The translations under genes were made by a program, and so were the position numbers. Shown here one piece after another: positions 1 to 64,000 of a stretch of DNA of 64,000 nt (position 1 is the first letter of the stretch; every line of letters starts with the position of its first letter). Origin of the DNA: Escherichia phage 348Ecol098PP; the sequence record OR062947.1; one strand, written 5' to 3'. The notes below the pieces were generated by a model that worked only from the letters and a program-made list of their open reading frames with translations, searched no databases and was not told the origin of the DNA.

Positions 1-46
1 TAACTACGTCCAGTGTATTGAACGTTTAAACAAATTTAATTAATTG

Positions 47-77
47 GTTTACACCAAAGTTAAAACAAGATACTATA
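47..77 (+). promoter_or_regulatory. T4-type early promoter (GTTTAC box, TACTAT -10-like)
   Basis: ggtttacacc...tactataaac read directly upstream of the first ORF; spacing about 18 nt. Confidence 0.4.
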
Positions 78-104
78 AACATAACAAATCAAGAGGAAAT
101 TAAC

Positions 105-353
105 ATGGAATTATTCGTAGCTAGTTCAGTAGCAGTTTTAATCGCAGGTATTGGTTCAATCATCATTTACATGTTGCCTTGGGTAATCGCACTTATTCGT
201 GGCACAAAAAGCACAACAGCAATCTTCTTTGTATCTTTACTCTTTAACTGGACGATGGTTGGTTGGATTGGAACTTTAATTTGGTCTATCGTTGCCGAAA
301 AGAAATCTGCTCAGCAGCCTCAACAAGTAATTATTATTCGCGAAAAAGAATAA
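105..353 (+). CDS. small hydrophobic membrane protein (two predicted TM segments), function unknown
   Basis: ATG at 105 preceded by aagagga SD; 82 aa; hydrophobic stretches; lies in the 61.x small-gene block upstream of primase. Confidence 0.5.
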   Translation: MELFVASSVAVLIAGIGSIIIYMLPWVIALIRGTKSTTAIFFVSLLFNWTMVGWIGTLIWSIVAEKKSAQQPQQVIIIREKE

Positions 354-357
354 ACTT

Positions 358-392
358 GTTTACATTATAGATGGACTATAGTATAGTAGTCC
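358..392 (+). promoter_or_regulatory. early promoter with inverted repeat around -10 (PeSL-like cassette)
   Basis: gtttaca at 358, then palindrome ggactatagtatagtagtcc at 373-392 enclosing a tatagt -10-like hexamer. Confidence 0.5.
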
Positions 393-416
393 TATCAAAT
401 CAACTAAGGAGTTAAA

Positions 417-710
417 ATGAAAAAGTTATCATTGGCAGCAATCTTACTTGCAGTATCATGTGCACCGGCTCCAGTTACGGCAGGTTATGATAAAGACCTC
501 TGTGAGTGGTCAATGACTGCAAATCAAGAAGATGTTGAACAACAAATCTTCTCTGATATCATGAACATCACTAAACGAGACCGTCCTAATATGGTTAATA
601 AAGTTGTTGAACAACTTAAGTCTGGCGGTATCATGCAGTACAACTATGTTTTGTATTGTGACCCTAATTTCGATAACAAAGATATCGTAACCGAAATCAC
701 AGGTGAATAA
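417..710 (+). CDS. sp: spackle-like periplasmic protein (secreted, signal peptide)
   Basis: 97 aa; N-terminal signal peptide MKKLSLAAILLAVSCAPA; aaggag SD; size and position upstream of gene 61 match T4 sp (61.3) as I recall it. Confidence 0.5.
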   Translation: MKKLSLAAILLAVSCAPAPVTAGYDKDLCEWSMTANQEDVEQQIFSDIMNITKRDRPNMVNKVVEQLKSGGIMQYNYVLYCDPNFDNKDIVTEITGE

Positions 711-711
711 T

Positions 712-1362
712 ATGATTTATTATATGCACAAAAATGCGCCATTTAAATATGGTAAATTTCCTAATGCACAATGTTATAATATAACGCCGAATGAAAATAA
801 TAACGGATACCATCTCGGTGTAATTTTTGTAATTGTTAAAGATAACGAAATCGTTGCCTGGGCAGATTTTAAAGGTACAACATACGATGTTAATCCTGTG
901 CCTTTCACATATTACAATATAATGGATTTGGCATATGATTATAATTGGTTTAATCATGACACGTTGGCTCATATTGAAGGTGTAGGATTTGACATCTCTT
1001 ATTCTAGCTATTCATTATGTCCTATGAGCCGAGCTCACGGTAAAGATGTATCATATCTTTCAATTCGGAAACGTGTAAACTTCAAACGTAGTACAGAGTA
1101 TGTTGGTGGACTCTTTGTTAAAGATAATAAAATAACCCGTATTAGTTATCCTTTAAGTGTGGGCCAAAAAGATGTTGATGTTGATTTGGACTTAACTGAA
1201 AATAACATTAATCGTATTGCTTCTGTATATTTTGATATCGATGAAAAAATTGTAGTGTGTGGATACGAATTACCACCTGAAGAAAAGGCTGAAGCAATTG
1301 AAGTCGAATTAGAAATTTCTGTTGATGACCAAATATTTAATGCATTTATGAATCGAGGTTAA
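712..1362 (+). CDS. hypothetical protein (61.2 position)
   Basis: ATG at 712 after aggtga SD; the ORF-track start at 703 is GTG overlapping the sp stop; 216 aa. Confidence 0.5.
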   Translation: MIYYMHKNAPFKYGKFPNAQCYNITPNENNNGYHLGVIFVIVKDNEIVAWADFKGTTYDVNPVPFTYYNIMDLAYDYNWFNHDTLAHIEGVGFDISYSSYSLCPMSRAHGKDVSYLSIRKRVNFKRSTEYVGGLFVKDNKITRISYPLSVGQKDVDVDLDLTENNINRIASVYFDIDEKIVVCGYELPPEEKAEAIEVELEISVDDQIFNAFMNRG

Positions 1363-1363
1363 A

Positions 1364-1561
1364 ATGACTACTGCAATTTGCACTGGTTCTAAAATTAGTG
1401 TTTTTACAAGTTTTGAAGATTATGAAGTTGTTTCAAAACACCAATGTCATATTAGCGTAAAAGCTAATGATGGTGTAATTTGGAATATTCCACAGTATGA
1501 AGGCACCACATATGAAGTCACAAATATAAATGGTGACAAAGCAATCTTTGTAATTGATTAA
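1364..1561 (+). CDS. hypothetical protein
   Basis: 65 aa ORF, ATG at 1364 with cgaggt SD, tightly packed between neighbours. Confidence 0.4.
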   Translation: MTTAICTGSKISVFTSFEDYEVVSKHQCHISVKANDGVIWNIPQYEGTTYEVTNINGDKAIFVID

Positions 1562-1580
1562 ATATACTCAGGAGGTACCT

Positions 1581-2048
1581 ATGGGTATTATTAACACTGC
1601 AATAGATTCTGTTTACGCATATAAGTTTATTCGACTAATGCAAAAACCTTTTACCGAATGGAAAGCATACGAAGCCAAAATCATCGATGAACGTGGAAGT
1701 GTTCTTAAACGTCCTTCTACTCCCGAAGAAAAAGCGGCGTATACACCTTTTCATGCTTCAGTTCGTTCAATGAAGCGAATGATGAGCACTGTTCCAGGTC
1801 TTAATGGAATGGCCTCAATGATGTCTGCCTGGAGTGCTGTAGCTTCACGCTATAACATTACTGAAGAACAACAGAAAGAAATATTTAAAGAACTCCCTTT
1901 ATTTGAGGATATGGTTGCTGGTGATTCAGGCGGCAGTCCTCAAGCTATTGCATCAGGAACAACTACAGGTGCAGTCGTAAATAAAGGTCCAGAACAAATT
2001 CCTTCCAAGAAAAGAAAGCGAATTAAAGTAAATATTAATAAGTTGTGA
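1581..2048 (+). CDS. hypothetical protein (61.1 position)
   Basis: ATG at 1581 with caggaggt SD; the track start at 1554 is TTG; 155 aa. Confidence 0.5.
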   Translation: MGIINTAIDSVYAYKFIRLMQKPFTEWKAYEAKIIDERGSVLKRPSTPEEKAAYTPFHASVRSMKRMMSTVPGLNGMASMMSAWSAVASRYNITEEQQKEIFKELPLFEDMVAGDSGGSPQAIASGTTTGAVVNKGPEQIPSKKRKRIKVNINKL

Positions 2049-2087
2049 TATGATGGCCTTAAATTAATAAGGCCTCTGGAGAATACT

Positions 2088-3110
2088 ATGGCTGAATGGA
2101 TAGATAATGAATTTGCTTATCGTGCGTTTTCTCACCTCCCTCGTTTTAGACAAATCAATAATTCAAGCACATTTAAATTAACATTTCGATGTCCAGTTTG
2201 TGGCGACTCTCAGACAGATGCAATGAAAGCTCGCGGATGGTATTACGGTGGTACTCCTGGTAATGTACATTGCTATAACTGTCAATACCACAATACAATT
2301 TCCGGATACTTAAAAGAGTATGATGAAGAGCTTTATCGCGAATATCTAATGGAAGTTCGTAAAGAAAAAGCTAGAATGGAACCAAAGATTGAAAAGGTTC
2401 CTGAAGCTAAGCCTGAGCCAGAGAAAAAGACTATAAATTCTTTGCCGTCTTGTTCTCGTCTGGACAAGTTGCCTGAAGAGCATCCTATTGTGAAATATGT
2501 TAAGTCTCGGTGTATTCCTAAAGAATCATGGAACAGATTATGGTTCACATTAGAATGGCCCAAATTGGTCAACAAGATTCAACCTGGTACGTATAAGAAA
2601 GAGATTCCCGAACCACGGTTAGTGATTCCTATTTTTAATAAAGATGGGAAGGCCGAGTCATTCCAAGGACGTGCACTTCGTAAAGATGCTCCTCAGAAAT
2701 ATATCACTATTAAAGCGTTTGAGTCTGCAACAAAAATTTATGGTGTTGAACGTGTTAAGGAAGGAGACGTCTGGGTAATGGAAGGCCCTATTGATAGTTT
2801 ATTCATACCCAATGCAATCGCTATTACAGGCGGCTCAATAGATTTAGACGTGGTACCATTTAAAGAACGTCGGGTATGGGTAATGGATAATGAACCTAGG
2901 CATCCGGATACTATAGCTCGCATGAAGCGATTAGTTGATGCAGGCGAACGTGTCATGTTCTGGGACCGAGCTCCATGGAGATCAAAGGATGTGAATGATA
3001 TGGTAATGAAAGAAAATGCAACACCACAAGAAATTTTAGAATATATGAAACAGAATATTTCAAGTGGGTTGCATGCTAAAATGAGATTATCTCGTTATTC
3101 GAAGATTTAA
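2088..3110 (+). CDS. 61: DNA primase gp61
   Basis: 340 aa; N-terminus WIDNEFAYRA..FKL.FRCPVCGDS..ARGWYYG and zinc-ribbon CxxC..CxxC closely match remembered T4 gp61. Confidence 0.9.
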   Translation: MAEWIDNEFAYRAFSHLPRFRQINNSSTFKLTFRCPVCGDSQTDAMKARGWYYGGTPGNVHCYNCQYHNTISGYLKEYDEELYREYLMEVRKEKARMEPKIEKVPEAKPEPEKKTINSLPSCSRLDKLPEEHPIVKYVKSRCIPKESWNRLWFTLEWPKLVNKIQPGTYKKEIPEPRLVIPIFNKDGKAESFQGRALRKDAPQKYITIKAFESATKIYGVERVKEGDVWVMEGPIDSLFIPNAIAITGGSIDLDVVPFKERRVWVMDNEPRHPDTIARMKRLVDAGERVMFWDRAPWRSKDVNDMVMKENATPQEILEYMKQNISSGLHAKMRLSRYSKI

Positions 3111-3304
3111 ACAAGCCCTATAATAGCAAAGGCCAAATCAACTACAGTATCCAATGGAACAGAAGGAACCATAACACCATGGGCAACTAACAATGGTGCA
3201 ATCCCGAAGTTCCATGAAATAATGCCACCTACAACTATTGCAGCGATAGCAGTTTTCTTTTTATTGCCTTTAATAGCGTTGATTAACGATGGAAGTTTAA
3301 ACAT
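3107..3304 (-). CDS. small hydrophobic protein on opposite strand, function unknown
   Basis: 65 aa minus-strand ORF between 61 and 56; strong aaggag SD upstream of its ATG; hydrophobic. Confidence 0.35.
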   Translation of the reverse strand: MFKLPSLINAIKGNKKKTAIAAIVVGGIISWNFGIAPLLVAHGVMVPSVPLDTVVDLAFAIIGLV

Positions 3305-3393
3305 AATATCTCCTTAGTTACCTATTATTTATTACGCTTTATAAAATTAATGTTAGAATTAACTTCTCTTATACTGAATTGAAAGGAAAAATA

Positions 3394-3915
3394 ATGGCAC
3401 ACTTTAACGAATGTTCACAACTTATTTCTGGTGTTGATAAAGCAGAAGAAGCTTATTTTAATGCTCTGATTCACGAAGATAAAGACCCACTGCAGGTAAT
3501 GCTTGATATGCAGAAATCTTTACAGGTTCGTCTGGCAAATGACAAGCCTGAACATAACAAACATCCTGATGAATTGGCCACTGCTGGCGATGTTGTTGAT
3601 TGGCTGCGTAATCAGAAAGATTATATTGATGATGAATTCCGTGAACTGCTGACTTCACTTGGTGGTATGAGCAATGGTGAAAAAGCCGCCAGCAGTGTAT
3701 GGAAGCCGTGGAAGGCACAACATGCTGAATATCGAAATCGTCGTATCGATGAACTGTCTCCTGAAGACCAGCTTGAAATTAAATTCGAGATGATTGATAT
3801 CCTCCACTTTGTTCTGAATATGTTCCAAGGTCTGGGTCTTTCCGCTGAAGAAATCTTTAAACTTTACTACTTGAAAAACCAACACAACTTTGAACGTCAG
3901 GATAATGGTTACTGA
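3394..3915 (+). CDS. 56: dCTP pyrophosphatase (dCTPase/dUTPase) gp56
   Basis: ATG at 3394 (track start 3379 is TTG); MAHFNEC...DPLQVMLDMQ...FRELLTSLG...SPEDQLEIKFE..FHFVLNMF matches remembered T4 gp56. Confidence 0.85.
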   Translation: MAHFNECSQLISGVDKAEEAYFNALIHEDKDPLQVMLDMQKSLQVRLANDKPEHNKHPDELATAGDVVDWLRNQKDYIDDEFRELLTSLGGMSNGEKAASSVWKPWKAQHAEYRNRRIDELSPEDQLEIKFEMIDILHFVLNMFQGLGLSAEEIFKLYYLKNQHNFERQDNGY

Positions 3916-3921
3916 TTAAGT

Positions 3922-3929
3922 TATAAATA
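3922..3929 (+). promoter_or_regulatory. T4 late promoter TATAAATA upstream of soc
   Basis: exact TATAAATA about 30 nt upstream of the soc ATG. Confidence 0.6.
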
Positions 3930-3960
3930 CACCTGTAATTAAACAACAAAGGAGTTAATT

Positions 3961-4197
3961 ATGGGTGGTTACGTTAATATCAAAACCTTTACACGTCCGG
4001 CTGGTGAAGGTAAAGAAGTTAAAGGTATGGAAGTTTCTGTGCCGTTTGAGATTTATTCAAACGAACATCGGATTGCAGATTCTCATTACCAAATCTTTCC
4101 ATCAGAAAAGGCAGCTTATTCTACTGTAGTTTCTGATGCAGCTGACTGGAAAACTAAGAACGCTGCAATGTTTACCCCTACACCAGTAAGTGGTTAA
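3961..4197 (+). CDS. soc: small outer capsid protein Soc
   Basis: 78 aa; GYVNIKTF...HYQ.FPSEKAAYSTV matches remembered T4 Soc. Confidence 0.85.
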   Translation: MGGYVNIKTFTRPAGEGKEVKGMEVSVPFEIYSNEHRIADSHYQIFPSEKAAYSTVVSDAADWKTKNAAMFTPTPVSG

Positions 4198-4206
4198 ATA
4201 ATTTAA

Positions 4207-4230
4207 GGAATCCTTCGGGATTCCTTTTTT
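4207..4230 (+). terminator. rho-independent terminator
   Basis: ggaatccttcgggattcc hairpin (UUCG loop) followed by tttttt. Confidence 0.8.
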
Positions 4231-4239
4231 GTTTCTACA

Positions 4240-4270
4240 GTTTACAACCGCTAAAAACTGTGTTAAGATA
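4240..4270 (+). promoter_or_regulatory. T4-type early promoter
   Basis: gtttac at 4240, taagat -10-like about 18 nt downstream. Confidence 0.45.
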
Positions 4271-4297
4271 TTTTTACTTACTCAAGAGGAGAACAAT

Positions 4298-4525
4298 ATG
4301 TTAAATCGTTGGATTAAACCTAATAACACATTAGGTGCTTTGATTGCTCAAGAAGTTTCGTTGAAATACGGTCTTGGATATTACGATGATGTAGTCGTAC
4401 ACTCATTCATGATGGATGGTGAAGACGTCAAATTTAATGCCGAAATCCGTTGGGATGATGGTGGTGTTCGTTTTGTTCGAGGAACAATTAATGCTTACGA
4501 TGCTGAAGAAGTTGTTTGCTGTTAA
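4298..4525 (+). CDS. hypothetical protein
   Basis: ATG at 4298 with caagaggag SD; 75 aa. Confidence 0.5.
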   Translation: MLNRWIKPNNTLGALIAQEVSLKYGLGYYDDVVVHSFMMDGEDVKFNAEIRWDDGGVRFVRGTINAYDAEEVVCC

Positions 4526-4727
4526 ACCAGGCGAAGGTATGATGCCTATTCCTGATACACACGAAAAAAGTTGGGAATACATTGGTGACGGCATGATGGA
4601 AGAAGTTATTCGTCCTAAGTCTGCTTCAAGCTCTTCCGATTATAATCATTCATACGTATCGTCTTGGCCTGGTGATTCTGGGTCAAGTTATTCTGATTGT
4701 GGTTCAAGCTCAGGGAGCTGCGAATGA
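4500..4727 (+). CDS. hypothetical Ser-rich small protein (start uncertain)
   Basis: ORF in frame of track ORF 4416..4727; candidate starts at 4500 or 4539; C-terminal Ser/Gly/Asp-rich tail. Confidence 0.3.
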   Translation: MLKKLFAVKPGEGMMPIPDTHEKSWEYIGDGMMEEVIRPKSASSSSDYNHSYVSSWPGDSGSSYSDCGSSSGSCE

Positions 4728-4903
4728 ACAGATTGGTAAGATGGTTTAAAAGCTGGGACGATGGTGTCGGTCCAGAAGATTGGCTGGATGTTCTTGAAGA
4801 GAATATGGCTAAAGAATTCCAGAAACATGAAGAAAAGCTCGTCGAAGATGAAGGCGAACGTATTGTAAAACTTTATATGGGTGAACCATCGAGGAAATTA
4901 TAA
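4724..4903 (+). CDS. hypothetical protein
   Basis: ATG at 4724 overlapping upstream stop (ATGA); 59 aa. Confidence 0.4.
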   Translation: MNRLVRWFKSWDDGVGPEDWLDVLEENMAKEFQKHEEKLVEDEGERIVKLYMGEPSRKL

Positions 4904-5367
4904 TGGATGCTATGTTATTTAAAATGTATTTGCTTGAAGCCAAGTCGTTTAAACATATACCAGTAGAAGATAAGACTCCACTAGAAATAGCTATTCTCAT
5001 TAACAAAAGTCTAAATAATCCGCAATATATCGTAGAAGAATTCTGCAAATTGCAGATTCCTAAAGGTTACAAAATTCGTGTAGAGCGAGTTGGAGCTATT
5101 ACTCGTTCTAAAAATTCTCCGTTTAGTCTTGAAGAAGGCATAAAGGACTTAGGTTATGAATCTACGGAAAATGCAGTTTATGTGAATCCTGAAAAGCGTT
5201 TAGACTTGTTTGAAAAGCGAGACCATAAGTATTTTGCCAAAAAATACTTTATTACGTCATTAGCAGATTTAATCCATTTGCAACGAGCTATTTGGAAATT
5301 TTTTAAGACAAAAGGTGTAGCGCTAGAAACATTCTCCGAGCAGCCTAGTTTTTATTTAGGTGAATAA
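4903..5367 (+). CDS. hypothetical protein (mrh region)
   Basis: 154 aa ORF; ATG overlaps upstream stop (TAATG). Confidence 0.5.
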   Translation: MDAMLFKMYLLEAKSFKHIPVEDKTPLEIAILINKSLNNPQYIVEEFCKLQIPKGYKIRVERVGAITRSKNSPFSLEEGIKDLGYESTENAVYVNPEKRLDLFEKRDHKYFAKKYFITSLADLIHLQRAIWKFFKTKGVALETFSEQPSFYLGE

Positions 5368-5368
5368 T

Positions 5369-5548
5369 ATGGACATTATGAGTATGTTTGACGAGCCTGA
5401 AGTTGAGGCTCCTAAAGTGCATCGTAGTGAACTTGTTGATGAACTAGATAGTATTATACAACGGCATGGCTTTAGTTTACCTGTTGAAGCCCTGAAAGAC
5501 CTTGCCTCTTATTATGACGACCCTCCACCATGGAGTCCTTGGAAATGA
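5369..5548 (+). CDS. hypothetical protein
   Basis: ATG at 5369 after aggtga SD (track start 5360 is GTG); 59 aa. Confidence 0.4.
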   Translation: MDIMSMFDEPEVEAPKVHRSELVDELDSIIQRHGFSLPVEALKDLASYYDDPPPWSPWK

Positions 5549-5709
5549 AAGAGAAATTTAAAGAGAAATTCTTACTAGAAATCAAGGAAAAAGACTTTGA
5601 GACATGGTATCGAATGGTGAAAGGGTTGACATTGCTTTTTAAAGCATCGTTATTCATGTTAGAACAACCTGGCCCTGATGGACCTTTAGTAGGAAAGCTT
5701 AAAAAGTAG
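5545..5709 (+). CDS. hypothetical small protein
   Basis: 54 aa ORF below the track cutoff; ATGA overlap with upstream stop. Confidence 0.3.
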   Translation: MKEKFKEKFLLEIKEKDFETWYRMVKGLTLLFKASLFMLEQPGPDGPLVGKLKK

Positions 5710-5738
5710 TTTACATTCCCTCCTCTCGTGTTATGATA
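5709..5738 (+). promoter_or_regulatory. T4-type early promoter
   Basis: gtttac at 5709, tatgat -10-like at about 5732. Confidence 0.45.
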
Positions 5739-5764
5739 GGCTTATCTTTAAATGGAGGTCTATC

Positions 5765-6346
5765 ATGACATGTCAATCTGAACTTCAAGAACGTGAATAC
5801 CTAACAAATCTGATTGATAGCAAATTCACCCGCCAAGAACAAAACATTCTCTGGGCTTGCACCGATTCTAAGGAAGACCCGGATTTCCACTATGAATTAG
5901 ACCATCTTGTTCGTAAGCATATGACTTCTACAGTACCAGTAGAACTCTACCGTGGTGTAACTCCAGAAGAAGTAGAACGTCTTTCCCTTCTTTCTGTTGG
6001 ATGTCATTGGTCTCCTGGACGAGTAACATCGTTCACAACTGATTTCAGTACAGCTCGTCAATTCTCTGGGAGATGGGAATATCAGACGTACACTATTCTT
6101 AGTCTCAGGAATGCTCCATTCATTTTTGATTACTACCAAAACATGGTTAACATTGTACTTGCCGGGAAGAACCCTAAGCATGTTATGGAAGAAAAGCGTG
6201 TTGACGTCCTAGATATGATTGAATCTGAACAAGAGTACATGGTCTCAGGTATCTCTAGATTTGAGATTGTGGAAATTGAAGACTTAGAATATGACCCTTT
6301 ATCTCGATTATACAAAATCATTCATTTGAAAATGTTGAATTTTTAG
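5765..6346 (+). CDS. modB: ADP-ribosyltransferase, Mod family (ModB-like)
   Basis: 193 aa; R (LYRG), S-x-T (SFTTDFSTA) and E-x-E (EQEY) motifs in ART order; position between soc and srd as in T4. Confidence 0.6.
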   Translation: MTCQSELQEREYLTNLIDSKFTRQEQNILWACTDSKEDPDFHYELDHLVRKHMTSTVPVELYRGVTPEEVERLSLLSVGCHWSPGRVTSFTTDFSTARQFSGRWEYQTYTILSLRNAPFIFDYYQNMVNIVLAGKNPKHVMEEKRVDVLDMIESEQEYMVSGISRFEIVEIEDLEYDPLSRLYKIIHLKMLNF

Positions 6347-6376
6347 TGTACAAACTCTTCCGATGATGATACTATA
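6346..6376 (+). promoter_or_regulatory. early promoter (GTGTAC variant box)
   Basis: gtgtac at 6346, tactat about 18 nt downstream. Confidence 0.4.
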
Positions 6377-6403
6377 CCTTTATCAACCACAGGAGAAACC
6401 TAA

Positions 6404-7012
6404 ATGTTTATGCCGTATAACGAGTGTGAAATTGAAGAAATGGTTCGTCGTGCCCAAAACCCTGAATATCAAGATGTATTGCAGTACGAAATTGATAGTC
6501 AATTCAGCGACATTGAACAAAGCATCCTTTGGCAGTGTATGGAAAACAAGCCAGACTGTATTCAACAGGAGTTAAGTTCAATCGTTCGTAGAAATTGGAC
6601 GTCTTCTGTTCCTGAGACAATGTATCGTGGAATCTCTAAGAAAACTATGGCCACACTCGATGATAAAGGTATTGGTAGTATTATTAAATTTGACAGAGTA
6701 ATGAGCTTCAGCCCAGTGTTCGGTGTAGCACGTAACTTTGCTTCGTATAATTTTTACGGAACATTTAATATGTTCTGCATCAAAGATGCACCATTTGCTT
6801 TCAACTTCCGTGAACATATGCTTAATATGATTCTGGCTGCACCATCTTGTGAGTTCAATGGAGCTTTCCCTGAAGCGACAAGACGGTCTAATGCTAGACT
6901 TATATCTGACGAATGTGAATTTATGCTCCCTATAGGGACTACACTGCGTGTAGATTCTATTATTCAAGATGGACGTTATACAATCTGGAATCTGTCTATT
7001 GTCAGTTACTGA
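6404..7012 (+). CDS. modA: ADP-ribosyltransferase, Mod family (ModA-like)
   Basis: 202 aa; paralogous to the upstream ORF; MYRG, SFSP and ECEF (R-S-E triad) motifs. Confidence 0.6.
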   Translation: MFMPYNECEIEEMVRRAQNPEYQDVLQYEIDSQFSDIEQSILWQCMENKPDCIQQELSSIVRRNWTSSVPETMYRGISKKTMATLDDKGIGSIIKFDRVMSFSPVFGVARNFASYNFYGTFNMFCIKDAPFAFNFREHMLNMILAAPSCEFNGAFPEATRRSNARLISDECEFMLPIGTTLRVDSIIQDGRYTIWNLSIVSY

Positions 7013-7086
7013 CTGAATTGGAATAACCGGATGGAACTCAGAACCATTATAACACATAAAAAATTAAAGCATTTTATGAAAAAAGA

Positions 7087-7118
7087 GTGTACACTACCTG
7101 AGGGCATGATATTATAAG
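7087..7118 (+). promoter_or_regulatory. early promoter (GTGTAC variant box)
   Basis: gtgtacactacctgagggcatgatattata upstream of srd. Confidence 0.4.
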
Positions 7119-7164
7119 CTTATCAGCTAAATGACCTAACGTCCGTAAGACAGAGGAAAATATT

Positions 7165-7911
7165 ATGTTGTCAAATAATAAAATTAACAAAATCAATCGT
7201 CGTCTTGACCACACCAGAGCTTCTGCGAAGAGACGCTCTAAGGATTTTAACTTAGACTTTAATTACCTTAAAAACATTCTTGATCAAAAGGTCTGCGCTT
7301 ACTCAGGTGAATCTTTTAATAACTCTGTTGAAGGTGAGAAATTATCCTTAGAACGTTTTAATAATGATATCGGCTACATTAAAGGTAATGTTATCCCAGT
7401 TAAGAAAAAATATAACACGGCTCGTTCTGATTTAACATTAGAAGAACTTATTGAAAAACGTGATGCCATTGCAAGACGTATCGCTAATCCTTCTGCCCGT
7501 AAAGTAGAGAAACTTAATCTCGACGAGAAGAAATGGGCCCAAATTAAAAAGGTTTATGGTACTATTTTAAAAATCCGAGCAAAACGTGAAAATCGTGTTA
7601 AGCATATGGCGAACATGATGAAAAATCAACCTTTATCTAACGAATCTAAACTTAGAATTGTTGCTTTGAAAGCACGCATTAATGGCTCACATCAAGCAGA
7701 AGGCCATGAACTTACTAAACTCAACGTTCTTCTTAAAGGCTCTGACTGGAAAACTAAAACTAAATTAACTGACGCTGAATCGCTTTTCGATACATATGAT
7801 AAAGTTATCCAAGGTCTGCAACGTTTTGAAAAGATTGGTTTCATTGGTAAATTAAAATTGAAACGTGGCTTACCACTTAGCGCATCATTATTCCAACTGA
7901 TTAAAGGTTAA
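7165..7911 (+). CDS. srd: Srd-like protein (similarity to rpoD)
   Basis: 248 aa basic protein directly upstream of dda.1/dda; size and position match T4 srd. Confidence 0.6.
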   Translation: MLSNNKINKINRRLDHTRASAKRRSKDFNLDFNYLKNILDQKVCAYSGESFNNSVEGEKLSLERFNNDIGYIKGNVIPVKKKYNTARSDLTLEELIEKRDAIARRIANPSARKVEKLNLDEKKWAQIKKVYGTILKIRAKRENRVKHMANMMKNQPLSNESKLRIVALKARINGSHQAEGHELTKLNVLLKGSDWKTKTKLTDAESLFDTYDKVIQGLQRFEKIGFIGKLKLKRGLPLSASLFQLIKG

Positions 7912-7913
7912 TT

Positions 7914-8225
7914 ATGGTTTATGTATATGCAATAGTTTATCGAGATATGGAAGGATTTACTGTCCCGGTTCCACTTGATGAGCATCGTCCTGCAGTATTT
8001 TTTAGAAAGGATATTGCAGATAAAGTTTTCGATACTTTGAAAACACAGTATAAAACAGATTTAAAAATGGGAGTTCTAAGAATGGTCGAAACTCCGCGTA
8101 AGTTCTGGTTTAATAAGCTTGAAATGAAACACGTTAAACTAGATGCGGAGACGCAAAGATTGTATCAACGAATCCTGGACACAGGCCGTATTGTTAGTAT
8201 TCCAATTGCAGGGACTTTACGATGA
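7914..8225 (+). CDS. hypothetical protein (dda.1 position)
   Basis: 103 aa; stop overlaps the dda start. Confidence 0.5.
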   Translation: MVYVYAIVYRDMEGFTVPVPLDEHRPAVFFRKDIADKVFDTLKTQYKTDLKMGVLRMVETPRKFWFNKLEMKHVKLDAETQRLYQRILDTGRIVSIPIAGTLR

Positions 8226-9535
8226 CATTTGATGATTTGACTGAAGGCCAGAAAAACGCCTTCAACGTTGTTATGAACGCTATTAAAGAAAAGAAACATC
8301 ACGTAACTATTAATGGGCCTGCTGGTACAGGTAAAACAACCCTTACTAGATTCATCGTTGAAGCCCTTATTTCTTCTGGAGAATCAGGTATTATTTTAGC
8401 AGCCCCTACACACGCCGCTAAAAAGGTTCTAAGCAAACTTGCGGGTCAAGAAGCATCGACTATTCATAGCATTCTTAAAATCAACCCAACTACATACGAA
8501 GAAAACGTATTGTTTGAACAGAAAAAGGTTCCCGACTTAGCCTTGTGCCGTGTACTGTTATTTGACGAAGCGTCAATGTGCGACCGTTCTCTGTTTAAAA
8601 TAATGTTAGCTAGTATCCCTAAATGGTGTACAGTAATTGGAATCGGCGACCGATGCCAGATTCGTCCGGTAGACCCAGGCGAATCAACTGCGTATCTAAG
8701 TCCTTTCTTCACTCACAAAGACTTCGTGCAATGCAATCTTACAGAAGTTAAACGTAGCAATGCACCAATTATTGATGTTGCGACTGATATTCGTAATGGC
8801 AAATGGATTTACGATAAAGTAGTTGATGGACACGGTGTTCACGGATATACAGACCTTAAATCGTATATGATGAACTATTTTAACGTCGTTAAAACTCCTG
8901 AAGACCTTTTCGAAAATCGAATGATGGCATTCACAAATAAGTCGGTGGACAAGTTAAATTCAATTATTCGCCGAAAACTTCTTGAAACAGAAAAACCATT
9001 TATTAAAGACGAAGTCATTGTTCTACAAGAGCCGTTTACTAAGACATATAAGCTAGATGGTAAAAATATGACCGAAATGCTTTTCAATAACGGCCAATTC
9101 GTTCGTATTCGAGATGCTGTAGAAACGTCTACATTCGTTAAAGCACGTGGTGTTTCAGGCGAATATATGATACGATACTGGAATCTTACAGTAGAAACAT
9201 ATGGGGATGATGAAGAATACATCCGCGAAGATATAAAGGTTATTTCTTCTGAAGAAGAGCTTTATAAATTCAATTTGTTTTTGGCTAAGACCGCAGAAAC
9301 ATACAAATTTTGGAATAAAGGTGGTAAAGCTCCATGGAGCGAATTCTGGGATGCTAAACGTATGTTCACTAAGGTGAAGGCGCTACCAGTATCAACCTTC
9401 CATAAGGCCCAGGGTATGTCTGTTGACACTGCCTTTGTTTATACACCGTGTATCCATTATGCCGATTCAGAATTAGCTAAACAGTTATTGTATGTCGGCA
9501 CAACTCGCGGTCGGTTTGACGTCCATTTTATTTGA
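8222..9535 (+). CDS. dda: Dda DNA helicase (SF1B)
   Basis: 437 aa; MTFDDLTEGQKNAFN...INGPAGTGKTT (Walker A) matches remembered T4 Dda. Confidence 0.92.
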   Translation: MTFDDLTEGQKNAFNVVMNAIKEKKHHVTINGPAGTGKTTLTRFIVEALISSGESGIILAAPTHAAKKVLSKLAGQEASTIHSILKINPTTYEENVLFEQKKVPDLALCRVLLFDEASMCDRSLFKIMLASIPKWCTVIGIGDRCQIRPVDPGESTAYLSPFFTHKDFVQCNLTEVKRSNAPIIDVATDIRNGKWIYDKVVDGHGVHGYTDLKSYMMNYFNVVKTPEDLFENRMMAFTNKSVDKLNSIIRRKLLETEKPFIKDEVIVLQEPFTKTYKLDGKNMTEMLFNNGQFVRIRDAVETSTFVKARGVSGEYMIRYWNLTVETYGDDEEYIREDIKVISSEEELYKFNLFLAKTAETYKFWNKGGKAPWSEFWDAKRMFTKVKALPVSTFHKAQGMSVDTAFVYTPCIHYADSELAKQLLYVGTTRGRFDVHFI

Positions 9536-9544
9536 GAGAAAATT

Positions 9545-10222
9545 ATGAGCACTGATGTTATTATAGATTTTGAAACATTCGGCAATACATCAAAAGCGGC
9601 TGTTATTGACCTTGCGGTTATTGCATATAATTCCGACCCTGAAGTTGTTGAATCATTTGAAGAACTTGTTCAACGAGGTAAGCGAATTAAATTTAATTTA
9701 GCTTCTCAGAAAGGGAAGCGAGTTTTCGCTAAATCCACTATGAAATGGTGGAAAGAACAATCGGCTGACGCACGTAAAAACTTGACTCCGTCTGAAGACG
9801 ATGTCACTACGCTTGAAGGCATTAAAATCTTTTTAGACTATTGCCGAGCTAATAAAGTTGACCAATGGAAATCACAGATGTGGTGCCGTGGTATGAGCTT
9901 TGACTTCCCGATCTTAGTCGATTTGATTCGTGACCTTTATCGTGATGAAGGTGTTCTTGAACCAGATATTGATACTGATAAATTAGAACCGGTTAAATTC
10001 TGGGCTCAACGAGATATTCGTACTGCAATCGAAGCTTACTCGTTGACACGAGGATTAAGTATGTGTCCATTACCGATGGGTACGCTAAAAGGATTCGTTG
10101 CCCATGATAGTATTCATGATTGTGCTAAAGATATTTTGATGTTAAAATATGCTCAGCGTTATGCGCTTGGCCTTGAAGATGTCCCTGAGAATCCTGACCC
10201 GTTAAGTGTAAAACAGCGATAA
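9545..10222 (+). CDS. dexA: exonuclease A (DexA)
   Basis: 225 aa; IIDFETFG DEDD-type exonuclease start; adjacent to dda as in T4. Confidence 0.8.
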   Translation: MSTDVIIDFETFGNTSKAAVIDLAVIAYNSDPEVVESFEELVQRGKRIKFNLASQKGKRVFAKSTMKWWKEQSADARKNLTPSEDDVTTLEGIKIFLDYCRANKVDQWKSQMWCRGMSFDFPILVDLIRDLYRDEGVLEPDIDTDKLEPVKFWAQRDIRTAIEAYSLTRGLSMCPLPMGTLKGFVAHDSIHDCAKDILMLKYAQRYALGLEDVPENPDPLSVKQR

Positions 10223-10227
10223 AACCA

Positions 10228-10258
10228 GTTTACAACCAAGGATGGTTGGAGTATAATC
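10228..10258 (+). promoter_or_regulatory. early promoter cassette (family A)
   Basis: gtttacaaccaaggatggttggagtataat; near-identical copies at 10786 and 59673. Confidence 0.55.
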
Positions 10259-10288
10259 TTTCTATCTTAACCAAACAGGAAAAACATT

Positions 10289-10783
10289 ATGAATATCAAT
10301 ACTATGGCTACTTACATCCTGAAAGACGAAAAACAAATCAACTGGTACGGTGCTTCAGTGCGAGCTTATGAAAAGTTTTGTGAAATTTTAGGTGCCACTC
10401 AAGGTAATAGTTTCACTATTGTTAACTTCATCAAACAAGTTGAAGGCCCTTGGTTATTCTTAGAAATTAAAAATTCATACGGTACAATTTCTACTACTGC
10501 CATTCCAAGCACCGACTTTGAACTGTTGATTGAAGAAGCACCTGTTAAAGATGGTCTCCACTTTGATATGGATATCGTTTGTATGTACGGTACTCTGATT
10601 AAGCCTATTGAGCCTACTGATTTGTTGTGTAAATATGTTTCAATTCGACGCCCATTCGATGGTCCGGTAAATGGATGGGTAACTGACCAGTGGATTGAAG
10701 ATGGGGTTGAACTTCTGAACGTTGTTCATGCCGGTGATTTTAGTGTGGTTCCACGTAGTGCAGTAGTTAATATTCTAAATTAA
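10289..10783 (+). CDS. hypothetical protein, paralog 1 (shares C-terminal domain with next two ORFs; motB region)
   Basis: 164 aa; C-terminus GWVTDQWIEDGVELLNVVHAGDFSVVP. Confidence 0.55.
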   Translation: MNINTMATYILKDEKQINWYGASVRAYEKFCEILGATQGNSFTIVNFIKQVEGPWLFLEIKNSYGTISTTAIPSTDFELLIEEAPVKDGLHFDMDIVCMYGTLIKPIEPTDLLCKYVSIRRPFDGPVNGWVTDQWIEDGVELLNVVHAGDFSVVPRSAVVNILN

Positions 10784-10784
10784 T

Positions 10785-10816
10785 GTTGTACATCCAAGGA
10801 TGGATGGAGTATAATG
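10785..10816 (+). promoter_or_regulatory. early promoter cassette (family A)
   Basis: gttgtacatccaaggatggatggagtataat. Confidence 0.5.
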
Positions 10817-10845
10817 AATTCAACTTAAACAAAGAGAGAAAAAAT

Positions 10846-11376
10846 ATGATTACTATTGGTGAAATCCTTCGTGTATCTCCTGCTTCTCGTTCTAAAGCTG
10901 CAGGTCGTCTGGTTGAAGTAGCAGGGCTTCGTACTAACGGCATGGGACGTGTTAAAGAAGTTAAAGTTCGAATCATCCCCAGTTTTGGCGGACAAGATGC
11001 CCAGTATGCTTACGTAAGTCCTAAATTCCTGGAAAAACATATACGAGTCCAATTTGCTTCAAGCGAAGAAGTTGCACCTGCACACTTTGCTTCTGTTGAA
11101 GAAGTTGAATCACGTGATGGATACGTATGTGAATCCACTGAGCCTAATGTACAGTTCAAATGGGCCCTTTGCAAAGGCGTTGAATTTATAACCGATAAAG
11201 AATTTGATTACATCGACGAATACGGTTATCCAAGCAAAACTGATACTATGTGCGGCTTCATCAGCGACCAATGGGTTGAAGATGGTAAAAAGCTATACAA
11301 TATTGTATTCTTAGGTGACTTCCGAGTTGTTGAAGAATCTGAAATCACTCGCTATGTGTCTCCACGTAAAGCTTAA
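10846..11376 (+). CDS. hypothetical protein, paralog 2
   Basis: ATG at 10846 downstream of the promoter (the track start 10783 lies inside the promoter); C-terminus GFISDQWVEDGKKLYNIVFLGDFRVV. Confidence 0.55.
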   Translation: MITIGEILRVSPASRSKAAGRLVEVAGLRTNGMGRVKEVKVRIIPSFGGQDAQYAYVSPKFLEKHIRVQFASSEEVAPAHFASVEEVESRDGYVCESTEPNVQFKWALCKGVEFITDKEFDYIDEYGYPSKTDTMCGFISDQWVEDGKKLYNIVFLGDFRVVEESEITRYVSPRKA

Positions 11377-11385
11377 GGAATTATT

Positions 11386-11805
11386 ATGAATATTGCAAAT
11401 CTCTCTATTGGTGATTATGTACACGTATCGGATGCTTCTCGCTCTAAAGTTGCTGGTAAGTTGGTCGAAGTTCTTTCTGTGAGTGATCCGGTTTTTGGAC
11501 GTAACGAAGTTAAAGTTAGTGACGCCGATGGTAACATTGGTTACGTTAAAAGCCAGTTCATCGAGCCAGAAGAACGCGCGTTCAAATGGAAACTGGGCAG
11601 ATCAGTTTTAGTTGTAAAAGACTACGAGTTCACCATTGCCGCTGCGACAGATGGAACACCGTGGACAACGAATCAAGTTGCTGGTTTTATTTCGGACCAA
11701 TGGGTAGAAGATGGTGTTAAGCTTTATAACATCGTTTTCGCTGGACAGTTCATGGTAGTTCCTGAGTTCCAAATCAAAAAATATTGTCCAGCATCTTTTG
11801 CATAA
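11386..11805 (+). CDS. hypothetical protein, paralog 3
   Basis: 139 aa; N-terminus resembles paralog 2 (SxASRSKxAGxLVEV); C-terminus GFISDQWVEDGVKLYNIVFAGQFMVVP. Confidence 0.55.
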   Translation: MNIANLSIGDYVHVSDASRSKVAGKLVEVLSVSDPVFGRNEVKVSDADGNIGYVKSQFIEPEERAFKWKLGRSVLVVKDYEFTIAAATDGTPWTTNQVAGFISDQWVEDGVKLYNIVFAGQFMVVPEFQIKKYCPASFA

Positions 11806-11809
11806 AGTT

Positions 11810-11860
11810 GTTTACTTCTCCTCTGGATTTGGTATTATATCCATATCAACCAGAGGAGAA
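11810..11860 (+). promoter_or_regulatory. early promoter with 10-bp inverted repeat spanning -10 to SD
   Basis: gtttac at 11810; tctcctctgg (11817-11826) is the reverse complement of ccagaggaga (11850-11859); tattat -10 between them. Confidence 0.5.
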
Positions 11861-11864
11861 TAAT

Positions 11865-12389
11865 ATGTTAGTTTACCGCGTAGAACGTAGTTTTTGTACT
11901 CAACGTGAATCATTACCAGGAATTGCTATCAAAGACGGTAAAGCCGTCAGAATTTGGGAAACCTCTTGGAATAAAGAACCTCGTTCGCCATACGGTTGGT
12001 CGGGCACCGACAACTCTGAAGAAACATGGGAGTTCCTTGATAAGCATGGAATACTCTCAGGTAACTTCTACCATCATGGCGACAACTATAATGTCCCTAA
12101 TCGTCCTACAGTAAATGAAGACAAACTCCTTGAACAAAATATCTTAAGATACTATAGAATTGATCACTCATTTGAATTGAGTGAAGATTGGGCCCAAGGG
12201 TTCTATTTTGGATTTGAAAGTGTTGACGCGGTTTATGCATGGTTTGATGACCAGGTGGATGTTGAACTCTTGAAAGCTAAAGGATACTACATCGCGGTCT
12301 ATGAAGCGCCTGATTTCATCCTCGGAAGTTGTCAATTAATGTTCAGACGTTCATTGGCAGAACAAGTTGATTTTATTTTGCTAAAATGA
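11865..12389 (+). CDS. hypothetical protein
   Basis: ATG at 11865 after cagaggag SD; 174 aa. Confidence 0.5.
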   Translation: MLVYRVERSFCTQRESLPGIAIKDGKAVRIWETSWNKEPRSPYGWSGTDNSEETWEFLDKHGILSGNFYHHGDNYNVPNRPTVNEDKLLEQNILRYYRIDHSFELSEDWAQGFYFGFESVDAVYAWFDDQVDVELLKAKGYYIAVYEAPDFILGSCQLMFRRSLAEQVDFILLK

Positions 12390-12423
12390 TGTACAACAAC
12401 TATGGTCTATGATACTATAGACC
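12388..12423 (+). promoter_or_regulatory. early promoter cassette (family C, ...tatagacctatcaa)
   Basis: atgtac box, tactat -10, inverted repeat ggtcta/tagacc flanking the -10. Confidence 0.45.
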
Positions 12424-12446
12424 TATCAAAACAAGAGGAGAATATT

Positions 12447-12674
12447 ATGAAACGTCAAATCATTAAAAACGTAACTACTGATTCAAACATCGATGAGTTT
12501 GAAGATGTTCTGTTTAATCCTGATTTAGTTGTTGTACAGAAAAACTGGACTGAATTTTTATGCTACACTGAAGTGGTTTACGTTTACGAAAAACTAGGCG
12601 ATGAAATGCCTATCTATGGTATCTTCCGTGAAATCACTGAAAATGGTACAACTTATTGGAAGGAAACTTACTAA
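12447..12674 (+). CDS. hypothetical protein
   Basis: ATG at 12447 after aagaggag SD; 75 aa. Confidence 0.45.
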
Positions 12675-13087
12675 TGGCTAATAAATTCCGCGTTAACTCA
12701 TGGTACCAATTTATAGATAAACGTGCCCAAGAAGAGTTTATTAAAGACCACACTGATAATGGGATTTATGCACGACGTCTTGGCATGGAACCATTTAAAG
12801 TATTAGATGTTGACCATCTCGGACGTCCTACTAAAATTTTAACATCTACTGGCACGGTTGGATACGCAACAGGCGGTGATATCCTTGATGAAAACTTTAT
12901 CTGGCTCTCCACGAATGAAGCAGAGTTCTTTGACGAAGTTGAAAATCCATATCAAGCGTCCGAAGAGCAAGATTCTAGTGAACTTGACGAATTGTCTGAA
13001 TTTCCGGTGATGACGATTACTATCGAAAATAACGACCAGGCATGGTCTTTGTATCAAATGTTGAAAGCCCACTTTAAGGAACAATAA
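12674..13087 (+). CDS. hypothetical acidic protein
   Basis: ATG at 12674 (TAATG overlap; track start 12656 is TTG); 137 aa. Confidence 0.5.
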
Positions 13088-13266
13088 TGCCGTTATACGA
13101 CTATAAATGTCAATCTGAAGATTGTGGTCATGAATATGAAAAAATTAAAAGGATTTCTGAACGAGAAAACGATGTTTGCCCTGAATGTCATCGTCTGTCT
13201 ACTCGTCGGGTTTCTGCTCCTAAACATGTGAACGGTGGTTTTTACGACTTACTTAAGAAGGGTTAA
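13087..13266 (+). CDS. small zinc-ribbon protein (CxxC-x17-CxxC)
   Basis: 59 aa ORF below the track cutoff; YKCQSEDCGH...CPECH motif; TAATG coupling to the upstream ORF. Confidence 0.45.
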   Translation: MPLYDYKCQSEDCGHEYEKIKRISERENDVCPECHRLSTRRVSAPKHVNGGFYDLLKKG

Positions 13267-13268
13267 TT

Positions 13269-13694
13269 ATGGCTTTTAAAGGTTTTGAAGTTGGTAAGAA
13301 ATATCGTATTATCAAAGGACAGGAAGATAATTTCTTGAGAATTCTTAATACGACTGGTAAGCGTCTTAATACTAATCTGCATACTACTTTATTGTCCAAA
13401 GATTTTATTGTGGAAGAGATGATTGGTTACGGCGTTTCGGTTATTGCTGTAGAAGCCGTAGGCGATTATGGCCGAACTATTCATAGTATGCAAGGTGATA
13501 TTCTGCTTTATGGTGCAGAATTTAAATTCTTTGAAGAAGTTCCGGAACCAGATACAGCTGTCGATTTCAAAAAAGGCTCTATAGAATTTGTTGATGGTTC
13601 GGTGATCGTATCAGGCGATGTGGTCATTACAGTTAAAAGTGAACAAGGGCGTTTAGCTGCAATTGATGCACTTCAGAAAATTAAATTTAAATAA
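13269..13694 (+). CDS. hypothetical protein
   Basis: 141 aa ORF immediately upstream of gene 39, followed by a terminator. Confidence 0.5.
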   Translation: MAFKGFEVGKKYRIIKGQEDNFLRILNTTGKRLNTNLHTTLLSKDFIVEEMIGYGVSVIAVEAVGDYGRTIHSMQGDILLYGAEFKFFEEVPEPDTAVDFKKGSIEFVDGSVIVSGDVVITVKSEQGRLAAIDALQKIKFK

Positions 13695-13711
13695 GGGCTT
13701 CGGCCCTTTTT
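13695..13711 (+). terminator. rho-independent terminator
   Basis: gggcttcggccc hairpin followed by ttttt. Confidence 0.75.
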
Positions 13712-13735
13712 GCTTTAGATTTCGGATGATAGAAT
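13708..13735 (+). promoter_or_regulatory. MotA-dependent middle promoter (MotA box TTTGCTTTA plus -10 TAGAAT)
   Basis: tttgcttta at 13708-13716, about 12-13 nt spacer, tagaat at 13730-13735, upstream of gene 39. Confidence 0.5.
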
Positions 13736-13757
13736 ACCTTCATAACGAGGAGACAAC

Positions 13758-15575
13758 ATGATTAAAAATGAAATTAAGGTATTGTCAGATGTAGAACATA
13801 TTAAGAAACGTAGTGGTATGTATATTGGTTCTTCTGCTAAAGAAGCACATGAGCGTTTTTTGTTTGGTAAATATCAACAAGTTGAATATGTTCCTGGTCT
13901 GGTTAAATTAATCGATGAGATTATTGACAACTCGGTTGATGAAGCTATTCGTACATCATTTAAGTTTGCAAATAAAATTGATGTGCAAATTAAAAATAAT
14001 CAAGTTTCGGTGGAAGATAACGGACGTGGTATTCCTCAAGGTTTAGTTACCGACCAAACAGGTGAACAAATTCCTGGGCCTGTAGCAGCCTGGACTATTC
14101 CAAAGGCCGGTGGTAACTTTGGTGATGACTCTGAACGCAAGACTGGTGGTATGAACGGCGTCGGGAGTAGTTTAACTAATATCTTCTCTACGTTGTTTAC
14201 AGGCATCACGTCAGATGGCGAAAATGAAATCACTGTTAACTGTTCAAACGGAATGGAAAACAAATCATGGTCTTCTAAGAAATCTAAAGGTAAAGGCACT
14301 AAAGTAATCTTCACTCCTGATTTCACTTCATTTGAAGAGCATAATTTATCTCAAATTTATTTAGATATTACTTTAGACCGACTTCAAACATTGGCAGTCG
14401 TTTATCCTGATATCAAGTTCACATTTAATGGTAAAAAGGTTGATGGTAATTTTAAACGATTTGCTAAACAATTTGGTGAAGATAACATCATTCAAGAAAA
14501 TGATAAAGTCTCTATAGCATTCACAACATCACCAGATGGCTTCCGTCATTTAACTTATGTGAATAACATCCATACTAAAAATGGTGGCCATCATGTTGAA
14601 TGTGTAATGGATGATATCTGCGAACATCTTTTGCCCGGTATTAAAAAGAAATATAAGGGTATTGAAGTCACTAAAGCTCGTGTTAAAGAATGCCTCACAA
14701 TGTTGATGTTTATTAGAGACATGAGCAACATGCGTTTTGATTCTCAGACTAAAGAACGTTTAACGTCAACGTATGGTGATATTCGTAATCATATCCAATT
14801 AGATGCTAAGAAAATTGCTCAGGCACTTCTTAAAAACGAAGCCTTGATTATGCCTATTGTTGAAGCCGCATTAGCTCGTAAATTGGCGGCAGAAAAGGCT
14901 GCAGAAACTAAAGCAGCTAAAAAGGCAACTAAAGCTAAGGTTCATAAACATATTAAAGCTAACCAATGTGGTAAAGATGCAGATACGACATTGTTCTTAA
15001 CAGAAGGTGATTCTGCAATTGGTTATCTCATTGATGTTCGTGACCGTGAACTACACGGCGGATTCCCATTACGTGGTAAGGTGATGAATAGCTGGGGTAT
15101 GTCATATGCTGATATGATGAAGAACAAAGAGCTCTTTGATATCTGTGCTATCACGGGTCTTATTCTTGGTGAAAAGGCAGAGAATACGAACTATCGTAAT
15201 ATTGCAATTATGACCGATGCCGATCATGACGGTCTTGGAAGTATCTATCCGGCTTTGCTTGCTTTCTTTAGTAATTGGCCTGAATTGTTTGAACAAGGAC
15301 GTATTCGCTTTGTTAAAACACCTGTAATTATTGCACAAATTGGCAAAGCTCAAAAATGGTTTTATACTGTAGCTGAGTATGAAGAAGTTAAAGATACACT
15401 GCCTAAGCATAGTATTCGATACATCAAGGGATTAGGCTCCCTTGAAAAGTCAGAATATCGTGAAATGATTCAGAACCCTGTGTACGACGTAGTTAAACTT
15501 CCTGAAAATTGGAAAGAACTCTTTGAAATGTTGATGGGTGATGATTCAGAACTTCGTAAAGAATGGATGTCCTAA
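13758..15575 (+). CDS. 39: DNA topoisomerase II large subunit (GyrB-like), fused gp39/gp60
   Basis: 605 aa; GHKL ATPase motifs (IDEIIDNSVDEA, EDNGRGIP) and Toprim region; the length implies the T4 gene 60 part is fused with no bypass element. Confidence 0.9.
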   Translation: MIKNEIKVLSDVEHIKKRSGMYIGSSAKEAHERFLFGKYQQVEYVPGLVKLIDEIIDNSVDEAIRTSFKFANKIDVQIKNNQVSVEDNGRGIPQGLVTDQTGEQIPGPVAAWTIPKAGGNFGDDSERKTGGMNGVGSSLTNIFSTLFTGITSDGENEITVNCSNGMENKSWSSKKSKGKGTKVIFTPDFTSFEEHNLSQIYLDITLDRLQTLAVVYPDIKFTFNGKKVDGNFKRFAKQFGEDNIIQENDKVSIAFTTSPDGFRHLTYVNNIHTKNGGHHVECVMDDICEHLLPGIKKKYKGIEVTKARVKECLTMLMFIRDMSNMRFDSQTKERLTSTYGDIRNHIQLDAKKIAQALLKNEALIMPIVEAALARKLAAEKAAETKAAKKATKAKVHKHIKANQCGKDADTTLFLTEGDSAIGYLIDVRDRELHGGFPLRGKVMNSWGMSYADMMKNKELFDICAITGLILGEKAENTNYRNIAIMTDADHDGLGSIYPALLAFFSNWPELFEQGRIRFVKTPVIIAQIGKAQKWFYTVAEYEEVKDTLPKHSIRYIKGLGSLEKSEYREMIQNPVYDVVKLPENWKELFEMLMGDDSELRKEWMS

Positions 15576-15597
15576 GCTCCTTCGGGAGCTTCATTTT
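15575..15597 (+). terminator. rho-independent terminator
   Basis: agctccttcgggagct hairpin followed by tcatttt. Confidence 0.65.
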
Positions 15598-15617
15598 AAT
15601 TTTAATAAGGCTTAATT

Positions 15618-16718
15618 ATGAAAGTTATGTTTATCCCATCTCGTGCAGTCCCATTTAACCCAGAACGTGTACAAGGTGGTCTTGAAGCAGTACATTTAAA
15701 TGTGTTGAAATATCTTGTGTCCATCGGTGCTGATATTGATTATATCGGCTTTGATAATGACACATTTGGTGATTGGAAGGTTAATCATCATCCTGTTGGT
15801 CATCTGACTAAATTCAGTCTAGGTATGAGTTATACTATGGCTCGTAAGATTGTTGAACTGGCCGGCATCCATGAATACGATTTTGTTGTTACTATGGAAC
15901 CGACTAAACTAACCGTTCAGGCAATTAAAGACGCAGGTCTCTCTAAAGTTCATAAGAATTTTATGGCAACACCATTTGAACCTGTATCTCGTGGCATTGT
16001 TCAAATTTGGGACCAGACTATTCAAATTCATAAGAATGGCGGTAAGAGTTATGCTCCTACTAAAGCCTTCCGTGAATTTGAACGCAAATATTGTTATATG
16101 ACTTCAGGTCTGACTGACAAAATCGATTATGATTATTGGCGAGCAAATCCGTTGTTTGAAGCCGAAGATTATCCGGTTATTTGTTTGAATGAGAAACCTG
16201 AAGTTCTTCCGGCGACGGATCTGATTATTAGTGCACAACGTTATGACACTAAAATGCGTCGTACTGATGTTGCTCTTGAAGCGATTAAAGCACTAGGCGA
16301 AAATGGTGCAGGATACTGTCCAAGCAAATGGGCGCCACCAGCTAAATATCCTGTTATTATCGATGCTCCACACAGTGAAATCATGGAACGTCTTAAAACA
16401 GCTAAAGCACTTATTAATACGTGTCCTGACACAGGTACGGTAGAGAATAGTTCTATTGAAGCCATCTCTAAAGGTGTCCCTGTAATCCAGTTAGTTTTTA
16501 AGGATTATCCTCATGCGACATTCGAATACGACCCAGATACTGTGCGTGTAGAAATTGATTCCTCTACTCCTAAGAAAGAAGTAGTTGCGCTTTACACAAA
16601 AGCTGTATTAGAATTCACTGACACATACGAAGCTCGAGTTAAACGTGCTGAAGCAGTATGGAAGAAGTATAACCGAGATGCAGTTGTTGCGATGTGGGAT
16701 AAAATCTTCACAGCGTAA
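15618..16718 (+). CDS. putative GT-B fold glycosyltransferase (candidate DNA hydroxymethylcytosine sugar transferase)
   Basis: 366 aa; C-terminal ENSSIEAISKGVPVI resembles the E...EA(M/I)xxGxPV(I/V) donor-binding motif of GT4-like glycosyltransferases; occupies the gene 60 / mobA slot between 39 and rIIA.1. Confidence 0.45.
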   Translation: MKVMFIPSRAVPFNPERVQGGLEAVHLNVLKYLVSIGADIDYIGFDNDTFGDWKVNHHPVGHLTKFSLGMSYTMARKIVELAGIHEYDFVVTMEPTKLTVQAIKDAGLSKVHKNFMATPFEPVSRGIVQIWDQTIQIHKNGGKSYAPTKAFREFERKYCYMTSGLTDKIDYDYWRANPLFEAEDYPVICLNEKPEVLPATDLIISAQRYDTKMRRTDVALEAIKALGENGAGYCPSKWAPPAKYPVIIDAPHSEIMERLKTAKALINTCPDTGTVENSSIEAISKGVPVIQLVFKDYPHATFEYDPDTVRVEIDSSTPKKEVVALYTKAVLEFTDTYEARVKRAEAVWKKYNRDAVVAMWDKIFTA

Positions 16719-16727
16719 ATCCTGAAT

Positions 16728-16790
16728 AGCCTGAGGCACTATTACACATAAGATGATAGATTATATGGTCTTTAGTAATAGTGCCCTAGG
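16728..16790 (+). promoter_or_regulatory. long inverted repeat enclosing an AT-rich -10-like region upstream of the rIIA.1-like ORF
   Basis: aggcactattac ... gtaatagtgcc arms of about 11 bp separated by about 30 nt containing tagattata. Confidence 0.35.
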
Positions 16791-16810
16791 AATCTACTGA
16801 AGAGAATATT

Positions 16811-17011
16811 ATGAGAACATATAACGTGGACTTGGAACTTTTTGATAAAGCGGTGCTCCGGGAATTCCGGCTTATCCAAAGATTTTTTGATATCGAATCA
16901 GCAGAGTCCTTTAAAGAACGCTTTAAAGAAATTCGATATAAAATACAAACCGATACAGCTACTAAAGAAGAACTTCTCGAAGTAGCAGAAATTTTTAAAC
17001 GTAACTTGTGA
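16811..17011 (+). CDS. rIIA.1-like small protein
   Basis: 66 aa; ATG at 16811 with gaagag SD; directly upstream of rIIA. Confidence 0.45.
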   Translation: MRTYNVDLELFDKAVLREFRLIQRFFDIESAESFKERFKEIRYKIQTDTATKEELLEVAEIFKRNL

Positions 17012-17023
17012 TGAGAGAAAAAT

Positions 17024-19237
17024 ATGATTATTGAAACGGCTAAAGAAACGATTATTGGTTCAGGCGGTAAGAGCACAGCATTCACTATTCAAGGCAATAG
17101 CAAAGTTTATAAGATTTTGTCTAATGACCTTTATACAAACAAAGAATTGGCTTGTGTACGTGAATTAATCACAAACTGTATCGATGGACAAATTCTTAAC
17201 GGTTGCACTGATAAGTTTATTGTTCAGGCTCCAGGTCGTTTAGACCCACGTTTTGTAGTTCGAGACTTTGGTCCTGGTATGAGTGATTTCACCATTCGAG
17301 GTAATGACGAAGAGCCAGGAATCTATAACTCATATTTTGCTTCAACTAAAACATCGAGTAATGATTTCATTGGTGGATTCGGACTCGGCTCTAAAGCTCC
17401 ACTAGCATATACCGATACGTTTAACCTTACGTCTTATCACAACGGTGAAGTTCGTGGTTACGTAATCTACCAAGATGACACAGGTCCACAAATTAAGCCA
17501 ACCTTTGTAGATAAGATGGGTCCTGATGACCGTACGGGTGTAGAAGTAGTTGTACCGGTTAACCCAGAAGATTTTGAAAAGTTCGCATCTGAAATTGCAT
17601 ATGTTATGCGTCCTCTAGGTGATATTGCAGAAGTTCGCGGTGTTAAAGATATTAAATACTTTCCTGAATTTGACGATGTATATTTGGCCAAGGAAGCTCC
17701 ATGGGGTGAACGTGGTAATATCATGGCCGTTTATGGTGGTATTGTATATCCAATCGGAAGTGTTATTAAAGAACAAACATGGATGATGACACGATGCACT
17801 ACAGCTTATATTAAATTCCCAATGGGTGAACTAGATGTTGCTCCGTCTCGCGAAGCATTGTCATTTGATAAACGTACAGTAGCAAATATCCATAAACGCG
17901 TTGCAGAAATCGATGCTAAATTGTTCGCTGAAGATTCTAAGAAATGGATTGATTGTAAATACCCACGACATGTGTTCCGCGAAATTGATTCTCTTGGCTA
18001 TACCGCTCGTAAATACATGGAAAAGGCCGGGTCTAATATTGAATCACTGAAATACTCTAAAGAACAACTAACTTATTCTGAGTTGTACAAACGTTTTAAA
18101 ATGGGACCTGAGTGGTGTAATCTTGGTGTCGTATACGATATCGTTGAATCCCCTCGTCTTCGTCGTATTCGTGAAAGTGGTAGCTCATCATCAACCATTT
18201 CAATTAACAGCCTGATTGGCATTAACATTAAAAACGTTGAAATTGTTATTGACGATGTTAAGGGACGCGTTCCATTAATGCGAGCTCTTAATTCAATTGA
18301 AATGTCTAAAGACGAGGTTAAATTATCCGGTAAAGTTCCACGCGGTTTTGGTAAAAGCGTACTATTCGTTGACCCTACAGACGAAGATGCAATGAAACTT
18401 CTGGAACGCCTTAAAGTTATCTTTGATGGCGACAACATTAACATATACAAGACTTCAGAGCTTTTACAAATCGTTAAGCCATGGATTGAAGTCAGGAAAC
18501 GGACTAATGAGCCTCGTCCTAAATCCCCGAGTGCTCATCGATTCTTTAAGAATGAAAACGATGTTTGGGTATCAGAAGACCTCTTTATTCCGGCAAGTGA
18601 AGCAGATGAAATCCAAGGTTATGCTATAGTTCGTAATCGTTCTAATGCTGAATGTCTTGACGCAGATAAAGGTTGGTTGAACTATGACTCCAATTTCTTG
18701 ACCCGTATTGCTGATTTGTCAGGTATTAAAGAGTTCACTGTAGTTCGTCCACAGATTGCTAAGAAAGTTCGTAAACTTGGTGAAGTAGAATGCTTGTTCG
18801 AAAAATCAATTAATGACTATATTACGCTAATTGATAAAGTGGATTATGATGAGTATGTATCACCAAGTCGTAGAGCACAGCCTTATTTGAATCATATTAC
18901 TCGTAACGAAGAGCTTAACTTCCTTAGTAAGTATTTTAGCTCTAAGAACAAAGAAATCAGTAAAGACTTTGCAAAACTCTCAACAGTAAATAATCGTTGG
19001 GGATGGAATCGATTCGCAGGTGCTACTAATACAGACCTGAATAAGAAGTTAGAATTGTGTGCTAAAATTTTCGATAAGCTTAAAGATAATGCTTACGATA
19101 ATGATGATAAAATGGTTATTGAATTCGAAACCAATTATCATATTGTGTCAGAATACATGGGACGACGTGGTACTCTTTCCAAAGAACAGGTCGCTCAAAT
19201 CGTTAAATTCGTGAAGGCCGTGGAAGCGGCCAAATAA
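17024..19237 (+). CDS. rIIA: rIIA protein
   Basis: 737 aa; N-terminal KAFTI...YKILS.DLYTNK...VRELITN...PGRLDPRFV.RDFGPGMSDF matches remembered T4 rIIA (HATPase-like). Confidence 0.9.
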   Translation: MIIETAKETIIGSGGKSTAFTIQGNSKVYKILSNDLYTNKELACVRELITNCIDGQILNGCTDKFIVQAPGRLDPRFVVRDFGPGMSDFTIRGNDEEPGIYNSYFASTKTSSNDFIGGFGLGSKAPLAYTDTFNLTSYHNGEVRGYVIYQDDTGPQIKPTFVDKMGPDDRTGVEVVVPVNPEDFEKFASEIAYVMRPLGDIAEVRGVKDIKYFPEFDDVYLAKEAPWGERGNIMAVYGGIVYPIGSVIKEQTWMMTRCTTAYIKFPMGELDVAPSREALSFDKRTVANIHKRVAEIDAKLFAEDSKKWIDCKYPRHVFREIDSLGYTARKYMEKAGSNIESLKYSKEQLTYSELYKRFKMGPEWCNLGVVYDIVESPRLRRIRESGSSSSTISINSLIGINIKNVEIVIDDVKGRVPLMRALNSIEMSKDEVKLSGKVPRGFGKSVLFVDPTDEDAMKLLERLKVIFDGDNINIYKTSELLQIVKPWIEVRKRTNEPRPKSPSAHRFFKNENDVWVSEDLFIPASEADEIQGYAIVRNRSNAECLDADKGWLNYDSNFLTRIADLSGIKEFTVVRPQIAKKVRKLGEVECLFEKSINDYITLIDKVDYDEYVSPSRRAQPYLNHITRNEELNFLSKYFSSKNKEISKDFAKLSTVNNRWGWNRFAGATNTDLNKKLELCAKIFDKLKDNAYDNDDKMVIEFETNYHIVSEYMGRRGTLSKEQVAQIVKFVKAVEAAK

Positions 19238-19246
19238 GGAAACATT

Positions 19247-20194
19247 ATGTACAATATTAAATGCTTGTCCCAAGAAGAACAGTTAGAAGCTTATGGCCTG
19301 GTTGAATCAGGCAAATGGACTCGTAAAGAAATTGCCGATTACTTCGACATTTCAACAGATACTCTTCGTAAGATTGTTAAGAATTTTAAAGCAGAAGGCG
19401 TTGTCCCTGAAGCAAACGATGCCTCTTATGTAATCGAAGAAGTTCCAGAAAATGATGAACCTATTATCGGCGGACATCGTCCTGAAATCGTATGGAACGC
19501 GTCATCTAAATTTATTTCAATTATTGAAGGACGCGTAGCATACAATGCGACTCCATCAAGTCATGCAAATTTTGAAGAAATTAAAGCTAATCTGGTCGCA
19601 GGAAACCTTAATAAAGCTGTCGAACTTATTAACATCAAGAAAGCTATTAGTAAGTTTGTTGACGGTAATGTTGTTATTGAAGGTGGTAGTTTATTTTATC
19701 AAGGTATAGAGATTCGTTCTGGTCTGGTTAATCGTATTATTGATTCTATGGAAAAAGGCGAAGACTTTAAATTCTATCTACCGTTCCTTGAAAACCTGTT
19801 AGAAAACCCAAGCGAAAAAGCTGTACAACGTTTATTCGACTTCTTGGTTGCAAATGATATTGAAATCACTGAAGATGGGCATTTCTACGCGTGGAAAGTA
19901 GTTCGTAAAGATTATTTAGATTGCTATAGCGGTACATTTGATAACTCACCAGGTAAAGTTGTTTCAATGCCTCGTACTCGTGTTAACGATGATGATACAC
20001 AAACCTGCTCCCGTGGTCTACATGTTTGCGCTAAATCTTATATTCGCCACTTTGGTTCAAGCTCAGATAAAGTTGTGAAAGTTAAAGTTCATCCACGTGA
20101 TGTTGTATCCATCCCGGTTGACTATGGTGATGCTAAGATGCGCACATGTCGTTATGAAGTAATTTCAGACGTTACTGAATTGTTTGCAGAATAA
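19247..20194 (+). CDS. rIIB: rIIB protein
   Basis: 315 aa ORF immediately after rIIA; size and position as T4 rIIB. Confidence 0.85.
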   Translation: MYNIKCLSQEEQLEAYGLVESGKWTRKEIADYFDISTDTLRKIVKNFKAEGVVPEANDASYVIEEVPENDEPIIGGHRPEIVWNASSKFISIIEGRVAYNATPSSHANFEEIKANLVAGNLNKAVELINIKKAISKFVDGNVVIEGGSLFYQGIEIRSGLVNRIIDSMEKGEDFKFYLPFLENLLENPSEKAVQRLFDFLVANDIEITEDGHFYAWKVVRKDYLDCYSGTFDNSPGKVVSMPRTRVNDDDTQTCSRGLHVCAKSYIRHFGSSSDKVVKVKVHPRDVVSIPVDYGDAKMRTCRYEVISDVTELFAE

Positions 20195-20199
20195 TAATT

Positions 20200-20222
20200 G
20201 GGGACTTCGGTCCCCTTTTTTC
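20200..20222 (+). terminator. rho-independent terminator
   Basis: ggggacttcggtcccc hairpin followed by tttttt. Confidence 0.8.
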
Positions 20223-20235
20223 TTTAGGGGTAATT

Positions 20236-20523
20236 ATGATTCATCCATTTGACGTATCAGAATCCAAAATTGCTAATCTTCGTGGTCATCATAAGTGTAA
20301 ATCAGTTTATTGTGCTAAATTGGTAAAACATCCTGGCGATGCACACTACGGCTGGTTAGAATGCGACGAAGTTGTTATTGAAATTCCGCCTGTAGATGCA
20401 GAATATCTTGAAGAAGGTGACCGCATTTATTTTGGCGAACTACACATCAGAGGTATCTATGGTAAAGACGAACTTGGGGCTGTTGAGGCTGAAGAATCTT
20501 CCGACATTTATCCTGTCGAATGA
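20236..20523 (+). CDS. hypothetical protein
   Basis: 95 aa; ATG at 20236 with aggggt SD. Confidence 0.45.
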   Translation: MIHPFDVSESKIANLRGHHKCKSVYCAKLVKHPGDAHYGWLECDEVVIEIPPVDAEYLEEGDRIYFGELHIRGIYGKDELGAVEAEESSDIYPVE

Positions 20524-20539
20524 GTTTTTGACTAGTGAA

Positions 20540-21016
20540 ATGAAGGTGAAGATTGCTGACACTGCTCGGTATTCCCTGAGCCAAAATCCTGGCCAAAACA
20601 AAGAAGATGTAGTTCGACGTTGTAAGGTTGCGGTCTTTGCAGAGTATGTAGTAGCAAATTGGCTAGACGGATATGTTAATAAAGGTATTGAAGATGTAGA
20701 AGACCCGTACACGTATGCATGGGACGTGTTAGCTCATCCTAAATACTGCGGGTTGCGTGTAGAAGTCAAGACACACCAGATAGATTCTAAATGGATTTCG
20801 GTTACCACAGGATACAGCGGTGATTATCCAGGTGGTAATGGAATCAATATAGGGCCCTTCTTGAACCATCGAGTCGCAGATTGCATTATTATATTAGATG
20901 TCAAAGAAACCTCACCTGACGTCTTCTCTTATTCTATAAAGTTCGTGGGAGACCATGAAGACCTAAAGAAAATCGTCCGCAAGAGCAACTACAACGGGTG
21001 GTATCTTCAACTTTAA
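20540..21016 (+). CDS. hypothetical protein (start uncertain; denB region)
   Basis: ATG at 20540 just after the upstream stop; the track ORF extends to 20396 in an overlapping frame. Confidence 0.4.
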   Translation: MKVKIADTARYSLSQNPGQNKEDVVRRCKVAVFAEYVVANWLDGYVNKGIEDVEDPYTYAWDVLAHPKYCGLRVEVKTHQIDSKWISVTTGYSGDYPGGNGINIGPFLNHRVADCIIILDVKETSPDVFSYSIKFVGDHEDLKKIVRKSNYNGWYLQL

Positions 21017-21028
21017 TTTCATAAAAGT

Positions 21029-21064
21029 GTTTACAACTAAGTAGGACTATGATATAGTAGTCCT
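21029..21064 (+). promoter_or_regulatory. early promoter cassette (family B, aggacta...tagtcct palindrome)
   Basis: gtttacaactaagtaggactatgatatagtagtcctatc; 7-bp inverted repeat around the -10. Confidence 0.55.
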
Positions 21065-21084
21065 ATCTAAAAGAGGATAACATC

Positions 21085-21348
21085 ATGAAATTTAAATTTT
21101 TCTACGCAAAACATAAAGTAACAGGCGAATTTGTTTCAATGTACAACACTGCAGATGACGAAGGGATGATTTATACCCATTTGGGTCTATCTCATTGGGA
21201 CTCAGACGTGCCTTATATGTCATCTGAAGCCGAAATAACTCGTCTGGTTAATGGACATATGAACGACCATTTTAGTGTTATTCTTTCTAAAGACCTTAAA
21301 GAGGTTATCAACAAAGGATATATGGAACTCGCGGAAGTTGAGATATGA
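21085..21348 (+). CDS. hypothetical protein
   Basis: 87 aa; aaaagagga SD. Confidence 0.5.
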   Translation: MKFKFFYAKHKVTGEFVSMYNTADDEGMIYTHLGLSHWDSDVPYMSSEAEITRLVNGHMNDHFSVILSKDLKEVINKGYMELAEVEI

Positions 21349-21538
21349 GCTCTAAAATGTGGATCGGAATATGGTTGCTTAGTATCCCTATGATTTGTAT
21401 AGTATTTTCAATTGTATTGAGGTACTTATGAAAAATGCACTTATTATTGTACTAAGAACAATTTGTGATACGGGTTTTTACATCGCATGTTCGTTCACTG
21501 GATCATGGTTGGCTTTAACATATTTTAATGTAATTTAA
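21345..21538 (+). CDS. two tiny overlapping hydrophobic ORFs (28 aa at 21345-21431 and 36 aa at 21428-21538), tentative
   Basis: ATGA-coupled mini-ORFs encoding hydrophobic peptides; no independent support. Confidence 0.2.
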
Positions 21539-21540
21539 TT

Positions 21541-21578
21541 GTTTACAACAAGGTAGGATTATGGTATAGTAGTCCTAC
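21541..21578 (+). promoter_or_regulatory. early promoter cassette (family B)
   Basis: gtttacaacaaggtaggattatggtatagtagtcctac. Confidence 0.5.
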
Positions 21579-21598
21579 TGAAACATGAGGAACACAAA

Positions 21599-21799
21599 AT
21601 GGCTAAGCTTTTTAAAGATGTTGAAATTGGTGAAAAATTTGTCCTGAATAATGGTCAGCAGCTTATTCGTGTAGCTTCTATCGCCGGACAAACTCATAAC
21701 TGTATCGCCCCAACGTGTTGGACTCGATTCTTTATTGAAGATGACACTGAATGTTTAACTGTTGAAGAGCTTTTTGAACGTTCTGATATAGCCGAATAA
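21599..21799 (+). CDS. hypothetical protein
   Basis: 66 aa; catgaggaa SD. Confidence 0.5.
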   Translation: MAKLFKDVEIGEKFVLNNGQQLIRVASIAGQTHNCIAPTCWTRFFIEDDTECLTVEELFERSDIAE

Positions 21800-21801
21800 A
21801 A

Positions 21802-21837
21802 TTGTACAAACTCTTGAGAGCAGAGTATAATGCTCTC
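21802..21837 (+). promoter_or_regulatory. early promoter cassette (family D, gagagca-tataat-tgctctc)
   Basis: ttgtacaaactcttgagagcagagtataatgctctc; near-identical copy at 52535. Confidence 0.55.
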
Positions 21838-21875
21838 ATGGATTACAAAAACATTAATCAATTGAGGAAATTAGC

Positions 21876-22322
21876 ATGTCCAAATATTTAACTCGTAAAG
21901 ACCTTCTGGCAGTTGGCGGTGAAGTTGTTGCAGTAGTTCGTAATGGCGAATACGGTTCTGAAGTTTCTAAAGAGTTTCGTTCTCGTGAAGGTTTTTACTT
22001 CTTTGTTAAAGGTTCATCTGACTGGCGTCAAGTTGCAGCACGATTCTTTGTAGGACGTCAACGTTCTAAACAAGGGTTGGATGCAATTCTTTCTCACATT
22101 CGTCAAGGCCGTTCGCAACTAGCCCGTACTATGGGCACTAACAATATTGAATATGATGTAATCTTTGTTGCAGCTAAGAACATGAAACCCCTGACTACTG
22201 GTTATGGTAAAGGACAATTGGCTCTGGCATTCACTCGCAATCATACATCAGAATATCAAACACTCACTGAAATGAACCGTCTTCTGGCAGATAATTTCAA
22301 ATTCGTTCTGCAGAGTTACTAA
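21876..22322 (+). CDS. ndd: nucleoid disruption protein Ndd
   Basis: 148 aa; GFYFFVKGS...[27 protein letters not shown]...[42 protein letters not shown] matches remembered T4 Ndd. Confidence 0.8.
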
Positions 22323-22330
22323 TTTATACG

Positions 22331-22362
22331 GGCCTATTAAGTTAGGCCTTTAATTTATTTTT
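22331..22362 (+). terminator. possible terminator
   Basis: ggcct attaagtt aggcc hairpin followed by a T-rich run (tttaatttattttt). Confidence 0.4.
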
Positions 22363-22374
22363 GAGGTAATTAAA

Positions 22375-22524
22375 ATGGTAGCATGGATTATTGCATTGCT
22401 GTGTTGGTCGTTTTTATTCGTTAACACTTTAGTTACAGGCGAAACAACAGTATTTCAACAGGCTGTGTCACAAGGTACCTTAGCGGTCTTAGCTCTTCTT
22501 AACGTATTAAAAGGCGAGCAATGA
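22375..22524 (+). CDS. small membrane protein (ac-like position)
   Basis: 49 aa hydrophobic ORF below the track cutoff; gaggtaat SD. Confidence 0.35.
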   Translation: MVAWIIALLCWSFLFVNTLVTGETTVFQQAVSQGTLAVLALLNVLKGEQ

Positions 22525-22661
22525 TTAAGAAAATCTTAGCAGGAGCCTTCGGGCTCTTGTTTTTGCTTACGGTTCTGTACTACGGTGTGATGTTTGGGCT
22601 AATCCAAGTAGTGCTTTTCATTTCAGATGTTATAATGGTTATTCGTTCATTAATATGGTGA
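22521..22661 (+). CDS. small membrane protein
   Basis: 46 aa hydrophobic ORF, ATGA-coupled; contains the terminator-like hairpin gagccttcgggctc and the putative middle promoter for 52. Confidence 0.3.
   Translation: MIKKILAGAFGLLFLLTVLYYGVMFGLIQVVLFISDVIMVIRSLIW
22611..22636 (+). promoter_or_regulatory. putative MotA-box middle promoter upstream of gene 52
   Basis: agtgctttt (MotA-box-like) then about 12 nt then tataat at 22631-22636. Confidence 0.35.
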
Positions 22662-22665
22662 AAAT

Positions 22666-23991
22666 ATGCAATTGAATTCTCGTAATCTAAAAAGTATTAT
22701 TGATAACGAAGCCTTAGCATATGCGATGTACACCGTTGAAAACCGTGCAATCCCAAACATGATTGATGGATTTAAGCCGGTTCAACGTTTTGTGGTTCAT
22801 CGTGCGTTAGATTTGGCTCGTGGTAATAAAGAAAAATTTCATAAACTTGCGTCAATTGCAGGAGGTGTTGCAGATTTAGGTTATCATCATGGCGAATCTT
22901 CTGCACAAGATGCAGGTGCATTGATGGCTAACACATGGAACAACAACTATCCGTTGTTAGATGGCCAAGGCAACTTTGGTTCTAGAACAGTCCAAAAAGC
23001 TGCAGCATCTCGTTATATTTTTGCTCGTGTAAGTAAAAATTTCTATAACGTATATAAAGATACTGAATATGCTCCAGCTCATGAAGATAAAGAACACATT
23101 CCACCAAAATTCTATCTTCCTATTATTCCGACAGTTCTTTTGAATGGTGTCTCTGGTATTGCAACCGGTTACGCAACAAATATTCTGCCTCATAGTTTTA
23201 AATCAGTCAAAAAGGCTGTATTACAAGCTCTTCAAGGTAAAAATGTCACTAAGCCAAAAGTTGAATTCCCGGAATTCCGTGGTGAAGTACATGAAGTTGA
23301 TGGGCGTTATGAGATTCACGGAACATATAAGTTCACATCTCGCACTCAAATGCAGATAACTGAAATCCCATATAAATTCGACCGTGAAACGTATGTGAGT
23401 AAGGTTCTTGACCCGTTGGAAGACAAAGGTCTAATCTCATGGGAAGATGATTGTGGTGAACACGGCTTTGGGTTTAAGGTGAAGTTCCGTAAAGAGTACT
23501 CGCTTCCTGATGATGAAGAGCTACGTCATGAAAAAATCATGAAAGATTTTAGTCTCATCGAACGTCGTTCACAAAACATCACAGTGATTAATGAAAAGGG
23601 TAAATTAGCAGTCTATGATAACGTAGTGGACTTAATCAAAGATTTTGTTGAAGTCCGTAAGACTTACGTTCAGAAACGTATTGACAACAAAATCCTTGAA
23701 TCTGAAAAAGCATTTAAACTGGCTTTTGCTAAGGCACACTTCATCAAAAAAGTTATTACAGGTGAAATTGTGATTCAGGGCAAGACCCGTAAAGCTTTGA
23801 CTGAAGAGCTAACACAAATCGAAATGTATAAAGAACATGTCGATAAACTGGTAGGTCTTAACATCTTCCATATCACTTCCGACGAAGCACGTAAACTAGC
23901 AGAAGAAGCTAAAGCTAAGAAAGAAGAAAATGAGTATTGGAAGTCTACTGATGTGGTAACTGAGTATGTTAAAGATTTGGAGGCTCTATGA
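22666..23991 (+). CDS. 52: DNA topoisomerase II medium subunit (GyrA-like) gp52
   Basis: 441 aa; N-terminus ...AYAMYTVENRAIPN.IDGFKPVQR... (GyrA-like catalytic region). Confidence 0.9.
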   Translation: MQLNSRNLKSIIDNEALAYAMYTVENRAIPNMIDGFKPVQRFVVHRALDLARGNKEKFHKLASIAGGVADLGYHHGESSAQDAGALMANTWNNNYPLLDGQGNFGSRTVQKAAASRYIFARVSKNFYNVYKDTEYAPAHEDKEHIPPKFYLPIIPTVLLNGVSGIATGYATNILPHSFKSVKKAVLQALQGKNVTKPKVEFPEFRGEVHEVDGRYEIHGTYKFTSRTQMQITEIPYKFDRETYVSKVLDPLEDKGLISWEDDCGEHGFGFKVKFRKEYSLPDDEELRHEKIMKDFSLIERRSQNITVINEKGKLAVYDNVVDLIKDFVEVRKTYVQKRIDNKILESEKAFKLAFAKAHFIKKVITGEIVIQGKTRKALTEELTQIEMYKEHVDKLVGLNIFHITSDEARKLAEEAKAKKEENEYWKSTDVVTEYVKDLEAL

Positions 23992-24092
23992 GCCTTGGAG
24001 TCGAGTTCTTGTTACTATGTATCTTTGCTGTTATTCTAGGCCTGGCGACAGGCTTAGCTATAGGTTTAATAGCAGCCCACTTTAAAAAGTAA
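23988..24092 (+). CDS. small membrane protein, tentative
   Basis: 34 aa hydrophobic ORF, ATGA-coupled to the 52 stop, ending at the terminator. Confidence 0.3.
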   Translation: MSLGVEFLLLCIFAVILGLATGLAIGLIAAHFKK

Positions 24093-24113
24093 GGAACCTT
24101 CGGGTTCCTTTTT
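24092..24113 (+). terminator. rho-independent terminator
   Basis: aggaaccttcgggttcct hairpin followed by ttttt. Confidence 0.8.
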
Positions 24114-24134
24114 GTGCATTTTTCTCACAAAACA

Positions 24135-24168
24135 GTTTACATGTGCTTCAAACATGATATTATAGACC
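24135..24168 (+). promoter_or_regulatory. early promoter cassette (family C)
   Basis: gtttacatgtgcttcaaacatgatattatagacctatcaa. Confidence 0.5.
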
Positions 24169-24202
24169 TATCAAAACAAAACAACCGAATTGGAGAAATA
24201 AA

Positions 24203-24835
24203 ATGTCTAAAGTTGCTTACATCATCAAAGCTTCCGAAAACGCTCTTAATGAAAAAACTGCTGCAATAATGGTTTACATCATTAAGAACAACTTCACCAC
24301 TGCTGCCAATGTCCGTGAAGCTCTGGAAGCGGAATACAATGCATCGGTTGTTAACTCTAACATTGGTGTATTGATTAAGAAAGGTTTAGTCGAAAAATCT
24401 GGTGATGGACTTATAGCAACAGGCGAAGCAATGGATATTATCCAAAAAGCTGCAGACCTCTTTGCCCAAGAAAATGCTCCAGAACTTCTTCAGAAACGTA
24501 ACACTAGAAAAGCACGTGGAGTTACTCCTGAAATGCATGAATTAGCAAACTTTGTTTTTGAAAATATTAAAGATAAAGTTGAAGTTAAAGAAATCGGTGA
24601 AAACCGTAGTAACTTGGAAGTTCGATTTGCAAAACGAGTTCTAGGTATTCGTCAGATCGAAATTCGTCGAGATGGTTCTCTTAGAATCTTTGCATACAAC
24701 ATGTCAGAAACTGAATCAAAGCTGTTTACTTCTCTTGAAAATGATGTTAAGATTAAGATCGGTGGTAAATATACTTACATTGACTTCCCTAATGTGTCCA
24801 AAGAAATCATTACCCTTGTAACTAACGTACTGTGA
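24203..24835 (+). CDS. motA: middle-transcription activator MotA
   Basis: 210 aa; MSKV.YIIKAS...LNEKTA...NSNIGVLIKKGLVEKSGDGLI.TGEA matches remembered T4 MotA. Confidence 0.85.
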   Translation: MSKVAYIIKASENALNEKTAAIMVYIIKNNFTTAANVREALEAEYNASVVNSNIGVLIKKGLVEKSGDGLIATGEAMDIIQKAADLFAQENAPELLQKRNTRKARGVTPEMHELANFVFENIKDKVEVKEIGENRSNLEVRFAKRVLGIRQIEIRRDGSLRIFAYNMSETESKLFTSLENDVKIKIGGKYTYIDFPNVSKEIITLVTNVL

Positions 24836-24845
24836 GGAATACATA

Positions 24846-25175
24846 ATGAATAAGCTGAATATTATTAACGAACTTCGTAAATGTGCAGAACCTACTCAGG
24901 AAGGATGGGATATTTGGTACCACGGGGCTTATTTAGGGACAATTGTAAAGATTAAAGCAGGCCAATATATGGTTATTCGTGAAAATAATGACGCACCATT
25001 TGGCCTTCGTAAAAACTACATGGCAGCGATCAGTTCATTTGTTGATGCCGCTTACGAAATCTATAAAGAAGATTATAAAGAATATCAGCAGTCACAACCG
25101 GTTATTCGTTCGATCGGTGTAAATAAACAAGCACAAAAATCTATTTGGCAACGTATTAAGGAATGGTTTAAATGA
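24846..25175 (+). CDS. hypothetical protein
   Basis: 109 aa ORF between motA and asiA. Confidence 0.5.
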
Positions 25176-25633
25176 AATCATTTAAAGAACGTTTAGAGCT
25201 ATTAGATTTGGCCTTGTCTCGTGAGACTCCTGAAAGTCTAGCAGAAAAATTCCAGTCCTACGGTTATAATTATTCTGCTGATGATGTAATGAATGAAGTT
25301 CCTGAAATCTGTTGGCAAACGTGCTATTGGAATAATGACCAAAAAGTTCAACGTGTTATAGTATGTGCAGCTAATAGGTTTAAATTGAAGAGTGGTGGAA
25401 CTCTGGTTATTCCTGGAGTTCGTCATTACTCTAAAGATATGGCTGAAGTACTTGATATAGTTGGTCCTCAATTAGTCTCGCAACAAGTTTGTGGCGACGA
25501 CCAAGGCTTTATTGACCAATACTCTAATTACTGGACTCGTGAAGAAGCAATGATTATTGCAACGTATGCTGGACAGGTACGTATTGAACGTGGCGGAAGC
25601 GAGAAAGAACTTTATTCAGAGGACCTTTATTAA
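25172..25633 (+). CDS. hypothetical protein
   Basis: 153 aa ORF, ATGA-coupled. Confidence 0.5.
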
Positions 25634-25914
25634 TGAATATTAAACAACTCCAGAAAGATGCTATTGAATCACGTATCCAAGATATCAAACGTCTTAATCA
25701 TATGATGGAAGAAAACTATGGTATGTATGCTAATCAGCCTGGTTGGGACGCTTTAGACCATCCTTATTTGGTTAATTTATGTAAAGGTGATACGTTAGCA
25801 ATTATTCGTGATGGGTTAAAACCTTTCTTGCGTGACATGTATATTAAAATGAACGAAGAAATTATTAGCTCGTTGCAATATCAATTAAGGAAATTAGATG
25901 ATGAGAATAATTGA
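25633..25914 (+). CDS. hypothetical protein
   Basis: 93 aa ORF. Confidence 0.45.
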   Translation: MNIKQLQKDAIESRIQDIKRLNHMMEENYGMYANQPGWDALDHPYLVNLCKGDTLAIIRDGLKPFLRDMYIKMNEEIISSLQYQLRKLDDENN

Positions 25915-26116
25915 TTCTAAAGTAGATTATTTTAATTCTGTTAATGATAAGAATAAAGCTTTAATTCGCCACTTTATTACTGAGATGGGATATACAGACT
26001 CTAAAGATTTGAAAGAGCACATTATCGAATGTTCTGTGGCTAAAAAGTTTTCTTTTACCGATAAATGTTTAAATGAGGTTATAAATCATTATGAACAATC
26101 TTGTAGCAAAACATGA
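25898..26116 (+). CDS. hypothetical protein
   Basis: 72 aa ORF overlapping its neighbours. Confidence 0.4.
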   Translation: MMRIIDSKVDYFNSVNDKNKALIRHFITEMGYTDSKDLKEHIIECSVAKKFSFTDKCLNEVINHYEQSCSKT

Positions 26117-26199
26117 TTTCAATAAGGCTTCTGTTCATAAGGACAAGAAGAAATCAGAACTTCAATCTAAACGTAAACAAAAACATAAGGGTAAAGACT

Positions 26200-26499
26200 A
26201 TGCTTACTAAAATCAAAGAAAATCCTGCAACTGAACTTGTTATTCGATGCGAAGAACTTGCAGAGCTTTATCAGGTTAACCGAGAAGTATATCGTAGTGT
26301 TGTTGCAGATATGGCAGACGAAGTATGTTCTCGTATTCCTTTTAGTGTTGATTTCAATCAAATGAAGCCTGGTGAAATCACTATCGTCTTTGGTTCTGAC
26401 TATACTGAAGAACGGGCTCTTAATGTCCTAGAATATGAAATGTCATTCTTTGACATACAGGATTACATTGATAGTTATAAGGAACGATATGAGTCATAA
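26200..26499 (+). CDS. hypothetical acidic protein (Arn-like position; possible DNA mimic)
   Basis: ATG at 26200 with aagggtaaag SD; 99 aa rich in Asp/Glu; lies between motA and asiA where T4 carries arn. Confidence 0.4.
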   Translation: MLTKIKENPATELVIRCEELAELYQVNREVYRSVVADMADEVCSRIPFSVDFNQMKPGEITIVFGSDYTEERALNVLEYEMSFFDIQDYIDSYKERYES

Positions 26500-26650
26500 T
26501 CTTCAGAACGTAGTAGAGGCCGAACGTGAGCGTGAGGCTTTAGTCTATAATGAACTATTAGTTCCGTTCTTGGCCTTACACTCGTACGAACAGGAAGACT
26601 ATACCAATTACGTTAAAAGCGTAGAAAAAGCCGTTTACAATCAACACTGA
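26489..26650 (+). CDS. hypothetical small protein
   Basis: 53 aa; aaggaa SD. Confidence 0.3.
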   Translation: MSHNLQNVVEAEREREALVYNELLVPFLALHSYEQEDYTNYVKSVEKAVYNQH

Positions 26651-26696
26651 TAATGGTACTATACTCATATCAATTAAGTGGAATGAATAAAACGTT

Positions 26697-26969
26697 ATGA
26701 ATAAAGACATTGAAATCGTACGTGAAATTATTACTATTGCTTCTATTTTGATTAAATTCTCTAGGGAAGATATTGTTGAAGACCGAGCAAGTTTCATCGG
26801 ATTCTTGAATGAGATTGGAATTAAAAAAGATGGTCGGCAGCTAAATCAGAATTCTTTTAGAAAACTAATTACAAATTTAACTGCCGAAGAAAAGAAAACA
26901 CTGATTAGTGAATTCAATGAAGGTTTTGAAAATATTTATCGTCATTTAGCGATGTATTCTAACAACTAA
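26697..26969 (+). CDS. asiA: anti-sigma70 factor AsiA
   Basis: 90 aa; MNK.I..VREIIT.ASILIKFSREDIVE.RA.FI.FLNEIG...GR.LNQNSFRK...L...K.TLI.EFNEGFE matches remembered T4 AsiA. Confidence 0.85.
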   Translation: MNKDIEIVREIITIASILIKFSREDIVEDRASFIGFLNEIGIKKDGRQLNQNSFRKLITNLTAEEKKTLISEFNEGFENIYRHLAMYSNN

Positions 26970-27629
26970 TTATTTAGCCCTTCCTAGTATTCGGACCGCT
27001 TGGTTGCATATAGCCGCTAAGCGATCTTCCTCAAGTATATTATTCCCCTTATACCAATACATCGTCACAGTTCCAGCATAGATGTTATCCAAATTAAAGT
27101 ATGGACAACTATACATATAAGAAAGTTCGGCAGTTTTAGATTTTGTAGGCAAAAATGCAAATTCTGATTTAGACGAGAAATGACGGCCACTTAAATGAAT
27201 TATATATTCATTGGCCGTTTTATCCACCGGGAACCCCCCAAGGGACTTTTCAGAAATTGTGCTAGGCAGTTTGCCTTCATAAGCTATAAGGTCGACGAAA
27301 TAATTTAAGTTTTTAGGTCTGAAAGAATACACAGCACTAAAATCTGCACCAGATGAGATATGAACTATTTGCAGTTGTTCTAGAGCCGCAGATTCAAAAC
27401 GTAAAGCTCGTTCTTTTTGGATTATTTCAGTATAAGTATCATACTTAGATCTTACATAATAATCCAGCAAAATACTTCCTTTGTACCATATTAGTGCCAT
27501 TAGGAACAAAAGAATAATTACCGCTACTCGGGACATTAAAACCTTTCCAGTAGCGTTATCTTTGAAAATACGATCTAGCAACCCAAATAGAATATCACTA
27601 GGCGAAAATGACACTTTTGGTGTTGCCAT
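26970..27629 (-). CDS. t: holin T
   Basis: 219 aa; ...SFSPSDILFG.LDR.FKDNATGKVL.SRVAV.ILLF...KNLNYFVD.IAYEGKLPSTISEKSLGG.PVDKT matches remembered T4 holin. Confidence 0.9.
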   Translation of the reverse strand: MATPKVSFSPSDILFGLLDRIFKDNATGKVLMSRVAVIILLFLMALIWYKGSILLDYYVRSKYDTYTEIIQKERALRFESAALEQLQIVHISSGADFSAVYSFRPKNLNYFVDLIAYEGKLPSTISEKSLGGFPVDKTANEYIIHLSGRHFSSKSEFAFLPTKSKTAELSYMYSCPYFNLDNIYAGTVTMYWYKGNNILEEDRLAAICNQAVRILGRAK

Positions 27630-27638
27630 AATACCTCC

Positions 27639-28190
27639 TTACTTAAAGATATTTATAATTCGTTTAACAAGTGATTTGCTTTCAAGGTCAGGGAATTTAG
27701 GGAATTCGCCGCCAAGATGTTCATGTTTTTCTAAAAGGGCAAAGAATTTTTTGAGCTCTTTAAATTTTCGTTTTTCTTCTCTATTAGCAACCTCTGCATC
27801 AATAAGAGAACTTAAAACGCTGAATAATTTATAGAGTTCATGAATTTTCTTATCACGTTGAACTACGCGTTTATATGCTTCATCTTCCTTCCACCCGTCG
27901 TCGGTCCAAATGTCAAATTCGCCAGGTTCTTCTGTAGTAACATTTTGAAGAGCACCTGGAGTGTCAATAACAATTTTTTGCTTATCATAAGTCCATACTG
28001 TTTTTCCACGATGGTCTTCAACGTATACCCATTCTTGTTCGCGTTCATCAAATACAACAGCATAGCCTTCTTTAGGGTCTAAAGGTTTTTTTGGTGTCGA
28101 ATGAGCCGGAAATCCTACGCCTTTTAATGGTTTATAATTTTCTTCTTTGTAAAATTCTTTTGTATCGAAATAAAAGTGATAAATTTTCAT
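27639..28190 (-). CDS. 38: tail fibre assembly/adhesin protein gp38 (T4 type)
   Basis: 183 aa; MKIYH.YFDTKEFYKEENYKP.KG.G.PAHST.KKPL.PKEGYAVVFDER...FALLEKHEHLGGEFP matches remembered T4 gp38. Confidence 0.9.
   Translation of the reverse strand: MKIYHFYFDTKEFYKEENYKPLKGVGFPAHSTPKKPLDPKEGYAVVFDEREQEWVYVEDHRGKTVWTYDKQKIVIDTPGALQNVTTEEPGEFDIWTDDGWKEDEAYKRVVQRDKKIHELYKLFSVLSSLIDAEVANREEKRKFKELKKFFALLEKHEHLGGEFPKFPDLESKSLVKRIINIFK
27650..27657 (-). promoter_or_regulatory. T4 late promoter TATAAATA (minus strand) upstream of t
   Basis: tatttata on the + strand is TATAAATA on the - strand, about 20 nt upstream of the t start, inside the 3' end of gene 38. Confidence 0.55.
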
Positions 28191-28198
28191 ATTCAGAA

Positions 28199-28214
28199 GG
28201 GGCCGAAGCCCCTC
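28199..28214 (-). other. intercistronic RNA hairpin between genes 37 and 38
   Basis: aggggccgaagcccct palindrome; no T-run on the transcribed strand, so an RNA structure rather than a terminator. Confidence 0.4.
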
Positions 28215-28217
28215 TCC

Positions 28218-31200
28218 TTATGCTAAACGAACGATATAGTTAAAAGCAATGTTTTTAACTGTGTTTTCTGTATTACCTGTACTATTTACAGTGATAGTAT
28301 GACCGTGCGAACCAATTGCTACCGAGTGGGTATGAGCACCAATACCTACAGTATGTGTATGGGCACCAATACCTACAGTATGCGCGTGGTTACCTGTGGT
28401 ATTTGTAGTTCCAGACCAAGAGTGCGTATGGTTACCTTCTGTCGATGACTTTGCAATATATTGGCCTATACCAGGCACGATTTTGTCGCTCGTGGCAAAA
28501 GAAAGAACCTGGGTTCCGCTAATTGCAGTAGCTCCATTAGGATATATTCCTGTTGGTTGATTATTAGGACCCCTTGGACCGGTCTGTGAGTGTTGGTGGT
28601 TCCCTGCTGCGCCAGTAGTACCACTAACGCTATGGTTATGGTTACCTGTTGTGTTGCTGGTTTTAGTACCATAATCGAATGATGAGGTGGTTTTAGTACC
28701 ATAATCGAATGATGAGGTGGTTTTAGTACCCAAATCTGTGCTTGATGCACTTGCACTATGGCTATGAGACTTAATACCATCAGCTTCTGTACTTAATACA
28801 GCACGCCCGGATGGTTTACCCTTGATAGTTTGACCACGCATATCAGGCAGAGCGCCGGAAGGATACACCGCAGCTAACTTAGGATACAAGTCAGTATCAA
28901 ACGTCTGGCCTTCCATGATGGCATAACCTTCAGGAGGTGTATCAGTAGGCCAAGGAATCGGAGCACCAATTGGGTAACTCGAGACAATATCCGTCTTAAG
29001 GTTATTTATTGTGGTATTCAAGTTAGCAAAATTACCAGTGCCGCCAGTGATGTTACCATCAGTACCGAATTGAGCATTACCAACTTTTAATGGTTTTGAA
29101 AAAAGAACATCGTCGGTTCTAAATGCAACCCCATGACCTAATGCATTATTATATAAGTTAAGTTCATCTGAACTACCACTCCCATTACCAACGTACCATT
29201 TAACCGTATTAGCTTTTTTACCCTGAATATAAACAGCGTTGGTCAATGAAGCCGAGTTAATAATAAGCGCGGCGTTATTAGCGTTAATTGTGATAGCTTG
29301 CCCTGATGTTGTTCCACTAGTTTCTACTTTAAATCTTCCACCACCGATATCAACATCATGATCCATGGAAACTTTACCAGTACTTAATGTAATATAGAAC
29401 GGACGTAAATTAGAAATACCACCTGATTCACCAGCATTCTGCGGGGTTGGAATAATATAAAGCTTATCTTCAGAACGACGGAAAATAGCACCGTATTCGG
29501 CATTCCAAATTCTTAATGCATCAGCAGTTCCGCCAATTTTAACTTGTCCAGTAATAGAAGAACCACCTTGGACAAACAAACCATTAGACATGGTAACATT
29601 ACCACCAAAAGAACCTGTACCAGAGGCACTTATATTTCCGAGCCCGACAATATGTCCAGTTTCTACAGTACCATTAAATTTAAAGTTAACCGGACCTACT
29701 GTTTGACCTGATGCAGGAGCAGTGCGTTGTGCATAAAAATAATATCCATGCCCGTCAGCTAATTCAAAAACTGTTTCACGAGTACGAGCGCCAGATGCGT
29801 TAAATGAATTACCCCACGCTTTAATAGATACATAACTTTTATTCTGACCTGCACGAGTACCACCAGCCCACAGTATAGTTTTAGTACCATCTACTGCTGT
29901 AGGAGCGTCAAGTTGAATACCATCGGGTCTAGCGCCAGTAAGAACTAATCCGTTATCAAATTTAATTCTTTGTATTGAAGATACTGTTCCGTCCGCTCTA
30001 ATAGCAACGCTATTGGAACCGGTTTTAATATCTAAAATTCCTGGGTCAACAATAAGCCCTTCGGCCATACTAACGGACATACGACCTGTACCACGGAAAT
30101 AGTGATACATTTTAGAATTACTGTTATAACCGATATGAGTTTGTCCATCACCGTTATTATTTCCATCAACATCAGTACGCGCAGTAAACATTGCTTGGTT
30201 GTTATTTGGGTAATCCCAAGTAGTACCAGAATTGCGGCTATAACCGACCATCAATTTCTTAGTGCTGTTAATACCGTTATTCAAAATGGTAGCGGATGAA
30301 ATACCGTTAGCCATGAAATCAATAACACCGTCGCGGACCCATTTAATACCTGTATCGTTATCACCAATGGCAATACCAATAGAAATAGCTGAATCCAAAG
30401 GATAACGTCCATTTGTACCATTATCAGGAAGACCTACTGAAATAGATTTACCTGCAGTAATACGCCCACTAGTATCAAACGCCCATTGGAAAGATTCCGG
30501 ACCTATACCAGTCCACCAAGAAATTTCTTGTGGCTTTCCTGAACGACAATCAGCTATTTCATGGAAAATACTAGAAGTATTCGAAGCCCGCATCTTACGG
30601 AGGTAGTTAAGACCATTTGTATTACGGTCAGAGCCATCTGCCGGTGGATTATAAATCCACATAGGTAAAGAAACCCAATCGTATCCAATGTTAGCATTAG
30701 CTACAAATGTTTTTGTACTAAAATTAATATTTTTAGTAACAATTTCAGGACCGGTGATAATACCATTAGCAGAGTTTATATTGCCTGAAGCAGAAATATT
30801 ACCGGTACGAACTTCAATACTACCAGAATCTACGATGAAATTACCATTTCGATTAAAAGTCCAATATTTCGAATCACCAGCTTCATTAATATAGTGAAAT
30901 TTAAAACTACCTTCGTTTACTAATGTACCAGCAGAAAAAGTACCGTCTTTATAACGCTGCTTAATCAGAGGATGGTATTCTGATACTGAGGTAGCAGAGC
31001 TCAAATCCGTAAAGATAGGAGCTTTATTTAGGTGTTGATTTGCCCACGCGCCATTTCCAGCAGTTTTTGGCAAGAATTCAATATACTTTCCTGCATAAAC
31101 AAACTGGTTTCCATTAAGATTATATGTACCGTTTTGTAAATAATCACCATTTTGAGTTACATTACCGTTAATATCCCCGCCCTTAGCAAAGCCTAGGCTA

Positions 31201-31343
31201 ATAATATTACCGAGGTCATCTTTAGTAAAAAGAGTTCGATCTTTTAAGTTTATCGCTAATTCGCCTTCGGCTAATTGTGCTGCAGTAGGATTAACTCCTG
31301 CCACTTTGCTTCTTTTAAATTGTATCTGTTTTAATGTAGCCAT
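28218..31343 (-). CDS. 37: long tail fibre distal subunit gp37 (receptor-recognising)
   Basis: 1041 aa; N-terminus [16 protein letters not shown]....[11 protein letters not shown]; C-terminal His-box repeats (GxHxHxV) and position between 36 and 38. Confidence 0.9.
28335..28382 (-). repeat. coding tandem repeat (27-nt period) encoding gp37 His-box motifs
   Basis: gcaccaatacctacagtatg repeated; encodes [21 protein letters not shown]. Confidence 0.7.
28659..28731 (-). repeat. coding tandem repeat, 30-nt unit, about 2.4 copies, inside gp37
   Basis: ggttttagtaccataatcgaatgatgaggt repeated head-to-tail; encodes [10 protein letters not shown] x2 plus a partial copy. Confidence 0.85.
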
Positions 31344-31351
31344 AAGTCCTC

Positions 31352-32017
31352 TTAATAATAGCCGAAATCTTGAACAGAATCCTTAATTACGATTTGGTCG
31401 AAACGAGGAACATGATTAGCCTCAGACGCCGGATTCTGTGAGAAAAAGTTTGGTGCTGTTAAAGTACCAGTCATGGTATCGCCAGAACGCAATACACGGG
31501 AATTTGCGTTATCCGTAACAATATTTATTCGTCCATCAACATAATCTTTTCTTGTGAGATCATTTGCTGCAACTGGAGCAGTCATATCGCTTCTTACTTG
31601 TCCTGAAGCAGATACAACGCCTTTTGTATTAATATCACCATTACGTGTATTGATTACTACAGTTCTACCCGCTGTTCCTTGTGATGATTTAAAACCAATA
31701 CCATACCATGAAACAATATCAATATTTGCTGTAACAAAAGTAGCTGCATCACCGTTACCAGGAAAAATACCGCTTTGGTTTGTATTGTTTATAGCATATG
31801 GTATTTGCACGCCACTGTTAAATGTTACCTTTGAAGCGTAAGTACCACCATTAGCTTTAGAAACGAAATCATTATCAGCAGCTTGCGGTTTATTATATTC
31901 TGAATAGAGTTTAAACGTTTTATACAGGACGTCATCACCTGCTGGCATTAAAGGGAAATTACCTTGATGCCATATAACAGCACCGCCAGTTGTACTACCA
32001 GCTTTTAAATCGGCCAT
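31352..32017 (-). CDS. 36: long tail fibre hinge protein gp36
   Basis: 221 aa ORF between 35 and 37; size as T4 gp36. Confidence 0.8.
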
Positions 32018-32041
32018 AGTTGTCTCCTTATATGTATACCA

Positions 32042-32049
32042 TATTTATA
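32042..32049 (-). promoter_or_regulatory. T4 late promoter TATAAATA (minus strand) upstream of gene 36
   Basis: tatttata on the + strand about 25 nt upstream of the gene 36 start. Confidence 0.55.
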
Positions 32050-32056
32050 CAAAAAT

Positions 32057-32074
32057 GGGAGACCGAAGTCTCCC
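32057..32074 (-). terminator. hairpin, possible weak terminator/attenuator between genes 35 and 36
   Basis: gggagaccgaagtctccc; on the - strand it reads gggagacttcggtctccc followed by atttttg; the same hairpin recurs at 41057 and 58090. Confidence 0.45.
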
Positions 32075-32079
32075 TAAAT

Positions 32080-33207
32080 TTATTCTGATGCTTCTTTAAA
32101 TTCTTGTCCAAATACCTTACCAGTATCAGTTGAAGATTGAGTAGGTAATGTCATTATGTCTGGGGCACTTAAAGACTCTGAAACATAATTTACACGAATA
32201 CCATTTATACCAAACTCGGCAGGTTTTGAAACGCTTCCATTACATGATACTTCAGTGAATATAACGTTTCTTAATCCACCTTGCCCGACTGGAGCTGTAC
32301 GATAACAATAAATCGTGAACCCGTCGGCATCAGCAGGAATTTCTATGTAGTCTTCATATATCTTCCATTCACCTGCAGTCCCATCAAAGTTTATATCCTT
32401 AAATGAAATAGGTGAAGTAGAAGGAGATTTAAAGAAACGAATAGAAAGTCGTGTCGTCCCTTGTGCTAACAAATCGGCATTGGCCATTAGTTGGAATTTC
32501 ATATAAAGGAAATCTCCAGGCTTCAATTTATACCCAGCGAGAGGTGTAATAATGGATGTTGTAGGCATCCTTTTAATTTCATTATTAGTACCTCCAATGG
32601 CAGATAAAAATGTGTCTGACGATTCATACGTACGACTAGGGAAGCCGGTAGCACCAATATCATCGATCGTGTCGTACACAACATCAAGTGGTGTACTATA
32701 GTCGGTTGAAGTTTTCTTATTACTATACTTAATATGTTCTAGTGCTATAGCATTCTTACCAGAAATATAAAATGCCGAATAAGAAATGTCCACTATATTT
32801 AAAACTTGTTGAGCTAATGGAATAGCAGAACTCCCAGCTTTAGTAAACCATGCGAGAACTTCAGGAGGAAAGTTTGTTTTAGCGTTAGTAACAAGAGCAA
32901 ATATAAAATTTGAAGCATATGTGTCCATGAAAGTAACAAATGCACTTGACGTGGCGTCGTTTTCAGTAGAGAAATTATATGACTTAGATTCAACTACTGC
33001 ACCTGTTGTAGGATTTATTACACGAACGTTTAATCCAACGGAAAAAACCTGGGACCCAAGTGGATTATCTTGGAACTTAATATAAGTAGGAGATGTTGAT
33101 AGCGGACAAGATCCCGCTATACTTAATTTAAATCGTACTGAATTGCTTTCCGATAAAAATGGCGTTTGGACGTATCCTTGTCCAAACTTAGCCATAAATT
33201 TTTCCAT
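32080..33207 (-). CDS. 35: long tail fibre hinge/connector gp35
   Basis: 375 aa ORF between 34 and 36. Confidence 0.8.
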   Translation of the reverse strand: MEKFMAKFGQGYVQTPFLSESNSVRFKLSIAGSCPLSTSPTYIKFQDNPLGSQVFSVGLNVRVINPTTGAVVESKSYNFSTENDATSSAFVTFMDTYASNFIFALVTNAKTNFPPEVLAWFTKAGSSAIPLAQQVLNIVDISYSAFYISGKNAIALEHIKYSNKKTSTDYSTPLDVVYDTIDDIGATGFPSRTYESSDTFLSAIGGTNNEIKRMPTTSIITPLAGYKLKPGDFLYMKFQLMANADLLAQGTTRLSIRFFKSPSTSPISFKDINFDGTAGEWKIYEDYIEIPADADGFTIYCYRTAPVGQGGLRNVIFTEVSCNGSVSKPAEFGINGIRVNYVSESLSAPDIMTLPTQSSTDTGKVFGQEFKEASE

Positions 33208-33215
33208 AATACCTC

Positions 33216-36200
33216 TTATTCAATCCACTCGAATTTAACAGATTTATTCACAGGGTCTGGAATAATGCGGACATTACCAATCCTTAAGAAATCCCTTATT
33301 GTCAAGTTTCCGATTGTTGCATTATCAGAAGGTAAAGCACCAATATCAGAAGGTTGAGGAGGGTTTCCACCATCAAATACCTGAACAAAACTTGACCAAG
33401 AATTTTTAGTTTTCTGCCATGTACGTGTCCAACGGGTTGTACGTGCTTCTGGAGTTGTTGGATAAGTAATCCAATCTTGGTAAAGTGAATCAAGTGTATT
33501 ACCAAACTGAGTCAATGTACCAGGAGATTTAACTTCTTCGCCACGTTCTAAGTATGGAAGCCCGGTCACTTCATTAGTTTTTTCAACCATTTTAAAATAA
33601 CCTGGGAACTGGTTATAAGTAGCTGAATCGTTAATATCGATTGACCAGAATCCTACAGTATCAGATGTTGGCGCACGAGTATATAAATCAGATGTTTTAA
33701 TACCCTGAGAACGAATTCTCGAGTTAACTGTTAAACCACCTGAATTTATAGTAGCACCTTTGGCAATGATTAAGCCTTCAGCAATCGTTACTTGGCCAGA
33801 TACATTATTAATAGCTAAAGGACGTAATCCACTAAATCCACCAGTCTGGCCTCCTGGATGGGTTAGCAAAAAATAGGTATTAGTGCCATCATTGCGAATA
33901 AGGAATCCGTAATCACCACTAATTGCTCTGAAAGCATTTGCAGACTTGCTAATGAATTCACCATTGGCTGTAACTGAACTACCAAATGTTGCAACGCCAT
34001 TCGCATTTAAAGAACCTGAAGCGTTAACATTTATCGGCATCACAGTACCGTTAACGCTAAACGTTATATTCCCAGCTTTATTACGTTGAGAATAAAAGTG
34101 ATTAGACGTTTCATCGCCAACTTCAAATATCGTAGAACGACTTGTATCAGAACCACCAGCGAATTGGTTACCCCATACTCTGATATTCATAGTTTGAAAC
34201 GGGTTATTTCCAGTTTGTGGTCCTTTTTCAAATATCAAACGAGTTGAAGCACCTGTATTACGAATAGTAAATGTGCTATTAGCAGCTAAAGAACCACCAA
34301 ATTCACCAGTACTAGATGATACAAGAGGGGCACTCAGATTCGTTTGTTGGGTTAAGGTTAGTGAACCATTAACTGTCTGGGCGATGTCCCTACGAATGAA
34401 CTGAGATGAATCTAGACCATCCAATAAATTACTATCTACAGCTTTTGCTTTTAATGGCAGATAATTTGCTAATACACGGTTTAATTCATATGGTGATACT
34501 GCATAGCTATTTTTCTCATATGATTCTAATGGCTGTGTTGAACCTACCGTATCATTACCAATGAACGTAATTGAACCAGATGAAGTTTTAACAAAACCTC
34601 TTATCGCAGTAGTAGCAGCCCATGTTGGTTCGTTCTGGACAATCCATTTTAAATTCTTAGGAGATACAGCAGTATTAGCAGAAGTTCCTGTTATAGTTTC
34701 AGCCTGAGTAGCAACCTTAATTACGCCTTCAGACGTTTCAGTGGACTTAGTCCCTAAAAGCTTTTTAGGAGTAATAAGAACATCATCTAAAGTTCCTGCA
34801 TTAGATTCTGCCTGGGTCGCTACGCGAAGTGTACCACGTTGTGTTTCATTTGCTTTAGAAATATCAAGAGTATAATGGTTCCACAAGGTTCCTTCTTCAA
34901 TAAGTCCGGAATCAGAATTAACACTGGTACGGTCAGAAGAATCAAAATGAGTTTTAATTTTCAGTGGAGTCGAGATACGAGTATCATCAGTTCCAGTATC
35001 AAATTCAACTTGCGTAGCAAGTTCGGCTATGCCGGATAATCCTTCCGTAGCTTTCCTATCATTTAACGTCTTAGGCGTTACTGCACGTGTATAATCAGTC
35101 CCAGCATTAGTTTCTGCTTGCGTAGCAATTTCAATTAAACCAATACGTCCATCAGTAGAAGTTTTCTTATGTAGTGTTTCAGGAGTTACTACAGCGTGAG
35201 AATAACCTGCTTGTGATTGGCCAGCAATTACTTCACTATCGACAGCTAAAATTACTGCACCTTGTTGAGCATAAGTTGCTTTATATTGGTCAAGGGCTTT
35301 AGGAGAAATAGTTAAATTATTTACGGTTTTATTATAAACGTTAGTGCCTGCAGCCCCACGAGTTTCAGCAGGAGTGGCAGAAGTAGTTGATACATATTTA
35401 ACTATACCCGATAGTGTTTCGGAACCCTGACGTGCCTGTAATTTCTTAGGTGTAATAATCGTTGTGTCATCAAGACCAGCATCGGTTTCAGCCTGAGTAG
35501 CAATTTCAGCAAGACCGCGACGAGTTTCAGTTGCTGTACGCTCATTTAGTTTTTTAGGCGTAACAATAGTATCGTCCACAAATGCTGCTGTGGAATTCTG
35601 GTTAACTTGTGCTGTTGTAGCAATTTTAGCGATACCACGTCGAGCTTCAGTTGCTGTACGATTTGCCAACGTTTCAGGAGTAATAGCCACTTCTTTAGCT
35701 GGAGTATTCTCTAAATCAACATTTGCTTGCGCTTGAGTAGCAAGAGCAATAACACCTAAACGAGCTCGTGTAGCATCAGTTCCAGCATCAACACGTTCTA
35801 CCGTAGGGACATTCTGTTGCACAACCCAATAACGTGTACCAGCAACGGTGTCTTCGATATACGCTAATTCTAATACAGGAACATATGAAGTAGTGCCATT
35901 GAATTCTAGTTCAGTAACAGAGACCCATTGAGCATCAGGTGGATATTCAGAACGTTTAGGGAACTGAAGCAATGCAACAGAAGAAGCAATTGTATCACCT
36001 TCGGCAGCTTTAATTTTTACTGTTTGGCCTTTACGCATGTAGTTCATTGAAATTTTAACAGTGTCACCACTCAAAATTCCGGAAGGCAGCGTAAGATTAA
36101 TAGTTCCGGCTGTAGCGTTATTTGTGCCAAAAATAAGAACTTCTTCATTTGGACGAATATTTGAATCCGCACGGATAATACGAAGACGCGATTTCTGGTC

Positions 36201-37091
36201 GCCTTCCCATATACGCCATAAACTATTTGCAGCATCAAAAACAAAAAACGCGTCAGAGTCATTTCTGCCTTCGGCAATATGAGTCCCGACTTCACCAATA
36301 GACGTTGTATCATCAAATGTTTTAACAATTGTATGATACAGTGGGTTTAATTTATCTAAATCAACTAGGTGGATTATATCACCATTGTTAGCATTACGTG
36401 GAAGTGTAATGTTGATTGGCGCTGCACTAGTAAAACGACGAACGATAAAATCATTTGCTTGTGCTTGATATGGTGCCGCAGGTGTAACAGTGATTGATTC
36501 TTTACCATAATCTATAATATACATCTGCCACAAACGATTACTAAACACAAACAATAGTTGTGAACGCGGACGCGTCATTAAAACTGTACGAACCTGTTCA
36601 CCTCTAAAGTTTAAAATACTCTGCACAGACGCGTTAATCTGTACTTTAACTGTCCCGGTTCTTCCACCAATATCAGCCAAAACAATAGTGTCACCATCAA
36701 CCGGCGCATTTGGCAACGTGAAAACCATATCATTGCCGGCACCAGTGTTAACCGAAATAGATTCACCTGAAGAAAGTTGATAAGTCCCAGAAGCGACAGT
36801 TATCCATTGTGCATCAGTACGAACTGCACGCCATTGTAAAAGGTTAAATGCCCCGGAAGGAGACACGATATCATTTATTGCTTGATATAAACGGTTGTCA
36901 TAAAGAACAACAAATCCTTTGTTATATCCACGCGTAGAATCATATACTTGAACGGTGTTTTCTTGTACCAGGAAGTCAACGTTTACGCCATCAGTACCTA
37001 CTGTACGGTCGGCTAATGCTACGTTAACAATCTTGTCGCCACCGGCGTCCAGACCGTCTTCGGCTCTGAACTTACGTTTGATGTCGGCCAT
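33216..37091 (-). CDS. 34: long tail fibre proximal subunit gp34
   Basis: 1291 aa (T4 gp34 is about 1289 aa); first gene of the late fibre operon; late promoter immediately upstream. Confidence 0.9.
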   Translation of the reverse strand: MADIKRKFRAEDGLDAGGDKIVNVALADRTVGTDGVNVDFLVQENTVQVYDSTRGYNKGFVVLYDNRLYQAINDIVSPSGAFNLLQWRAVRTDAQWITVASGTYQLSSGESISVNTGAGNDMVFTLPNAPVDGDTIVLADIGGRTGTVKVQINASVQSILNFRGEQVRTVLMTRPRSQLLFVFSNRLWQMYIIDYGKESITVTPAAPYQAQANDFIVRRFTSAAPINITLPRNANNGDIIHLVDLDKLNPLYHTIVKTFDDTTSIGEVGTHIAEGRNDSDAFFVFDAANSLWRIWEGDQKSRLRIIRADSNIRPNEEVLIFGTNNATAGTINLTLPSGILSGDTVKISMNYMRKGQTVKIKAAEGDTIASSVALLQFPKRSEYPPDAQWVSVTELEFNGTTSYVPVLELAYIEDTVAGTRYWVVQQNVPTVERVDAGTDATRARLGVIALATQAQANVDLENTPAKEVAITPETLANRTATEARRGIAKIATTAQVNQNSTAAFVDDTIVTPKKLNERTATETRRGLAEIATQAETDAGLDDTTIITPKKLQARQGSETLSGIVKYVSTTSATPAETRGAAGTNVYNKTVNNLTISPKALDQYKATYAQQGAVILAVDSEVIAGQSQAGYSHAVVTPETLHKKTSTDGRIGLIEIATQAETNAGTDYTRAVTPKTLNDRKATEGLSGIAELATQVEFDTGTDDTRISTPLKIKTHFDSSDRTSVNSDSGLIEEGTLWNHYTLDISKANETQRGTLRVATQAESNAGTLDDVLITPKKLLGTKSTETSEGVIKVATQAETITGTSANTAVSPKNLKWIVQNEPTWAATTAIRGFVKTSSGSITFIGNDTVGSTQPLESYEKNSYAVSPYELNRVLANYLPLKAKAVDSNLLDGLDSSQFIRRDIAQTVNGSLTLTQQTNLSAPLVSSSTGEFGGSLAANSTFTIRNTGASTRLIFEKGPQTGNNPFQTMNIRVWGNQFAGGSDTSRSTIFEVGDETSNHFYSQRNKAGNITFSVNGTVMPINVNASGSLNANGVATFGSSVTANGEFISKSANAFRAISGDYGFLIRNDGTNTYFLLTHPGGQTGGFSGLRPLAINNVSGQVTIAEGLIIAKGATINSGGLTVNSRIRSQGIKTSDLYTRAPTSDTVGFWSIDINDSATYNQFPGYFKMVEKTNEVTGLPYLERGEEVKSPGTLTQFGNTLDSLYQDWITYPTTPEARTTRWTRTWQKTKNSWSSFVQVFDGGNPPQPSDIGALPSDNATIGNLTIRDFLRIGNVRIIPDPVNKSVKFEWIE

Positions 37092-37121
37092 TCGTTTTTC
37101 CTTTATTGTTTCAATAATACT

Positions 37122-37129
37122 TATTTATA
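37122..37129 (-). promoter_or_regulatory. T4 late promoter TATAAATA (minus strand) upstream of gene 34
   Basis: tatttata on the + strand about 30 nt upstream of the gene 34 start. Confidence 0.6.
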
Positions 37130-37132
37130 CCA

Positions 37133-37175
37133 GTTTACGCTTTCAAATGAGTGTGTTACTATAGTCAAGTTGACT
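37133..37175 (+). promoter_or_regulatory. early promoter for rnh with palindrome at the start region
   Basis: gtttac at 37133, tactat -10, then agtcaa-g-ttgact palindrome. Confidence 0.45.
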
Positions 37176-37194
37176 AACTGAACAAGAGGTTCAT

Positions 37195-38112
37195 ATGGAT
37201 TTAGAAATGATGTTGGATGAAGATTACAAAGAAGGTATTGCACTTGCTGACTTTAGTAACATTGCATTAGCAGCCGCGTTAAACAACTTTGAAGACGGTG
37301 ATAAAATTACTGTTCCAATGGTTCGACATGTAATCTTGAATTCAATTCGTAAAAACGTAGTGATGTTCCGTAAGCAAGGCTATACAAAATTTGTATTGTG
37401 TATGGATAATGCTACTTCAGGTTATTGGCGTCGTGACTTTGCTTACTATTACAAGAAAAATCGTAAAACCGATCGTGAAGCTTCAAAGTGGGATTGGGAA
37501 GGATATTTTACTGCACTCCATCAAGTTGTTGATGAGATTAAGAAATACATGCCATACGTTGTAATGGATATTGACAAGTATGAAGCGGATGACCATATTG
37601 GTGTATTAACTAAATATTTGTCATTAGCTGGTCATAAGGTATGTATTGTTGCATCAGATGGTGACTTTACACAATTACACAAATATCCTAACGTTAAACA
37701 GTGGTCGCCACCACAGAAAAAATGGGTTAAAATTAAGAACGGTTCTGCTGAAATTGATTGCATGACTAAAATTCTTAAAGGTGACCGTAAGGATGGTGTC
37801 GCATCGGTTCGAGTTCGTGGCGACTTCTGGTTTACCAGAGTTGAAGGTGAACGAACTCCAAGCATGAAAACATCAATTATTGAAGCAATTGCTAACGACC
37901 GTTCTCAAGCTGAAGTATTATTAAGTGCAGAAGAATATAAACGGTATCAAGAAAATTTGGTTCTCATTGATTTTGATTATATCCCTGATAATATTGCTTC
38001 AACCATTATAGAGTATTATAACTCATATAAACCACAACCTAAAGGCAAGATTTATTCATACTTTGTAAAATCTGGTCTTTCTAAATTAACAAGTGTAATT
38101 AATGAATTCTGA
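37195..38112 (+). CDS. rnh: RNase H (5'-3' exonuclease, FEN-1 family)
   Basis: 305 aa; MDLEMMLDEDYKEGI...SGYWRRDFAYYYKKNR...YEADDHI..L...SDGDFTQLHKYPNVKQWSP..KKWVKIK.GSAEIDCMTKILKGD matches remembered T4 RNase H. Confidence 0.9.
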   Translation: MDLEMMLDEDYKEGIALADFSNIALAAALNNFEDGDKITVPMVRHVILNSIRKNVVMFRKQGYTKFVLCMDNATSGYWRRDFAYYYKKNRKTDREASKWDWEGYFTALHQVVDEIKKYMPYVVMDIDKYEADDHIGVLTKYLSLAGHKVCIVASDGDFTQLHKYPNVKQWSPPQKKWVKIKNGSAEIDCMTKILKGDRKDGVASVRVRGDFWFTRVEGERTPSMKTSIIEAIANDRSQAEVLLSAEEYKRYQENLVLIDFDYIPDNIASTIIEYYNSYKPQPKGKIYSYFVKSGLSKLTSVINEF

Positions 38113-38119
38113 GGTAAAC

Positions 38120-38389
38120 ATGGCTAAGAAAGAAGCAGTTGAATTTAATCAAGATGTGCATGGTGAAGAACTGGCTAAACTAGTCAAGGAAGCTTCCGAT
38201 AACAAACTTAAAATTTCTGGTTATAATGAACTGATTAAAGACATTCGTACTCGTGCTAAAGAAGAGCTTGGTGTCGATGGAAAAATGTTTAATCGTTTGT
38301 TAGCTCTTTATCATAAAGACGCTCGTGACCAATTTGAAGCTGAAAATGAAGAGGTAGTCGAGCTTTATGACACAGTTTTCACTAAGTGA
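38120..38389 (+). CDS. dsbA: dsDNA-binding protein DsbA (late transcription enhancer)
   Basis: ATG at 38120 with gaggt SD; 89 aa; MAKKE.VEF...KLKISGYNELIKDIR.RAK.ELGVDGKMFNRLLALYHKD matches remembered T4 DsbA. Confidence 0.8.
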   Translation: MAKKEAVEFNQDVHGEELAKLVKEASDNKLKISGYNELIKDIRTRAKEELGVDGKMFNRLLALYHKDARDQFEAENEEVVELYDTVFTK

Positions 38390-38705
38390 TATTAAACCGG
38401 TTGATGAGGCCGGTTTATCTGAACAAGAATTAGCAGTAAAACACGATAAAGATGATATCGCTAAATTGCTTGACCGACAAGAAAACGGATTCATTATAGA
38501 ATCCATGGTTGAACAATTTGGTATGTCTTATTTAGAAGCAACAACTGCGTTCTTGGAAGAAAATTCTATTCCAGAAACACAATTTGCTAAATTTATTCCT
38601 ACAGGAATTGTTGAAAAAATTACAAGCGAAGCAATTGACGAAAACATGCTTCGCCCGTCAGTTGCTCGTGGTGAAAAAACTAATACGTTAGATTTCTTAT
38701 TATGA
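38367..38705 (+). CDS. 33: late transcription co-activator gp33
   Basis: 112 aa ORF between dsbA and the 59/32 region. Confidence 0.75.
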   Translation: MTQFSLSDIKPVDEAGLSEQELAVKHDKDDIAKLLDRQENGFIIESMVEQFGMSYLEATTAFLEENSIPETQFAKFIPTGIVEKITSEAIDENMLRPSVARGEKTNTLDFLL

Positions 38706-39385
38706 AATACGTTGTGTATAAAACTACCAATAAAATAAATGGTAAAATTTATATAGGCGTACACAAAAAACATAAAGAGAAAGATTGGTATATTGGATCA
38801 GGCCGCGCTATATTAGCGGCCAAAGCTAAATATGGACTAAAAAATTTTTATACCGAAATTCTTTATGAATATGATAATGACAAGGACGCCTATAAAAAAG
38901 AAGCAGAATTGGTTAATGAAGATTTTGTTTTGCGAACTGATACTTATAACTTAGTTCCCGGTGGTAAAGGTGGCCCTGGTAAAAAACAAAGTGATGAAGC
39001 TAAAAGGGCTATTTCACTTTCTAAATTAGGTAAACCTAGATCTGAAGAGACTAAGGCTAAAGTATCTAAAACCAGATTAGAAAGAAAAATACCATCCCCT
39101 AATAAGGGTAAGAAACTATCTGAAGCTCATAAATTAGCTTTGAGTAAAGTCCGAAAAGGGCGAAAAACGAATAAGCCGATGCCTGATTCAACCAAAGAAG
39201 CTCTTAGAATAGCAAATTCAAAGCCGCATTCTAAAGAAAGAACTATTAAAAAACAAAAACCTATAATTATTGATGGTATAAAATACTCATCATGCACAGA
39301 AGTTTCGGATGTTTTTAATATTTCTGCATCTCTAGTTACGTATAGACTTAAATCTTCAAAATGGCCTGGATGGAACTATGATTAA
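38702..39385 (+). CDS. free-standing GIY-YIG homing endonuclease (Seg-like)
   Basis: 227 aa; N-terminal YKTTNKINGKIYIGV GIY-YIG module; basic C-terminal DNA-binding tail; inserted between 33 and 59. Confidence 0.75.
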   Translation: MKYVVYKTTNKINGKIYIGVHKKHKEKDWYIGSGRAILAAKAKYGLKNFYTEILYEYDNDKDAYKKEAELVNEDFVLRTDTYNLVPGGKGGPGKKQSDEAKRAISLSKLGKPRSEETKAKVSKTRLERKIPSPNKGKKLSEAHKLALSKVRKGRKTNKPMPDSTKEALRIANSKPHSKERTIKKQKPIIIDGIKYSSCTEVSDVFNISASLVTYRLKSSKWPGWNYD

Positions 39386-40031
39386 AATACGCATGCCTCC
39401 TGACGGAGAACGTTATATTAACGGTAAATCAGTATATAAACTATACTTGATGTGCAAAAACCACTTTGGTGGTCGGTATGACGTAATCAAATATAACTGG
39501 TGCATGCGTGTTTCGGATAATGCGTATCAAAAACGTCGAGATAAATATTTCTTTGAAAAACTAGCAGAGAAATATAAATTGAAGGAACTCACCTTGATAT
39601 TCATAAGCAACTTAGTTGCTAACCAAGACGCATGGATTGGTGAGATATCAGACGCTGATGCATTAGTTTTCTATAGGGAATATATTGGACGACTAAAACA
39701 AGCTAAAGAGACGTTTGCTGAAGACGTACGTAACATCTACTATTTCAGTAAGAAAGTTGAAGTTAGTGCGCTTCAAGAGATATTTGATTATAATAATAAA
39801 GTTCAGTCGAGCTACATATTTAAATTGCTACAAAGCAATATAATTTCATTTGAAACTTTCTTATTGTTGGACTCGTTTTTGAATATTATAGATAAGCACG
39901 ACGAACTCACCGATAACTTAGTCTGGCAAAATTATTCTACCAAATTAAAGGCATATCGAAAAATACTTCAAATCGATAGAAATGCTGCTAAGAAATTGTT
40001 CATAGAAACAATCAAATCATGTAAGTATTAA
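39378..40031 (+). CDS. 59: helicase loader gp59
   Basis: 217 aa; MIK.RMP..GERYI.GKSVYKLYLM.K.H..G.YDVIKYNWCMRVSD.AYQKRRDKYFF.KL.EKYKLKEL matches remembered T4 gp59. Confidence 0.9.
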   Translation: MIKIRMPPDGERYINGKSVYKLYLMCKNHFGGRYDVIKYNWCMRVSDNAYQKRRDKYFFEKLAEKYKLKELTLIFISNLVANQDAWIGEISDADALVFYREYIGRLKQAKETFAEDVRNIYYFSKKVEVSALQEIFDYNNKVQSSYIFKLLQSNIISFETFLLLDSFLNIIDKHDELTDNLVWQNYSTKLKAYRKILQIDRNAAKKLFIETIKSCKY

Positions 40032-40060
40032 GCTTTATTTCTTGTGTGTTAAAATTACTT

Positions 40061-40068
40061 TATAAATA
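40061..40068 (+). promoter_or_regulatory. T4 late promoter TATAAATA upstream of gene 32
   Basis: exact TATAAATA at 40061-40068. Confidence 0.5.
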
Positions 40069-40078
40069 AAACATACCA

Positions 40079-40147
40079 GCTACGAGGTATAAGTGTCGTA
40101 GCAACCAACTGTAAATAAATTAAATAATCTAAATAAAGGTAAATATA
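40079..40147 (+). promoter_or_regulatory. gene 32 mRNA leader: hairpin plus A/U-rich unstructured tract (candidate gp32 translational operator)
   Basis: gctacga...tcgtagc stem (40079-40102) followed by an about 45-nt A/U-rich tract up to the AUG. Confidence 0.55.
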
Positions 40148-41050
40148 ATGTTTAAACGTAAATCTACTGCTGACCTCGCTGCTCAAATGGCTAAACTGAA
40201 TGGTAACAAAGGTTTCTCTTCAGAAGATAAAGGCGAATGGAAGCTGAAGCTAGATGCATCCGGTAATGGTCAAGCGGTAATTCGTTTCTTGCCAGCAAAA
40301 ACTGATGATGCACTACCATTTGCAATTCTTGTTAACCACGGTTTCAAGAAAAATGGTAAATGGTATATTGAAAATTGCTCTTCTACACACGGTGATTATG
40401 ACTCTTGTCCTGTATGTCAGTACATTAGTAAAAATGACCTGTACAATACTAACAAAAATGAATATTCTCAACTGAAACGTAAAACTTCTTATTGGGCTAA
40501 TATTCTGGTTGTTAAAGACCCTCAAGCTCCAGATAACGAAGGTAAAGTATTTAAATATCGTTTCGGTAAAAAGATTTGGGACAAAATCAATGCAATGATT
40601 GCTGTTGATACCGAAATGGGTGAAACTCCAGTTGATGTTACTTGTCCGTTTGAAGGTGCCAACTTCGTTCTGAAAGCTAAGCAGGTTTCTGGTTTTAGCA
40701 ACTATGACGAATCTAAATTCTTGGGTCAATCTGAAATTCCTCGTATTAATGACGAAGCATTCCAGAAAGAACTATATGACCAGATGGTAGATCTTACTAC
40801 TTTGACGGCTAAAGACCAGTTCAAATCCTTTGAAAAATTAAATGAATCTTTCGCTAAGGTTCTTGGTACTGCCGCTCTTGGTGGTGCAGCAGCCGCAGCA
40901 GCTTCTGTTGCAGATAAAGTTGCTTCTGACCTTGACGATTTTGATAAAGACATGGAAGCCTTTAGTTCTGCAAAAACTGAAGATGACTTCATGAGCTCTA
41001 CCTCATCCTCTGATGATGGTGACCTCGATGACCTGTTAGCTGGTCTATAA
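40148..41050 (+). CDS. 32: single-stranded DNA-binding protein gp32
   Basis: 300 aa; [16 protein letters not shown]...FLP; acidic C-terminal tail. Confidence 0.92.
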
Positions 41051-41056
41051 TAAATT

Positions 41057-41078
41057 GGGAGACTTCGGTCTCCCTTTT
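41057..41078 (+). terminator. rho-independent terminator
   Basis: gggagacttcggtctccc hairpin followed by tttt. Confidence 0.8.
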
Positions 41079-41105
41079 GAGTATCTGTAAATTGCCGAAA
41101 AAGTT

Positions 41106-41136
41106 GTTTACTTCTTCCCTGGATGTGTTAGTATAG
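41106..41136 (+). promoter_or_regulatory. early promoter cassette (family C)
   Basis: gtttacttcttccctggatgtgttagtatagacctatcaa. Confidence 0.5.
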
Positions 41137-41163
41137 ACCTATCAACAACATGAGGAAATCAAA

Positions 41164-41568
41164 ATGGAAATCGGAAAATCTTATATCATTAACCCTTTAT
41201 TTAAAGATGACTTTGTTCAAGAAGCACCACACAATAACGCTAAGATGTTAAAATTGATTGAACTCCACGGGCCTAGTTTTGTTGTAAACGGAATGGAACC
41301 TGATTATGATAGCGATACGTCAAACGTAGTAAGTGTAACTATGGAAGATGGTACTGTATGTTCTGCCGGTGGTGAAATTGAAACTTATTTTGAGATTTAT
41401 CCTGACGAGTTCAAATACTTTATTGAGTACTTTACTGAGGTAACTTTAGAAAAGCCTCAACCTACTAACGAAGGTATAACTTTAGGTGTAACAAAAATCC
41501 ATTGTATCGTAGATGAAACCAACGTCGACGAAATCATCAAACTTTTGCAAAAAACTTTTAAAAAGTAG
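41164..41568 (+). CDS. hypothetical protein
   Basis: 134 aa; catgaggaa SD. Confidence 0.5.
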   Translation: MEIGKSYIINPLFKDDFVQEAPHNNAKMLKLIELHGPSFVVNGMEPDYDSDTSNVVSVTMEDGTVCSAGGEIETYFEIYPDEFKYFIEYFTEVTLEKPQPTNEGITLGVTKIHCIVDETNVDEIIKLLQKTFKK

Positions 41569-41604
41569 TGTACAATCAGATAGGGTTATGTTATAGTAGC
41601 CCTA
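41568..41604 (+). promoter_or_regulatory. early promoter cassette (family B)
   Basis: gtgtacaatcagatagggttatgttatagtagccctatcaa. Confidence 0.5.
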
Positions 41605-41632
41605 TCAAATCAAAAGTGAAGCGGAGAATAAA

Positions 41633-41881
41633 ATGAGATTGCAACGCCAGAGCATCAAAGATTCGGAAGTTAGAGGTAAATGGTACTTCAACATCGTCGG
41701 TAAAGACGCTGAACTCCTTGAACAAGCTGAAGAAGCTTTACGAGAAATGGGTTGGAACGAAGAATGTGATGGATGTCCACTCTACGAAGATGGTGAAAGT
41801 GCAGGATTCTGGATTTATCATTCTGACGTCGATCAGTTTAAAGCTGATTGGAAAGTTGTTAAGAAAAATCTGAGGAAATAA
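41633..41881 (+). CDS. hypothetical protein
   Basis: 82 aa; gcggagaa SD. Confidence 0.5.
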   Translation: MRLQRQSIKDSEVRGKWYFNIVGKDAELLEQAEEALREMGWNEECDGCPLYEDGESAGFWIYHSDVDQFKADWKVVKKNLRK

Positions 41882-41883
41882 TT

Positions 41884-42132
41884 ATGAATGTTGTTGTTGA
41901 ATACTCTCAAGGCGCTGATGTCGGATATGAAGTTTATACTTCAGTTAATTTAGACCATCCGGATTTGGCCGAATTCATTGGCGACGCATTTGATTTGTCT
42001 GGGCGATACACAACAAAACCTCGCGTTTGTGTTATAACATTTGACCCGACCGACGGCTGTCAAATCCAGACTGATTTGGTTTCTTCTAAATCACAAATCC
42101 AAAAAGTTATTAAAGGACTTAAAAATGCTTAA
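41884..42132 (+). CDS. hypothetical protein
   Basis: 82 aa; stop overlaps the frd start. Confidence 0.5.
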   Translation: MNVVVEYSQGADVGYEVYTSVNLDHPDLAEFIGDAFDLSGRYTTKPRVCVITFDPTDGCQIQTDLVSSKSQIQKVIKGLKNA

Positions 42133-42712
42133 ATTAGTATTCGCATGTGCTCCGACTAAAACAGTTGATGATAAGCTGGAATATGCTTTTGGATTAGGTG
42201 ATGGACTTCCATGGAAGCATATCAAACAAGATATGAGTAACTTTGTTGCTCGCACTAAAAACACTGTAATGGTTATGGGTGCTAAGACTTTTGCATCATT
42301 ACCTCGTCTACTCCAAGACCGTACTCATGTGGTTGTCACTGATATGGCCAGAAAACTGCCTAGGACTAAAACCAACGAACTTGCACGGTTCTATATCACC
42401 CAATCTGAATTTATTACCTTGGTAACAGGTGGTGAAATTAACCTGTTTAGCCCTGCAACTGATGTACCGTTTAAACTTTCTACTGAACATGTTGATGTAT
42501 CTGTTATCGGCGGTCCTGCTTTATTAAAACAAGCACTGCCTTATGCCGATGAAATCGTGATGACTAAAATCATTAAGAAATGTCGTGTTAATTCCGATGT
42601 TCAACTTGATAAAGATTTCGTCCAAGATATTATGCTTCAACGTTCTATGGTAGAATCTCATTACTACAGAATCGATGAACTCACCGAAATTACTGAGAGC
42701 GTGTATAAATGA
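42125..42712 (+). CDS. frd: dihydrofolate reductase
   Basis: ATG at 42125 (track ORF extended upstream to 42041); MLKLVFA... DHFR-like; directly upstream of td as in T4. Confidence 0.8.
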   Translation: MLKLVFACAPTKTVDDKLEYAFGLGDGLPWKHIKQDMSNFVARTKNTVMVMGAKTFASLPRLLQDRTHVVVTDMARKLPRTKTNELARFYITQSEFITLVTGGEINLFSPATDVPFKLSTEHVDVSVIGGPALLKQALPYADEIVMTKIIKKCRVNSDVQLDKDFVQDIMLQRSMVESHYYRIDELTEITESVYK

Positions 42713-43257
42713 AACAATACCAATACCTGATTAATGATATCCTAGAAAATGGTTATGAAACAGACGACCGTACAGGTACCGGCACTATTGCCCTGTTCGG
42801 AACTAAATTGCGATGGGATCTGACTAAAGGATTCCCTGCGGTAACAACTAAGAAATTAGCATGGAAAGCTTGTATTGCCGAGCTATTATGGTTCATGTCT
42901 GGTTCTACCAATGTTAATGATTTGCGTATTCGTACTCATGGTAGTCTTATTCAAGGTAAAACTATTTGGGACGACAACTATGAAAATCAGGCAAAAGACC
43001 TTGGATATCATAGCGGCGAACTTGGTCCTATTTATGGTAAGCAATGGCGTGATTTCGGCGGTGTAGACCAATTGGTCAAAACTATCGACCGTATTAAAGC
43101 TCTTCCTAATGATCGTCGTCAAATAGTTTCTGCATGGAACCCGGCCGAAATTGACCAAATGGCTCTTCCTCCTTGTCATATGTTCTATCAATTTAATGTG
43201 CGTAATGGTCATCTTGATTTACAATGGTACCAACGAAGTGTTGATGTTTTCTTAGGT
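42709..43257 (+). CDS. td: thymidylate synthase, exon 1
   Basis: N-terminal TS sequence ...QYL.LI.DIL.NG....DRTGTGT...FG...R.DL...FP..TTKKL; exon ends ...VDVFLG at ttaggt, where the intron begins. Confidence 0.85.
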
Positions 43258-44273
43258 TAATTTAGGCCTAGGTATAAGGCGACTTATACTTGTAATCTAT
43301 CTAAACGGGGAACCTCTCTAGTAGACAATCCCGTGCTAAATTGTAGGACTACCCTTTAATAAATACTTCTATATAAAAAGAGGTGTTTATGAAAAGCGGA
43401 ATTTATCAGATTAAAAACACTTTAAACGGTAAAGTGTATGTTGGAAGTGCTAAAGATTTTGAGAAAAGATGGAAGAGACATTTTAAAGACCTTGAAAACG
43501 GTGTTCACTCTTCTATAAAATTTCAAAGGTCTTTTAATAAACATGGTAATGTTTTTGAATGCTCTGTACTGGAAGAAATTCCATATGAGAAAGATTTGAT
43601 TATTGAACGAGAAAATTTTTGGATTAAAGAGCTAAATTCTAAAATTAATGGATATAATATTGCTGATGCGTCTTTTGGCGATGTGCTTTCAAATCATCCA
43701 TTAAAAGAAGAAATTGCTAAGAAACGAGCTGAAACTGTTAAAGCTAAGATGCTTAAGCTTGGTCCTGATGGTCGGAAAGCTCTTTATGGTAAACACGGAA
43801 GTAAAAATGGCCGATGGAATCCAGAAAACCACAAGTTTTGTAAATGCGGTGTTCGCATACCATCTTCGGCCGATACTTGTGGAAAGTGCCGAAAACGTTC
43901 AGGTGAAAATAACCCGTTCTTTAATCACAAACATTCAGAAAAAACTAAAACTAAACTATCTGAAAAGATGAAAGGCAAAAAGCCAGCTAACATCAAAAAG
44001 ATTTCATGCGATGGGATTATTTTTGAATGTGCAGCCGATGCGGCTAGACATTTTGAAATTTCATCAGGATTAGTTACTTACCGTGTAAAATCTGATAAGT
44101 GGAATTGGTTCTACATAAATGCCTAACGACTATCCCTTTAGGGAGTAGGGTCAAGTGACTCGAAACGATAGACAACTTGCTTTAACAAGTTGGAGATATA
44201 GTCTGCTCTGCATGGTGACATGCAGCTGGATATAATTCCGGGATAAGATTAACGACCTTATCTGAACATAATG
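43258..44273 (+). mobile_element. group I self-splicing intron in td (1016 nt) carrying I-TevI
   Basis: starts taatttaggcctaggtataaggcgacttatacttgtaatctatctaaacggggaacc (matches remembered T4 td intron 5' end) and ends ...aacataatg before the exon 2 ctaccg; 5' splice site follows U. Confidence 0.85.
43389..44126 (+). CDS. I-TevI: intron-encoded GIY-YIG homing endonuclease I-TevI
   Basis: 245 aa from ATG 43389 (track start 43383 is GTG); MKSGIYQIKNTLNGKVYVGSAKDFEKRWKRHFKDLE...SSGLVTYRVKSDKWNWFYINA matches remembered I-TevI. Confidence 0.9.
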   Translation: MKSGIYQIKNTLNGKVYVGSAKDFEKRWKRHFKDLENGVHSSIKFQRSFNKHGNVFECSVLEEIPYEKDLIIERENFWIKELNSKINGYNIADASFGDVLSNHPLKEEIAKKRAETVKAKMLKLGPDGRKALYGKHGSKNGRWNPENHKFCKCGVRIPSSADTCGKCRKRSGENNPFFNHKHSEKTKTKLSEKMKGKKPANIKKISCDGIIFECAADAARHFEISSGLVTYRVKSDKWNWFYINA

Positions 44274-44585
44274 CTACCGTTCAACATTGCCTCGTACGCT
44301 GCCTTGACGCATATTGTAGCGAAGATGTGTAACCTTATCCCAGGTGATTTAGTGTTCTCAGGCGGCAACACGCATATCTACAGCAATCATGTAGAACAAT
44401 GCAAAGAAGTTCTTCGTCGTGAACCTAAAGAGTTATGTTCTCTTGAAATTAATTGGCCTAGTAATTTTGAGAATTGGCCTACAAAAATCCAAATGGACTG
44501 GGTTACTGGAACGATGACATATTCTGATTTCGTTCTTAAAAATTACGAATCACATCCAGCTATCAAAGCTAAAATGGCGGTATAA
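44274..44585 (+). CDS. td: thymidylate synthase, exon 2
   Basis: continues LPFNIASYA...; exon 1 plus exon 2 give 286 aa, the T4 TS length. Confidence 0.85.
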   Translation, partial: LPFNIASYAALTHIVAKMCNLIPGDLVFSGGNTHIYSNHVEQCKEVLRREPKELCSLEINWPSNFENWPTKIQMDWVTGTMTYSDFVLKNYESHPAIKAKMAV

Positions 44586-44586
44586 A

Positions 44587-44841
44587 ATGATTTTACGTTT
44601 TATTAATTCATATGGCACCACAATTTTTGAAATGAAAAATCCTACCGAACTAGATATCCCTTCACCGAATAGTGAAATCACAGTCAAAGGTGAACGATTC
44701 ATTTGCTATTCACATGAACGAATTTATGAATATCGTGAATTTTGTGGTGGTTACGGTATGGAAAAAGAACCATTGGTTTATTTCGATATCACGGTCTTGA
44801 CACCTAAAGAATACGAAGAAATTATTGCTGAGGATAATTAA
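44587..44841 (+). CDS. hypothetical protein
   Basis: 84 aa ORF between td and nrdA. Confidence 0.45.
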   Translation: MILRFINSYGTTIFEMKNPTELDIPSPNSEITVKGERFICYSHERIYEYREFCGGYGMEKEPLVYFDITVLTPKEYEEIIAEDN

Positions 44842-44928
44842 CGCTTCAGTTTAAAAGTGTATAATAAATTAACGGGATAAATACTATCCCGTTTGGAGTA
44901 ATGTCTATCAACCTATACTGAGGACTAT

Positions 44929-47184
44929 ATGCAAGTAACTAAGAGCAGTGGTGTATCCCAAAATTTTGATGCACAGAAAATTATTCAAGTCTTAACTTGG
45001 CAATGTGAAGGAACACAAATTGACCCATATGAATTGTACGAAGAAATTAAGACCCATCTTGTTGACGGGATGAGCACCAAAGATATCCAGAAGATTTGTA
45101 TTAAAGTTGCAGCTAACTCGATTTCTGTCGAAGAACCTGATTATCAGTATGTCGCCGCCAAAGGGCTAATGTTTGCACTTCGTAAAGATGTATATGGGCA
45201 GTTTGAACCGCCTGCTTTTATCGACCATATTTCTTATTGTGTTAATGAAGGCAAATATGACCCTGAGCTGTTGTCTCAATATTCAGCAGAAGAAATCATT
45301 TATCTCGATTCACAGATTAAACATGAGCGAGATTTTGACCTGACTTATGCTGGTGCTATGCAGCTTAAAGAAAAATACCTGGTTAAAGATAAAACAACTG
45401 GGAAGATTTATGAAACTCCCCAGTTTGCTATCATGGCCATTGGCATGGCCTTACACCAAGACGAAACTCATGACCGTTTGAAACATATTATTCGTTTTTA
45501 TGATGCCGTTTCTACTCATCAAGTTTCATTGCCTACCCCAATTATGGCAGGTGCTCGTACTCCAACTCGCCAGTTCTCTAGTTGTGTAGTTATTGAAGCA
45601 GGTGATTCGTTAAAATCTATTAACAAAACTTCAGCATCAATTATTGAATATATTTCTAAACGAGCTGGTATCGGTATCAACGTTGGTATGCTTCGTGCAG
45701 AAGGTTCTAAGATCGGTATGGGTGAAGTTCGACATACAGGTGTTATTCCATTCTGGAAACATTTCCAAACTGCAGTAAAATCTTGTTCTCAAGGTGGTAT
45801 TCGTGGTGGTGCTGCTACAGCGTATTATCCGATGTGGCACTTAGAAGTAGAGAACCTATTAGTTCTGAAAAATAACAAAGGCGTGGATGAAAACCGTATT
45901 CGTCATATGGACTACGGAATTCAGATTAATGACCTTATGATGGAACGCCTTGGTAAAAATGATTATATTACTTTATTTAGCCCTCACGAAATGTCAGGCG
46001 AACTATACTACTCGTTCTTTGAAGATCAAGATAAATTCCGTGAGCTTTATGAGAAAGCTGAAAAAGACCCGTCAATCAGAAAGAAAAGAATCAAAGCACT
46101 AGAACTCTTTGAATTGTTCATGACTGAACGTTCTGGCACTGCTCGAATTTATCCACAGTTTGTTGATAACACGAATAACTACACTCCATTTATTCGTGAA
46201 AAAGCTCCAATTCGTCAGAGTAACTTATGTTGTGAAATCGCTATTCCAACTAATGATGTGAATGGTCCTGATGCTGAAATTGGTTTATGCACATTATCTG
46301 CTTTTGTATTAGATAAATTTGATTGGCAAGACCAAGATAAAATTAATGAACTTGCTGAAGTACAAGTACGTGCACTTGATAACCTGTTAGACTATCAAGA
46401 TTATCCGGTTCCAGAAGCTTTAAAAGCTAAAAAGCGTCGAAACCTCGGTGTTGGTGTTACGAACTATGCCGCATGGTTAGCTTCCAACTTTGCTTCATAT
46501 GAAGACGCTAACGATTTGACTCATGAATTGTTTGAGAGATTGCAATATGGCCTTATCAAAGCATCAATCAAACTCGCCAAAGAAAAAGGATGTTGCGAGT
46601 ATTATTCAGACACTAAATGGTCTAGAGGCGAATTACCTATCGACTGGTACAATAAAAAGATTGACCAAATCGCAGCCCCGAACTACGTCTGTGACTGGGA
46701 AGAACTTCGAGCTGAACTCAAAGAACATGGAATTCGTAACTCAACGTTGTCTGCACTCATGCCTTGTGAGTCAAGCAGTCAAGTATCGAACTCTACAAAT
46801 GGGATTGAGCCACCACGCGGTCCAGTAAGTATTAAAGAATCTAAAGAAGGCAACTTCCGACAGGTTGTTCCTAATATCGAACATAACATGAGTCTTTACG
46901 ACTATGCGTGGAAACTTGCTAAGAAAGGTAATAAACCTTATTTGACCCAAGTTGCTATCATGTTGAAATGGGTGTGCCAATCTGCTTCTGCTAATACTTA
47001 CTATGACCCTGCAGTATTTGAGAAAGGTAAAGTGCCAATGTCAGTAATGCTTGACGATCTGCTTTACTTCTGGTACTTTGGCGGAAAAAACCTCTACTAT
47101 CATAACACTCGTGATGGGTCTGGTACAGACGACTATGAATTAGAAACACCTAAAGCAGAAGATTGTTCTGCTTGTAAGCTTTAA
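44929..47184 (+). CDS. nrdA: aerobic ribonucleotide reductase large subunit NrdA
   Basis: 751 aa; class Ia RNR catalytic motifs (e.g. NLCCEI active-site region, C-terminal redox cysteines ...CSACKL). Confidence 0.92.
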   Translation: MQVTKSSGVSQNFDAQKIIQVLTWQCEGTQIDPYELYEEIKTHLVDGMSTKDIQKICIKVAANSISVEEPDYQYVAAKGLMFALRKDVYGQFEPPAFIDHISYCVNEGKYDPELLSQYSAEEIIYLDSQIKHERDFDLTYAGAMQLKEKYLVKDKTTGKIYETPQFAIMAIGMALHQDETHDRLKHIIRFYDAVSTHQVSLPTPIMAGARTPTRQFSSCVVIEAGDSLKSINKTSASIIEYISKRAGIGINVGMLRAEGSKIGMGEVRHTGVIPFWKHFQTAVKSCSQGGIRGGAATAYYPMWHLEVENLLVLKNNKGVDENRIRHMDYGIQINDLMMERLGKNDYITLFSPHEMSGELYYSFFEDQDKFRELYEKAEKDPSIRKKRIKALELFELFMTERSGTARIYPQFVDNTNNYTPFIREKAPIRQSNLCCEIAIPTNDVNGPDAEIGLCTLSAFVLDKFDWQDQDKINELAEVQVRALDNLLDYQDYPVPEALKAKKRRNLGVGVTNYAAWLASNFASYEDANDLTHELFERLQYGLIKASIKLAKEKGCCEYYSDTKWSRGELPIDWYNKKIDQIAAPNYVCDWEELRAELKEHGIRNSTLSALMPCESSSQVSNSTNGIEPPRGPVSIKESKEGNFRQVVPNIEHNMSLYDYAWKLAKKGNKPYLTQVAIMLKWVCQSASANTYYDPAVFEKGKVPMSVMLDDLLYFWYFGGKNLYYHNTRDGSGTDDYELETPKAEDCSACKL

Positions 47185-47238
47185 GACTTTTTATTATAAT
47201 TTACTCATGGATGAGTTAATAACTAAGTGAGAAATATA

Positions 47239-47914
47239 ATGAGTACAGTTTTTAACACACAACAAGTCGATGTTTTGAATGAACCGATGTTCTTTGGTTC
47301 TGGTCTTGGCCTTGCACGTTACGATATTCAACGACATAAAGTTTTTGAAGAGCTTATCGAAAAGCAGCTCTCGTTCTTTTGGCGTCCCGAGGAAGTAAAC
47401 TTGATGTTGGATTCGGCCCAGTTTAATAAGCTTCCACAGTTCCAACAGGACATCTTTACCAACAACCTTAAGTATCAATCATTATTAGATTCTATCCAAG
47501 GTAGAGCACCATCTGCGGTACTTATGTCATTGCTTTCAGACCCTTCATTAGATACATGGGTTGCTACATGGACTTTCAGTGAAACTATTCACTCTCGTTC
47601 ATATACTCATATTATGCGAAATCTTTATACAGATCCATCGAAGGTGTTTGATGAGATTGTATTAGATGAAGCTATTATGAAGCGTGCCGAATCTATCGGA
47701 CGATATTATGATGATGTTCTGGTTAAAGCTCGTTATTGGGAAAACGCTAAAGCTGATATCGAATACCAAAAAGAAATTAATGCAGACGAAGACGTTATTG
47801 AAGATGCTATTGAGCATGAGACATATTGGAAGCGTGAGCTAATGAAATCTCTTTACCTTTGCCTCCATGTAATCAACGCATTGGAAGCTATTCGTTTTTA
47901 TGTATCTTTTGCGT
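47239..47914 (+). CDS. nrdB: ribonucleotide reductase small subunit NrdB, exon 1
   Basis: ATG at 47239 (MSTVFNT...; track start 47227 is GTG); exon ends ...RFYVSFA plus the first base of the Cys codon. Confidence 0.85.
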
Positions 47915-48024
47915 AAAATGCGCCTTTAAACGGTAACGTTTATCGAAAACTCCTTTAATTGCTGGAAAGTCCTTTATAGGAAAACTAGCAGCCAAGGTTT
48001 TGCTTGCACCTTTAATTAGTATAA

Positions 48025-48032
48025 TATAAATA
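48025..48032 (+). promoter_or_regulatory. late promoter TATAAATA inside the intron upstream of the endonuclease ORF
   Basis: tataaata about 28 nt upstream of the endonuclease start. Confidence 0.45.
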
Positions 48033-48059
48033 TGATTATACTTTTAAGAGGATGCACAA

Positions 48060-48869
48060 TTGAACTATAGAAAAATTTGGATAGATGCTAACGGACCTAT
48101 ACCTAAAGATTCTGATGGAAGAACATACGAAATCCATCATAAAGACGGTAACCGTGAAAATAATGATTTAGATAATTTGATGTGCCTTTCTATACAGGAA
48201 CATTATGATATACATTTAGCTCAAAAAGATTACCAGGCTTGTCATGCTATAAAGCTTAGAATGAAATATTCTCCTGAAGAAATTTCTGAATTAGCTTCTA
48301 AAGCCGCAAAATCTAGAGAAATCCAGATTTTTAATATCCCTGAAGTACGAGCTAAAAATATTGCCTCTATTAAATCTAAGATAGAAAATGGTACATTTCA
48401 TCTTTTAGGTGGTGAAATACAACGTAAATCTAATTTAAATAGAGTTGCATTAGGTATACATAATTTTCAACAAGCTGAGCATGTTGCAAAAGTCAAAGAA
48501 CGTAATATTGCAGCTATAAAAGAAGGTACTCATGTATTTTGCGGTGGTAAAATGCAGTCAGAAACTCAATCAAAACGGGTAAATGACGGTTCACATCATT
48601 TCTTATCAGAAGACCATAAGAAAAGAACATCAGCAAAAACATTAGAAATGGTTAAGAACGGGACCCATCCTGCACAAAAAGAAATCACATGTGATTTCTG
48701 CGGTCACATTGGTAAAGGTCCTGGATTTTATCTAAAACATAATGACAGATGTAAATTAAATCCAAATAGAATTCAATTGAATTGTCCATATTGTGATAAG
48801 AAAGATTTATCACCATCAACATATAAACGATGGCACGGCGACAATTGCAAAGCAAGGTTCAACGACTAG
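48060..48869 (+). CDS. I-TevIII: intron-encoded HNH homing endonuclease (I-TevIII-like, full length)
   Basis: 269 aa; HNH motif EIHHKDGNRENNDLDNLMCLSIQEHYDIH; C-terminal Zn-finger-like CDFCGH...CPYCDKK; apparent TTG start at 48060 after aagagga SD (no in-frame ATG upstream). Confidence 0.7.
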   Translation: MNYRKIWIDANGPIPKDSDGRTYEIHHKDGNRENNDLDNLMCLSIQEHYDIHLAQKDYQACHAIKLRMKYSPEEISELASKAAKSREIQIFNIPEVRAKNIASIKSKIENGTFHLLGGEIQRKSNLNRVALGIHNFQQAEHVAKVKERNIAAIKEGTHVFCGGKMQSETQSKRVNDGSHHFLSEDHKKRTSAKTLEMVKNGTHPAQKEITCDFCGHIGKGPGFYLKHNDRCKLNPNRIQLNCPYCDKKDLSPSTYKRWHGDNCKARFND

Positions 48870-49005
48870 TCTTCGGACGTAGGGTCAAGCGACTCGAAAT
48901 GGGGAGAATCCCTCTGGGATTGTGATATAGTCTGGTCTGCATAGTAATATGTAGCAGTTCATAAGAGAACGGGTTGAGAATTAGCGAGCTCAATCGAACA
49001 TAACG

Positions 49006-49508
49006 GTACCTTTAACTTCCATAAGAACATGGAAATCATGGAAGGTAATGCCAAGATTATGAAGTTCATTGCTCGTGATGAACAGCTCCACCTCAAGGGC
49101 ACTCAATATATTATTCGTGCTTTACAAGATGGCGAAGACGGTGATGAATGGGTCAAAATTGCTCAAGAGTGTGAACAAGAAGCAGTTGATATTTTCATGG
49201 AAGTTAACGCTCAAGAAAAAGAATGGGCTGAACACTTGTTTAAAGATGGTGCTCTTCCAGGTCTAAATGTTAAAATCCTAAGTGAATTTGTGGATTATCT
49301 TACCGTGTCTCGTATGCGTAGTTGTGGTCTGCCATGTCCTCTTAAAGACGTATCAACTCGTCATCCTATTCCATGGATTCGTGAGTATTTGAACTCTGAT
49401 TTGGTTCAAGCAGCTCCTCAGGAAGTTGAAATCAGTTCTTATCTTGTCGCACAAATTGATAATGATGTAGACCAAAATGTAATCAATTCATACAAAAAAT
49501 ATTTCTAA
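49006..49508 (+). CDS. nrdB: ribonucleotide reductase small subunit NrdB, exon 2
   Basis: (C)TFNFHKNMEIMEGNAKIMKFIARDEQLHLKGTQYII... in frame with exon 1 after intron removal. Confidence 0.85.
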
Positions 49509-49512
49509 GGAC

Positions 49513-49533
49513 GGGACTTCGGTCCCACTTTAT
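49513..49533 (+). terminator. probable terminator
   Basis: gggacttcggtccc hairpin followed by actttatt. Confidence 0.55.
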
Positions 49534-49534
49534 T

Positions 49535-49945
49535 ATGAAAGATATTGCCGCCGAATATTCCTTTATTAAATATACAGAATTGGAGCTATTAGAAGATGCA
49601 ACAATTAAAACAGTTGATGTCCCTAATAAGAAAAATGTCATATACGCTATTGCTATAGATGACGAACTTGTGTATATTGGTAAAACCAAGAATTTAAAGA
49701 AACGCATTAACTATTATCGAACAGCCATAAATCGAAAAGACCAGACTTCAGATTCAAGAAAATCACTTATGATTTTGGATGCCTTAATGCAAGGCAAAAA
49801 GGTTGAATTCTGGGCCCGCCAATGTTTTGACCTTTCAGTCACCAACGAACTTGGTTCAATGACCATCGCAACAATGGACCTTGAAGAACCGCTTTTTATC
49901 AAAAAGTTCAACCCGCCTTGGAATATCCAACATAAGAAAAAGTAG
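49535..49945 (+). CDS. denA: endonuclease II DenA
   Basis: 136 aa; MK.IA.EYSFIKYTELEL...NVIYAIAI.DELVYIGKTKNL.KRINYYRTAINRKD.TSDS...EEPLFIK.FNPPWNIQHKKK matches remembered T4 DenA. Confidence 0.8.
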   Translation: MKDIAAEYSFIKYTELELLEDATIKTVDVPNKKNVIYAIAIDDELVYIGKTKNLKKRINYYRTAINRKDQTSDSRKSLMILDALMQGKKVEFWARQCFDLSVTNELGSMTIATMDLEEPLFIKKFNPPWNIQHKKK

Positions 49946-49974
49946 TTTACATACCACAAGGATTGTGGTACAAT
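49945..49974 (+). promoter_or_regulatory. early promoter with spacer palindrome
   Basis: gtttac at 49945; ccacaa-gga-ttgtgg palindrome; extended -10 tggtacaat. Confidence 0.5.
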
Positions 49975-49992
49975 TTAAAAAAAACTAACTGA

Positions 49993-51126
<1,134 letters not shown>

Positions 51127-51188
51127 TGGTTTACAAACACCAAGGAAGGTGTTACTATGGCTTTTATCAACAACACGAGGAGAAAATT

Positions 51189-51689
51189 ATGAATATGCAA
51201 TTGATTACTAACGATATGGTCGTAACCGCTTTTGGAGACACAACTGACGGAATCCGGGTCTTTAAGAAAGGACGTCCAGTTGGTTATCTTACGGACCTAC
51301 GTGTTACACTAGCGAAAAATGCTAAAAAGAAGTTAAAGCAAAAGGAATATTCAACACGTTACACCGAAGAGAAACGTGAAGCGATGCCGGAAGCAGTTAA
51401 TGCCATGGTAGAATTTCTTCAAAACAATTTGACTAAATATGACGCTAATGTGTTCATTAATATTAGTCAACCAAACGTACATATCGCAGGTATAAAATTC
51501 TACATTATTTGCGACCCTCTTACCGACAAATTCAACCGTCTCGGAATCTCAAGTCCATATCATACAGCAGAAGAGTTGTGTGTATTGTTTGAATCGTACA
51601 AAATCCAGTGTGATGGTTTGAAAACCGTTCTTATCAATGGATTGTCCCGAGATGAAATCATTGAGATTATTAAAACATGCTTAAAGTAA
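51189..51689 (+). CDS. alc: Alc (transcription termination on cytosine-containing DNA)
   Basis: ATG at 51189 with cgaggag SD; 166 aa; position between 63 and the spanins as in T4. Confidence 0.65.
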   Translation: MNMQLITNDMVVTAFGDTTDGIRVFKKGRPVGYLTDLRVTLAKNAKKKLKQKEYSTRYTEEKREAMPEAVNAMVEFLQNNLTKYDANVFINISQPNVHIAGIKFYIICDPLTDKFNRLGISSPYHTAEELCVLFESYKIQCDGLKTVLINGLSRDEIIEIIKTCLK

Positions 51690-52033
51690 ATCCTATTTAC
51701 GCTATAGTAGCAGCTTTTGCTCTAGTTTCTACGGTAACAATAGTTGTCTTAAACAACAAAGTTGATTCGTTGAATACTGAATTAGCTTCTGTCAAAGAGA
51801 CCGCTAAAAACAATGCTAAAGTATTAGACGACTTCAAGGTTCAATATCAGTCAATCGAAGAAATGACTTATAAGAACCGTGTTTTAGTTGACCAACTTAA
51901 GGCCGAAAATGAAAAGCTCCGTAAGGATTCGAAGAAGAAGAACGTGGTGGCAAGTAAACCAGGATTGGTCGAAAAACAAATCAACAGGTCCTTCGATTCC
52001 TTTGCAGAAGACCTCAGGAAGCTCTCAGAATGA
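51677..52033 (+). CDS. i-spanin (inner-membrane spanin, PseT.3-like)
   Basis: 118 aa; N-terminal TM helix then a charged coiled-coil-like periplasmic domain; immediately followed by the lipoprotein ORF. Confidence 0.6.
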   Translation: MLKVNPIYAIVAAFALVSTVTIVVLNNKVDSLNTELASVKETAKNNAKVLDDFKVQYQSIEEMTYKNRVLVDQLKAENEKLRKDSKKKNVVASKPGLVEKQINRSFDSFAEDLRKLSE

Positions 52034-52320
52034 TTAAATTAACCGCAGTTGTATTATCTATTGGCATTTTGGCTGGATGTGCCCAGGATGTGCCCTTAAG
52101 CCCTAAAGAAACTTTACATCCGCCATGGCCAGAATCTATTGTTGAATATAACCAGAAATGGCAAGTAAAGGTTATTGATGGTAATCCGTGGGTTGGAATG
52201 CCATTTGAAGACTCTCAAGAATTTCGTATCTGGTTAAACGACGTAAAAAGATATGTACATGACCAGAAGACTATGTTATGTTATTATCGTAGTGGTTTAA
52301 AAGAGGAAAAATGTCAATGA
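52030..52320 (+). CDS. o-spanin (outer-membrane lipoprotein, PseT.2-like)
   Basis: 96 aa; signal peptide with lipobox LAGC; ATGA-coupled to the i-spanin. Confidence 0.6.
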   Translation: MIKLTAVVLSIGILAGCAQDVPLSPKETLHPPWPESIVEYNQKWQVKVIDGNPWVGMPFEDSQEFRIWLNDVKRYVHDQKTMLCYYRSGLKEEKCQ

Positions 52321-52535
52321 CTAAAGAACAGCATGAATACATTAAAGGGCTTATCTATGAATCTGAAATGGCGGCTATGATTTATGGACGCCAGATTCAA
52401 CGATTAGAATCTTTGCCTCCGACTAATGACCGCTTGTTAGTTCAGTCTCGTGCTAATCTGAAAAATGAATATCAGAATAAGTGGGCAGTAGCGACTAAAG
52501 CTCTTCATGAGTATATTGAATCTTTAGTAAAATAG
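52311..52535 (+). CDS. hypothetical protein
   Basis: 74 aa ORF. Confidence 0.45.
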   Translation: MSMTKEQHEYIKGLIYESEMAAMIYGRQIQRLESLPPTNDRLLVQSRANLKNEYQNKWAVATKALHEYIESLVK

Positions 52536-52569
52536 TTTACAAACTCTCGGGAGCAGAGTATAATGCTCC
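52535..52569 (+). promoter_or_regulatory. early promoter cassette (family D)
   Basis: gtttacaaactctcgggagcagagtataatgctcc; palindrome ggagca/tgctcc around tataat. Confidence 0.55.
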
Positions 52570-52592
52570 TATGGATAATTGAGGAAATCTAA

Positions 52593-52891
52593 ATGAAAAC
52601 ATTACTAGAGAATTACATCAAACGGTCTGATGAGTATATTGATATCTGCCGTGGAATGTCACTTGTCGATTATGACAAAGATGCAGCAAAGGCACTAGAT
52701 GAAGCAGGTAAAGCTCTTCGTAAAGCTGCTAAAGAAAAAGGGTTGGATTTGCAACAACTCAAAAGTCATATGATTAAATTTATTTCTTCAAACGTTAGAA
52801 GTACGTCAATTAATAAAAACGTTGCTGAAATTAATAAAGACCGGCGCGAGCATAACATTCGTATTCTTGAAACTTTCTTAGGAATAAAATA

Positions 52892-52892
<1 letters not shown>
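52593..52892 (+). CDS. hypothetical protein
   Basis: 99 aa ORF. Confidence 0.5.
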
Positions 52893-53978
<1,086 letters not shown>

Positions 53979-53979
<1 letters not shown>

Positions 53980-54170
53980 TGAAACGATTATATGAAGTGA
54001 TTGAGGCCATCGAACGGCATAAAGAATATTTGTTTGTAGCCTGGCCTTTAGTAAATGGACAGTTCGGTATTGATGTGCTGGACTATGAGCATGAAGAACG
54101 TTTGGACGGTGGTATATTTGATAACGTCGACCAGGCAATTGAATGGTTAAATGAAAACTATGTACGATAA
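53979..54170 (+). CDS. hypothetical protein
   Basis: 63 aa ORF. Confidence 0.4.
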
Positions 54171-54375
54171 ACATCATGAAATCGAAGATGAAGCATACAA
54201 AATGCTTCGTAAACTAGTGGGACTTAATATGAGTCCTACATTAATCAACAAACTCGCAGGAATTCGTAATGATCTGAATACTCGTTACAAAGGCGAATAT
54301 CATGTAGAGTTTGTTCCTGTAGGTGAACCGACCGAGCGATTTGTTGTTCGAGTTAAAGTAAATACTGTACACTGA
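54151..54375 (+). CDS. hypothetical protein
   Basis: 74 aa ORF. Confidence 0.4.
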   Translation: MKTMYDKHHEIEDEAYKMLRKLVGLNMSPTLINKLAGIRNDLNTRYKGEYHVEFVPVGEPTERFVVRVKVNTVH

Positions 54376-54382
54376 GGTAATT

Positions 54383-54658
54383 ATGTTCCCAACTTATTCT
54401 GAAATTGTAAAGGTAGTCTTCAGTCAGATTATTGCTAATAATATGTTTGAAGTGCTTGATAATGCAGCCGAACTCAGAGTTCATGCTCAACTAACTCATG
54501 TACTCAATGCTTTGCTCCCAGACCAAGTAGATTCTATTGCTATTACTCTTCTCCCTGGGTCTGCACACGTCATAGTGGTATTTGATCTTGACGGCGATTT
54601 AGTTATCCAATGTGATATCAATTTCGGTACACAAAAAATTGAATGCAAAGCAATTTAA
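54383..54658 (+). CDS. hypothetical protein
   Basis: 91 aa ORF; gaggtaat SD. Confidence 0.45.
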   Translation: MFPTYSEIVKVVFSQIIANNMFEVLDNAAELRVHAQLTHVLNALLPDQVDSIAITLLPGSAHVIVVFDLDGDLVIQCDINFGTQKIECKAI

Positions 54659-54660
54659 TG

Positions 54661-54699
54661 GTTTACAACATGGTGGAGTTGTGATACTATAACTCTACC
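54661..54699 (+). promoter_or_regulatory. early promoter with imperfect 9-bp inverted repeat around -10
   Basis: gtttac at 54661; ggtggagtt ... aactctacc flanking tactat. Confidence 0.5.
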
Positions 54700-54718
54700 A
54701 ACAAATGAGGAAATAGAA

Positions 54719-54955
54719 ATGCTAAGTGAAAACCCAATTACAGTACACGAATTTCAGATTAAAGTAAAAGAATTTGCTCAAGCACTCATCAATAAAGTGT
54801 CTGAACGTTTCCAAGATGCAACATTACGAGTTATTCAAGAATCTCCACGTTCTTTTCTCATAATCGTTAATCCTAAAGATGGTGACCAAATTACTAATCT
54901 TAAATTAGGCAGTGATGGTCTTGTTGAAGCAACTCGAGTATATGGAACACTATAA
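54719..54955 (+). CDS. hypothetical protein
   Basis: 78 aa; gaggaaat SD. Confidence 0.45.
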   Translation: MLSENPITVHEFQIKVKEFAQALINKVSERFQDATLRVIQESPRSFLIIVNPKDGDQITNLKLGSDGLVEATRVYGTL

Positions 54956-55075
54956 TGAGAGCTATCTCATTACTATCGAGAATGGTCATAAATCTGAGCA
55001 CTACCAACTTAGCCTGTCTAATCCGGTTAAAGGTATTGTTGAATCAGAATCTGTTTATATCTCCTAAGGATTGTT

Positions 55076-56068
55076 ATGTTACCTGTCGTCAGAAAACTTA
55101 TTTCTCCAAAAGAACTGGCTGAGATTATTCCTTTGTCGGAAGCTTACGCATCACAAGTGGCTTCTCATCGTGAACAAGTTAATTCGATTATGAACGGTGA
55201 AGACCCACGCAAACTTATTGTTGTAGGTCCTTGTTCAATTCATGACCCTATTGCTGCTGTTGAATACGGCAAACGTCTGGCTGAACTTCAAACTCGTCTT
55301 CCTAATGTTCTGTTAGTGATGCGCGTTTATTTTGAAAAGCCTCGAACTACCGTAGGTTGGAAAGGTCTTGTAAATGATCCATATCTTGACGGAAGTTTTG
55401 ATATGAACCACGGTCTTATAGTTGCACGAACATTGTGTCGTAAACTTCTACGTATGGGACTTCCATTAGCAACTGAAGTATTAGACCCATTCACGATTAA
55501 GTATCTTTCTGGTATTTTCTCATGGGTTGCTATTGGCGCCCGTACGACTGAAAGTCAGACACATCGTGAAATTGCTTCAGGTCTACCGATGTGCGTAGGC
55601 TTCAAGAACGCAACCAGTGGTTCTATTAAAGTAGCTACAGACGCGATGTATAGTGCCGCCTGGCCTCATCGGTATATGGGTATGGACGTCGATGGTACTG
55701 TAGGCATTGTTGAAGCTGAAGGTAATCAGAATACGCATATCATATTGCGTGGCGGGACCAACGGCCCGAACTATCATTCTTCTGATATTCAAGAAGCTTC
55801 TAACAAAGCAAGTGCAGTAGGTCTGAATCATTATGTAATGGTTGACTGTAGCCATGCAAACGCTGCTGGGCATTATAGCAATCAAATTGGTATTGGTAAA
55901 AATTTAGCAGCTAATGATTTGGTCAAAGGAATTATGATAGAATCATTCCTACATGAAGGAAATCAAAAAATTTCTGATAATATGTCCTATGGCGTTTCCA
56001 TTACCGATGCGTGCATCAGTTGGGAACAAACTAAAGAGCTGTTAACTTATATTAATAAGGTTCAATAA
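55076..56068 (+). CDS. 3-deoxy-D-arabino-heptulosonate-7-phosphate (DAHP) synthase, AroG/AroF-like class I
   Basis: 330 aa; VVGPCSIHDP, LLVMRVYFEKPRTTVGWKGLVNDP, WVAIGARTTESQTHREIASGL, VGFKN, HIILRGG, SITDACI align by eye with E. coli AroG. Confidence 0.8.
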   Translation: MLPVVRKLISPKELAEIIPLSEAYASQVASHREQVNSIMNGEDPRKLIVVGPCSIHDPIAAVEYGKRLAELQTRLPNVLLVMRVYFEKPRTTVGWKGLVNDPYLDGSFDMNHGLIVARTLCRKLLRMGLPLATEVLDPFTIKYLSGIFSWVAIGARTTESQTHREIASGLPMCVGFKNATSGSIKVATDAMYSAAWPHRYMGMDVDGTVGIVEAEGNQNTHIILRGGTNGPNYHSSDIQEASNKASAVGLNHYVMVDCSHANAAGHYSNQIGIGKNLAANDLVKGIMIESFLHEGNQKISDNMSYGVSITDACISWEQTKELLTYINKVQ

Positions 56069-56649
56069 TGAAAGCTAGCACATATCTTCAAATTGCTTAT
56101 TTGATTTCTCAAGAATCAAAATGTTGTTCATGGAAAGTTGGTGCCGTCATTGAAAAAGATGGACGCATTATTTCTACAGGTTATAATGGCTCTCCTTCAG
56201 GTGGTACAAACTGTTGCGAACATGCGTCCGAAAACGGCTGGTTGAAGAATAAACCAAGCCCGGTCATCGTTGCTGGGCATAAAGAAGGCACTACAGCATT
56301 TGGACGGGCAGATAATTTTGTTTTGGCTAAAGAACATCGGGCTGCTCATAGTGCATGGTCTGCTAATAACGAAATCCATGCAGAATTGAATGCAATTTTG
56401 TTCGCAGCTCGTAAAGGTAATTCTATTGAAGGTGCTACGTTATATACTACGCTTTCTCCGTGTCCTGATTGCACTAAAGCTATCACACAATCAGGCATTA
56501 AAAAGGTCGTATATGCAGAATTATATGACCGGTCTCCTGAAAATTGGGCAGACATTCTAAAACAAGCTGGTATTGAAGTAATTCAGTACTCTCGTAATAA
56601 TCTTCGTTCTCTGAATTGGGAACAAATCCGAAACTTTTGTGGTGAATAA
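56068..56649 (+). CDS. cd: dCMP deaminase
   Basis: 193 aa; ...LQIAYL.SQESKCCSWKVGAVIEK.GRIISTGYNGSP...HAELNAILFAAR.G.SIEGAT.Y.TLSPCPDC.KAI.QSGIKK matches remembered T4 Cd. Confidence 0.88.
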   Translation: MKASTYLQIAYLISQESKCCSWKVGAVIEKDGRIISTGYNGSPSGGTNCCEHASENGWLKNKPSPVIVAGHKEGTTAFGRADNFVLAKEHRAAHSAWSANNEIHAELNAILFAARKGNSIEGATLYTTLSPCPDCTKAITQSGIKKVVYAELYDRSPENWADILKQAGIEVIQYSRNNLRSLNWEQIRNFCGE

Positions 56650-56650
56650 T

Positions 56651-56947
56651 ATGATTTTAACTGAACAAGAAACTATGGTTCTTCGTGAACGTATTAAAAC
56701 TATTCTGTCTGTAGGCGTTCATCGTGTTGTATTTGAAAAGGCTAATGGTGATGTTCGTACGATGTTTGCTTCTCGTGATGAACTTGAAGTCAAATATGAA
56801 AATAGAAATCCAGCAACAGAAGTTCGTTCTGAACCTCGTGAATCAGTTCGAGCATTCGATACCGAGTTAGGTCAGTGGCGTTCTTTCCGCCTTGATAAAG
56901 TAATTTCGGTTGATGGTACTCCGGTAGAACGTTTGCTTCTTATGTAA
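56651..56947 (+). CDS. hypothetical protein
   Basis: ATG at 56651 after ggtga SD (track start 56639 is GTG); 98 aa. Confidence 0.5.
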   Translation: MILTEQETMVLRERIKTILSVGVHRVVFEKANGDVRTMFASRDELEVKYENRNPATEVRSEPRESVRAFDTELGQWRSFRLDKVISVDGTPVERLLLM

Positions 56948-56949
56948 TA

Positions 56950-56974
56950 TGCTTTACGAATAGTATGGTATTAT
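56950..56974 (+). promoter_or_regulatory. MotA-dependent middle promoter upstream of gene 31
   Basis: MotA box tgcttta at 56950-56956, 12 nt spacer, tattat at 56969-56974. Confidence 0.5.
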
Positions 56975-57004
56975 TAATCTATCGTCAAACAACAAGGAAA
57001 TAAG

Positions 57005-57337
57005 ATGTCTGAAGTACAACTCCCAATTCGTGCTGTTGGTGAATATGTCATTCTGGTTTCTGAACCCGCTCAAGCAGGTGATGAAGAAGTTACCGAATCA
57101 GGACTTGTGATTGGTAAACGTGTTCAAGGTGAAGTTCCTGAACTATGTGTAGTTCATTCTGTAGGTCCTGATGTTCCTGAAGGTTTTGTTGAAGTTGGTG
57201 ATTTGACTCCACTACCAGTTGGACAAATTCGAAATGTTCCACATCCATTTGTGGCTTTGGGACTTAAACAACCTAAAGAAATTAAACAGAAATTCGTAAC
57301 ATGCCACTATAAAGCTATTCCGTGTCTTTATAAGTGA
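57005..57337 (+). CDS. 31: co-chaperonin gp31 (GroES analogue)
   Basis: 110 aa ORF; position between cd and rIII as in T4. Confidence 0.8.
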
Positions 57338-57345
57338 TATAAATA
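57338..57345 (+). promoter_or_regulatory. late promoter TATAAATA downstream of gene 31
   Basis: exact tataaata immediately after the gene 31 stop, followed by a gaagag-aaca-ctcttc hairpin. Confidence 0.4.
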
Positions 57346-57461
57346 ACTATATGAAGAGAACACTCTTCTAAGCGGTAGCCTACAACTGAGAGACTTGTCG
57401 AAAGAAGGTGAAATTCAGACGAACGTGGCTACTAAATATTATCTCGAATTGAGAATTTAAA

Positions 57462-57710
57462 ATGATTAAACAATTACAACACGCTCTTGAACTGCAACGA
57501 AACGCATGGAATAATGGTCATGAAAACTACGGCGCATCTATTGATGTTGAAGCCGAAGCTCTTGAAATCCTTCGTTATTTCAAACATCTGAACCCGGTCC
57601 AGGCAGCTTTGGCTTCTGAACTTGAAGCAAAAGATGAACTGAAATATGCTAAGCCTTTGGCTTCTGCAGCTCGTAAAGCAGTACGTCATTTTGTTATTAC
57701 CCTGAAATAA
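57462..57710 (+). CDS. rIII: rIII lysis-inhibition accessory protein
   Basis: 82 aa (T4 RIII is 82 aa); position after gene 31. Confidence 0.75.
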   Translation: MIKQLQHALELQRNAWNNGHENYGASIDVEAEALEILRYFKHLNPVQAALASELEAKDELKYAKPLASAARKAVRHFVITLK

Positions 57711-57904
57711 GTGTTAGGTGAGTCACTACCTTAGTGCGAAGTTAAAATCGAGGAGCCGTCGAACTATGTTTTACGGTGTACCTCTTGAATGTTGACGAGG
57801 TTTATGGTTATCCTGTCGTTAAATATCCAAAACCTATGTTCCCTTCGAGGGCTTGCGCAGGCAATGTCAATAAGTCCTGCATTTTCATTTAAAGAGAATT
57901 TATA

Positions 57905-58084
57905 ATGGCAAAACAAGCTAAAGCAAAGAAAGCAGTTGAAAAGAAAGTTGATGGTACCTCTAAACGCGCTGGATACAAGCGTGGGTCGAACTATCGTATT
58001 AATCAAACAGTTGAGAAGATCATGCGCAGAGCACGTGCAGTTCTTCGAGATGATGCTTCTCGTTTTGGAAAGGTTATTGCATAA
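57905..58084 (+). CDS. small basic protein, tentative
   Basis: 59 aa Lys/Arg-rich ORF below the track cutoff, ending at a terminator. Confidence 0.35.
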   Translation: MAKQAKAKKAVEKKVDGTSKRAGYKRGSNYRINQTVEKIMRRARAVLRDDASRFGKVIA

Positions 58085-58089
58085 TTTTA

Positions 58090-58111
58090 GGGAGACTTCG
58101 GTCTCCCTTTT
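58090..58111 (+). terminator. rho-independent terminator
   Basis: gggagacttcggtctccc hairpin followed by tttt. Confidence 0.8.
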
Positions 58112-58143
58112 GTGCGTTTAGGGCAGAAAAAGTTTAAAAAGAT

Positions 58144-58175
58144 GTTTACTCTCCTGTAGGATGTGTTACTATAGA
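58144..58175 (+). promoter_or_regulatory. T4-type early promoter
   Basis: gtttac at 58144, tactat -10 at 58167 (17 nt spacer). Confidence 0.5.
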
Positions 58176-58214
58176 CTTGTACCACCTAATCGATAAAACA
58201 AACCGGAGAACAAA

Positions 58215-58583
58215 ATGAAAATCAATCTGAACTCATACATCAAATGTAAAGACCACGACGGTTATAAAGCTATCGAAATTAAAGAATTCCAGTGGATGTT
58301 ATACAAAGAGCAATTTGAGTTCGTAGGTTGTATGACCCCTGAAGGACCTTCAGATGATTTCTCTTGGAAAATTGTGTTAGCAAACTTTTTCACAGGTGAC
58401 ACATACGAATTAAAAACTATTATTACCGGTAAAATTCGTTCAGAAACATATGTTGACGAAGAAACTGGTTACTCTGAAGATGTTACATGGTATCAAAATG
58501 GACGCATTACAGCAGATAACCTGATCGAAAAAATGAAAGCCAAAGGTGTTTTAAATTTAGACAATTGGATTAAAGTTGCATAA
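58215..58583 (+). CDS. hypothetical protein
   Basis: 122 aa; ccggagaa SD. Confidence 0.5.
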   Translation: MKINLNSYIKCKDHDGYKAIEIKEFQWMLYKEQFEFVGCMTPEGPSDDFSWKIVLANFFTGDTYELKTIITGKIRSETYVDEETGYSEDVTWYQNGRITADNLIEKMKAKGVLNLDNWIKVA

Positions 58584-58587
58584 AACA

Positions 58588-58627
58588 GTTTACTTTGGTA
58601 CAGGTTATGTTATTATAGACCTGTACC
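58588..58627 (+). promoter_or_regulatory. early promoter with 8-bp inverted repeat flanking -10
   Basis: gtttac at 58588; ggtacagg ... cctgtacc flanking tattat. Confidence 0.5.
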
Positions 58628-58657
58628 AACAAACAACTTAAACATCTGGAGAATAAA

Positions 58658-59023
58658 ATGAACTACATCAACTTCGAACGTAAATATGTTTCTAACGGTA
58701 TCGCTGGTTCTTCTGAAGTTATTTGCTTATGGAAACACGAAAACGGTACAGTTTGTGAAATCGAACAGTGCATGACTCCTAATTACGTTTATATGCGATT
58801 TGAAAACGGCATCACGGTTTCAATCACGATGGAAGGTTCAAATTTTAAAATTGCATTAGATGATGATTTCCGTCAGCGTGATTTAGGTACTCATCCTTGC
58901 TGGAACGGTGTTAATCGTAAACTTCTGGTTAAAACTTGGATTCGTCATATCCTGAGTAACCGAGCTAAACCTGAACATCTCGAAGCAATCTTTGATGTAG
59001 TTCTTAATGAATTCGATATCTAA
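58658..59023 (+). CDS. hypothetical protein
   Basis: 121 aa; ctggagaa SD. Confidence 0.5.
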   Translation: MNYINFERKYVSNGIAGSSEVICLWKHENGTVCEIEQCMTPNYVYMRFENGITVSITMEGSNFKIALDDDFRQRDLGTHPCWNGVNRKLLVKTWIRHILSNRAKPEHLEAIFDVVLNEFDI

Positions 59024-59030
59024 TTTAACT

Positions 59031-59046
59031 GGGAGCCGAAGCTCCC
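59031..59046 (+). other. RNA hairpin (CGAA loop) in the intercistronic region
   Basis: gggagccgaagctccc; no T-run follows. Confidence 0.35.
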
Positions 59047-59058
59047 ACTGAGGAAATT

Positions 59059-59673
59059 ATGTTTAAAGTTAATACTTTTTATAAAATGAATTTTAAAAAT
59101 GGGGATATTACTCCACGCCTTAAAAACATGTTCTCATATGACCTTATCGAGCCTTTTGAAGTTTTAGAAGTTACTGATGCCGGCTCGGTTTGTGAAATTA
59201 GAACTTCTGAAGGTAAAATTTATCAGGCAGGTGTTGGTAAATTCAGTAATTGTTTTTCTTTAATATTCTCGACCGATTTAGATGAGCATTTTATTGAATG
59301 TCCTAACCCTAAGGTCTATGAAGTTCCACAACAAGAAACTAAGAAAAATGGTCCGCACGAATATACGAAGGTTGAAACTCCTCATGGCGTGATGTGGCGT
59401 CATAACTCTCCTTTTGGAAGTAAAGGAACATTTGCTCAACCGTCTAAACCGTATGACGATGAAAAATACGTCGTCGTCTTTTTATCTGAACAGGGCACTC
59501 AAGACCGTGGATGCCAACGAAGTGGTTTACTAAGTGAACTTGAAGCTCATAACCAAGCACGTGAATTCGTTGAGAAAAATCCTGGTTCTGAAGCTCTAGT
59601 CATGAAAGCAATTACTCAATATATCACTGCTCAACCTGTTGTTCATCCGGTAGAAATTAATTTCGTTAAGTAG
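59059..59673 (+). CDS. hypothetical protein
   Basis: 204 aa ORF. Confidence 0.5.
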   Translation: MFKVNTFYKMNFKNGDITPRLKNMFSYDLIEPFEVLEVTDAGSVCEIRTSEGKIYQAGVGKFSNCFSLIFSTDLDEHFIECPNPKVYEVPQQETKKNGPHEYTKVETPHGVMWRHNSPFGSKGTFAQPSKPYDDEKYVVVFLSEQGTQDRGCQRSGLLSELEAHNQAREFVEKNPGSEALVMKAITQYITAQPVVHPVEINFVK

Positions 59674-59703
59674 TTTACATCCAAGGACGGATTAGAGTAT
59701 AAT
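59673..59703 (+). promoter_or_regulatory. early promoter cassette (family A)
   Basis: gtttacatccaaggacggattagagtataat. Confidence 0.55.
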
Positions 59704-59727
59704 GATTTCTTTAGTAAGTGGAAAAAT

Positions 59728-59925
59728 ATGAAATTTTTAATAGCACAAACGGTCCAATTAAAAGGTGTTGGAATCCCTGGGATGATTTTTAAAGTTCTCC
59801 ATGAATTTAAAACCGCCGCTGTAATTATCAATGAAGCGTATGCTGTTCAATGGGTTGATGGGACTTCTGACATACGTATGGGTAAAGAGTTATCTCCTAT
59901 TAAAGGGTTGAAACATGTTGAATAA
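59728..59925 (+). CDS. hypothetical protein
   Basis: 65 aa ORF. Confidence 0.4.
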   Translation: MKFLIAQTVQLKGVGIPGMIFKVLHEFKTAAVIINEAYAVQWVDGTSDIRMGKELSPIKGLKHVE

Positions 59926-60127
59926 ATTAATCCAGAAATTGTTAGGCACGGAAATGGTCGAAGTTACTTATCGTGTGACTGACTGCTCGCCTATTCATCC
60001 ACAGGATGAACCGTATATCAAGACAATTAAAATGCTTAAAAATGACGGTGGTTTATCCATTGAAGACCGTCTGCCTAGTTACGGTCATTGGGCAGATGTT
60101 GAAATTATAAGTGTTAAAGATGCCTGA
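59915..60127 (+). CDS. hypothetical protein
   Basis: 70 aa ORF. Confidence 0.4.
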   Translation: MLNKLIQKLLGTEMVEVTYRVTDCSPIHPQDEPYIKTIKMLKNDGGLSIEDRLPSYGHWADVEIISVKDA

Positions 60128-60578
60128 ATTAGAAATAAGAAGTAATTTCAAGTGGCCGTCATGCGCATTAAGTAACTTTGCTCAATGGCCTTTTGTTATG
60201 GATGGTATTCAATTCGGAGGTCTTGAAGGATTTCTCCAAGGATGTAAGGTGAAAAATGTTGAACAACAAAGACGTATATTTGGGTTGTCTGGATTGGCTG
60301 CACAGCAAGCTGGAAGGTCTTATGCAAGAGCTCAGGACCGTGGGACCCTCTTCTGGTTAGGAGTTCCATTTTCAAGATACTCTGAAGCGTGGAAAGAATT
60401 ATACACAAATGCATATTTTGAAGCCGCGATCCAAAACAAGGGGTTTCGTGATGCCTTACAAGCCTCTAAAGGAAAAATTTTGAAGCACAGCATGGCCAGC
60501 CACCTAACAAAAGATGATACAATACTAACCGAAGCTGAATTTATTGATGTGTTAAACCTATTAAGAGACTCTTTATGA
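60120..60578 (+). CDS. NADAR (YbiA-like) domain protein
   Basis: ATG at 60120 (track start 60111 is GTG); LSNFAQWPFVMDGIQFGGLEGFLQGCK resembles the FSNFAAWP...HYFQAQK core of E. coli YbiA. Confidence 0.5.
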   Translation: MPELEIRSNFKWPSCALSNFAQWPFVMDGIQFGGLEGFLQGCKVKNVEQQRRIFGLSGLAAQQAGRSYARAQDRGTLFWLGVPFSRYSEAWKELYTNAYFEAAIQNKGFRDALQASKGKILKHSMASHLTKDDTILTEAEFIDVLNLLRDSL

Positions 60579-61399
60579 AGCCTACTATTTTGACTGATAT
60601 TGATGGTGTATGTTTAAGCTGGCAATCTGGACTTCCTTATTTTGCCCAAAAATATAATCTTCCATTAGAACATATTTTAAAAATGATTCAGGACGAAAAA
60701 TTTATTTCTCCTGGTAAACTATTCAATACCGACGATAACCTTGGTAAACAATTAATAGAAAAATATAATCGCTCTGATTTTATTCGTTACTTAGCGCCTT
60801 ATTCGGATGCTCTTCGAGTTATCAATAAACTAAAAGAAGACTATAATTTTGTAGCCGTGACGGCGCTAGGTGATTCAATTGATGCTCGATTGAATAGACA
60901 ATTTAACTTGAATGCTTTGTTCCCAGGCGCTTTCTCTGAAGTAATGATGTGTGGTCATGATTCTTCAAAGGAACAATTATTTGAACTAGCTAAAACAAAA
61001 TATAACGTGATTTGTTACGTTGACGATTTAGCTCATCATTGTGACCATGCGGCAGAAATTCTTAATGTACCGATTTATTGGTTGGCTCGTGGTGAACGTG
61101 ATGCCATTCCTCGTACTGCACAACGTGTACACACGTGGGATGATATTGAATCTCGTTTGGTTCCACCTGAGCATAATTCAGATTCAGATCGTGAAGACCT
61201 TTTAAAACGATTGGCGGATTTGCTTAAAGAATCTGGTGCAACAAGTCCAGGCGCATGGCCTAATCAAATTGGTGGCCCCTCGACAACACGTACTCCATAT
61301 ACCTGGCGAACCCCAGGACCAACCGATATGCAGCCATGGTGGACGATTCAAAACTTTCCTTTAGATTCGTCCAAATGGACTTGGTCTACAAATTGTTAA
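60575..61399 (+). CDS. HAD-superfamily hydrolase-like protein
   Basis: 274 aa; N-terminal ILTDIDGV (DxDG, HAD motif I) and a later CYVDD motif. Confidence 0.45.
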   Translation: MKPTILTDIDGVCLSWQSGLPYFAQKYNLPLEHILKMIQDEKFISPGKLFNTDDNLGKQLIEKYNRSDFIRYLAPYSDALRVINKLKEDYNFVAVTALGDSIDARLNRQFNLNALFPGAFSEVMMCGHDSSKEQLFELAKTKYNVICYVDDLAHHCDHAAEILNVPIYWLARGERDAIPRTAQRVHTWDDIESRLVPPEHNSDSDREDLLKRLADLLKESGATSPGAWPNQIGGPSTTRTPYTWRTPGPTDMQPWWTIQNFPLDSSKWTWSTNC

Positions 61400-61408
61400 G
61401 GGTTAATT

Positions 61409-61678
61409 ATGTTTGTAGTTCATGATATTACAGATGGCAAAAACACAACGCGTGACTACGGTCACGTTAACATGTTCTTTCGAGACTGGCCAATGTTTCG
61501 TTCAGTAAAAGACGCAGAAATATTTAAAGAGTGTGTTGAACAAGGGTTCATCTACATTTCAGAATATTATGTTGAAGGTCTCGGTAAATGGATTACCACT
61601 TATCAGAAAACGCTGAAATCGCTTCTAGATGAAGTGGCTTATAATAGAACCGTAACCAAAATCGAGGACATCAAATGA
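61409..61678 (+). CDS. hypothetical protein
   Basis: 89 aa ORF upstream of ligase. Confidence 0.45.
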   Translation: MFVVHDITDGKNTTRDYGHVNMFFRDWPMFRSVKDAEIFKECVEQGFIYISEYYVEGLGKWITTYQKTLKSLLDEVAYNRTVTKIEDIK

Positions 61679-63168
61679 TTTTAGATATTTTAAACCAAAT
61701 AGCTGCGATCGGTTCTACTAAAACAAAACAAGAAATCCTTAAGAAAAATAAGGACAACAAATTACTTGAACGTGTGTATCGTTTAACATATGCACGTGGT
61801 ATCCAGTATTATATTAAGAAATGGCCAGGACCGGGTGAAAGGTCTCAAGCATATGGTCTTCTTGAATTAGATGACATGTTGGATTTTATTGAGTTCACAT
61901 TAGCCACTCGTAAACTCACCGGTAATGCTGCAATTAAAGAGCTCATGGGTTATATCGCTGATGGTAAACCTGATGATGTAGAAGTCCTTCGTCGTGTAAT
62001 GATGCGCGACCTTGAAGTAGGTGCTTCAGTGTCTATCGCGAATAAGGTGTGGCCTGGACTTATTCAATTGCAACCACAGATGTTAGCATCTGCATATGAT
62101 GAGAAATTGATTACTAAAAATATTAAATGGCCCGCATTTGCCCAATTAAAAGCAGATGGTGCTCGTTGTTTCGCTGAAGTTCGCGATGATGGTGTTCAAT
62201 TCTTTTCTCGTGCTGGTAACGAATACCATGGTCTTACTCTATTAGCGGATGAACTAATGGAAATGACTAAAGAAGCTCGTGAAAGACACCCTAATGGGGT
62301 TTTAATCGACGGTGAATTAGTTTATCATTCATTCGATATTAAAAAGGCTGTGAGCTCAGGAAATGACCTGTCGTTCTTATTTGGTGATAATGAAGAATCC
62401 GAAGAAGTACAAGTTGCAGACCGTAGCACTTCAAATGGTTTAGCAAATAAATCTCTTCAAGGGACTATTTCTCCTAAAGAAGCGGAAGGTATGGTTCTTC
62501 AAGCCTGGGACTATGTTCCTTTAGATGAAGTCTATTCTGACGGCAAAATTAAAGGTCAGAAATACGATGTTCGTTTTGCTGCTCTTGAAAATATGGCTGA
62601 AGGCTTTAAGCGAATTGAGCCAATTGAAAATCAGTTAGTTCGTAATCTTGACGAAGCTAAAGTAGTTTATAAAAAATATGTTGACCAAGGTCTTGAAGGT
62701 ATTATCCTTAAAAACCGTGATTCATATTGGGAAAACAAACGCTCTAAGAACCTAATTAAATTTAAAGAAGTTATTGATATCGCTTTAGAAGTTGTAGGAT
62801 ACTATGAACACTCTAAAGACCCTAACAAATTAGGTGGTGTCGAACTCGTATCACGTTGTCGTCGTATTACAACCGATTGTGGTTCAGGGTTTAAAGATAC
62901 AACTCATAAAACAGTTGACGGTGTAAAGGTTCTTATTCCTTTAGACGAGCGTCATGATTTAGACCGTGAACGATTAATGACCGAAGCTCGTGAAGGTAAA
63001 TTAATTGGACGTATCGCTGATTGTGAATGTAATGGTTGGGTTCATTCTAAAGGCCGTGAAGGTACTGTAGGTATTTTCCTTCCAATTATTAAAGGGTTCC
63101 GTTTTGATAAAACAGAAGCGGATTCGTTTGAAGACGTATTTGGACCGTGGTCCCAGACAGGTTTATAA
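61675..63168 (+). CDS. 30: ATP-dependent DNA ligase gp30
   Basis: 497 aa; adenylation motif KADGAR (motif I) and OB-fold region; N-terminus MILDILNQIA... as remembered for T4 ligase. Confidence 0.9.
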   Translation: MILDILNQIAAIGSTKTKQEILKKNKDNKLLERVYRLTYARGIQYYIKKWPGPGERSQAYGLLELDDMLDFIEFTLATRKLTGNAAIKELMGYIADGKPDDVEVLRRVMMRDLEVGASVSIANKVWPGLIQLQPQMLASAYDEKLITKNIKWPAFAQLKADGARCFAEVRDDGVQFFSRAGNEYHGLTLLADELMEMTKEARERHPNGVLIDGELVYHSFDIKKAVSSGNDLSFLFGDNEESEEVQVADRSTSNGLANKSLQGTISPKEAEGMVLQAWDYVPLDEVYSDGKIKGQKYDVRFAALENMAEGFKRIEPIENQLVRNLDEAKVVYKKYVDQGLEGIILKNRDSYWENKRSKNLIKFKEVIDIALEVVGYYEHSKDPNKLGGVELVSRCRRITTDCGSGFKDTTHKTVDGVKVLIPLDERHDLDRERLMTEAREGKLIGRIADCECNGWVHSKGREGTVGIFLPIIKGFRFDKTEADSFEDVFGPWSQTGL

Positions 63169-63356
63169 TGAAAGCTTATTTAGAAACAGTTATTGTAGCT
63201 AAGAAGGATGGTGGAGATGTTTCCACCTCTTGCTCTCAGATTATATTAGATTTTCCTAATAACGATTCCTATCATATTTTTATGGACAATTTCGATAAGT
63301 ACGAAAAAGGCTCTAATTTTGAAGTTTATCGTACTTTGCTTCCGATTGTGGATTAA
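63168..63356 (+). CDS. hypothetical protein
   Basis: ATG at 63168 (TAATG coupling to ligase); 62 aa. Confidence 0.4.
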   Translation: MKAYLETVIVAKKDGGDVSTSCSQIILDFPNNDSYHIFMDNFDKYEKGSNFEVYRTLLPIVD

Positions 63357-63375
63357 GAGCCTTCGGGCTCTTTTT
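63357..63375 (+). terminator. rho-independent terminator
   Basis: gagccttcgggctc hairpin followed by ttttt. Confidence 0.8.
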
Positions 63376-63383
63376 GGCATAAA

Positions 63384-63391
63384 TATAAATT
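63384..63391 (+). promoter_or_regulatory. late-promoter-like TATAAATT upstream of alt
   Basis: one mismatch to TATAAATA, about 20 nt upstream of the alt start. Confidence 0.35.
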
Positions 63392-63411
63392 ATTACTAAA
63401 AGGAAAACACT

Positions 63412-64000
63412 ATGTCTGAACAATTAAATGAAGTGTTTGAATCTGAAGGCAGTCTTCCTGTCGTCAATTTGAACCCTAAAGCTAAAGTTCCACAAGTCTG
63501 GAAAATTGGTGATATCGATACAAATATTGTAGTTCGTTTATTCTCTTACCTTTCCGAAGGCGACGCTGTAAAACAAGTTAAACTTGGCGACAAATACGCT
63601 CATGTTGTTATTATGAGTCTGTCTGAAAAGGGTAATCTCGCTGAATTGAAAAATGGCCTTGGTCCTGCTCCTATTGATGCAATCAACACCATTTTCAATA
63701 CAGTATATGAACAAGTTAAAGCTCTTCGTATGGATGCAGTTCTGTTCCGATTCCCTACCAAGAAATTGAAAGGACGTGGACAACAGCTTCAAACTCTTCT
63801 TGCTCGTTTAGTTTCTACTAAAACCGGTGGTCGTTTTAAAGTATTGTCGGCAATGTATCAATTCACAGGTAAACACACCTATGTGATGATGGTTCGTAAA
63901 AATGCCAACATTGAAGATATTAAAGGCGTCCCTAACATTAATACAGAGTTATACACGAAAGTAGATTCTGATGTTGGCGAAGTTTATGTGAGTAAAAAGA
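63412..64000 (+). CDS. alt: Alt ADP-ribosyltransferase (packaged virion protein), N-terminal part; continues beyond window
   Basis: ORF open to the window end; ...LGPAPIDAINTIF...RFPTKK...LVSTKTGGRF.VL resembles the remembered T4 Alt N-terminus; position after ligase. Confidence 0.6.
   Translation, partial: MSEQLNEVFESEGSLPVVNLNPKAKVPQVWKIGDIDTNIVVRLFSYLSEGDAVKQVKLGDKYAHVVIMSLSEKGNLAELKNGLGPAPIDAINTIFNTVYEQVKALRMDAVLFRFPTKKLKGRGQQLQTLLARLVSTKTGGRFKVLSAMYQFTGKHTYVMMVRKNANIEDIKGVPNINTELYTKVDSDVGEVYVSKK

Follow-up and report, generated by a model that had tools for sequence, protein, structure and literature searches.

A GT-B glycosyltransferase gene between gene 39 and rIIA of a Mosigvirus as the probable second arabinosyltransferase of DNA modification

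Phages T2 and T6 can extend a sugar that is already present on a modified cytosine, as their beta-1,6-glucosyl-alpha-glucose transferase makes gentiobiosyl-hydroxymethylcytosine (gentiobiosyl-hmC). The T2 enzyme (ba-gt) is mentioned by Thomas et al. 2018, who detected arabinose in the DNA of RB69 and nominated ORF003c of that phage as an arabinosyltransferase based on HMM, HHpred and Phyre2 evidence (PMC6024577). Later work showed that the modified base in RB69 and in Mosigvirus NP is 5-hydroxycytosine (5hoC) and not hmC, with the sugar ether-linked directly to C5 (PMC13326640, PMC13390438). According to Lee et al. 2026, 5hoC is made as a mononucleotide by the flavin-dependent ThyA homologue RB69 gp48, and the RB69 nucleoside was identified by NMR as beta-D-Araf-(1,3)-alpha-D-Araf-O5-2'-deoxycytidine (PMC13326640). 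The same authors proposed that RB69 gp46:47 is the first transferase and put forward, as a hypothesis, that gp3 (the product of ORF003c) is 'beta-arabinosyltransferase 2' (PMC13326640). The sole enzymes shown there to be active are gp76 and gp77 of Acinetobacter phage DLP3, which together with UDP-Araf convert RB69 DNA in vitro from two to three arabinoses; each of them is inactive alone and they are active only in combination (PMC13326640). In an independent study on Mosigvirus NP, mono- and di-arabinosylated dC were present at a ratio of 1:4. Arabinosylated 5hoC is a recently clarified hypermodification. It protects T4-like phages against restriction enzymes and a DNA glycosylase as well as some CRISPR systems, and the length of the glycan alters which defences see the DNA.

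The window analysed here is a stretch of 64,000 nucleotides of Escherichia phage 348Ecol098PP (OR062947.1), and it is Mosigvirus DNA, that is, DNA of an RB69-like phage. An earlier note on this DNA had pointed out a 366-amino-acid ORF as a putative sugar transferase for DNA, and its position, strand and ATG start are borne out (Table 1). The ORF lies between an unsplit gene 39 and rIIA.1/rIIA. In T4, the interval between 39 and rIIA holds 60, 60.1 and mobA, so the name "gene 60/mobA slot" that the note had used describes the position correctly. In the window, 39 and 60 form one fused gene, because residues 452-605 of the topoisomerase subunit match the gp60-type family; the RB69 annotation likewise gives 39/60 as one gene. 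The length of gene 39 differs by one codon from that of RB69. A Shine-Dalgarno sequence precedes the transferase gene, and the hairpin between the two genes, which overlaps the gene 39 stop codon, could be a terminator-like or mRNA-stabilising element, judging from its sequence. No convincing promoter was found directly upstream of the ORF, where sigma-70-like matches were not commoner than in shuffled sequence.

Table 1. Positions of the features discussed in the text, numbered along the 64,000-nucleotide window
Feature	Position	Strand	Remark
dCTPase 56	3379-3915		within window
Topoisomerase II large subunit (gene 39)	13758..15575	+	unsplit, 605 aa; upstream neighbour of transferase ORF
Hairpin AAGCTCC-TTCG-GGAGCTT, then T-rich tract	15574..15591	+	7-bp stem, GC-rich, TTCG loop
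Shine-Dalgarno AAGG	15607..15610	+	7 nt before transferase ATG; direct sequence reading
Putative transferase ORF	15618..16718	+	ATG start, 366 aa
N-terminal Rossmann-like domain, ~residues 1-190	15618..16190	+	from model secondary structure; boundary approximate
Gly-rich loop G20-G21	15675-15680	+	N-terminal domain
R208...R214 (RYDTKMR)	16239..16259	+	both Arg invariant in 14-sequence alignment
C-terminal motif ENSSIEAISKGVPVI, residues 276-290	16443..16487	+	peptide quoted in the earlier note
rIIA.1	16811-17011	+	downstream neighbour of transferase ORF
rIIA	17024-19237	+	downstream, after rIIA.1
Ribonucleotide reductase small subunit gene (nrdB), apparently split	47227-49508	+	N-terminal part 47227-47916, C-terminal part 49029-49508
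HNH endonuclease ORF	48060-48869		between the nrdB halves
DenA	49535-49945		within window
Alc	51126-51689		within window
DAHP synthase I family gene	55076-56068	+	330 aa; directly upstream of dCMP deaminase
dCMP deaminase	56068-56649		within window

The DNA of the ORF matches 163 phage records, nearly all of them RB69-type Escherichia or Shigella phages, and the protein is 100% identical to that of Mosigvirus mar005P1 records. Compared with RB69 ORF003c (gp3, RB69p003, NP_861693.1), which likewise lies between gene 39 and rIIA.1, the ORF is of equal length and is 98.3% identical in nucleotides and 99.5% in amino acids, with E16D and T327I as the only two substitutions. Going by this comparison, no functional difference from ORF003c would be expected. 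The transferase gene is under strong purifying selection, since 18 of the 19 nucleotide differences fall in third codon positions and only 2 of the 19 change an amino acid, while the neighbouring rIIA is only about 90% identical. Divergence from RB69 is mosaic over positions 13758-19237, at 98.3% DNA identity for the transferase gene, 98.5% for rIIA.1 and 90.3% for rIIA (92.7% in amino acids). The glycosyltransferase of phage HY126 is about 98% identical to the ORF protein over the full length, with seven substitutions. Its crystal structures without ligand (9IQZ) and with UDP (9IR0) were released on 2025-07-16, and both entries are matched by the ORF protein at E 2.8e-249 (phmmer). A match to PHROG 8302 was also obtained (E 9e-223), a family labelled 'unknown function'. 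Identity, position and membership of PHROG 8302 all place the ORF with RB69 gp3 and the HY126 enzyme, and on this comparison it is the ortholog of ORF003c, an enzyme already described and, as an ortholog, crystallised. It is not a new gene: its identity, fold and likely role have been published and a structure has been deposited, so a known enzyme was rediscovered. The earlier note had mentioned RB69 as a T4 relative that arabinosylates its cytosine with an enzyme other than Agt or Bgt; this holds, except that the ORF is not a separate candidate next to that enzyme but its ortholog.

What can be corrected is the annotation, as most database records call the gene a 'hypothetical protein' or mislabel it. 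Public labels of the ortholog also include 'ATP-binding protein', 'DNA alpha-glucosyltransferase' and 'GDP-mannose-dependent alpha-(1-2)-phosphatidylinositol mannosyltransferase', and an arabinosyltransferase role appears in none of them. The chemistry needs correction as well, from hmC to 5hoC. The note had reasoned from an hmC toolkit in the window, and dCTPase 56, dCMP deaminase, Alc and DenA are indeed all present, but the hmC chemistry is outdated for these phages, in which the base is 5-hydroxycytosine (PMC13326640, PMC13390438). Which of the two bases is made is set by the gene 42-like ThyA homologue, a gene that the window does not contain.

Sequence profiles gave little help in placing the protein. 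No Pfam or NCBIfam match was obtained even at E<=10, no core member of the family reaches the cut-off of a GT4-type profile (Glycos_transf_1 or Glyco_transf_4), and only a borderline outgroup (P0015) passes, for Glyco_transf_4. The sole match of a 14-member family profile in the PDB was 9iqz, which is near-identical to the ORF protein, so sequence alone does not tie the family to other glycosyltransferases. The note had judged the protein unlike the T4 alpha- and beta-glucosyltransferases, and rightly so, as the best BLASTP E values were 7.1 (a-gt) and 3.0 (b-gt). The fold was taken from structure prediction. An AF2 run with 6 sequences gave a pLDDT of 61 and was set aside; the 14-sequence run used here gave a pLDDT of 92 and a pTM of 0.88. 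Foldseek aligned this model to the HY126 structures with a TM of 0.98 (9iqz) and 0.95 (9ir0), followed by BH4 glucosyltransferase, LmbT, BshA, PimA, MshA and WaaG. The protein has two beta/alpha/beta domains of Rossmann-like type, and its active site lies in the cleft that separates them. On the model it is a GT-B glycosyltransferase, as the note had supposed, and it resembles bacterial enzymes of the GT4 type more closely than Agt or Bgt. The T4 enzymes, which act on the hydroxymethyl group of the base with UDP-glucose, show no detectable sequence similarity to the ORF, and in the structural ranking some 30 to 60 bacterial enzymes come before them. UDP binding by the ORF protein is probable by proxy, as the 98%-identical HY126 protein was deposited with UDP and the model fits that structure.

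The usual donor-binding set, consisting of G20, R208, R214 and E281-A-x-x-x-G-x-P, is invariant or nearly so in the family. D88 in the N-terminal domain, the presumed acceptor side, is nearly invariant as well. R208 and R214 lie at the position that binds the donor diphosphate in GT4 enzymes, and from the alignment they may have the same role here. Thomas et al. aligned Gly-20, Arg-207 and Glu-281 with the UDP-contacting residues of T4 a-gt (PMC6024577). The claim that the C-terminus carries a GT4-like donor motif is correct for one half. E281, which is invariant, with its A-x-x-x-G-x-P corresponds to the second-Glu half of the GT4 E-x7-E signature, but the first Glu is missing: Gly273 stands 8 positions before E281, and what the family conserves in this region is T-G-T-V-E276. 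The canonical E-x7-E is kept in the borderline outgroups P0015 and P0016. In this the family differs from the bacterial retaining enzymes of GT4 type, such as sucrose-phosphate synthase (6KIH), BshA, PimA, MshA and WaaG, and it would also differ from them in its acceptor, which in our reading is a sugar on DNA.

The family is tiny: a search of 5.8 billion proteins gave only 5 clusters, and one of 1.84 billion gave 12 representatives. IMG/VR adds 7 loci, all from Mosigvirus-like or Acinetobacter T4-like phages, without new diversity or context. With the ORF protein as the query (tblastn at E<=1e-3, used for all distributions and copy counts), matches to the family were obtained in 211 phage records. 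One copy per genome is present in RB69-type coliphages and Shigella phages. The family is also present in 55 Acinetobacter phage records, and in all 15 of these among the matches listed it occurs in two places. One Tegunavirus record carries the family and two Yersinia phage records match the transferase gene by DNA search, which suggests transfer of the gene between genera of T4-like phages.

DLP3 gp76/gp77, Konradin gp071/gp072, and proteins of Acj61 and Acj9 belong to the same family as the ORF, with full-length identities of 41-43%. The two Konradin paralogs (42% and 41% identical to the ORF protein) adjoin genes for a nucleotide kinase, the first transferase, a ThyA-like protein, a phosphatase, an NTP-transferase/kinase and an arabinose-5-phosphate isomerase, in the same arrangement as DLP3 gp76-gp83. 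The Acinetobacter counterparts are thus two paralogs per genome that sit within the arabinosylation cluster and go with a third arabinose, whereas Mosigviruses have one gene that is displaced to the 39-rIIA slot.

The gp46:47-type transferase has a much wider range than the ORF family, with 356 records that include Serratia phage LC53, Shewanella phage Thanatos-2, JS98-type coliphages, the same Acinetobacter phages, and Klebsiella, Enterobacter, Proteus and Yersinia phages. LC53 and Thanatos-2 do not contain the ORF family by this search, and their clusters do hold the gp46:47-type first transferase next to a ThyA-like gene. TH2_068 of Thanatos-2 (378 aa), which lies at the position of the Acinetobacter transferases, was considered as a hidden homolog and rejected (hhalign probability 0.1%; Pfam Peptidase_U32). 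LC53 and Thanatos DNA are reported to carry one arabinose (bioRxiv 10.64898/2025.12.19.695335; PMC13326640), DNA of RB69, Bas46/47 and NP carries two, and DLP3 DNA carries three (PMC13326640; PMC13390438; PMC12923530). Zero, one or two family copies therefore go with, and as a genomic rule predict, one, two or three arabinoses, a correlation that is based on a small number of phages with characterised DNA chemistry and in which the two-copy state is read from the DLP3 relatives DLP1, DLP2 and Konradin.

Both this relation and the location of the Acinetobacter homologs within the cluster favour a chain-extending role over a role at the base. We consider it likely that the ORF encodes a UDP-sugar-dependent GT-B enzyme of Mosigvirus DNA arabinosylation which adds the second arabinose. 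The phage would first replace dC by 5-hydroxy-dC, and a smaller, different transferase of the RB69 gp46:47 type, encoded outside the window, would put an alpha-D-arabinofuranose on the 5-hydroxyl. The ORF protein would then transfer a second, beta-linked D-arabinofuranose from UDP-arabinofuranose to O3 of the first sugar. The product would be beta-D-Araf-(1,3)-alpha-D-Araf-O5-cytosine, the form found in virions of RB69-type phages, and this glycan, being bulkier, may shield the DNA against host nucleases. Of these steps, we infer the acceptor, the linkage formed and the action on polymerised DNA. The idea in the earlier note of a DNA-modifying transferase with an unusual sugar was thus right in kind, but it had the base wrong (5hoC, not hmC) and probably also the step, as the enzyme would add the second sugar and not the first. 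By function, the proposed role resembles that of the T2/T6 enzyme described above, which places a hexose on hydroxymethylcytosine, whereas the pathway of the ORF uses a furanose pentose on 5-hydroxycytosine.

Alternatively, the ORF protein could be the base-proximal transferase and place the first arabinose on the modified cytosine itself. ORF003c was initially put forward in this role in 2018, from the HMM, HHpred and Phyre2 evidence (PMC6024577), and the full-size GT-B fold is like that of T4 AGT and BGT, both of them enzymes that modify the base. We regard it as unlikely, because the single-arabinose phages LC53 and Thanatos-2 lack the family but have the gp46:47-type transferase, the number of family copies rises with the length of the glycan, and Lee et al. 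2026 give the first step to gp46:47 (PMC13326640).

It is also conceivable, at low probability, that the ORF protein is a subunit or a partly non-catalytic partner in a complex with the first transferase or with another phage protein. The requirement of DLP3 gp76 and gp77 for each other would agree with this (PMC13326640), and entry 9iqz lists a chain H, so that crystal contains several copies. Mosigviruses, on the other hand, have only one family member, and the conservation of G20, R208, R214 and E281 together with UDP binding by the ortholog argues for a catalytically competent enzyme. Since neither DLP3 paralog is active alone, a model with a single enzyme adding the second arabinose may nevertheless be too simple.

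Coming back to the ORF protein as the enzyme that adds the second arabinose, its stereochemistry deserves attention. The first sugar is alpha-linked and the second beta-linked, so that inversion has to occur in one of the two transfers, yet every close structural neighbour of the ORF protein is a retaining enzyme. As a tentative idea, which we hold to be possible but on the whole doubtful, the beta linkage might be formed by an inverting mechanism on a retaining GT4-type scaffold, with the remodelled E-x7-E (T-G-T-V-E276...E281) as part of the switch. The inverting reading would follow from UDP-alpha-D-Araf as the shared donor. The phage kinase/uridylyltransferase has structural matches to an aminoglycoside-phosphotransferase-type kinase and to MurU, and the related AmgK-MurU pathway yields alpha-1-phosphates.

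The partner genes of the pathway lie outside the window, and the pathway context is drawn from near-identical genomes. No 5hodCMP synthase (gene 42-like ThyA), first transferase or UDP-arabinose genes were detected in the window (tblastn E>0.1), which by RB69 coordinates ends about 5 kb short of the arabinosylation cluster. These genes are present in near-identical genomes, for example in LR027386.1, which has both the transferase ORF and the first transferase, and the cluster was found at >=95% identity in 151 records. That the true target of the ORF protein is not DNA but, for instance, a glycan of the host envelope, a protein of the phage or some small molecule, and that its link with DNA arabinosylation is coincidental, is very improbable: its nearest structural neighbours do act on lipids, LPS, thiols and pterins and the Mosigvirus gene is about 21 kb away from the arabinosylation cluster, but the family is confined to phages with such a cluster, lies inside it in Acinetobacter phages, and has Acinetobacter members that are active on DNA in vitro (PMC13326640).

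Within the cluster, the RB69 annotation breaks both the first transferase (ORF046/047) and the kinase/NTP-transferase (ORF052/053) into separate ORFs (L002 598-1498 and 4095-5781, RB69 reference). Other Mosigvirus genomes gave a single uninterrupted tblastn match across the first transferase, and Lee et al. 2026 ascribe the splits of the RB69 ORFs to sequencing errors (PMC13326640).

Two other genes in the window may be mentioned. A gene of the DAHP synthase I family (Pfam PF00793, E 1e-75) occurs in 145 phage records, most of them Mosigvirus, and is unannotated in the cd region of RB69. KDO8P synthases, which are related to DAHP synthase, use arabinose-5-phosphate. This type of phage makes arabinose-5-phosphate for arabinosylation, and a tie to the DAHP synthase gene is only speculative. 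The ribonucleotide reductase small subunit gene appears to be split into two parts by the HNH endonuclease ORF (Table 1), while nrdB of RB69 is a single gene of 390 aa; the split looks like an intron or the insertion of a homing endonuclease.

Follow-up and report, generated by a model that had tools for sequence, protein, structure and literature searches.

Introduction

The closest described relatives of the element analysed here are the PeSLs (promoter-early stem-loops), which are known from phages RB49 and phi1 (Arbiol et al. 2010, PMC2839356) and later from T4/PST and KVP40/nt-1 (Comeau et al. 2014, PMC4122927). As laid out in the first of these papers, a PeSL begins with an upstream stop codon set in AT-rich sequence and continues with a sigma-70 promoter, a stem-loop, a Shine-Dalgarno (SD) sequence and an ATG, with stem-loops 'overlapping the -10 box' and G-T pairs included in the stems (PMC2839356). 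One G/C-rich RB49 stem-loop was assayed and behaved as a terminator, and the authors proposed a role in termination or attenuation (PMC2839356). The ndd.4/ndd.5 region of T4/PST has been given as an example of PeSL-mediated exchange (PMC4122927). The element class is already published, and the promoter and RegB site of its T4 member have already been studied experimentally. Here we describe a pair of such cassettes in a T4-like phage, the evidence that their stem is maintained by selection, and the molecule in which that stem most likely acts.

Two copies of a promoter cassette with a fixed hairpin geometry

Throughout, 'the window' denotes the whole stretch of 64,000 nucleotides that was analysed. 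Between window positions 21000 and 23000 the sequence is 100% identical to that of Escherichia phage ST0 (MF044457 / NC_041990), which is a T4-like myovirus (genus Mosigvirus, species JS09); window position x corresponds to record position x + 43399. Two cassettes of what we call family D are present, copy 1 at 21802-21838 and copy 2 at 52535-52571, which differ at 6 of about 36 positions (Table 1). A 30-nt pattern spanning the cassette, searched with up to 3 mismatches, matched the window at these two places only and gave no match in 100 shuffles. Copy 1 is flanked by a 66-aa ORF (21599-21799) on the 5' side and by ndd (21876-22322) on the 3' side, the ndd product matching Pfam PF06591 with an E-value of 4.9e-89. 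Copy 2 is flanked by a 74-aa ORF (52311-52535) and by a 99-aa ORF (52593-52892), the latter upstream of pseT. We take the ORF at 53080-53979, two genes downstream of the 99-aa ORF, to be pseT, encoding a polynucleotide-kinase-like protein, naming it from its position in the T4 gene order.

Both copies carry near-consensus sigma-70 promoters, TGTACA-17-TATAAT in copy 1 and TTTACA-17-TATAAT in copy 2. The original prediction had described a duplicated promoter in two near-identical copies, one of them upstream of ndd, and all of this is borne out by the specific pattern search, the PF06591 match and the promoter hexamers. It had also described an inverted repeat of 6-7 bp bracketing TATAAT; the repeat is real and does lie around the -10 box, but its length is 8 positions. 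The hairpin has an 8-nt loop, and 8 of the stem positions pair in copy 1 and 7 in copy 2. In copy 1, TGAGAGCA pairs with TGCTCTCA through eight Watson-Crick pairs around the loop GAGTATAA, the innermost pair using the last T of TATAAT, while in copy 2 the arms CGGGAGCA and TGCTCCTA form six Watson-Crick pairs and one G·U pair and leave one C·A mismatch. When folded as RNA, the 32-nt core has a predicted energy of -13.5 kcal/mol in copy 1 (z -3.0) and -11.9 kcal/mol in copy 2 (z -2.3); folded as DNA, the cores reach -7.2 and -5.4 kcal/mol, respectively.

The left arm lies in the promoter spacer, at about -23 to -16, and the right arm spans -7 to about +1, where the transcription start is placed by the usual 7-nt distance past the -10 hexamer. 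Spacer and discriminator are the sole parts of a promoter without sequence constraint, and the stem arms sit exactly there, so that the -10 hexamer forms the loop and the hairpin is threaded through the promoter. Because the presumed start falls at the 3' end of the right arm, the cassette's own transcript would lack the hairpin and only RNA reading through from upstream could fold it. An alternative hairpin between ACTCT and AGAGT, which would take the left arm as its loop and exclude the clamp, was set aside, being disfavoured by the minimum free energy structure, the centroid and RNAalifold, with its sole variants (ACTCA) uncompensated. A search of window positions 20900-22400 against Rfam gave no covariance-model match at E-values up to 1.

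Table 1. Features of the two family-D cassettes (window coordinates).
Feature	Position	Strand	Remarks
Copy 1 upstream stop codon TAA (66-aa ORF)	21797..21799	+	3 nt before -35 hexamer
Copy 1 -35 hexamer TGTACA	21803..21808	+	17-nt spacer to -10
Copy 1 left stem arm TGAGAGCA	21815..21822	+	in promoter spacer, about -23 to -16
Copy 1 -10 hexamer TATAAT	21826..21831	+	in loop GAGTATAA (21823-30); last T is first base of right arm
Copy 1 right stem arm TGCTCTCA	21831..21838	+	covers discriminator; ends at inferred transcription start
Copy 1 RegB/S1-like site GGATTACAAAA	21840..21850	+	9/11 vs GGAGRAYARAA; predicted cut between 21841 and 21842
Copy 1 Shine-Dalgarno GAGGA and ndd ATG	21864..21878	+	ORF 21876-22322, PF06591
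Copy 2 upstream stop codon TAG (74-aa ORF)	52533..52535	+	abuts -35 (TAGTTTACA, arrangement of most family members)
Copy 2 -35 hexamer TTTACA	52536..52541	+	17-nt spacer
Copy 2 left stem arm CGGGAGCA	52548..52555	+	
Copy 2 -10 hexamer TATAAT	52559..52564	+	in loop
Copy 2 right stem arm TGCTCCTA	52564..52571	+	6 Watson-Crick, 1 G·U, terminal C·A mismatch
Copy 2 degenerate RegB-like site GGATAATTGAG	52573..52583	+	8/11; runs into Shine-Dalgarno
Copy 2 Shine-Dalgarno GAGGAAA and ATG of 99-aa ORF	52581..52595	+	ORF 52593-52892

Assignment to the PeSL class

Each part of the published PeSL layout has a counterpart in the two cassettes. The -35 and -10 elements are spaced by 17 nt, a stable stem-loop overlaps the promoter, and the 3' end carries GAGGAAA followed by ATG, at 21876 and 52593. 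The stop codon of the preceding ORF stands 3 nt from the -35 hexamer in copy 1 (TAA), and in copy 2 and most homologues it abuts the hexamer as TAG (aaaaTAGTTTACA). Repetition is also evident: family D occurs four times in ST0, at record positions 19519, about 65.2 kb, about 95.9 kb and about 158.8 kb, and the family is present in 408 phage records, T4 included. The cassette is found upstream of at least six unrelated genes and downstream of at least eight. At the ndd locus, a single cassette separates the 66-aa ORF from ndd in ST0, whereas one related phage (locus L030) has in its place a 114-aa ORF between two family-D cassettes; at the 52.5-kb locus, another type of relative (L003) has an extra 160-aa ORF immediately 3' of the cassette.

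This matching anatomy, together with the insertion or replacement of ORFs between relatives, leads us to assign the cassettes, on their sequence, to the PeSL type, in the subclass whose stem-loop overlaps the -10 box. They are indeed repeated promoter cassettes, as had been proposed, but they do not constitute a new class, since PeSLs with a stem-loop over the -10 box have been described (PMC2839356). The likeness extends from the order of elements (stop codon, -35/N17/-10, stem-loop over the -10 box with G-T pairs, SD, ATG) to their multicopy occurrence between small early ORFs and their position on either side of indels between relatives. Several features set family D apart. The phage group here is Mosigvirus; the stem has the form (T/C)G(A/G)G(A/G)(G/C/T)CA, whereas RB49 has Gn-loop-Cn and PST has AGNA-loop-TCNT upstream of the promoter; stem and loop do not vary in length, at 8 positions and 8 nt, respectively, and there is no U-tract. 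Terminator activity is known for one RB49 stem-loop only. The available text of the two PeSL papers (PMC2839356, PMC4122927) yielded no covariation analysis, sense-strand wobble bias or adjacent RegB-type site, and the word 'compensatory' is absent from the text of Arbiol et al. (PMC2839356).

Covariation of the stem among homologues

Homologues were collected with three exact-pattern scans of IMG/VR in which the arms were left free, giving at least 180 loci. Most of the homologues were found with patterns that fix ACAAACTCT and/or AGAGTATAAT, and the sample represents one sub-family. The scan with TACAAACTCT-N11-TATAAT returned mostly unrelated sequences among the matches listed and was reused as a negative control. 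Among the matches listed there were about 30 distinct family cassettes, each of which pairs at 5-7 of the 7 outer stem positions (Watson-Crick or G·U), and about 120 unrelated sequences with the same -35 or -10 context, in which no such stem was found.

For the covariation analysis, 21 distinct family-D members from T4-like phages were aligned without gaps over the 8 stem positions (168 cells). Pairing is kept in 98.2% of the cells, compared with 89.4% in column shuffles, and none of 500 shuffles equalled the observed pairing or covariation score. Four of the eight stem pairs change on both sides (GC/CG/UA, GC/AU, AU/GC and GC/GU/AU). When the 3' arm is slid by 1-3 columns, pairing falls to 36-54%; double-sided pairs number zero in four of the six slid registers and two at slides +2 and +3. 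RNAalifold, which was not supplied with the helix, recovers the identical one. At the ndd site itself, TGAGAGC/GCTCTCA in ST0 corresponds to TGGGGTC/GACCCCA in other phages, a difference of three fully compensated pairs. The covariation in the wider family and the compensated ndd orthologues together indicate that the stem pairing is under selection.

That the pairing is selected for had been argued from compensatory changes between the two window copies. The argument from the copies was overstated, because they differ by one true compensated pair (A-T to G-C), one wobble (G-C to G-T) and one broken pair (T-A to C-A); the conclusion nevertheless stands, since covariation was looked for in a larger homologue set, as had been suggested, and was strong.

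The same geometry occurs outside family D. A second promoter family, of the form TAGGACTA-tgaTATAG-TAGTCCTA and represented at window positions 382, 21053, 21565 and 41592, has a geometry identical to that of family D and covaries independently, with U·G wobbles. The + strand of the whole ST0 genome has 30 strict early-promoter-like sites; the complete clamp is present at 11 of them and a 6-bp version at another 2. The clamp design appears from these comparisons to be general and not peculiar to family D.

Strand polarity of the selected structure

The non-Watson-Crick cells of the family-D alignment are distributed unevenly between the strands. Read on the sense strand, they comprise 19 G·U pairs and 3 mismatches (of 168 cells); read on the antisense strand, 3 G·U and 19 A·C. 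We also repeated the detection over all promoter-like sites in all loci listed, accepting G·U and A·C equally so as to avoid ascertainment bias. The clamp at its fixed geometry was found in 33 distinct promoters among these loci, against 0-3 at shifted registers, and their stems contain 232 Watson-Crick, 28 G·U and 2 A·C pairs; these counts are per sequence rather than per independent event, and as independent events we would put G·U at roughly 6-8 and A·C at 1-2. The arms differ in sequence from member to member (GAGAGC, GGGAGC, GGGACC, GGGGTC), and complementarity alone is kept. The wobble asymmetry and the variable arms together indicate that a single-stranded structure of sense polarity is selected.

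RNA is the natural candidate for that molecule, given same-strand early promoters upstream of both copies (21030 and 21542 for copy 1, 51130 for copy 2) and the near-absence of + strand terminator-like sites before them. Between 21542 and copy 1 the + strand scan found no terminator-like site, and between 51130 and copy 2 its sole match was weak and lay within a coding region, at 51561. Read-through across the cassettes is plausible from this arrangement, and the selected structure is most likely a single-stranded, sense-polarity fold of the read-through RNA.

The original prediction had instead pictured a palindrome in the DNA clamping the -10 box, and had named cruciform formation and a dimeric factor as candidate mechanisms; the variable arms and strand-asymmetric wobbles count against both forms of it. 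If the repeat were extruded as a hairpin or cruciform in supercoiled DNA, or in single-stranded replicating or recombining DNA, the -10 box could be presented single-stranded, aiding promoter melting, or the cassette could be a hotspot for recombination. The DNA hairpins of copy 1 are more stable than those of shuffled sequences on both strands, and sequence by itself cannot separate RNA from sense-strand single-stranded DNA. A cruciform, however, needs pairing on both strands, and the sense-strand wobbles become A·C on the antisense strand; moreover, an 8-bp stem with an 8-nt loop at -5 to -7 kcal/mol is a poor candidate for extrusion. In the established model of the sigma-70 open complex, the region at about -23 to -16 remains duplex, which would keep the left arm in double-stranded form, and these promoters have consensus elements already. 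We therefore consider a role at the DNA level improbable. An operator, at which a dimeric phage or host protein would bind across the -10 box and regulate the promoter, fits the conserved position of a dyad centred on the -10 region. Its half-site would nonetheless have to be unconserved, the arms of the other family reading TAGGACT; variable arm sequences argue against base-specific protein recognition, over half of the members have G·T wobbles that spoil the symmetry of the DNA, and no candidate binding factor was identified, all of which makes an operator very hard to credit.

An equally slim chance attaches to the pairing being functionless, an accident of common ancestry among copies of one promoter. 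Only one compensated pair separates the window copies, and many of the homologues are closely related, as such an account would have it; yet at least five independent double-sided substitutions preserve pairing over four pair positions, the second family reaches the identical geometry with unrelated sequence, and neither the roughly 120 unrelated sites of the same context (among the matches listed) nor the slid registers, with their few double-sided pairs, reproduce the pattern.

A RegB-type site 3' of the stem

In T4, the single family-D copy lies upstream of motB (TTTACAAACTCTTGGGACCAGAGTATAATGGTCCCGTGGAGTATAAAA) and carries GGAGTATAAAA. The sequence GGAGUAUAAAA 3' of the T4 stem agrees at each position with the 'motB RNA', the model substrate for RegB, an endoribonuclease, acting together with ribosomal protein S1; in that RNA, positions 5 and 7 are U, and 6 and 8-11 are A (Durand et al. 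2006, PMC1702504). In vivo, a reverse-transcriptase stop was assigned to the 5' end of the motB promoter transcript in T4 (PMC1702504, Fig. 5 legend), and RegB cutting of the T4 motB homologue was observed experimentally in infected cells (PMC1702504). The portion of that study available to us treats the RNA downstream of the start and does not discuss a hairpin around the -10 box (PMC1702504).

The arrangement is shared by the family. In all 29 distinct family-D cassettes, GGA(G/U) follows 1-2 nt past the stem and leads into an A-rich tail, and 7-10 of 11 positions match the RegB consensus GGAGRAYARAA (from PMC1702504 and PMC3014915). The sites of the two ST0 window copies, GGAUUACAAAA (9/11) and GGAUAAUUGAG (8/11), are both GGAU variants, and one of them has C at position 7. 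Among cleaved T4 RNAs no C was seen at position 7, and GGAU is accepted only if the tail is strict; of 30 intergenic GGAU sequences assayed in T4, RegB cut only 2, and one cleaved GGAU site is reported from RB69 (Durand et al. 2006, PMC1702504). ST0 itself encodes RegB (gp266, PF10715, E 3.5e-69). Compared with the T4 motB promoter, the ST0 copies are homologous cassettes that share its stem geometry and the placement of its GGA motif; they differ in having GGAU where T4 has GGAG and, in one copy, in the C at position 7. RegB could plausibly cleave at the ST0 sites.

The juxtaposition of hairpin and RegB site raises the idea of a masking switch, in which ACUCU, conserved 5' of the left arm, would pair with the GGAG(U) that lies 3' of the right arm, extending the hairpin and hiding the RegB site in read-through RNA, whereas transcripts from the cassette's own promoter, without the left half, would have the site exposed right at the 5' terminus; selective degradation of mRNAs by RegB, and after it PNK and RNase E/G, would thereby depend on their promoter of origin. 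In the read-through RNA of T4 motB, ACUCU is indeed predicted to pair with GGAGU (-26 kcal/mol, z -4.2), the modelled probability that GGA is unpaired in nine GGAG-type cassettes rises from 0.07 in read-through RNA to 0.62 in the own transcript, and secondary structure has been reported to shield GGAG from RegB. Among 25 GGAU-type cassettes, which include both ST0 window copies, the effect is weak or reversed (0.31 versus 0.48 overall), and the ST0 ndd copy gives 0.27 in read-through RNA against 0.05 in its own transcript, so that predicted accessibility speaks for masking in neither ST0 copy. Where U replaces G at site position 4, ACUCU shows no compensating change; most of the search patterns fix ACTCT, and the two variants from searches that left it free (ACTCA) make the pairing weaker and do not compensate it. 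The switch is a thermodynamic prediction that we judge unlikely, having dropped it for the ST0 copies, where predicted accessibility is against it, and kept it for GGAG-type cassettes only.

In a broader form, the hairpin could sort transcripts by promoter of origin in either of two ways, by hiding the RegB site through ACUCU:GGAGU or by protecting the 3' end left after a RegB cut in read-through RNA. Own transcripts would expose GGA(G/U) 2-3 nt from the 5' triphosphate, and RegB with PNK would turn them into 5'-monophosphate substrates of RNase E/G. This sorting is a speculative proposal to which we give little weight, on a par with masking. If it were true, one gene would have two mRNA populations with programmed different lifetimes, and the threading of the arms through spacer and discriminator would be what makes such sorting possible.

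Possible roles of the hairpin in read-through RNA

The RNA-level reading of the cassettes as PeSLs is, in our assessment, probably correct overall, while its individual sub-roles (attenuator, 3'-end barrier, RegB context) are held with much less confidence. The cassette is laid out in the order upstream stop codon, near-consensus sigma-70 early promoter, stem-loop, RegB-type site of GGA(G/U) and A-rich tail, SD and start codon. Upstream early promoters would supply RNA that reads through the cassette and forms the hairpin, and the own transcript, beginning at the 3' end of the right arm, could not fold it. In read-through RNA the hairpin may serve as an intercistronic 3' structure that attenuates transcription and/or blocks 3' exonucleases. 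If exonucleases were blocked after a cut by RegB or RNase E just downstream, the upstream cistron would be protected and insulated from the downstream one. The conserved cassette, of about 60-90 bp, probably also acts as a homology patch for the insertion, deletion and exchange of small early genes.

A canonical intrinsic (Rho-independent) terminator was considered and rejected: the hairpin is GC-rich, but there is no U-tract 3' of the stem (GCUCUCAUGGAUUAC; tails AUGGAUUAC and AUGGAUAAU), and the terminator scan omits both cassette sites, yet reports canonical terminators nearby. Without a U-tract and a scan match, efficient intrinsic termination is doubtful, and partial attenuation and/or a barrier to 3' exonucleases is favoured. 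A literature search for Term-seq data or transcript 3'-end maps of T4 found nothing relevant.

Other systems in which a hairpin meets a promoter or an intercistronic boundary share some of these properties. In the T4 genes e, soc, 49 and I-TevI, a late promoter lies inside a hairpin, and when early read-through RNA folds this hairpin the ribosome-binding site is sequestered. As in the gene e type, the family-D promoter lies within a hairpin that read-through RNA can fold and the own RNA cannot; unlike in that type, the right arm is the discriminator and not the SD, so translation would not be directly masked. The distance from the end of the right arm to the SD is 25 nt in copy 1 and 9 nt in copy 2, and the arm does not sequester the SD. 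Elsewhere in the window, the promoter at 11811 is an SD-masking version.

Polycistronic bacterial mRNAs have intercistronic stabiliser hairpins and REP-like 3' barriers, which resemble family D in being short GC-rich hairpins between cistrons, without a U-tract and next to an endonuclease site. The family-D hairpin differs from them in being superimposed on a promoter, and its stabilising role is a candidate only. The virion RNA polymerase of coliphage N4 recognises hairpin promoters with 3-nt loops as single-stranded DNA. There, too, a strand-specific hairpin is found at a promoter, but the N4 hairpins serve a phage polymerase on single-stranded DNA, whereas family D is a consensus duplex sigma-70 promoter.

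Implications for T4-like phages

Relative to the available text of the PeSL papers, the analysis adds covariation statistics, the sense-strand G·U bias, a constant geometry (8 stem positions, 8-nt loop) that makes use of the promoter's unconstrained positions, and the juxtaposition with a RegB site. The G·U bias would place the selected structure in RNA, which the PeSL authors, as far as that text goes, assumed and did not derive from sequence, and the conserved 3' part of family D corresponds to the RegB/S1 site studied at T4 motB. These increments are modest. For RB69/JS09-type phages, they mean that such intergenic repeats can be annotated as PeSL-type early-promoter cassettes and not as a new regulatory palindrome. 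They also offer testable ideas about how T4-like phages may insulate dense early cistrons and time the decay of early mRNA. Finally, the cassettes mark likely recombination joints, which would be useful for comparing or engineering therapeutic T4-like phages.

Clamped and hairpin-embedded early promoters

A second early-promoter family, with four members in the window, has a clamp geometry identical to that of family D, with an 8-nt loop and an 8-position stem in which the final T of the -10 hexamer takes part. Within this second family itself there is covariation from A-U to G-C, and U·G wobbles occur on the sense strand. Many other ST0 early promoters (ST0 being the phage with which the present one is equated) keep a right-arm-like TAG(T/A)C(C/T)TAtcaa but have no left arm that could pair with it.

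Promoters, cassettes and terminator-like hairpins
Feature	Record	Coordinates	Strand	Sequence or position
Second early-promoter family	window	359-395, 21030-21065, 21542-21577, 41569-41604		TTTACA...TAGGACTA-tgaTATAG-TAGTCCTA
Early promoter inside long hairpin	window	11811-11865		TTTACT-16-TATTAT
Early promoter, -10 box clamped by 9-bp stem	window	58589-58630		TTTACT-16-TATTAT; stem GGTACAGGT/ACCTGTACC
Promoter with 5′ half of family D	window	6347-6395		TGTACAAACTCT
Family-D copy L182	ST0, outside window	19519-19544		
Family-D copy L183	ST0, outside window	about 158812-158845		
T4 family-D locus L181, 700-760	NC_000866	about 7150-7215		upstream of motB
Terminator-like hairpins with T-tracts (two, canonical)	window	22330-22359, 22538-22571	+	directly downstream of ndd, upstream of topoisomerase subunit gene

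Two further early promoters share a TTTACT-16-TATTAT core. At 11811-11865, the outer arm CUCCUCUGG of the hairpin pairs with the downstream gene's Shine-Dalgarno sequence, CCAGAGGAG. The read-through transcript is predicted to fold at -23.1 kcal/mol (z -4.0), and RNA initiated 3′ of the promoter at -0.9 kcal/mol, leaving it essentially unstructured. The arrangement resembles the T4 lysozyme scheme, in which only transcripts from the gene's own promoter are translated, here placed on an early promoter. For the promoter at 58589-58630, the segment from the spacer to +12 folds at -16.5 kcal/mol.

The hairpins downstream of ndd, one of which has a CTTCGG (UUCG-type) loop, show, as read from their sequence, that ordinary intrinsic terminators are in use elsewhere in the phage.

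The T4 motB cassette

At the T4 motB locus GAGTATAA occurs twice, once in the -10 region that forms the hairpin loop and a second time within the RegB site (GGAGTATAAAA), so that the motB transcript carries near its start, at about +6 to +11, a TATAAA resembling a -10 box. This element may be a candidate sigma-dependent promoter-proximal pause element.

Family-D copies and possible recombination

Both ST0 copies outside the window carry TGAGAGCA/TGCTCTCG followed by GGATAATAAA(A/C) and, added to the window pair, bring family D to four copies per ST0 genome. A highly repeated promoter-like motif unrelated to family D, CCCGCT(A/T)TACAAACTCTGC(C/T)(G/A)(C/T)CTATGCTATAAT...AGGAGA...ATG, was found at many of the IMG/VR loci among L038-L150, where it was retrieved only because of the common TACAAACTCT; among the matches listed, it precedes many different genes of uncultivated viral contigs, and it has no stem.

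The promoter at 6347-6395 has a 3′ half unrelated to family D (-10 box TACTAT, no stem), and is possibly a chimera or a product of recombination between cassettes. In the viral contig IMGVR_UViG_2706795394_000001 (L030, 330-900), two direct repeats of the family-D cassette, 412 bp apart, flank a 114-aa ORF, the whole lying between ndd and a homologue of the ST0 66-aa ORF; ST0 carries just one cassette at the corresponding place, between its 66-aa ORF and ndd. Judged by sequence layout, this is the topology that would be expected of insertion or excision of a promoter-early stem-loop (PeSL) mini-circle.

Follow-up and report, generated by a model that had tools for sequence, protein, structure and literature searches.

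The window analysed here is the whole 64,000-nucleotide stretch of Escherichia phage 348Ecol098PP (sequence record OR062947.1), and the feature under study is a short tandem repeat within gene 37, which encodes the distal subunit of the long tail fibre (Table 1). The locus reads gp36, gp37, gp38 and holin t, an arrangement shared with T4, and the gp38 located next to gp37 matches Pfam Caudo_TAP and has the size and the position of T4 gene 38, which identifies it as a T4-type chaperone and not as a gp38 adhesin of the T2/T6 type. The gp37 protein aligns with T4 gp37 over its full length (53% identity) and contains the Pfam domains PF20744 gp37_trimer, at residues 692-767, and PF07484 Collar, at residues 793-840 (E = 1.5e-11, which exceeds the curated cut-off). 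Its last 260 residues were compared with the PDB using phmmer and matched the T4 tip structure 2XGF (chain 2xgf_A, E = 2.6e-78), the match spanning query residues 1-138 and 195-260, i.e. both flanks of the variable tip. On these matches the protein is assigned as a T4-type gp37 with a C-terminal collar-needle-tip adhesin of the 2XGF type. The genomic backbone around the locus shares 96-97% identity with Mosigvirus genomes, against only about 80-90% between gene 37 and any deposited record, a mosaicism of the kind usually seen in this gene.

Table 1. Features of gene 37 and its neighbour in the window (positions are those of the whole stretch; residue numbers refer to gp37 of this phage unless T4 is named)
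Feature	Position	Strand	Evidence or remark
Gene 37 (1041 aa and stop codon), distal subunit of the long tail fibre	28218..31343	minus	ORF, Pfam, T4 alignment, 2XGF match
Gene 38 (183 aa), T4-type chaperone for tail fibre assembly	27639..28190	minus	Pfam Caudo_TAP; located as gene 38 is in T4
30-nt tandem repeat, 2.4 perfect copies	28658..28730	minus	Tandem Repeats Finder (TRF); longest perfect period-30 run 43 nt
Three decapeptide units, outward (descending) stem strand	28647..28736	minus	Codon positions of ORF 28218..31343
His-x-His motif 1 (H860, H862), top of the stem beside the collar	28758..28766	minus	Aligns with T4 H883/H885
His-x-His motif 2 (H902, H904)	28632..28640	minus	42 residues past motif 1; T4 distance 32
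His-x-His motif 3 (H916, H918), last of the outward strand	28590..28598	minus	Aligns with T4 H929/H931
Variable tip (head) insert, residues 919-971	28431..28589	minus	Flanked by His-x-His motifs 3 and 4; equivalent of the T4 tip (932-959)
Return-strand His-box array, H986..H1015 (peptide of 32 residues)	28299..28388	minus	Three 9-residue spacings, one unit more than T4
27-nt tandem repeat encoding His-box units, 2.7 copies, 84% matches	28311..28382	minus	TRF; partner of the 30-nt repeat

The 30-nt repeat, which Tandem Repeats Finder reports with 100% matches, no indels and a score of 146, ranks as the strongest tandem repeat of the 64-kb window, and the second-strongest is the 27-nt unit found 300 nt away, also in gene 37. 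Forty-three consecutive positions of the 30-nt repeat match the base located 30 nt further on, an identity that is beyond chance. The repeat is in frame with the gene 37 ORF and encodes a peptide of 25 amino acids (residues 870-894). In codon terms three successive decapeptides are recognized, at residues 870-879, 880-889 and 890-899, and residues 880-889 constitute the unit that is missing in T4. An earlier reading of this DNA from sequence only had described a 30-nt unit repeated about 2.4 times head-to-tail, in frame, in the C-terminal part of gp37, which was confirmed both by Tandem Repeats Finder and by the ORF translation; it had placed the repeat at 28659-28731, where a repeat is indeed present, but one base away from the interval obtained with the program. 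A chance or low-complexity origin of the repeat is ruled out by the 43-nt perfect offset identity combined with the conserved reading frame. The presence of a second gene over the repeat, on either strand, was also considered and rejected: the sole overlapping ORF of at least 60 aa is a mechanical, unsupported ORF of 104 aa (28466..28780), on the same strand as gene 37 in a different frame.

In T4, the C-terminal part of gp37 is divided into a collar (D10, residues 811-881 plus 1010-1026), a stem (D11, residues 882-931 plus 960-1009) and a tip (residues 932-959), and the replacement of H929/H931 by alanine abolishes plaque formation (PMC6957217). The flank 812-931 (T4 numbering) is described as conserved throughout the family of T4/lambda receptor-binding proteins (PMC9659904), and this family, with its conserved flanks and its variable tip, has already been well described (PMC6957217, PMC9659904, PMC9603124). 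The spacings between successive His-x-His motifs are 42, 14, 56, 14, 9, 9 and 9 residues in the present gp37 and 32, 14, 37, 14, 9 and 9 in T4, followed in both proteins by a C-terminal tail that measures 29 residues if the leading His of the final motif is taken as its start. The tip insert (residues 919-971) is probably the receptor-contact region. As for the repeat, its T4 counterpart corresponds to residues 893-907, which belong to the outward strand of the D11 stem, lie between the H883 and H915 motifs and inside the conserved flank 812-931, and end about 25 residues ahead of the tip. The sequence-only reading had situated the repeat in the receptor-binding region and upstream of the His boxes. 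The repeat in fact maps to the stem (T4 893-907 within 882-931, the tip being 932-959), and it is found within the His-box region, between motif 1 (H860/H862) and motif 2 (H902/H904).

The comparison with T4 gp37 (2XGF) reveals a common organization, both proteins having the collar, the His-x-His array, a shared C-terminal peptide of 26 residues, the gp36-37-38-t gene order and a T4-type gp38, together with a difference of one unit on each strand of the stem. The alignment with 2XGF contains a clean 10-residue gap, where 26 residues of T4 face 36 residues of this phage, and the outward strand has exactly one decapeptide more than that of T4. On the return strand, at the far side of the tip, a 9-residue insertion relative to T4 corresponds to one more VGIGAHTHx His-box unit. 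The protein thereby differs from T4 gp37 by one outward decapeptide and one His-box nonapeptide, with 8 His-x-His motifs versus 7, and the lengths of the two stem strands are 60/59 residues as compared with 50/50 in T4. The tip insert exceeds that of T4 by about 19 residues and is unrelated to it in sequence, and many further indels, including several larger gains and losses, are found towards the N-terminus. It had been suggested that the repeat could explain part of the length difference between this protein of 1041 residues and T4 gp37; the repeat does contribute 10 residues, but the overall difference of 15 residues is the net result of many indels.

The antiparallel register of the two stem strands was established from the offsets to the ends of D11, and this register reproduces the published T4 contacts G921-F970 (offsets 39 and 39) and H929-G964 (offsets 47 and 45). 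It sets T4 residues 893-907 opposite residues 984-998, a peptide of 15 residues that corresponds to the return-strand His boxes. Because the segment 893-907 faces these His boxes and is level with them, each outward unit is expected to be matched by one His-box unit, and the outward units would pack side by side with the return-strand His-box units. AlphaFold2 was run on a monomer comprising residues 782-1041, with an alignment of 39 sequences, and yielded a mean pLDDT of 48.7 and a pTM of 0.19, scores too low for the model to be used, as is expected for the monomer of an interwoven trimer.

The spacing of His-x-His motifs was measured in 120 close homologs, 150 representatives of clusters defined at 50% identity and 80 IMG/VR loci plus phage records, which provided 337 analysable sequences, equivalent to 158 distinct stems. 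The filter applied to the C-terminus was relaxed, since its stricter form loses the five-pair and six-pair stems. The regular expression anchored on the collar missed a number of sequences (L036, L042, P0015 and others), and the ones read by eye obey the pairing rule described below. Where H1 and H2 are 32 residues apart, the number of terminal 9-residue spacings is always 2; it is 3 at a distance of 42 (or 41), 4 at 52, 5 at 62 and 6 at 73. In general terms, a distance of 12+10k residues from H1 to H2 is accompanied by exactly k His-box spacings of nine residues in the return strand (k ranging from 2 to 6), and the present gp37, with a spacing of 42 and three 9-residue spacings, follows the same relation. 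The pairing is obeyed by 335 of the 337 sequences and by 156 of the 158 distinct stems. In 100,000 shuffles, which ignore the relatedness of the sequences, the number of matches never reached 156, the maximum being 99. The copy number of the outward unit had been presented as variable through slippage, and it is instead equal to the count of 9-residue His boxes on the return strand in all but two of these 158 distinct stems.

Two sequences depart from the rule. The failure of P0218 is only apparent, motif 2 being absent, and the one real exception is L009, in which three outward units are associated with two His-box spacings. L009 is a 10.5-kb metagenomic T4-like contig (IMGVR_UViG_3300030021_000020) with a gene 37 that is 88.6% identical to that of TuIa, and it has lost exactly one 27-nt unit of the return strand by a deletion between direct repeats. 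In a search with this sequence, all phage rows among the matches listed aligned the 753-base query to 777-780 bases, meaning that each of them has the extra unit. L009 may represent either a genuine rare variant or an assembly collapse; should it be real and functional, a mismatch in the number of units would be tolerable.

Stems with the same number of pairs were reached by different routes. Three-pair stems arise by duplication of a DYG unit (in this phage and in TuIa) or of a DLG unit (P0194, P0202, P0152), and four-pair stems either by a 20-residue double-unit duplication (P0190, P0191, P0203) or through three DLG units (P0212, P0225). These layouts clearly suggest several independent origins for the stem expansions. 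The length of the tip is independent of the number of pairs, ranging from 33 to 58 residues in three-pair stems and from 35 to 56 residues in two-pair stems. We tentatively propose, as a generalization that may or may not hold throughout the family, that the needle stems of T4 gp37 and lambda Stf are built of matched modules, each made of a 10-residue outward unit and a 9-residue His-box unit that together would add one iron site; both repeats would expand and contract jointly, selection removing the unmatched products of slippage and gene conversion keeping the units similar. No statement of a one-to-one pairing between decapeptides and nonapeptides was found in the literature searched, outside which fall the primary T4 structure paper and the genetics papers of 1990 and 1996; no priority is claimed for the pairing rule, which may have been described before.

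The extra unit is shared by other phages. The gp37 of TuIa (GenBank X55190, sequenced in 1990; Montag, Hashemolhosseini and Henning) carries the identical peptide repeat, within an identical peptide of 35 residues, and its His spacings (42, 14, 55, 14, 9, 9 and 9) differ from the present ones by a single residue, at the 56-residue interval. The TuIa tip has a different sequence, and TuIa is reported to use OmpF as receptor (PMC9659904). Its two DNA units, unlike those of the present phage, have diverged, the longest perfect period-30 run being 11 nt as against 43 nt. The same unit layout was found in the eight Mosigvirus and Tequatrovirus loci that were fetched (L001-L008). Most of the full-coverage T4-like matches listed align 683 bases to 683 bases, with no length difference, and nearly all of the rows listed align 135 bases to 135 bases over the repeat region, with 168 records covering at least 80% of the query. 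These comparisons indicate that the three-pair layout is old and common to TuIa and to many T4-like phages, and that it is neither private to this phage nor the product of a recent duplication. The feature is of a known kind, already represented in public sequences. At the nucleotide level, exact searches for the 30-mer unit in IMG/VR, JGI metagenomes and GTDB genomes gave no occurrence. Complete E. coli genomes, queried by megablast with the 141-nt region, contained no match, and the best deposited match to this region has 88% identity. Neither a copy-number variant nor a donor of this allele was found in IMG/VR, JGI metagenomes, GTDB, E. coli genomes or deposited records. An effect of the repeat on host range had been put forward; with a repeat that is invariant among the relatives examined and maps to a conserved, non-variable part of the stem, this idea largely fails.

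What distinguishes the present allele is the similarity of its DNA copies. Perfect period-30 identity extends over 43 nt at its longest here; among 37 other loci that have at least three units, the longest such run does not exceed 20 nt and is typically 8-11 nt. Between the two DNA units, relatives show 22-25 identical positions out of 30. With units taken in the Asp register the count here is 28 of 30, and in the register of Tandem Repeats Finder the repeat is perfect throughout its 73 nt. The derived codons ACC TCA TCA TTC occur in both units of this phage; the codons of relatives are ACT TCT AGT TTT in unit 1 and ACG ACT TCA AGC TTT in unit 2. Unit 1 here retains its own Asp-Leu codons (GATTTG). 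Parallel substitution is a very unlikely source of the shared codons. A perfect run of 43 nt, set against at most 20 nt in relatives, would imply a recent intragenic conversion, and a short conversion tract within the gene, or an equivalent exchange that preserves copy number, would be the simplest account of the homogenisation. The partner 27-nt repeat is partly homogenised, with a longest perfect period-27 run of 20 nt, as in a few relatives. The 30-nt repeat had also been called slippage-prone, and this allele, with its perfect copies, is indeed a better substrate for slippage than those of relatives; the products to be expected would, however, have unmatched strands, which are almost never seen in nature.

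Our preferred explanation, to which we give a probability of roughly 0.85, is that the repeat is an ordinary paired stem unit of the gp37 needle, in an old three-pair layout, whose DNA copies have been homogenised without a change in copy number. The 30-nt repeat encodes decapeptides that belong to the outward strand of domain D11, the needle stem. Each chain of the trimer would run through this domain from the collar to the tip and back, and the His-x-His motifs of the three chains would form an axial line of iron sites. The outward segment comprised between His motifs 1 and 2 is predicted to be level with the 9-residue units of the return strand (VGIGAHxHx), each added 10-residue outward unit being presumably matched by one added 9-residue His-box unit. 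The present stem has three pairs with eight His-x-His motifs, and that of T4 two pairs with seven motifs; the stem is about 10 residues per strand longer than in T4 and would bear one more predicted iron site, the eighth. Changes in the number of units on one strand only would be expected to be harmful. The DNA of neighbouring decapeptides is homogenised in this phage alone, most likely by intragenic gene conversion or unequal exchange with the copy number unchanged.

The repeat could otherwise be seen as a recent slippage duplication in the receptor-binding region, with a variable copy number that alters the geometry of the tip and the host range. A perfect 73-nt repeat lends itself well to slippage or to recombination over short homologies, it adds one unit relative to T4, and duplications in the adhesin region of gp37 attributed to Tetart et al. 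(1996) reportedly widened the host range of T4. Those duplications are said to have been selected in the laboratory, among T4 host-range mutants, as duplications of a small adhesin domain, and reportedly are bounded by His boxes and include the segment that determines specificity. The present repeat resembles them in being an in-frame tandem duplication in the C-terminal part of gene 37, and would differ from them in being a fixed, conserved stem unit located outside the tip. The same copy number in TuIa and in every T4-like row examined, the position of the repeat in the conserved stem and not in the tip, the tie between its copy number and the return-strand units, and the lack of any allele with a different copy number in the collections searched all stand against a recent slippage event, which we regard as highly improbable. 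An assembly or sequencing artefact is the least credible of all: mis-assembly of tandem repeats does occur, perhaps also as a collapse in the exception L009, and nothing specific points to one here, where the repeat (73 nt) is shorter than a typical read, the reading frame is kept and the number of units is the one required by the return strand and seen in relatives.

A more serious alternative, although we judge it unlikely, concerns the origin of the perfect identity. Either a unit was lost in this lineage and its neighbour duplicated again, in two steps, or a stem segment with identical units was imported from an unsampled donor. The derived codons common to both units, and the mosaic character of gp37 (96-97% identity in the backbone versus 80-90% in gene 37), would both be accommodated in this way. 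A loss followed by a regain would however pass through an unmatched intermediate, with two outward and three return units, and the unmatched state was met in only 1 of 158 distinct stems; for an import, no donor with the exact 30-mer was found in IMG/VR, JGI metagenomes or GTDB genomes. Replacement of a whole unit also accords less well than a short conversion tract with the retention by unit 1 of its own Asp-Leu codons. Homogenisation of an old paired unit by a copy-number-preserving exchange is retained as the preferred reading.

Comparable tips are found beyond the T4-like phages. Those of lambda Stf and of enterobacterial prophage tail fibres have in common with the present gp37 the collar and needle architecture as well as the C-terminus (PMC9659904), and lambda Stf and prophage tail-fibre proteins constitute most of the matches listed in the large protein search. 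They differ from it in having both two-pair and three-pair stems and unrelated N-terminal shafts, and some of them are without the two 14-spaced His motifs beside the tip (pattern 42, X, 9, 9, 9). The tips of the long and short tail fibres of Bas63 (Felixounavirus) also have a T4-like collar, needle and head; the remark made about them rests on three structures and does not state a one-to-one pairing of decapeptides and nonapeptides.

By itself the repeat changes little, being a conserved structural part of a tail-fibre tip that has been studied in detail. Its homogenisation, with the number of units unaltered, offers a small and clear case of concerted evolution under structural constraint, and serves as a warning that not every perfect in-frame repeat in an adhesin gene is a host-range switch. 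The strict pairing, observed from two to six pairs, suggests that the length of the needle changes in fixed steps and that both strands need to be altered together in engineered fibres. If the pairing rule has not been described previously, it would provide a simple route to tail fibres of chosen stem length.

The 27-nt repeat that encodes the return-strand His-box units of gp37 carries a perfect period-27 run of 20 nt, where the typical value is 5-6, and is homogenised in part; its partner, the 30-nt repeat of the outward strand, is homogenised too. Perfect period-27 runs of 20-23 nt were also found in a few relatives (the fetched nucleotide loci L006 and L008), which indicates that the return-strand repeat is also subject to exchange between units. 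Across the 158 distinct stems scored for pairing between outward-strand decapeptides and terminal 9-residue His-box spacings, the sole real exception was L009:601-1353 (IMGVR_UViG_3300030021_000020), with three decapeptides and two spacings. This mismatch results from the exact loss of one 27-nt unit by comparison with genes of the type of phage TuIa; it could be tolerated, the variant could be defective, or the assembly could have collapsed.

The region is strongly mosaic: the neighbouring 8 kb encode gp34, RNase H, the ssDNA-binding protein and others and are 96-97% identical to Mosigvirus-type phages (e.g. AV110 and phiEC1), whereas the best identity of gene 37 to any record is only about 80-90%. 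The nearest protein found for its tip was P0121, a 541-aa cluster representative from the homolog searches (89% identity). The tip insert exceeds that of T4 by about 19 residues and has no sequence relationship with it; neither T4 nor TuIa nor lambda Stf reveals the receptor of the phage by homology. The top two matches of the first large protein search, P0001 and P0002, are annotated as tail fiber proteins of Shigella sonnei and Shigella flexneri; their contigs measure 113 kb and 165.9 kb, the latter being the size of an entire T4-like phage genome, and these contigs may be lytic phage genomes deposited as bacterial assemblies.

Features of the gene 37 region and its surroundings
Feature	Window position	Strand	Description
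Gene 37	28218-31343	minus	gp37
27-nt His-box repeat	28311-28382		return-strand units
Tip insert	28431-28589		residues 919-971, between His motifs 3 and 4
Hinge-connector protein	32080-33207	minus	375 aa, gp35 position
Neighbouring 8 kb	33000-41000		Mosigvirus-type

The hinge-connector protein matched the Pfam ILEI (interleukin-like EMT inducer) domain (E = 4.7e-7) with 30.7 bits, slightly over the cut-off of 27. This family name is unexpected for a phage fibre protein, and the match probably reflects a small beta fold in common.

A big subgroup of prophage tips (P0042-P0119 and others) lacks both of the 14-spaced His motifs on either side of the tip, the distances between successive His-x-His motifs following the pattern [42,X,9,9,9] or [32,X,9,9]. 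Decapeptides and His-box spacings remain equal in number in this subgroup despite the missing motifs, while the number of predicted iron sites beside the head domain would be lower by two in its stems.

Follow-up and report, generated by a model that had tools for sequence, protein, structure and literature searches.

A lineage of putative Seg-like GIY-YIG homing endonuclease genes at the gene 33/59 junction of T4-like phages

Results

The window analysed here, a stretch of 64,000 nucleotides from Escherichia phage 348Ecol098PP (sequence record OR062947.1), is a Mosigvirus (RB69-like) genome and carries the T4-type gene block gp34/rnh/dsbA/33/HEG/59/32, in which HEG denotes a putative homing endonuclease gene (Table 1). 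The HEG is flanked by the intact open reading frames of genes 33 and 59 and lies inside neither an intron nor an intein. Its ATG overlaps the TGA stop codon of gene 33 in an ATGA at 38702-38705, and at its other end the final 8 nt (39378-39385) overlap the start of gene 59, the translation-initiation region of which is, in the window, HEG coding sequence. The first-pass annotation of this DNA had placed an endonuclease gene at 38702-39385, between gene 33 and gene 59, and had noted that stop and start codons overlap there; its coordinates and description proved exact, and the overlaps are borne out both by the ORF coordinates and by the sequence.

Table 1. Features of the gene 33/59 region, in window positions
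Feature	Position	Strand	Basis or remark
gp34		-	First gene of the T4-type block in the window
rnh	37195-38112		Window ORF list; Pfam
dsbA	38102-38389		Longest ORF; the CDS in public records has 270 nt and corresponds to 38120-38389
Gene 33 (late-transcription co-activator)	38367-38705	+	Pfam Trans_coact, 3.5e-26
Predicted RNA hairpin, gene 33 3′ end	38666-38705	+	RNA fold, -11 kcal/mol
HEG, free-standing Seg-like GIY-YIG (putative homing endonuclease gene)	38702-39385	+	227 aa, ATG start
N-terminal GIY-YIG nuclease domain (predicted)	38702-38974	+	aa 1-91; SegE_GIY-YIG, T4 Seg similarity
Basic linker with NUMOD3-type repeats	38975-39247	+	aa 92-182; Pfam NUMOD3 at aa 93-122
C-terminal I-TevI-type helix-turn-helix DNA-binding domain (predicted)	39248-39382	+	aa 183-227; Pfam I-TevI_DNA-bd, PDB match
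676-bp segment without counterpart in HEG-minus relatives	38706-39381	+	Empty/filled site alignment
Gene 59 (helicase loader)	39378-40031	+	Pfam T4_Gp59_N, 1.9e-49; T4_Gp59_C, 2.1e-44
Gene 32	40148-41050		Window ORF list; Pfam

Residues 4-224 of the HEG protein match the NCBIfam model of the I-TevI family, TIGR01453 ('group I intron endonuclease'), with 75 bits, above the curated cut-off of 56.05 bits; the protein falls into phrog_314 ('homing endonuclease') of the PHROGs collection at 1.2e-55, and homologues are found in hundreds of phages. Among the Pfam models, I-TevI_DNA-bd covers residues 183-226 (5.7e-11, 42.6 bits against a cut-off of 27) and NUMOD3 exceeds its cut-off by a narrow margin (20.8 against 20.4 bits), while SegE_GIY-YIG reaches 22 bits over residues 5-81, slightly below its cut-off of 25. 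The I-TevI DNA-binding domain of PDB entries 1i3j/1t2t also matches residues 175-225 (E 5e-4), and the linker region is basic (28 K/R per 91 residues, pI 10.8) and contains two clear NUMOD3-like repeats, SDEAKRAIS and SEETKAKVS. These results, together with the similarity to SegD described below, uphold the earlier description of a Seg-like GIY-YIG protein with a basic DNA-binding tail.

The GIY-YIG motifs read VVY (residues 4-6) and YIG (residues 17-19), and residues Y6, Y17, G19, H21, K43, E67 and N83 are invariant with those of T4 SegA-E. In a MAFFT alignment with I-TevI, Y6, Y17 and N83 align with Y6, Y17 and N90, respectively, and E67 is one column off E75. The region around the catalytic R27 of I-TevI falls into a gap in all of the Seg proteins aligned, active T4 Seg enzymes included (Table 1 of PMC2988022 gives SegB, SegC and SegE as active); since an R27 equivalent is unalignable in these enzymes too, the lack of an aligned arginine is weak evidence against activity of the HEG protein. 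The invariant K43 is a candidate substitute for the catalytic arginine. The model that AlphaFold built from the sequence alone had a mean pLDDT of 49.3, too low for it to be usable; its order of elements in residues 2-74, at low confidence, was strand, strand, helix, helix, strand, helix.

Translations from the T4 record were used for comparison with the T4 homing endonucleases by blastp. The closest T4 paralogue is SegD, at 35.5% identity over the full length (3.7e-38), while SegB, SegC and SegE are 43-48% identical over the N-terminal domain (1.6e-24, 3.8e-26 and 2.4e-21, respectively) and I-TevI is 27% identical over the full length (3.8e-9). In work attributed to Sokolov and colleagues (Virology, 2018), SegD is said to cut DNA without driving the homing of its own gene. 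PMC2988022 lists it as 'activity not determined'. SegD has the same three-part architecture as the HEG protein, but its gene is located at the 23/24 junction of T4 and lies antisense to genes 23 and 24 (PMC2988022), whereas the HEG is located at 33/59 and is co-oriented with its neighbours. At about 35% identity the HEG is thus a paralogue of segD and not its orthologue.

T4 SegG gave no blastp match to the HEG protein at E < 10. In the T4 genome, gene 33 runs straight into gene 59 with an overlap, and it is the next junction, 59/32, that holds segG, in agreement with Table 1 of PMC2988022. SegG (formerly 32.1) is likewise the product of a free-standing GIY-YIG HEG, which belongs to the same cluster of replication genes and is separated by a single gene from the site occupied in the window, and it is known for cleaving gene 32 of T2 and driving marker exclusion. 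Its gene is also a promoter-less cassette (PMC2988022), but one that contains the gene 32 promoters, whereas no promoter box was found in the window HEG. Orthology with SegG is ruled out by the absent blastp match and by the different junction (33/59 against 59/32), and the occurrence in Dhakavirus AnYang of both a 33/59 HEG and a SegG-like 59/32 HEG shows that the two are separate elements. The first-pass annotation had noted that the position was unlike that of T4 segG and had proposed an independent insertion. Both points stand, as segG is found one junction further on and the HEG, at another junction and without a blastp match to SegG, was inserted independently and belongs to another Seg lineage, with SegD as its nearest T4 relative.

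The domain order of I-TevI (GIY-YIG, linker and C-terminal helix-turn-helix) is shared by the HEG protein. However, unlike I-TevI, the endonuclease of the td intron, the window HEG is not intron-encoded, and its linker carries NUMOD3 repeats, while the zinc-finger motif of I-TevI was not seen in the HEG protein. SegH, whose gene takes the place of mobC at the nrdD/nrdG locus of several T-even phages, has a similar architecture but is only some 33-34% identical to the HEG protein and is encoded at a different locus. The GenBank record of phage Shf125875 names the 33/59 HEG 'SegH-like'; orthology with SegH is ruled out by the identity of about 33% and by the nrdD/nrdG locus, and the label thus reflects similarity.

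We compared filled and empty 33/59 junctions. In HEG-minus relatives, genes 33 and 59 meet directly in an ATGA overlap: the empty site reads ...GATTTCTTATTATGA before the insertion point and TTAAAATACGCATGCC after it (in NRG-P0074, ...TTCTTATTATGA and TTAAAATACGC), and the filled site of the window reads ...TTATTATGA, followed by the inserted AATACG...GGAACTATGA and then again by TTAAAATACGC. The insertion is bounded by a repeated (T)ATGA, within which its exact boundaries are ambiguous, and the stop/start overlap is recreated at both sides. The junction is strongly conserved across genera, T4 included, where the empty site is nearly identical.

A megablast search with the dsbA-to-32 region retrieved records of 608 phages or phage regions, of which about 158 reached an identity of at least 90%. 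The HEG was present in 28 of these approximately 158 Mosigvirus records, which correspond to about 25 distinct phages, as three GenBank/RefSeq duplicate pairs are included. In about 130 close relatives within Mosigvirus the 33/59 junction is cleanly unoccupied, the records aligning in two pieces and lacking exactly 676 bp. The comparison of this junction in relatives, as proposed in the first-pass annotation, thus gave the opposite of the conservation in all relatives that would have spoken against its interpretation. Carriers and non-carriers are found even within one ICTV species, Mosigvirus mar005p1, in which JK42 has the HEG, whereas it is missing from APCEc01, MM02 and 172859UKE1. Carriers also occur in two other genera, in 4 of about 49 Dhakavirus records at at least 90% identity (AnYang, IME540 and LQ5) and in Winklervirus, where five records with the HEG (carriers CHI14, CBH8, Kc304 and LC53) and five without it are 96-98% identical. 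The Dhakavirus and Winklervirus homologues are 51-57% identical to the window HEG and all lie at the 33/59 junction, while the matches that rank next in the phage collection, with 34-37% identity, come from genes of the SegD type at 23/24 (T6 and Cronobacter phage SemperBestia); the 33/59 elements therefore form a site-specific lineage of their own. More than 20 GenBank records already call the gene 'homing endonuclease' or 'Seg-like', and our literature search found no paper describing or characterising a 33/59 HEG. The gene is thus not new to the databases.

Among six Mosigvirus copies, the dN/dS ratio was 0.07-0.17 for the HEG and 0.00-0.08 for gene 59 in the same comparison, and the HEG value of about 0.1 indicates purifying selection on the protein. 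The HEG aligns over its full length and without indels in the window and nine further carriers, and its translation has 227 codons in the window and the five carriers checked. In phage AV116 the reading frame is shifted by +1 behind codon 102, with only the C-terminal part annotated, which marks either a decaying copy or a sequencing error.

The distances between HEG copies were uncorrelated with those between their flanks (r = 0.14, ten carriers). The copies of the window, PHB12, phi25-307 and PTK are only 0-2 of 672 nt apart, while the flanks of the same phages (rnh to 33, plus 59) differ at 33-59 of 2152 nt, and a single nt distinguishes the HEGs of phages 55 and OLB35, against 54 nt in their flanks. 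The HEG of the window is exactly that of PHB12, with flanks about 2% different, and the two genomes are identical across 38658-39535, a stretch of 878 bp in which the flank divergence rate predicts 19.6 differences (P ~3e-9). By its flanks, the window is nearest to the non-carriers NRG-P0074 and a20, and over the next 23 kb it is nearest to G2469, NRG-P0074 and a20, all three of them outside the set of 28 carriers. This pattern is what would be expected of a recent spread through diverged backgrounds, although part of the discordance between HEG and flanks could reflect ordinary mosaicism, as T4-like phages recombine heavily and the genomes compared are strongly mosaic, with, for example, gene 32 and gene 34 alleles that assort independently. 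Between genera, the divergence of the HEG (47-57% aa) equals that of the neighbouring rnh and 33, which leaves an ancient residence with repeated loss as a possible alternative.

The HEG appears to lack expression signals of its own. The T4 late-promoter box TATAAATA was found neither inside nor just upstream of it, the nearest being the one at 40061 that serves gene 32; there was no terminator-like hairpin between 33, HEG and 59, and no Shine-Dalgarno sequence was recognisable upstream of the HEG ATG. Sigma-70-like matches were in modest excess (22, against a shuffle mean of 15.2, sd 3.7). A MotA-box-like TGCTTCG is present at about 38646 without a proper -10 partner, as judged by eye. The hairpin predicted at the 3′ end of gene 33 holds in its 3′ arm the AUG of the HEG, or that of gene 59 in HEG-minus phages. 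We considered that it might hide the start codon; however, its stability is not significant (z = -1.5, with 16 of 200 shuffles folding as well) and it is part of gene 33 in all of the phages, forming in the empty-site phage too. Promoter-less cassettes and start/stop overlaps are known for several T4 seg and mob genes (PMC2988022), and the HEG is best regarded as such a cassette, whose translation is probably weak and coupled to that of gene 33. Since the start of gene 59 lies inside the HEG, normal expression of gp59 would return only if the insert were deleted precisely, which would offer a plausible mechanism for retention of the HEG.

We also searched the region from rnh to gene 32 (37100-41100) in 10 carriers and 9 non-carriers for a co-conversion or resistance haplotype. 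None of the 350 polymorphic columns showed a fixed difference between carriers and non-carriers, and the best Fisher p of 0.0055 is at chance level for that many columns. A resistance or co-conversion candidate at 39482 faded after further genomes were added. The sole constant difference between the two classes is the interrupted 33/59 junction itself.

Discussion

Taken together, the family matches, the conserved residues, the purifying selection, the distribution of the 33/59 element and the discordance between HEG copies and their flanks make it likely, and we hold this with good confidence, that the free-standing HEG is both functional and mobile and represents the T4 Seg/I-TevI type of homing endonuclease gene. 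Its nuclease activity and the position of its cleavage site are predictions from sequence. The N-terminal GIY-YIG domain would cut DNA, and site-specific binding would be provided by the basic NUMOD3 linker and the C-terminal helix-turn-helix. The cassette, without a promoter of its own, would be expressed within the dsbA-33-59 transcription unit and coupled to gene 33 through the ATGA, as gene 59 is in HEG-less phages. During a mixed infection with a relative that has an empty junction, the enzyme would cut both DNA strands at or close to the 33/59 junction, and recombinational repair from the HEG-bearing genome would copy the 676-bp insert and some of the flank into the recipient. Such intronless homing would lead to local exclusion of the competitor's markers, an effect that the first-pass annotation also named and that we infer from T4 precedents.

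An alternative is that the HEG encodes an intact endonuclease which has lost homing and is kept for some other reason, either because its 3′ end supplies the gene 59 initiation region, so that only precise deletion is tolerated, or because it benefits the phage, for instance if the enzyme cleaves competitor genomes at some remote site or promotes recombination or amplification. The location of the gene 59 start inside the HEG fits this alternative, and embedded expression signals have been argued to favour HEG retention (PMC2988022). It is also in keeping with the closest paralogue, SegD, which is not known to home (PMC2988022), with SegB, which in a 2026 paper is described as aiding immune evasion through the amplification of anti-defence loci (PMC13096335), and with the lack of an HEG-linked co-conversion haplotype among our 19 sequences. 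However, near-identical HEGs (0-2 of 672 nt) in backgrounds that differ by about 2% point to recent spread and not to passive retention, most relatives thrive without the gene, and occupancy of the same site in three genera is what targeted homing would produce. We therefore regard a loss of homing as improbable.

Still less likely, to the point of being a slight possibility, is that the HEG is a decaying relic that has lost its activity and is drifting towards loss. The AV116 frameshift and the minority status of carriers would agree with such decay, but that frameshift could stem from erroneous sequencing, the ten other carriers examined, the window among them, are full-length and indel-free, the dN/dS of about 0.1 reflects purifying selection, and the residues that are invariant in the active T4 Seg enzymes are all kept. 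Because the surroundings are AT-rich and no Shine-Dalgarno sequence is recognisable ahead of the ATG, one might even suspect a chance or mis-called reading frame without a product; this is refuted by full-length family matches that exceed curated cut-offs and by the selection signal, and the homologues in hundreds of phages also speak against it, leaving it a negligible probability.

If the HEG is indeed a mobile homing endonuclease gene, the nature of its target becomes of interest. By the usual explanation, enzymes that cut at a distance spare their own genomes through sequence differences at the target site. The characterised free-standing enzymes of T4 cut hundreds to thousands of bp from their own genes (PMC2988022). 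In the present case, no flanking SNP separates carriers from non-carriers and the junction is conserved, and on these grounds we tentatively propose, at slightly less than even confidence, that the recognition site may span the 33/59 junction and be destroyed by the insertion, as with I-TevI. A free-standing Seg enzyme would then follow a target logic like that of an intron endonuclease, and its modular I-TevI-like DNA-binding domain would gain a defined and conserved target.

A more far-reaching and more doubtful version of this proposal is that a distinct Seg lineage, closer in behaviour to an intron-encoded enzyme than to the T4 Seg enzymes studied so far, recognises the junction with GATTTCTTRTT on the gene 33 side and ATGATTAA beyond the insertion point, that the insertion itself confers immunity, that homing could extend from one genus to another (among Mosigvirus, Dhakavirus and Winklervirus, and potentially to T4), and that gp59 expression is tied to the HEG. 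If this were true, the HEG would have assumed the translational link to gene 33, and expression of the helicase loader gp59 would lie downstream of HEG translation, which would tie an important replication gene to the retention of a selfish element.

The significance of these findings is modest. The HEG is an ordinary selfish gene of the kind that T4-like phages carry by the dozen, and the current view of how such genes work is unchanged by the 33/59 element. The 33/59 lineage nevertheless joins a catalogue of T-even free-standing homing endonucleases that rests mainly on segA-G and mobA-E of T4, plus SegH and Hef. The natural pairs of carriers and non-carriers within one species (JK42 against APCEc01 or MM02) would provide a clean system for studying homing or marker exclusion, and several Mosigvirus phages are candidates for therapy or biocontrol.

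An Rfam scan of the window at gathering thresholds returned no matches, the td group I intron that is implied by the split td gene included. Within this td intron lies a true I-TevI orthologue (88.6% identical; 43389-44126).

Boundaries of the 33/59 insert

The start of the homing endonuclease gene (HEG) between genes 33 and 59 was examined by comparing window positions 38702-38716 with 39378-39392, together with the L004 and L005 junctions, which represent Winklervirus and Dhakavirus. In these two genera the HEG begins with ATGATTAA, which is identical to the first 8 nt of gene 59, while in the window the HEG start reads ATGA-AATACG versus ATGATTAAAATACG at the start of gene 59. The resemblance between the two starts places the insert boundaries inside a short stretch duplicated from the beginning of gene 59. 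This duplication could be a trace of an original insertion mediated by microhomology, or it could have arisen by chance.

In the Dhakavirus Escherichia phage AnYang (L005), gene 59 is flanked by an HEG on each side. In the copy of the 33/59 HEG carried by Escherichia phage AV116, a 1-nt insertion at nt 307 shifts the reading frame directly past the nuclease domain, and the annotation in that record covers only the C-terminal 417 nt; either the gene is in decay or the insertion is a sequencing error. As for dsbA, most public records give a 270-nt CDS starting 18 nt downstream of position 38102, and the assignment of its start codon is ambiguous.

Coordinates of the features in the window and in related phages
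Feature	Sequence	Position (nt)	Remark
Homologue of the 33/59 HEG	AnYang	2486-3172	33/59 junction
SegG-like gene	AnYang	3833-4450	59/32 junction
33/59 HEG copy	AV116	601-1285	
dsbA, longest ORF	Window	38102-38389	95 aa; overlaps rnh
td exon 1	Window	about 42709-43260	
I-TevI-like ORF	Window	43389-44126	Within td intervening sequence
td exon 2	Window	about 44271-44585	

Mosaicism and a second HEG in the region

Alleles of gene 32 (40148-41050) and of the 5′ part of gene 34 (35102-37091) were compared between the window and the relatives L001-L013. Among the Mosigvirus relatives both differ sharply, gene 32 falling into three groups (about 70-100 differences per 903 nt) and the gene 34 region into two (about 480 per 1990 nt). 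The gene 32 and gene 34 alleles assort independently both of one another and of the HEG, which reveals strong local mosaicism.

The thymidylate synthase gene (td; 42709-44585 with both exons) is interrupted by an intervening sequence. An Rfam scan at gathering thresholds reported no family across the whole 64 kb, and thus no group I intron at td. With 88.6% identity, the product of the ORF inside the intervening sequence is orthologous to T4 I-TevI, which gives the window a second GIY-YIG HEG, ~4 kb from the 33/59 HEG.
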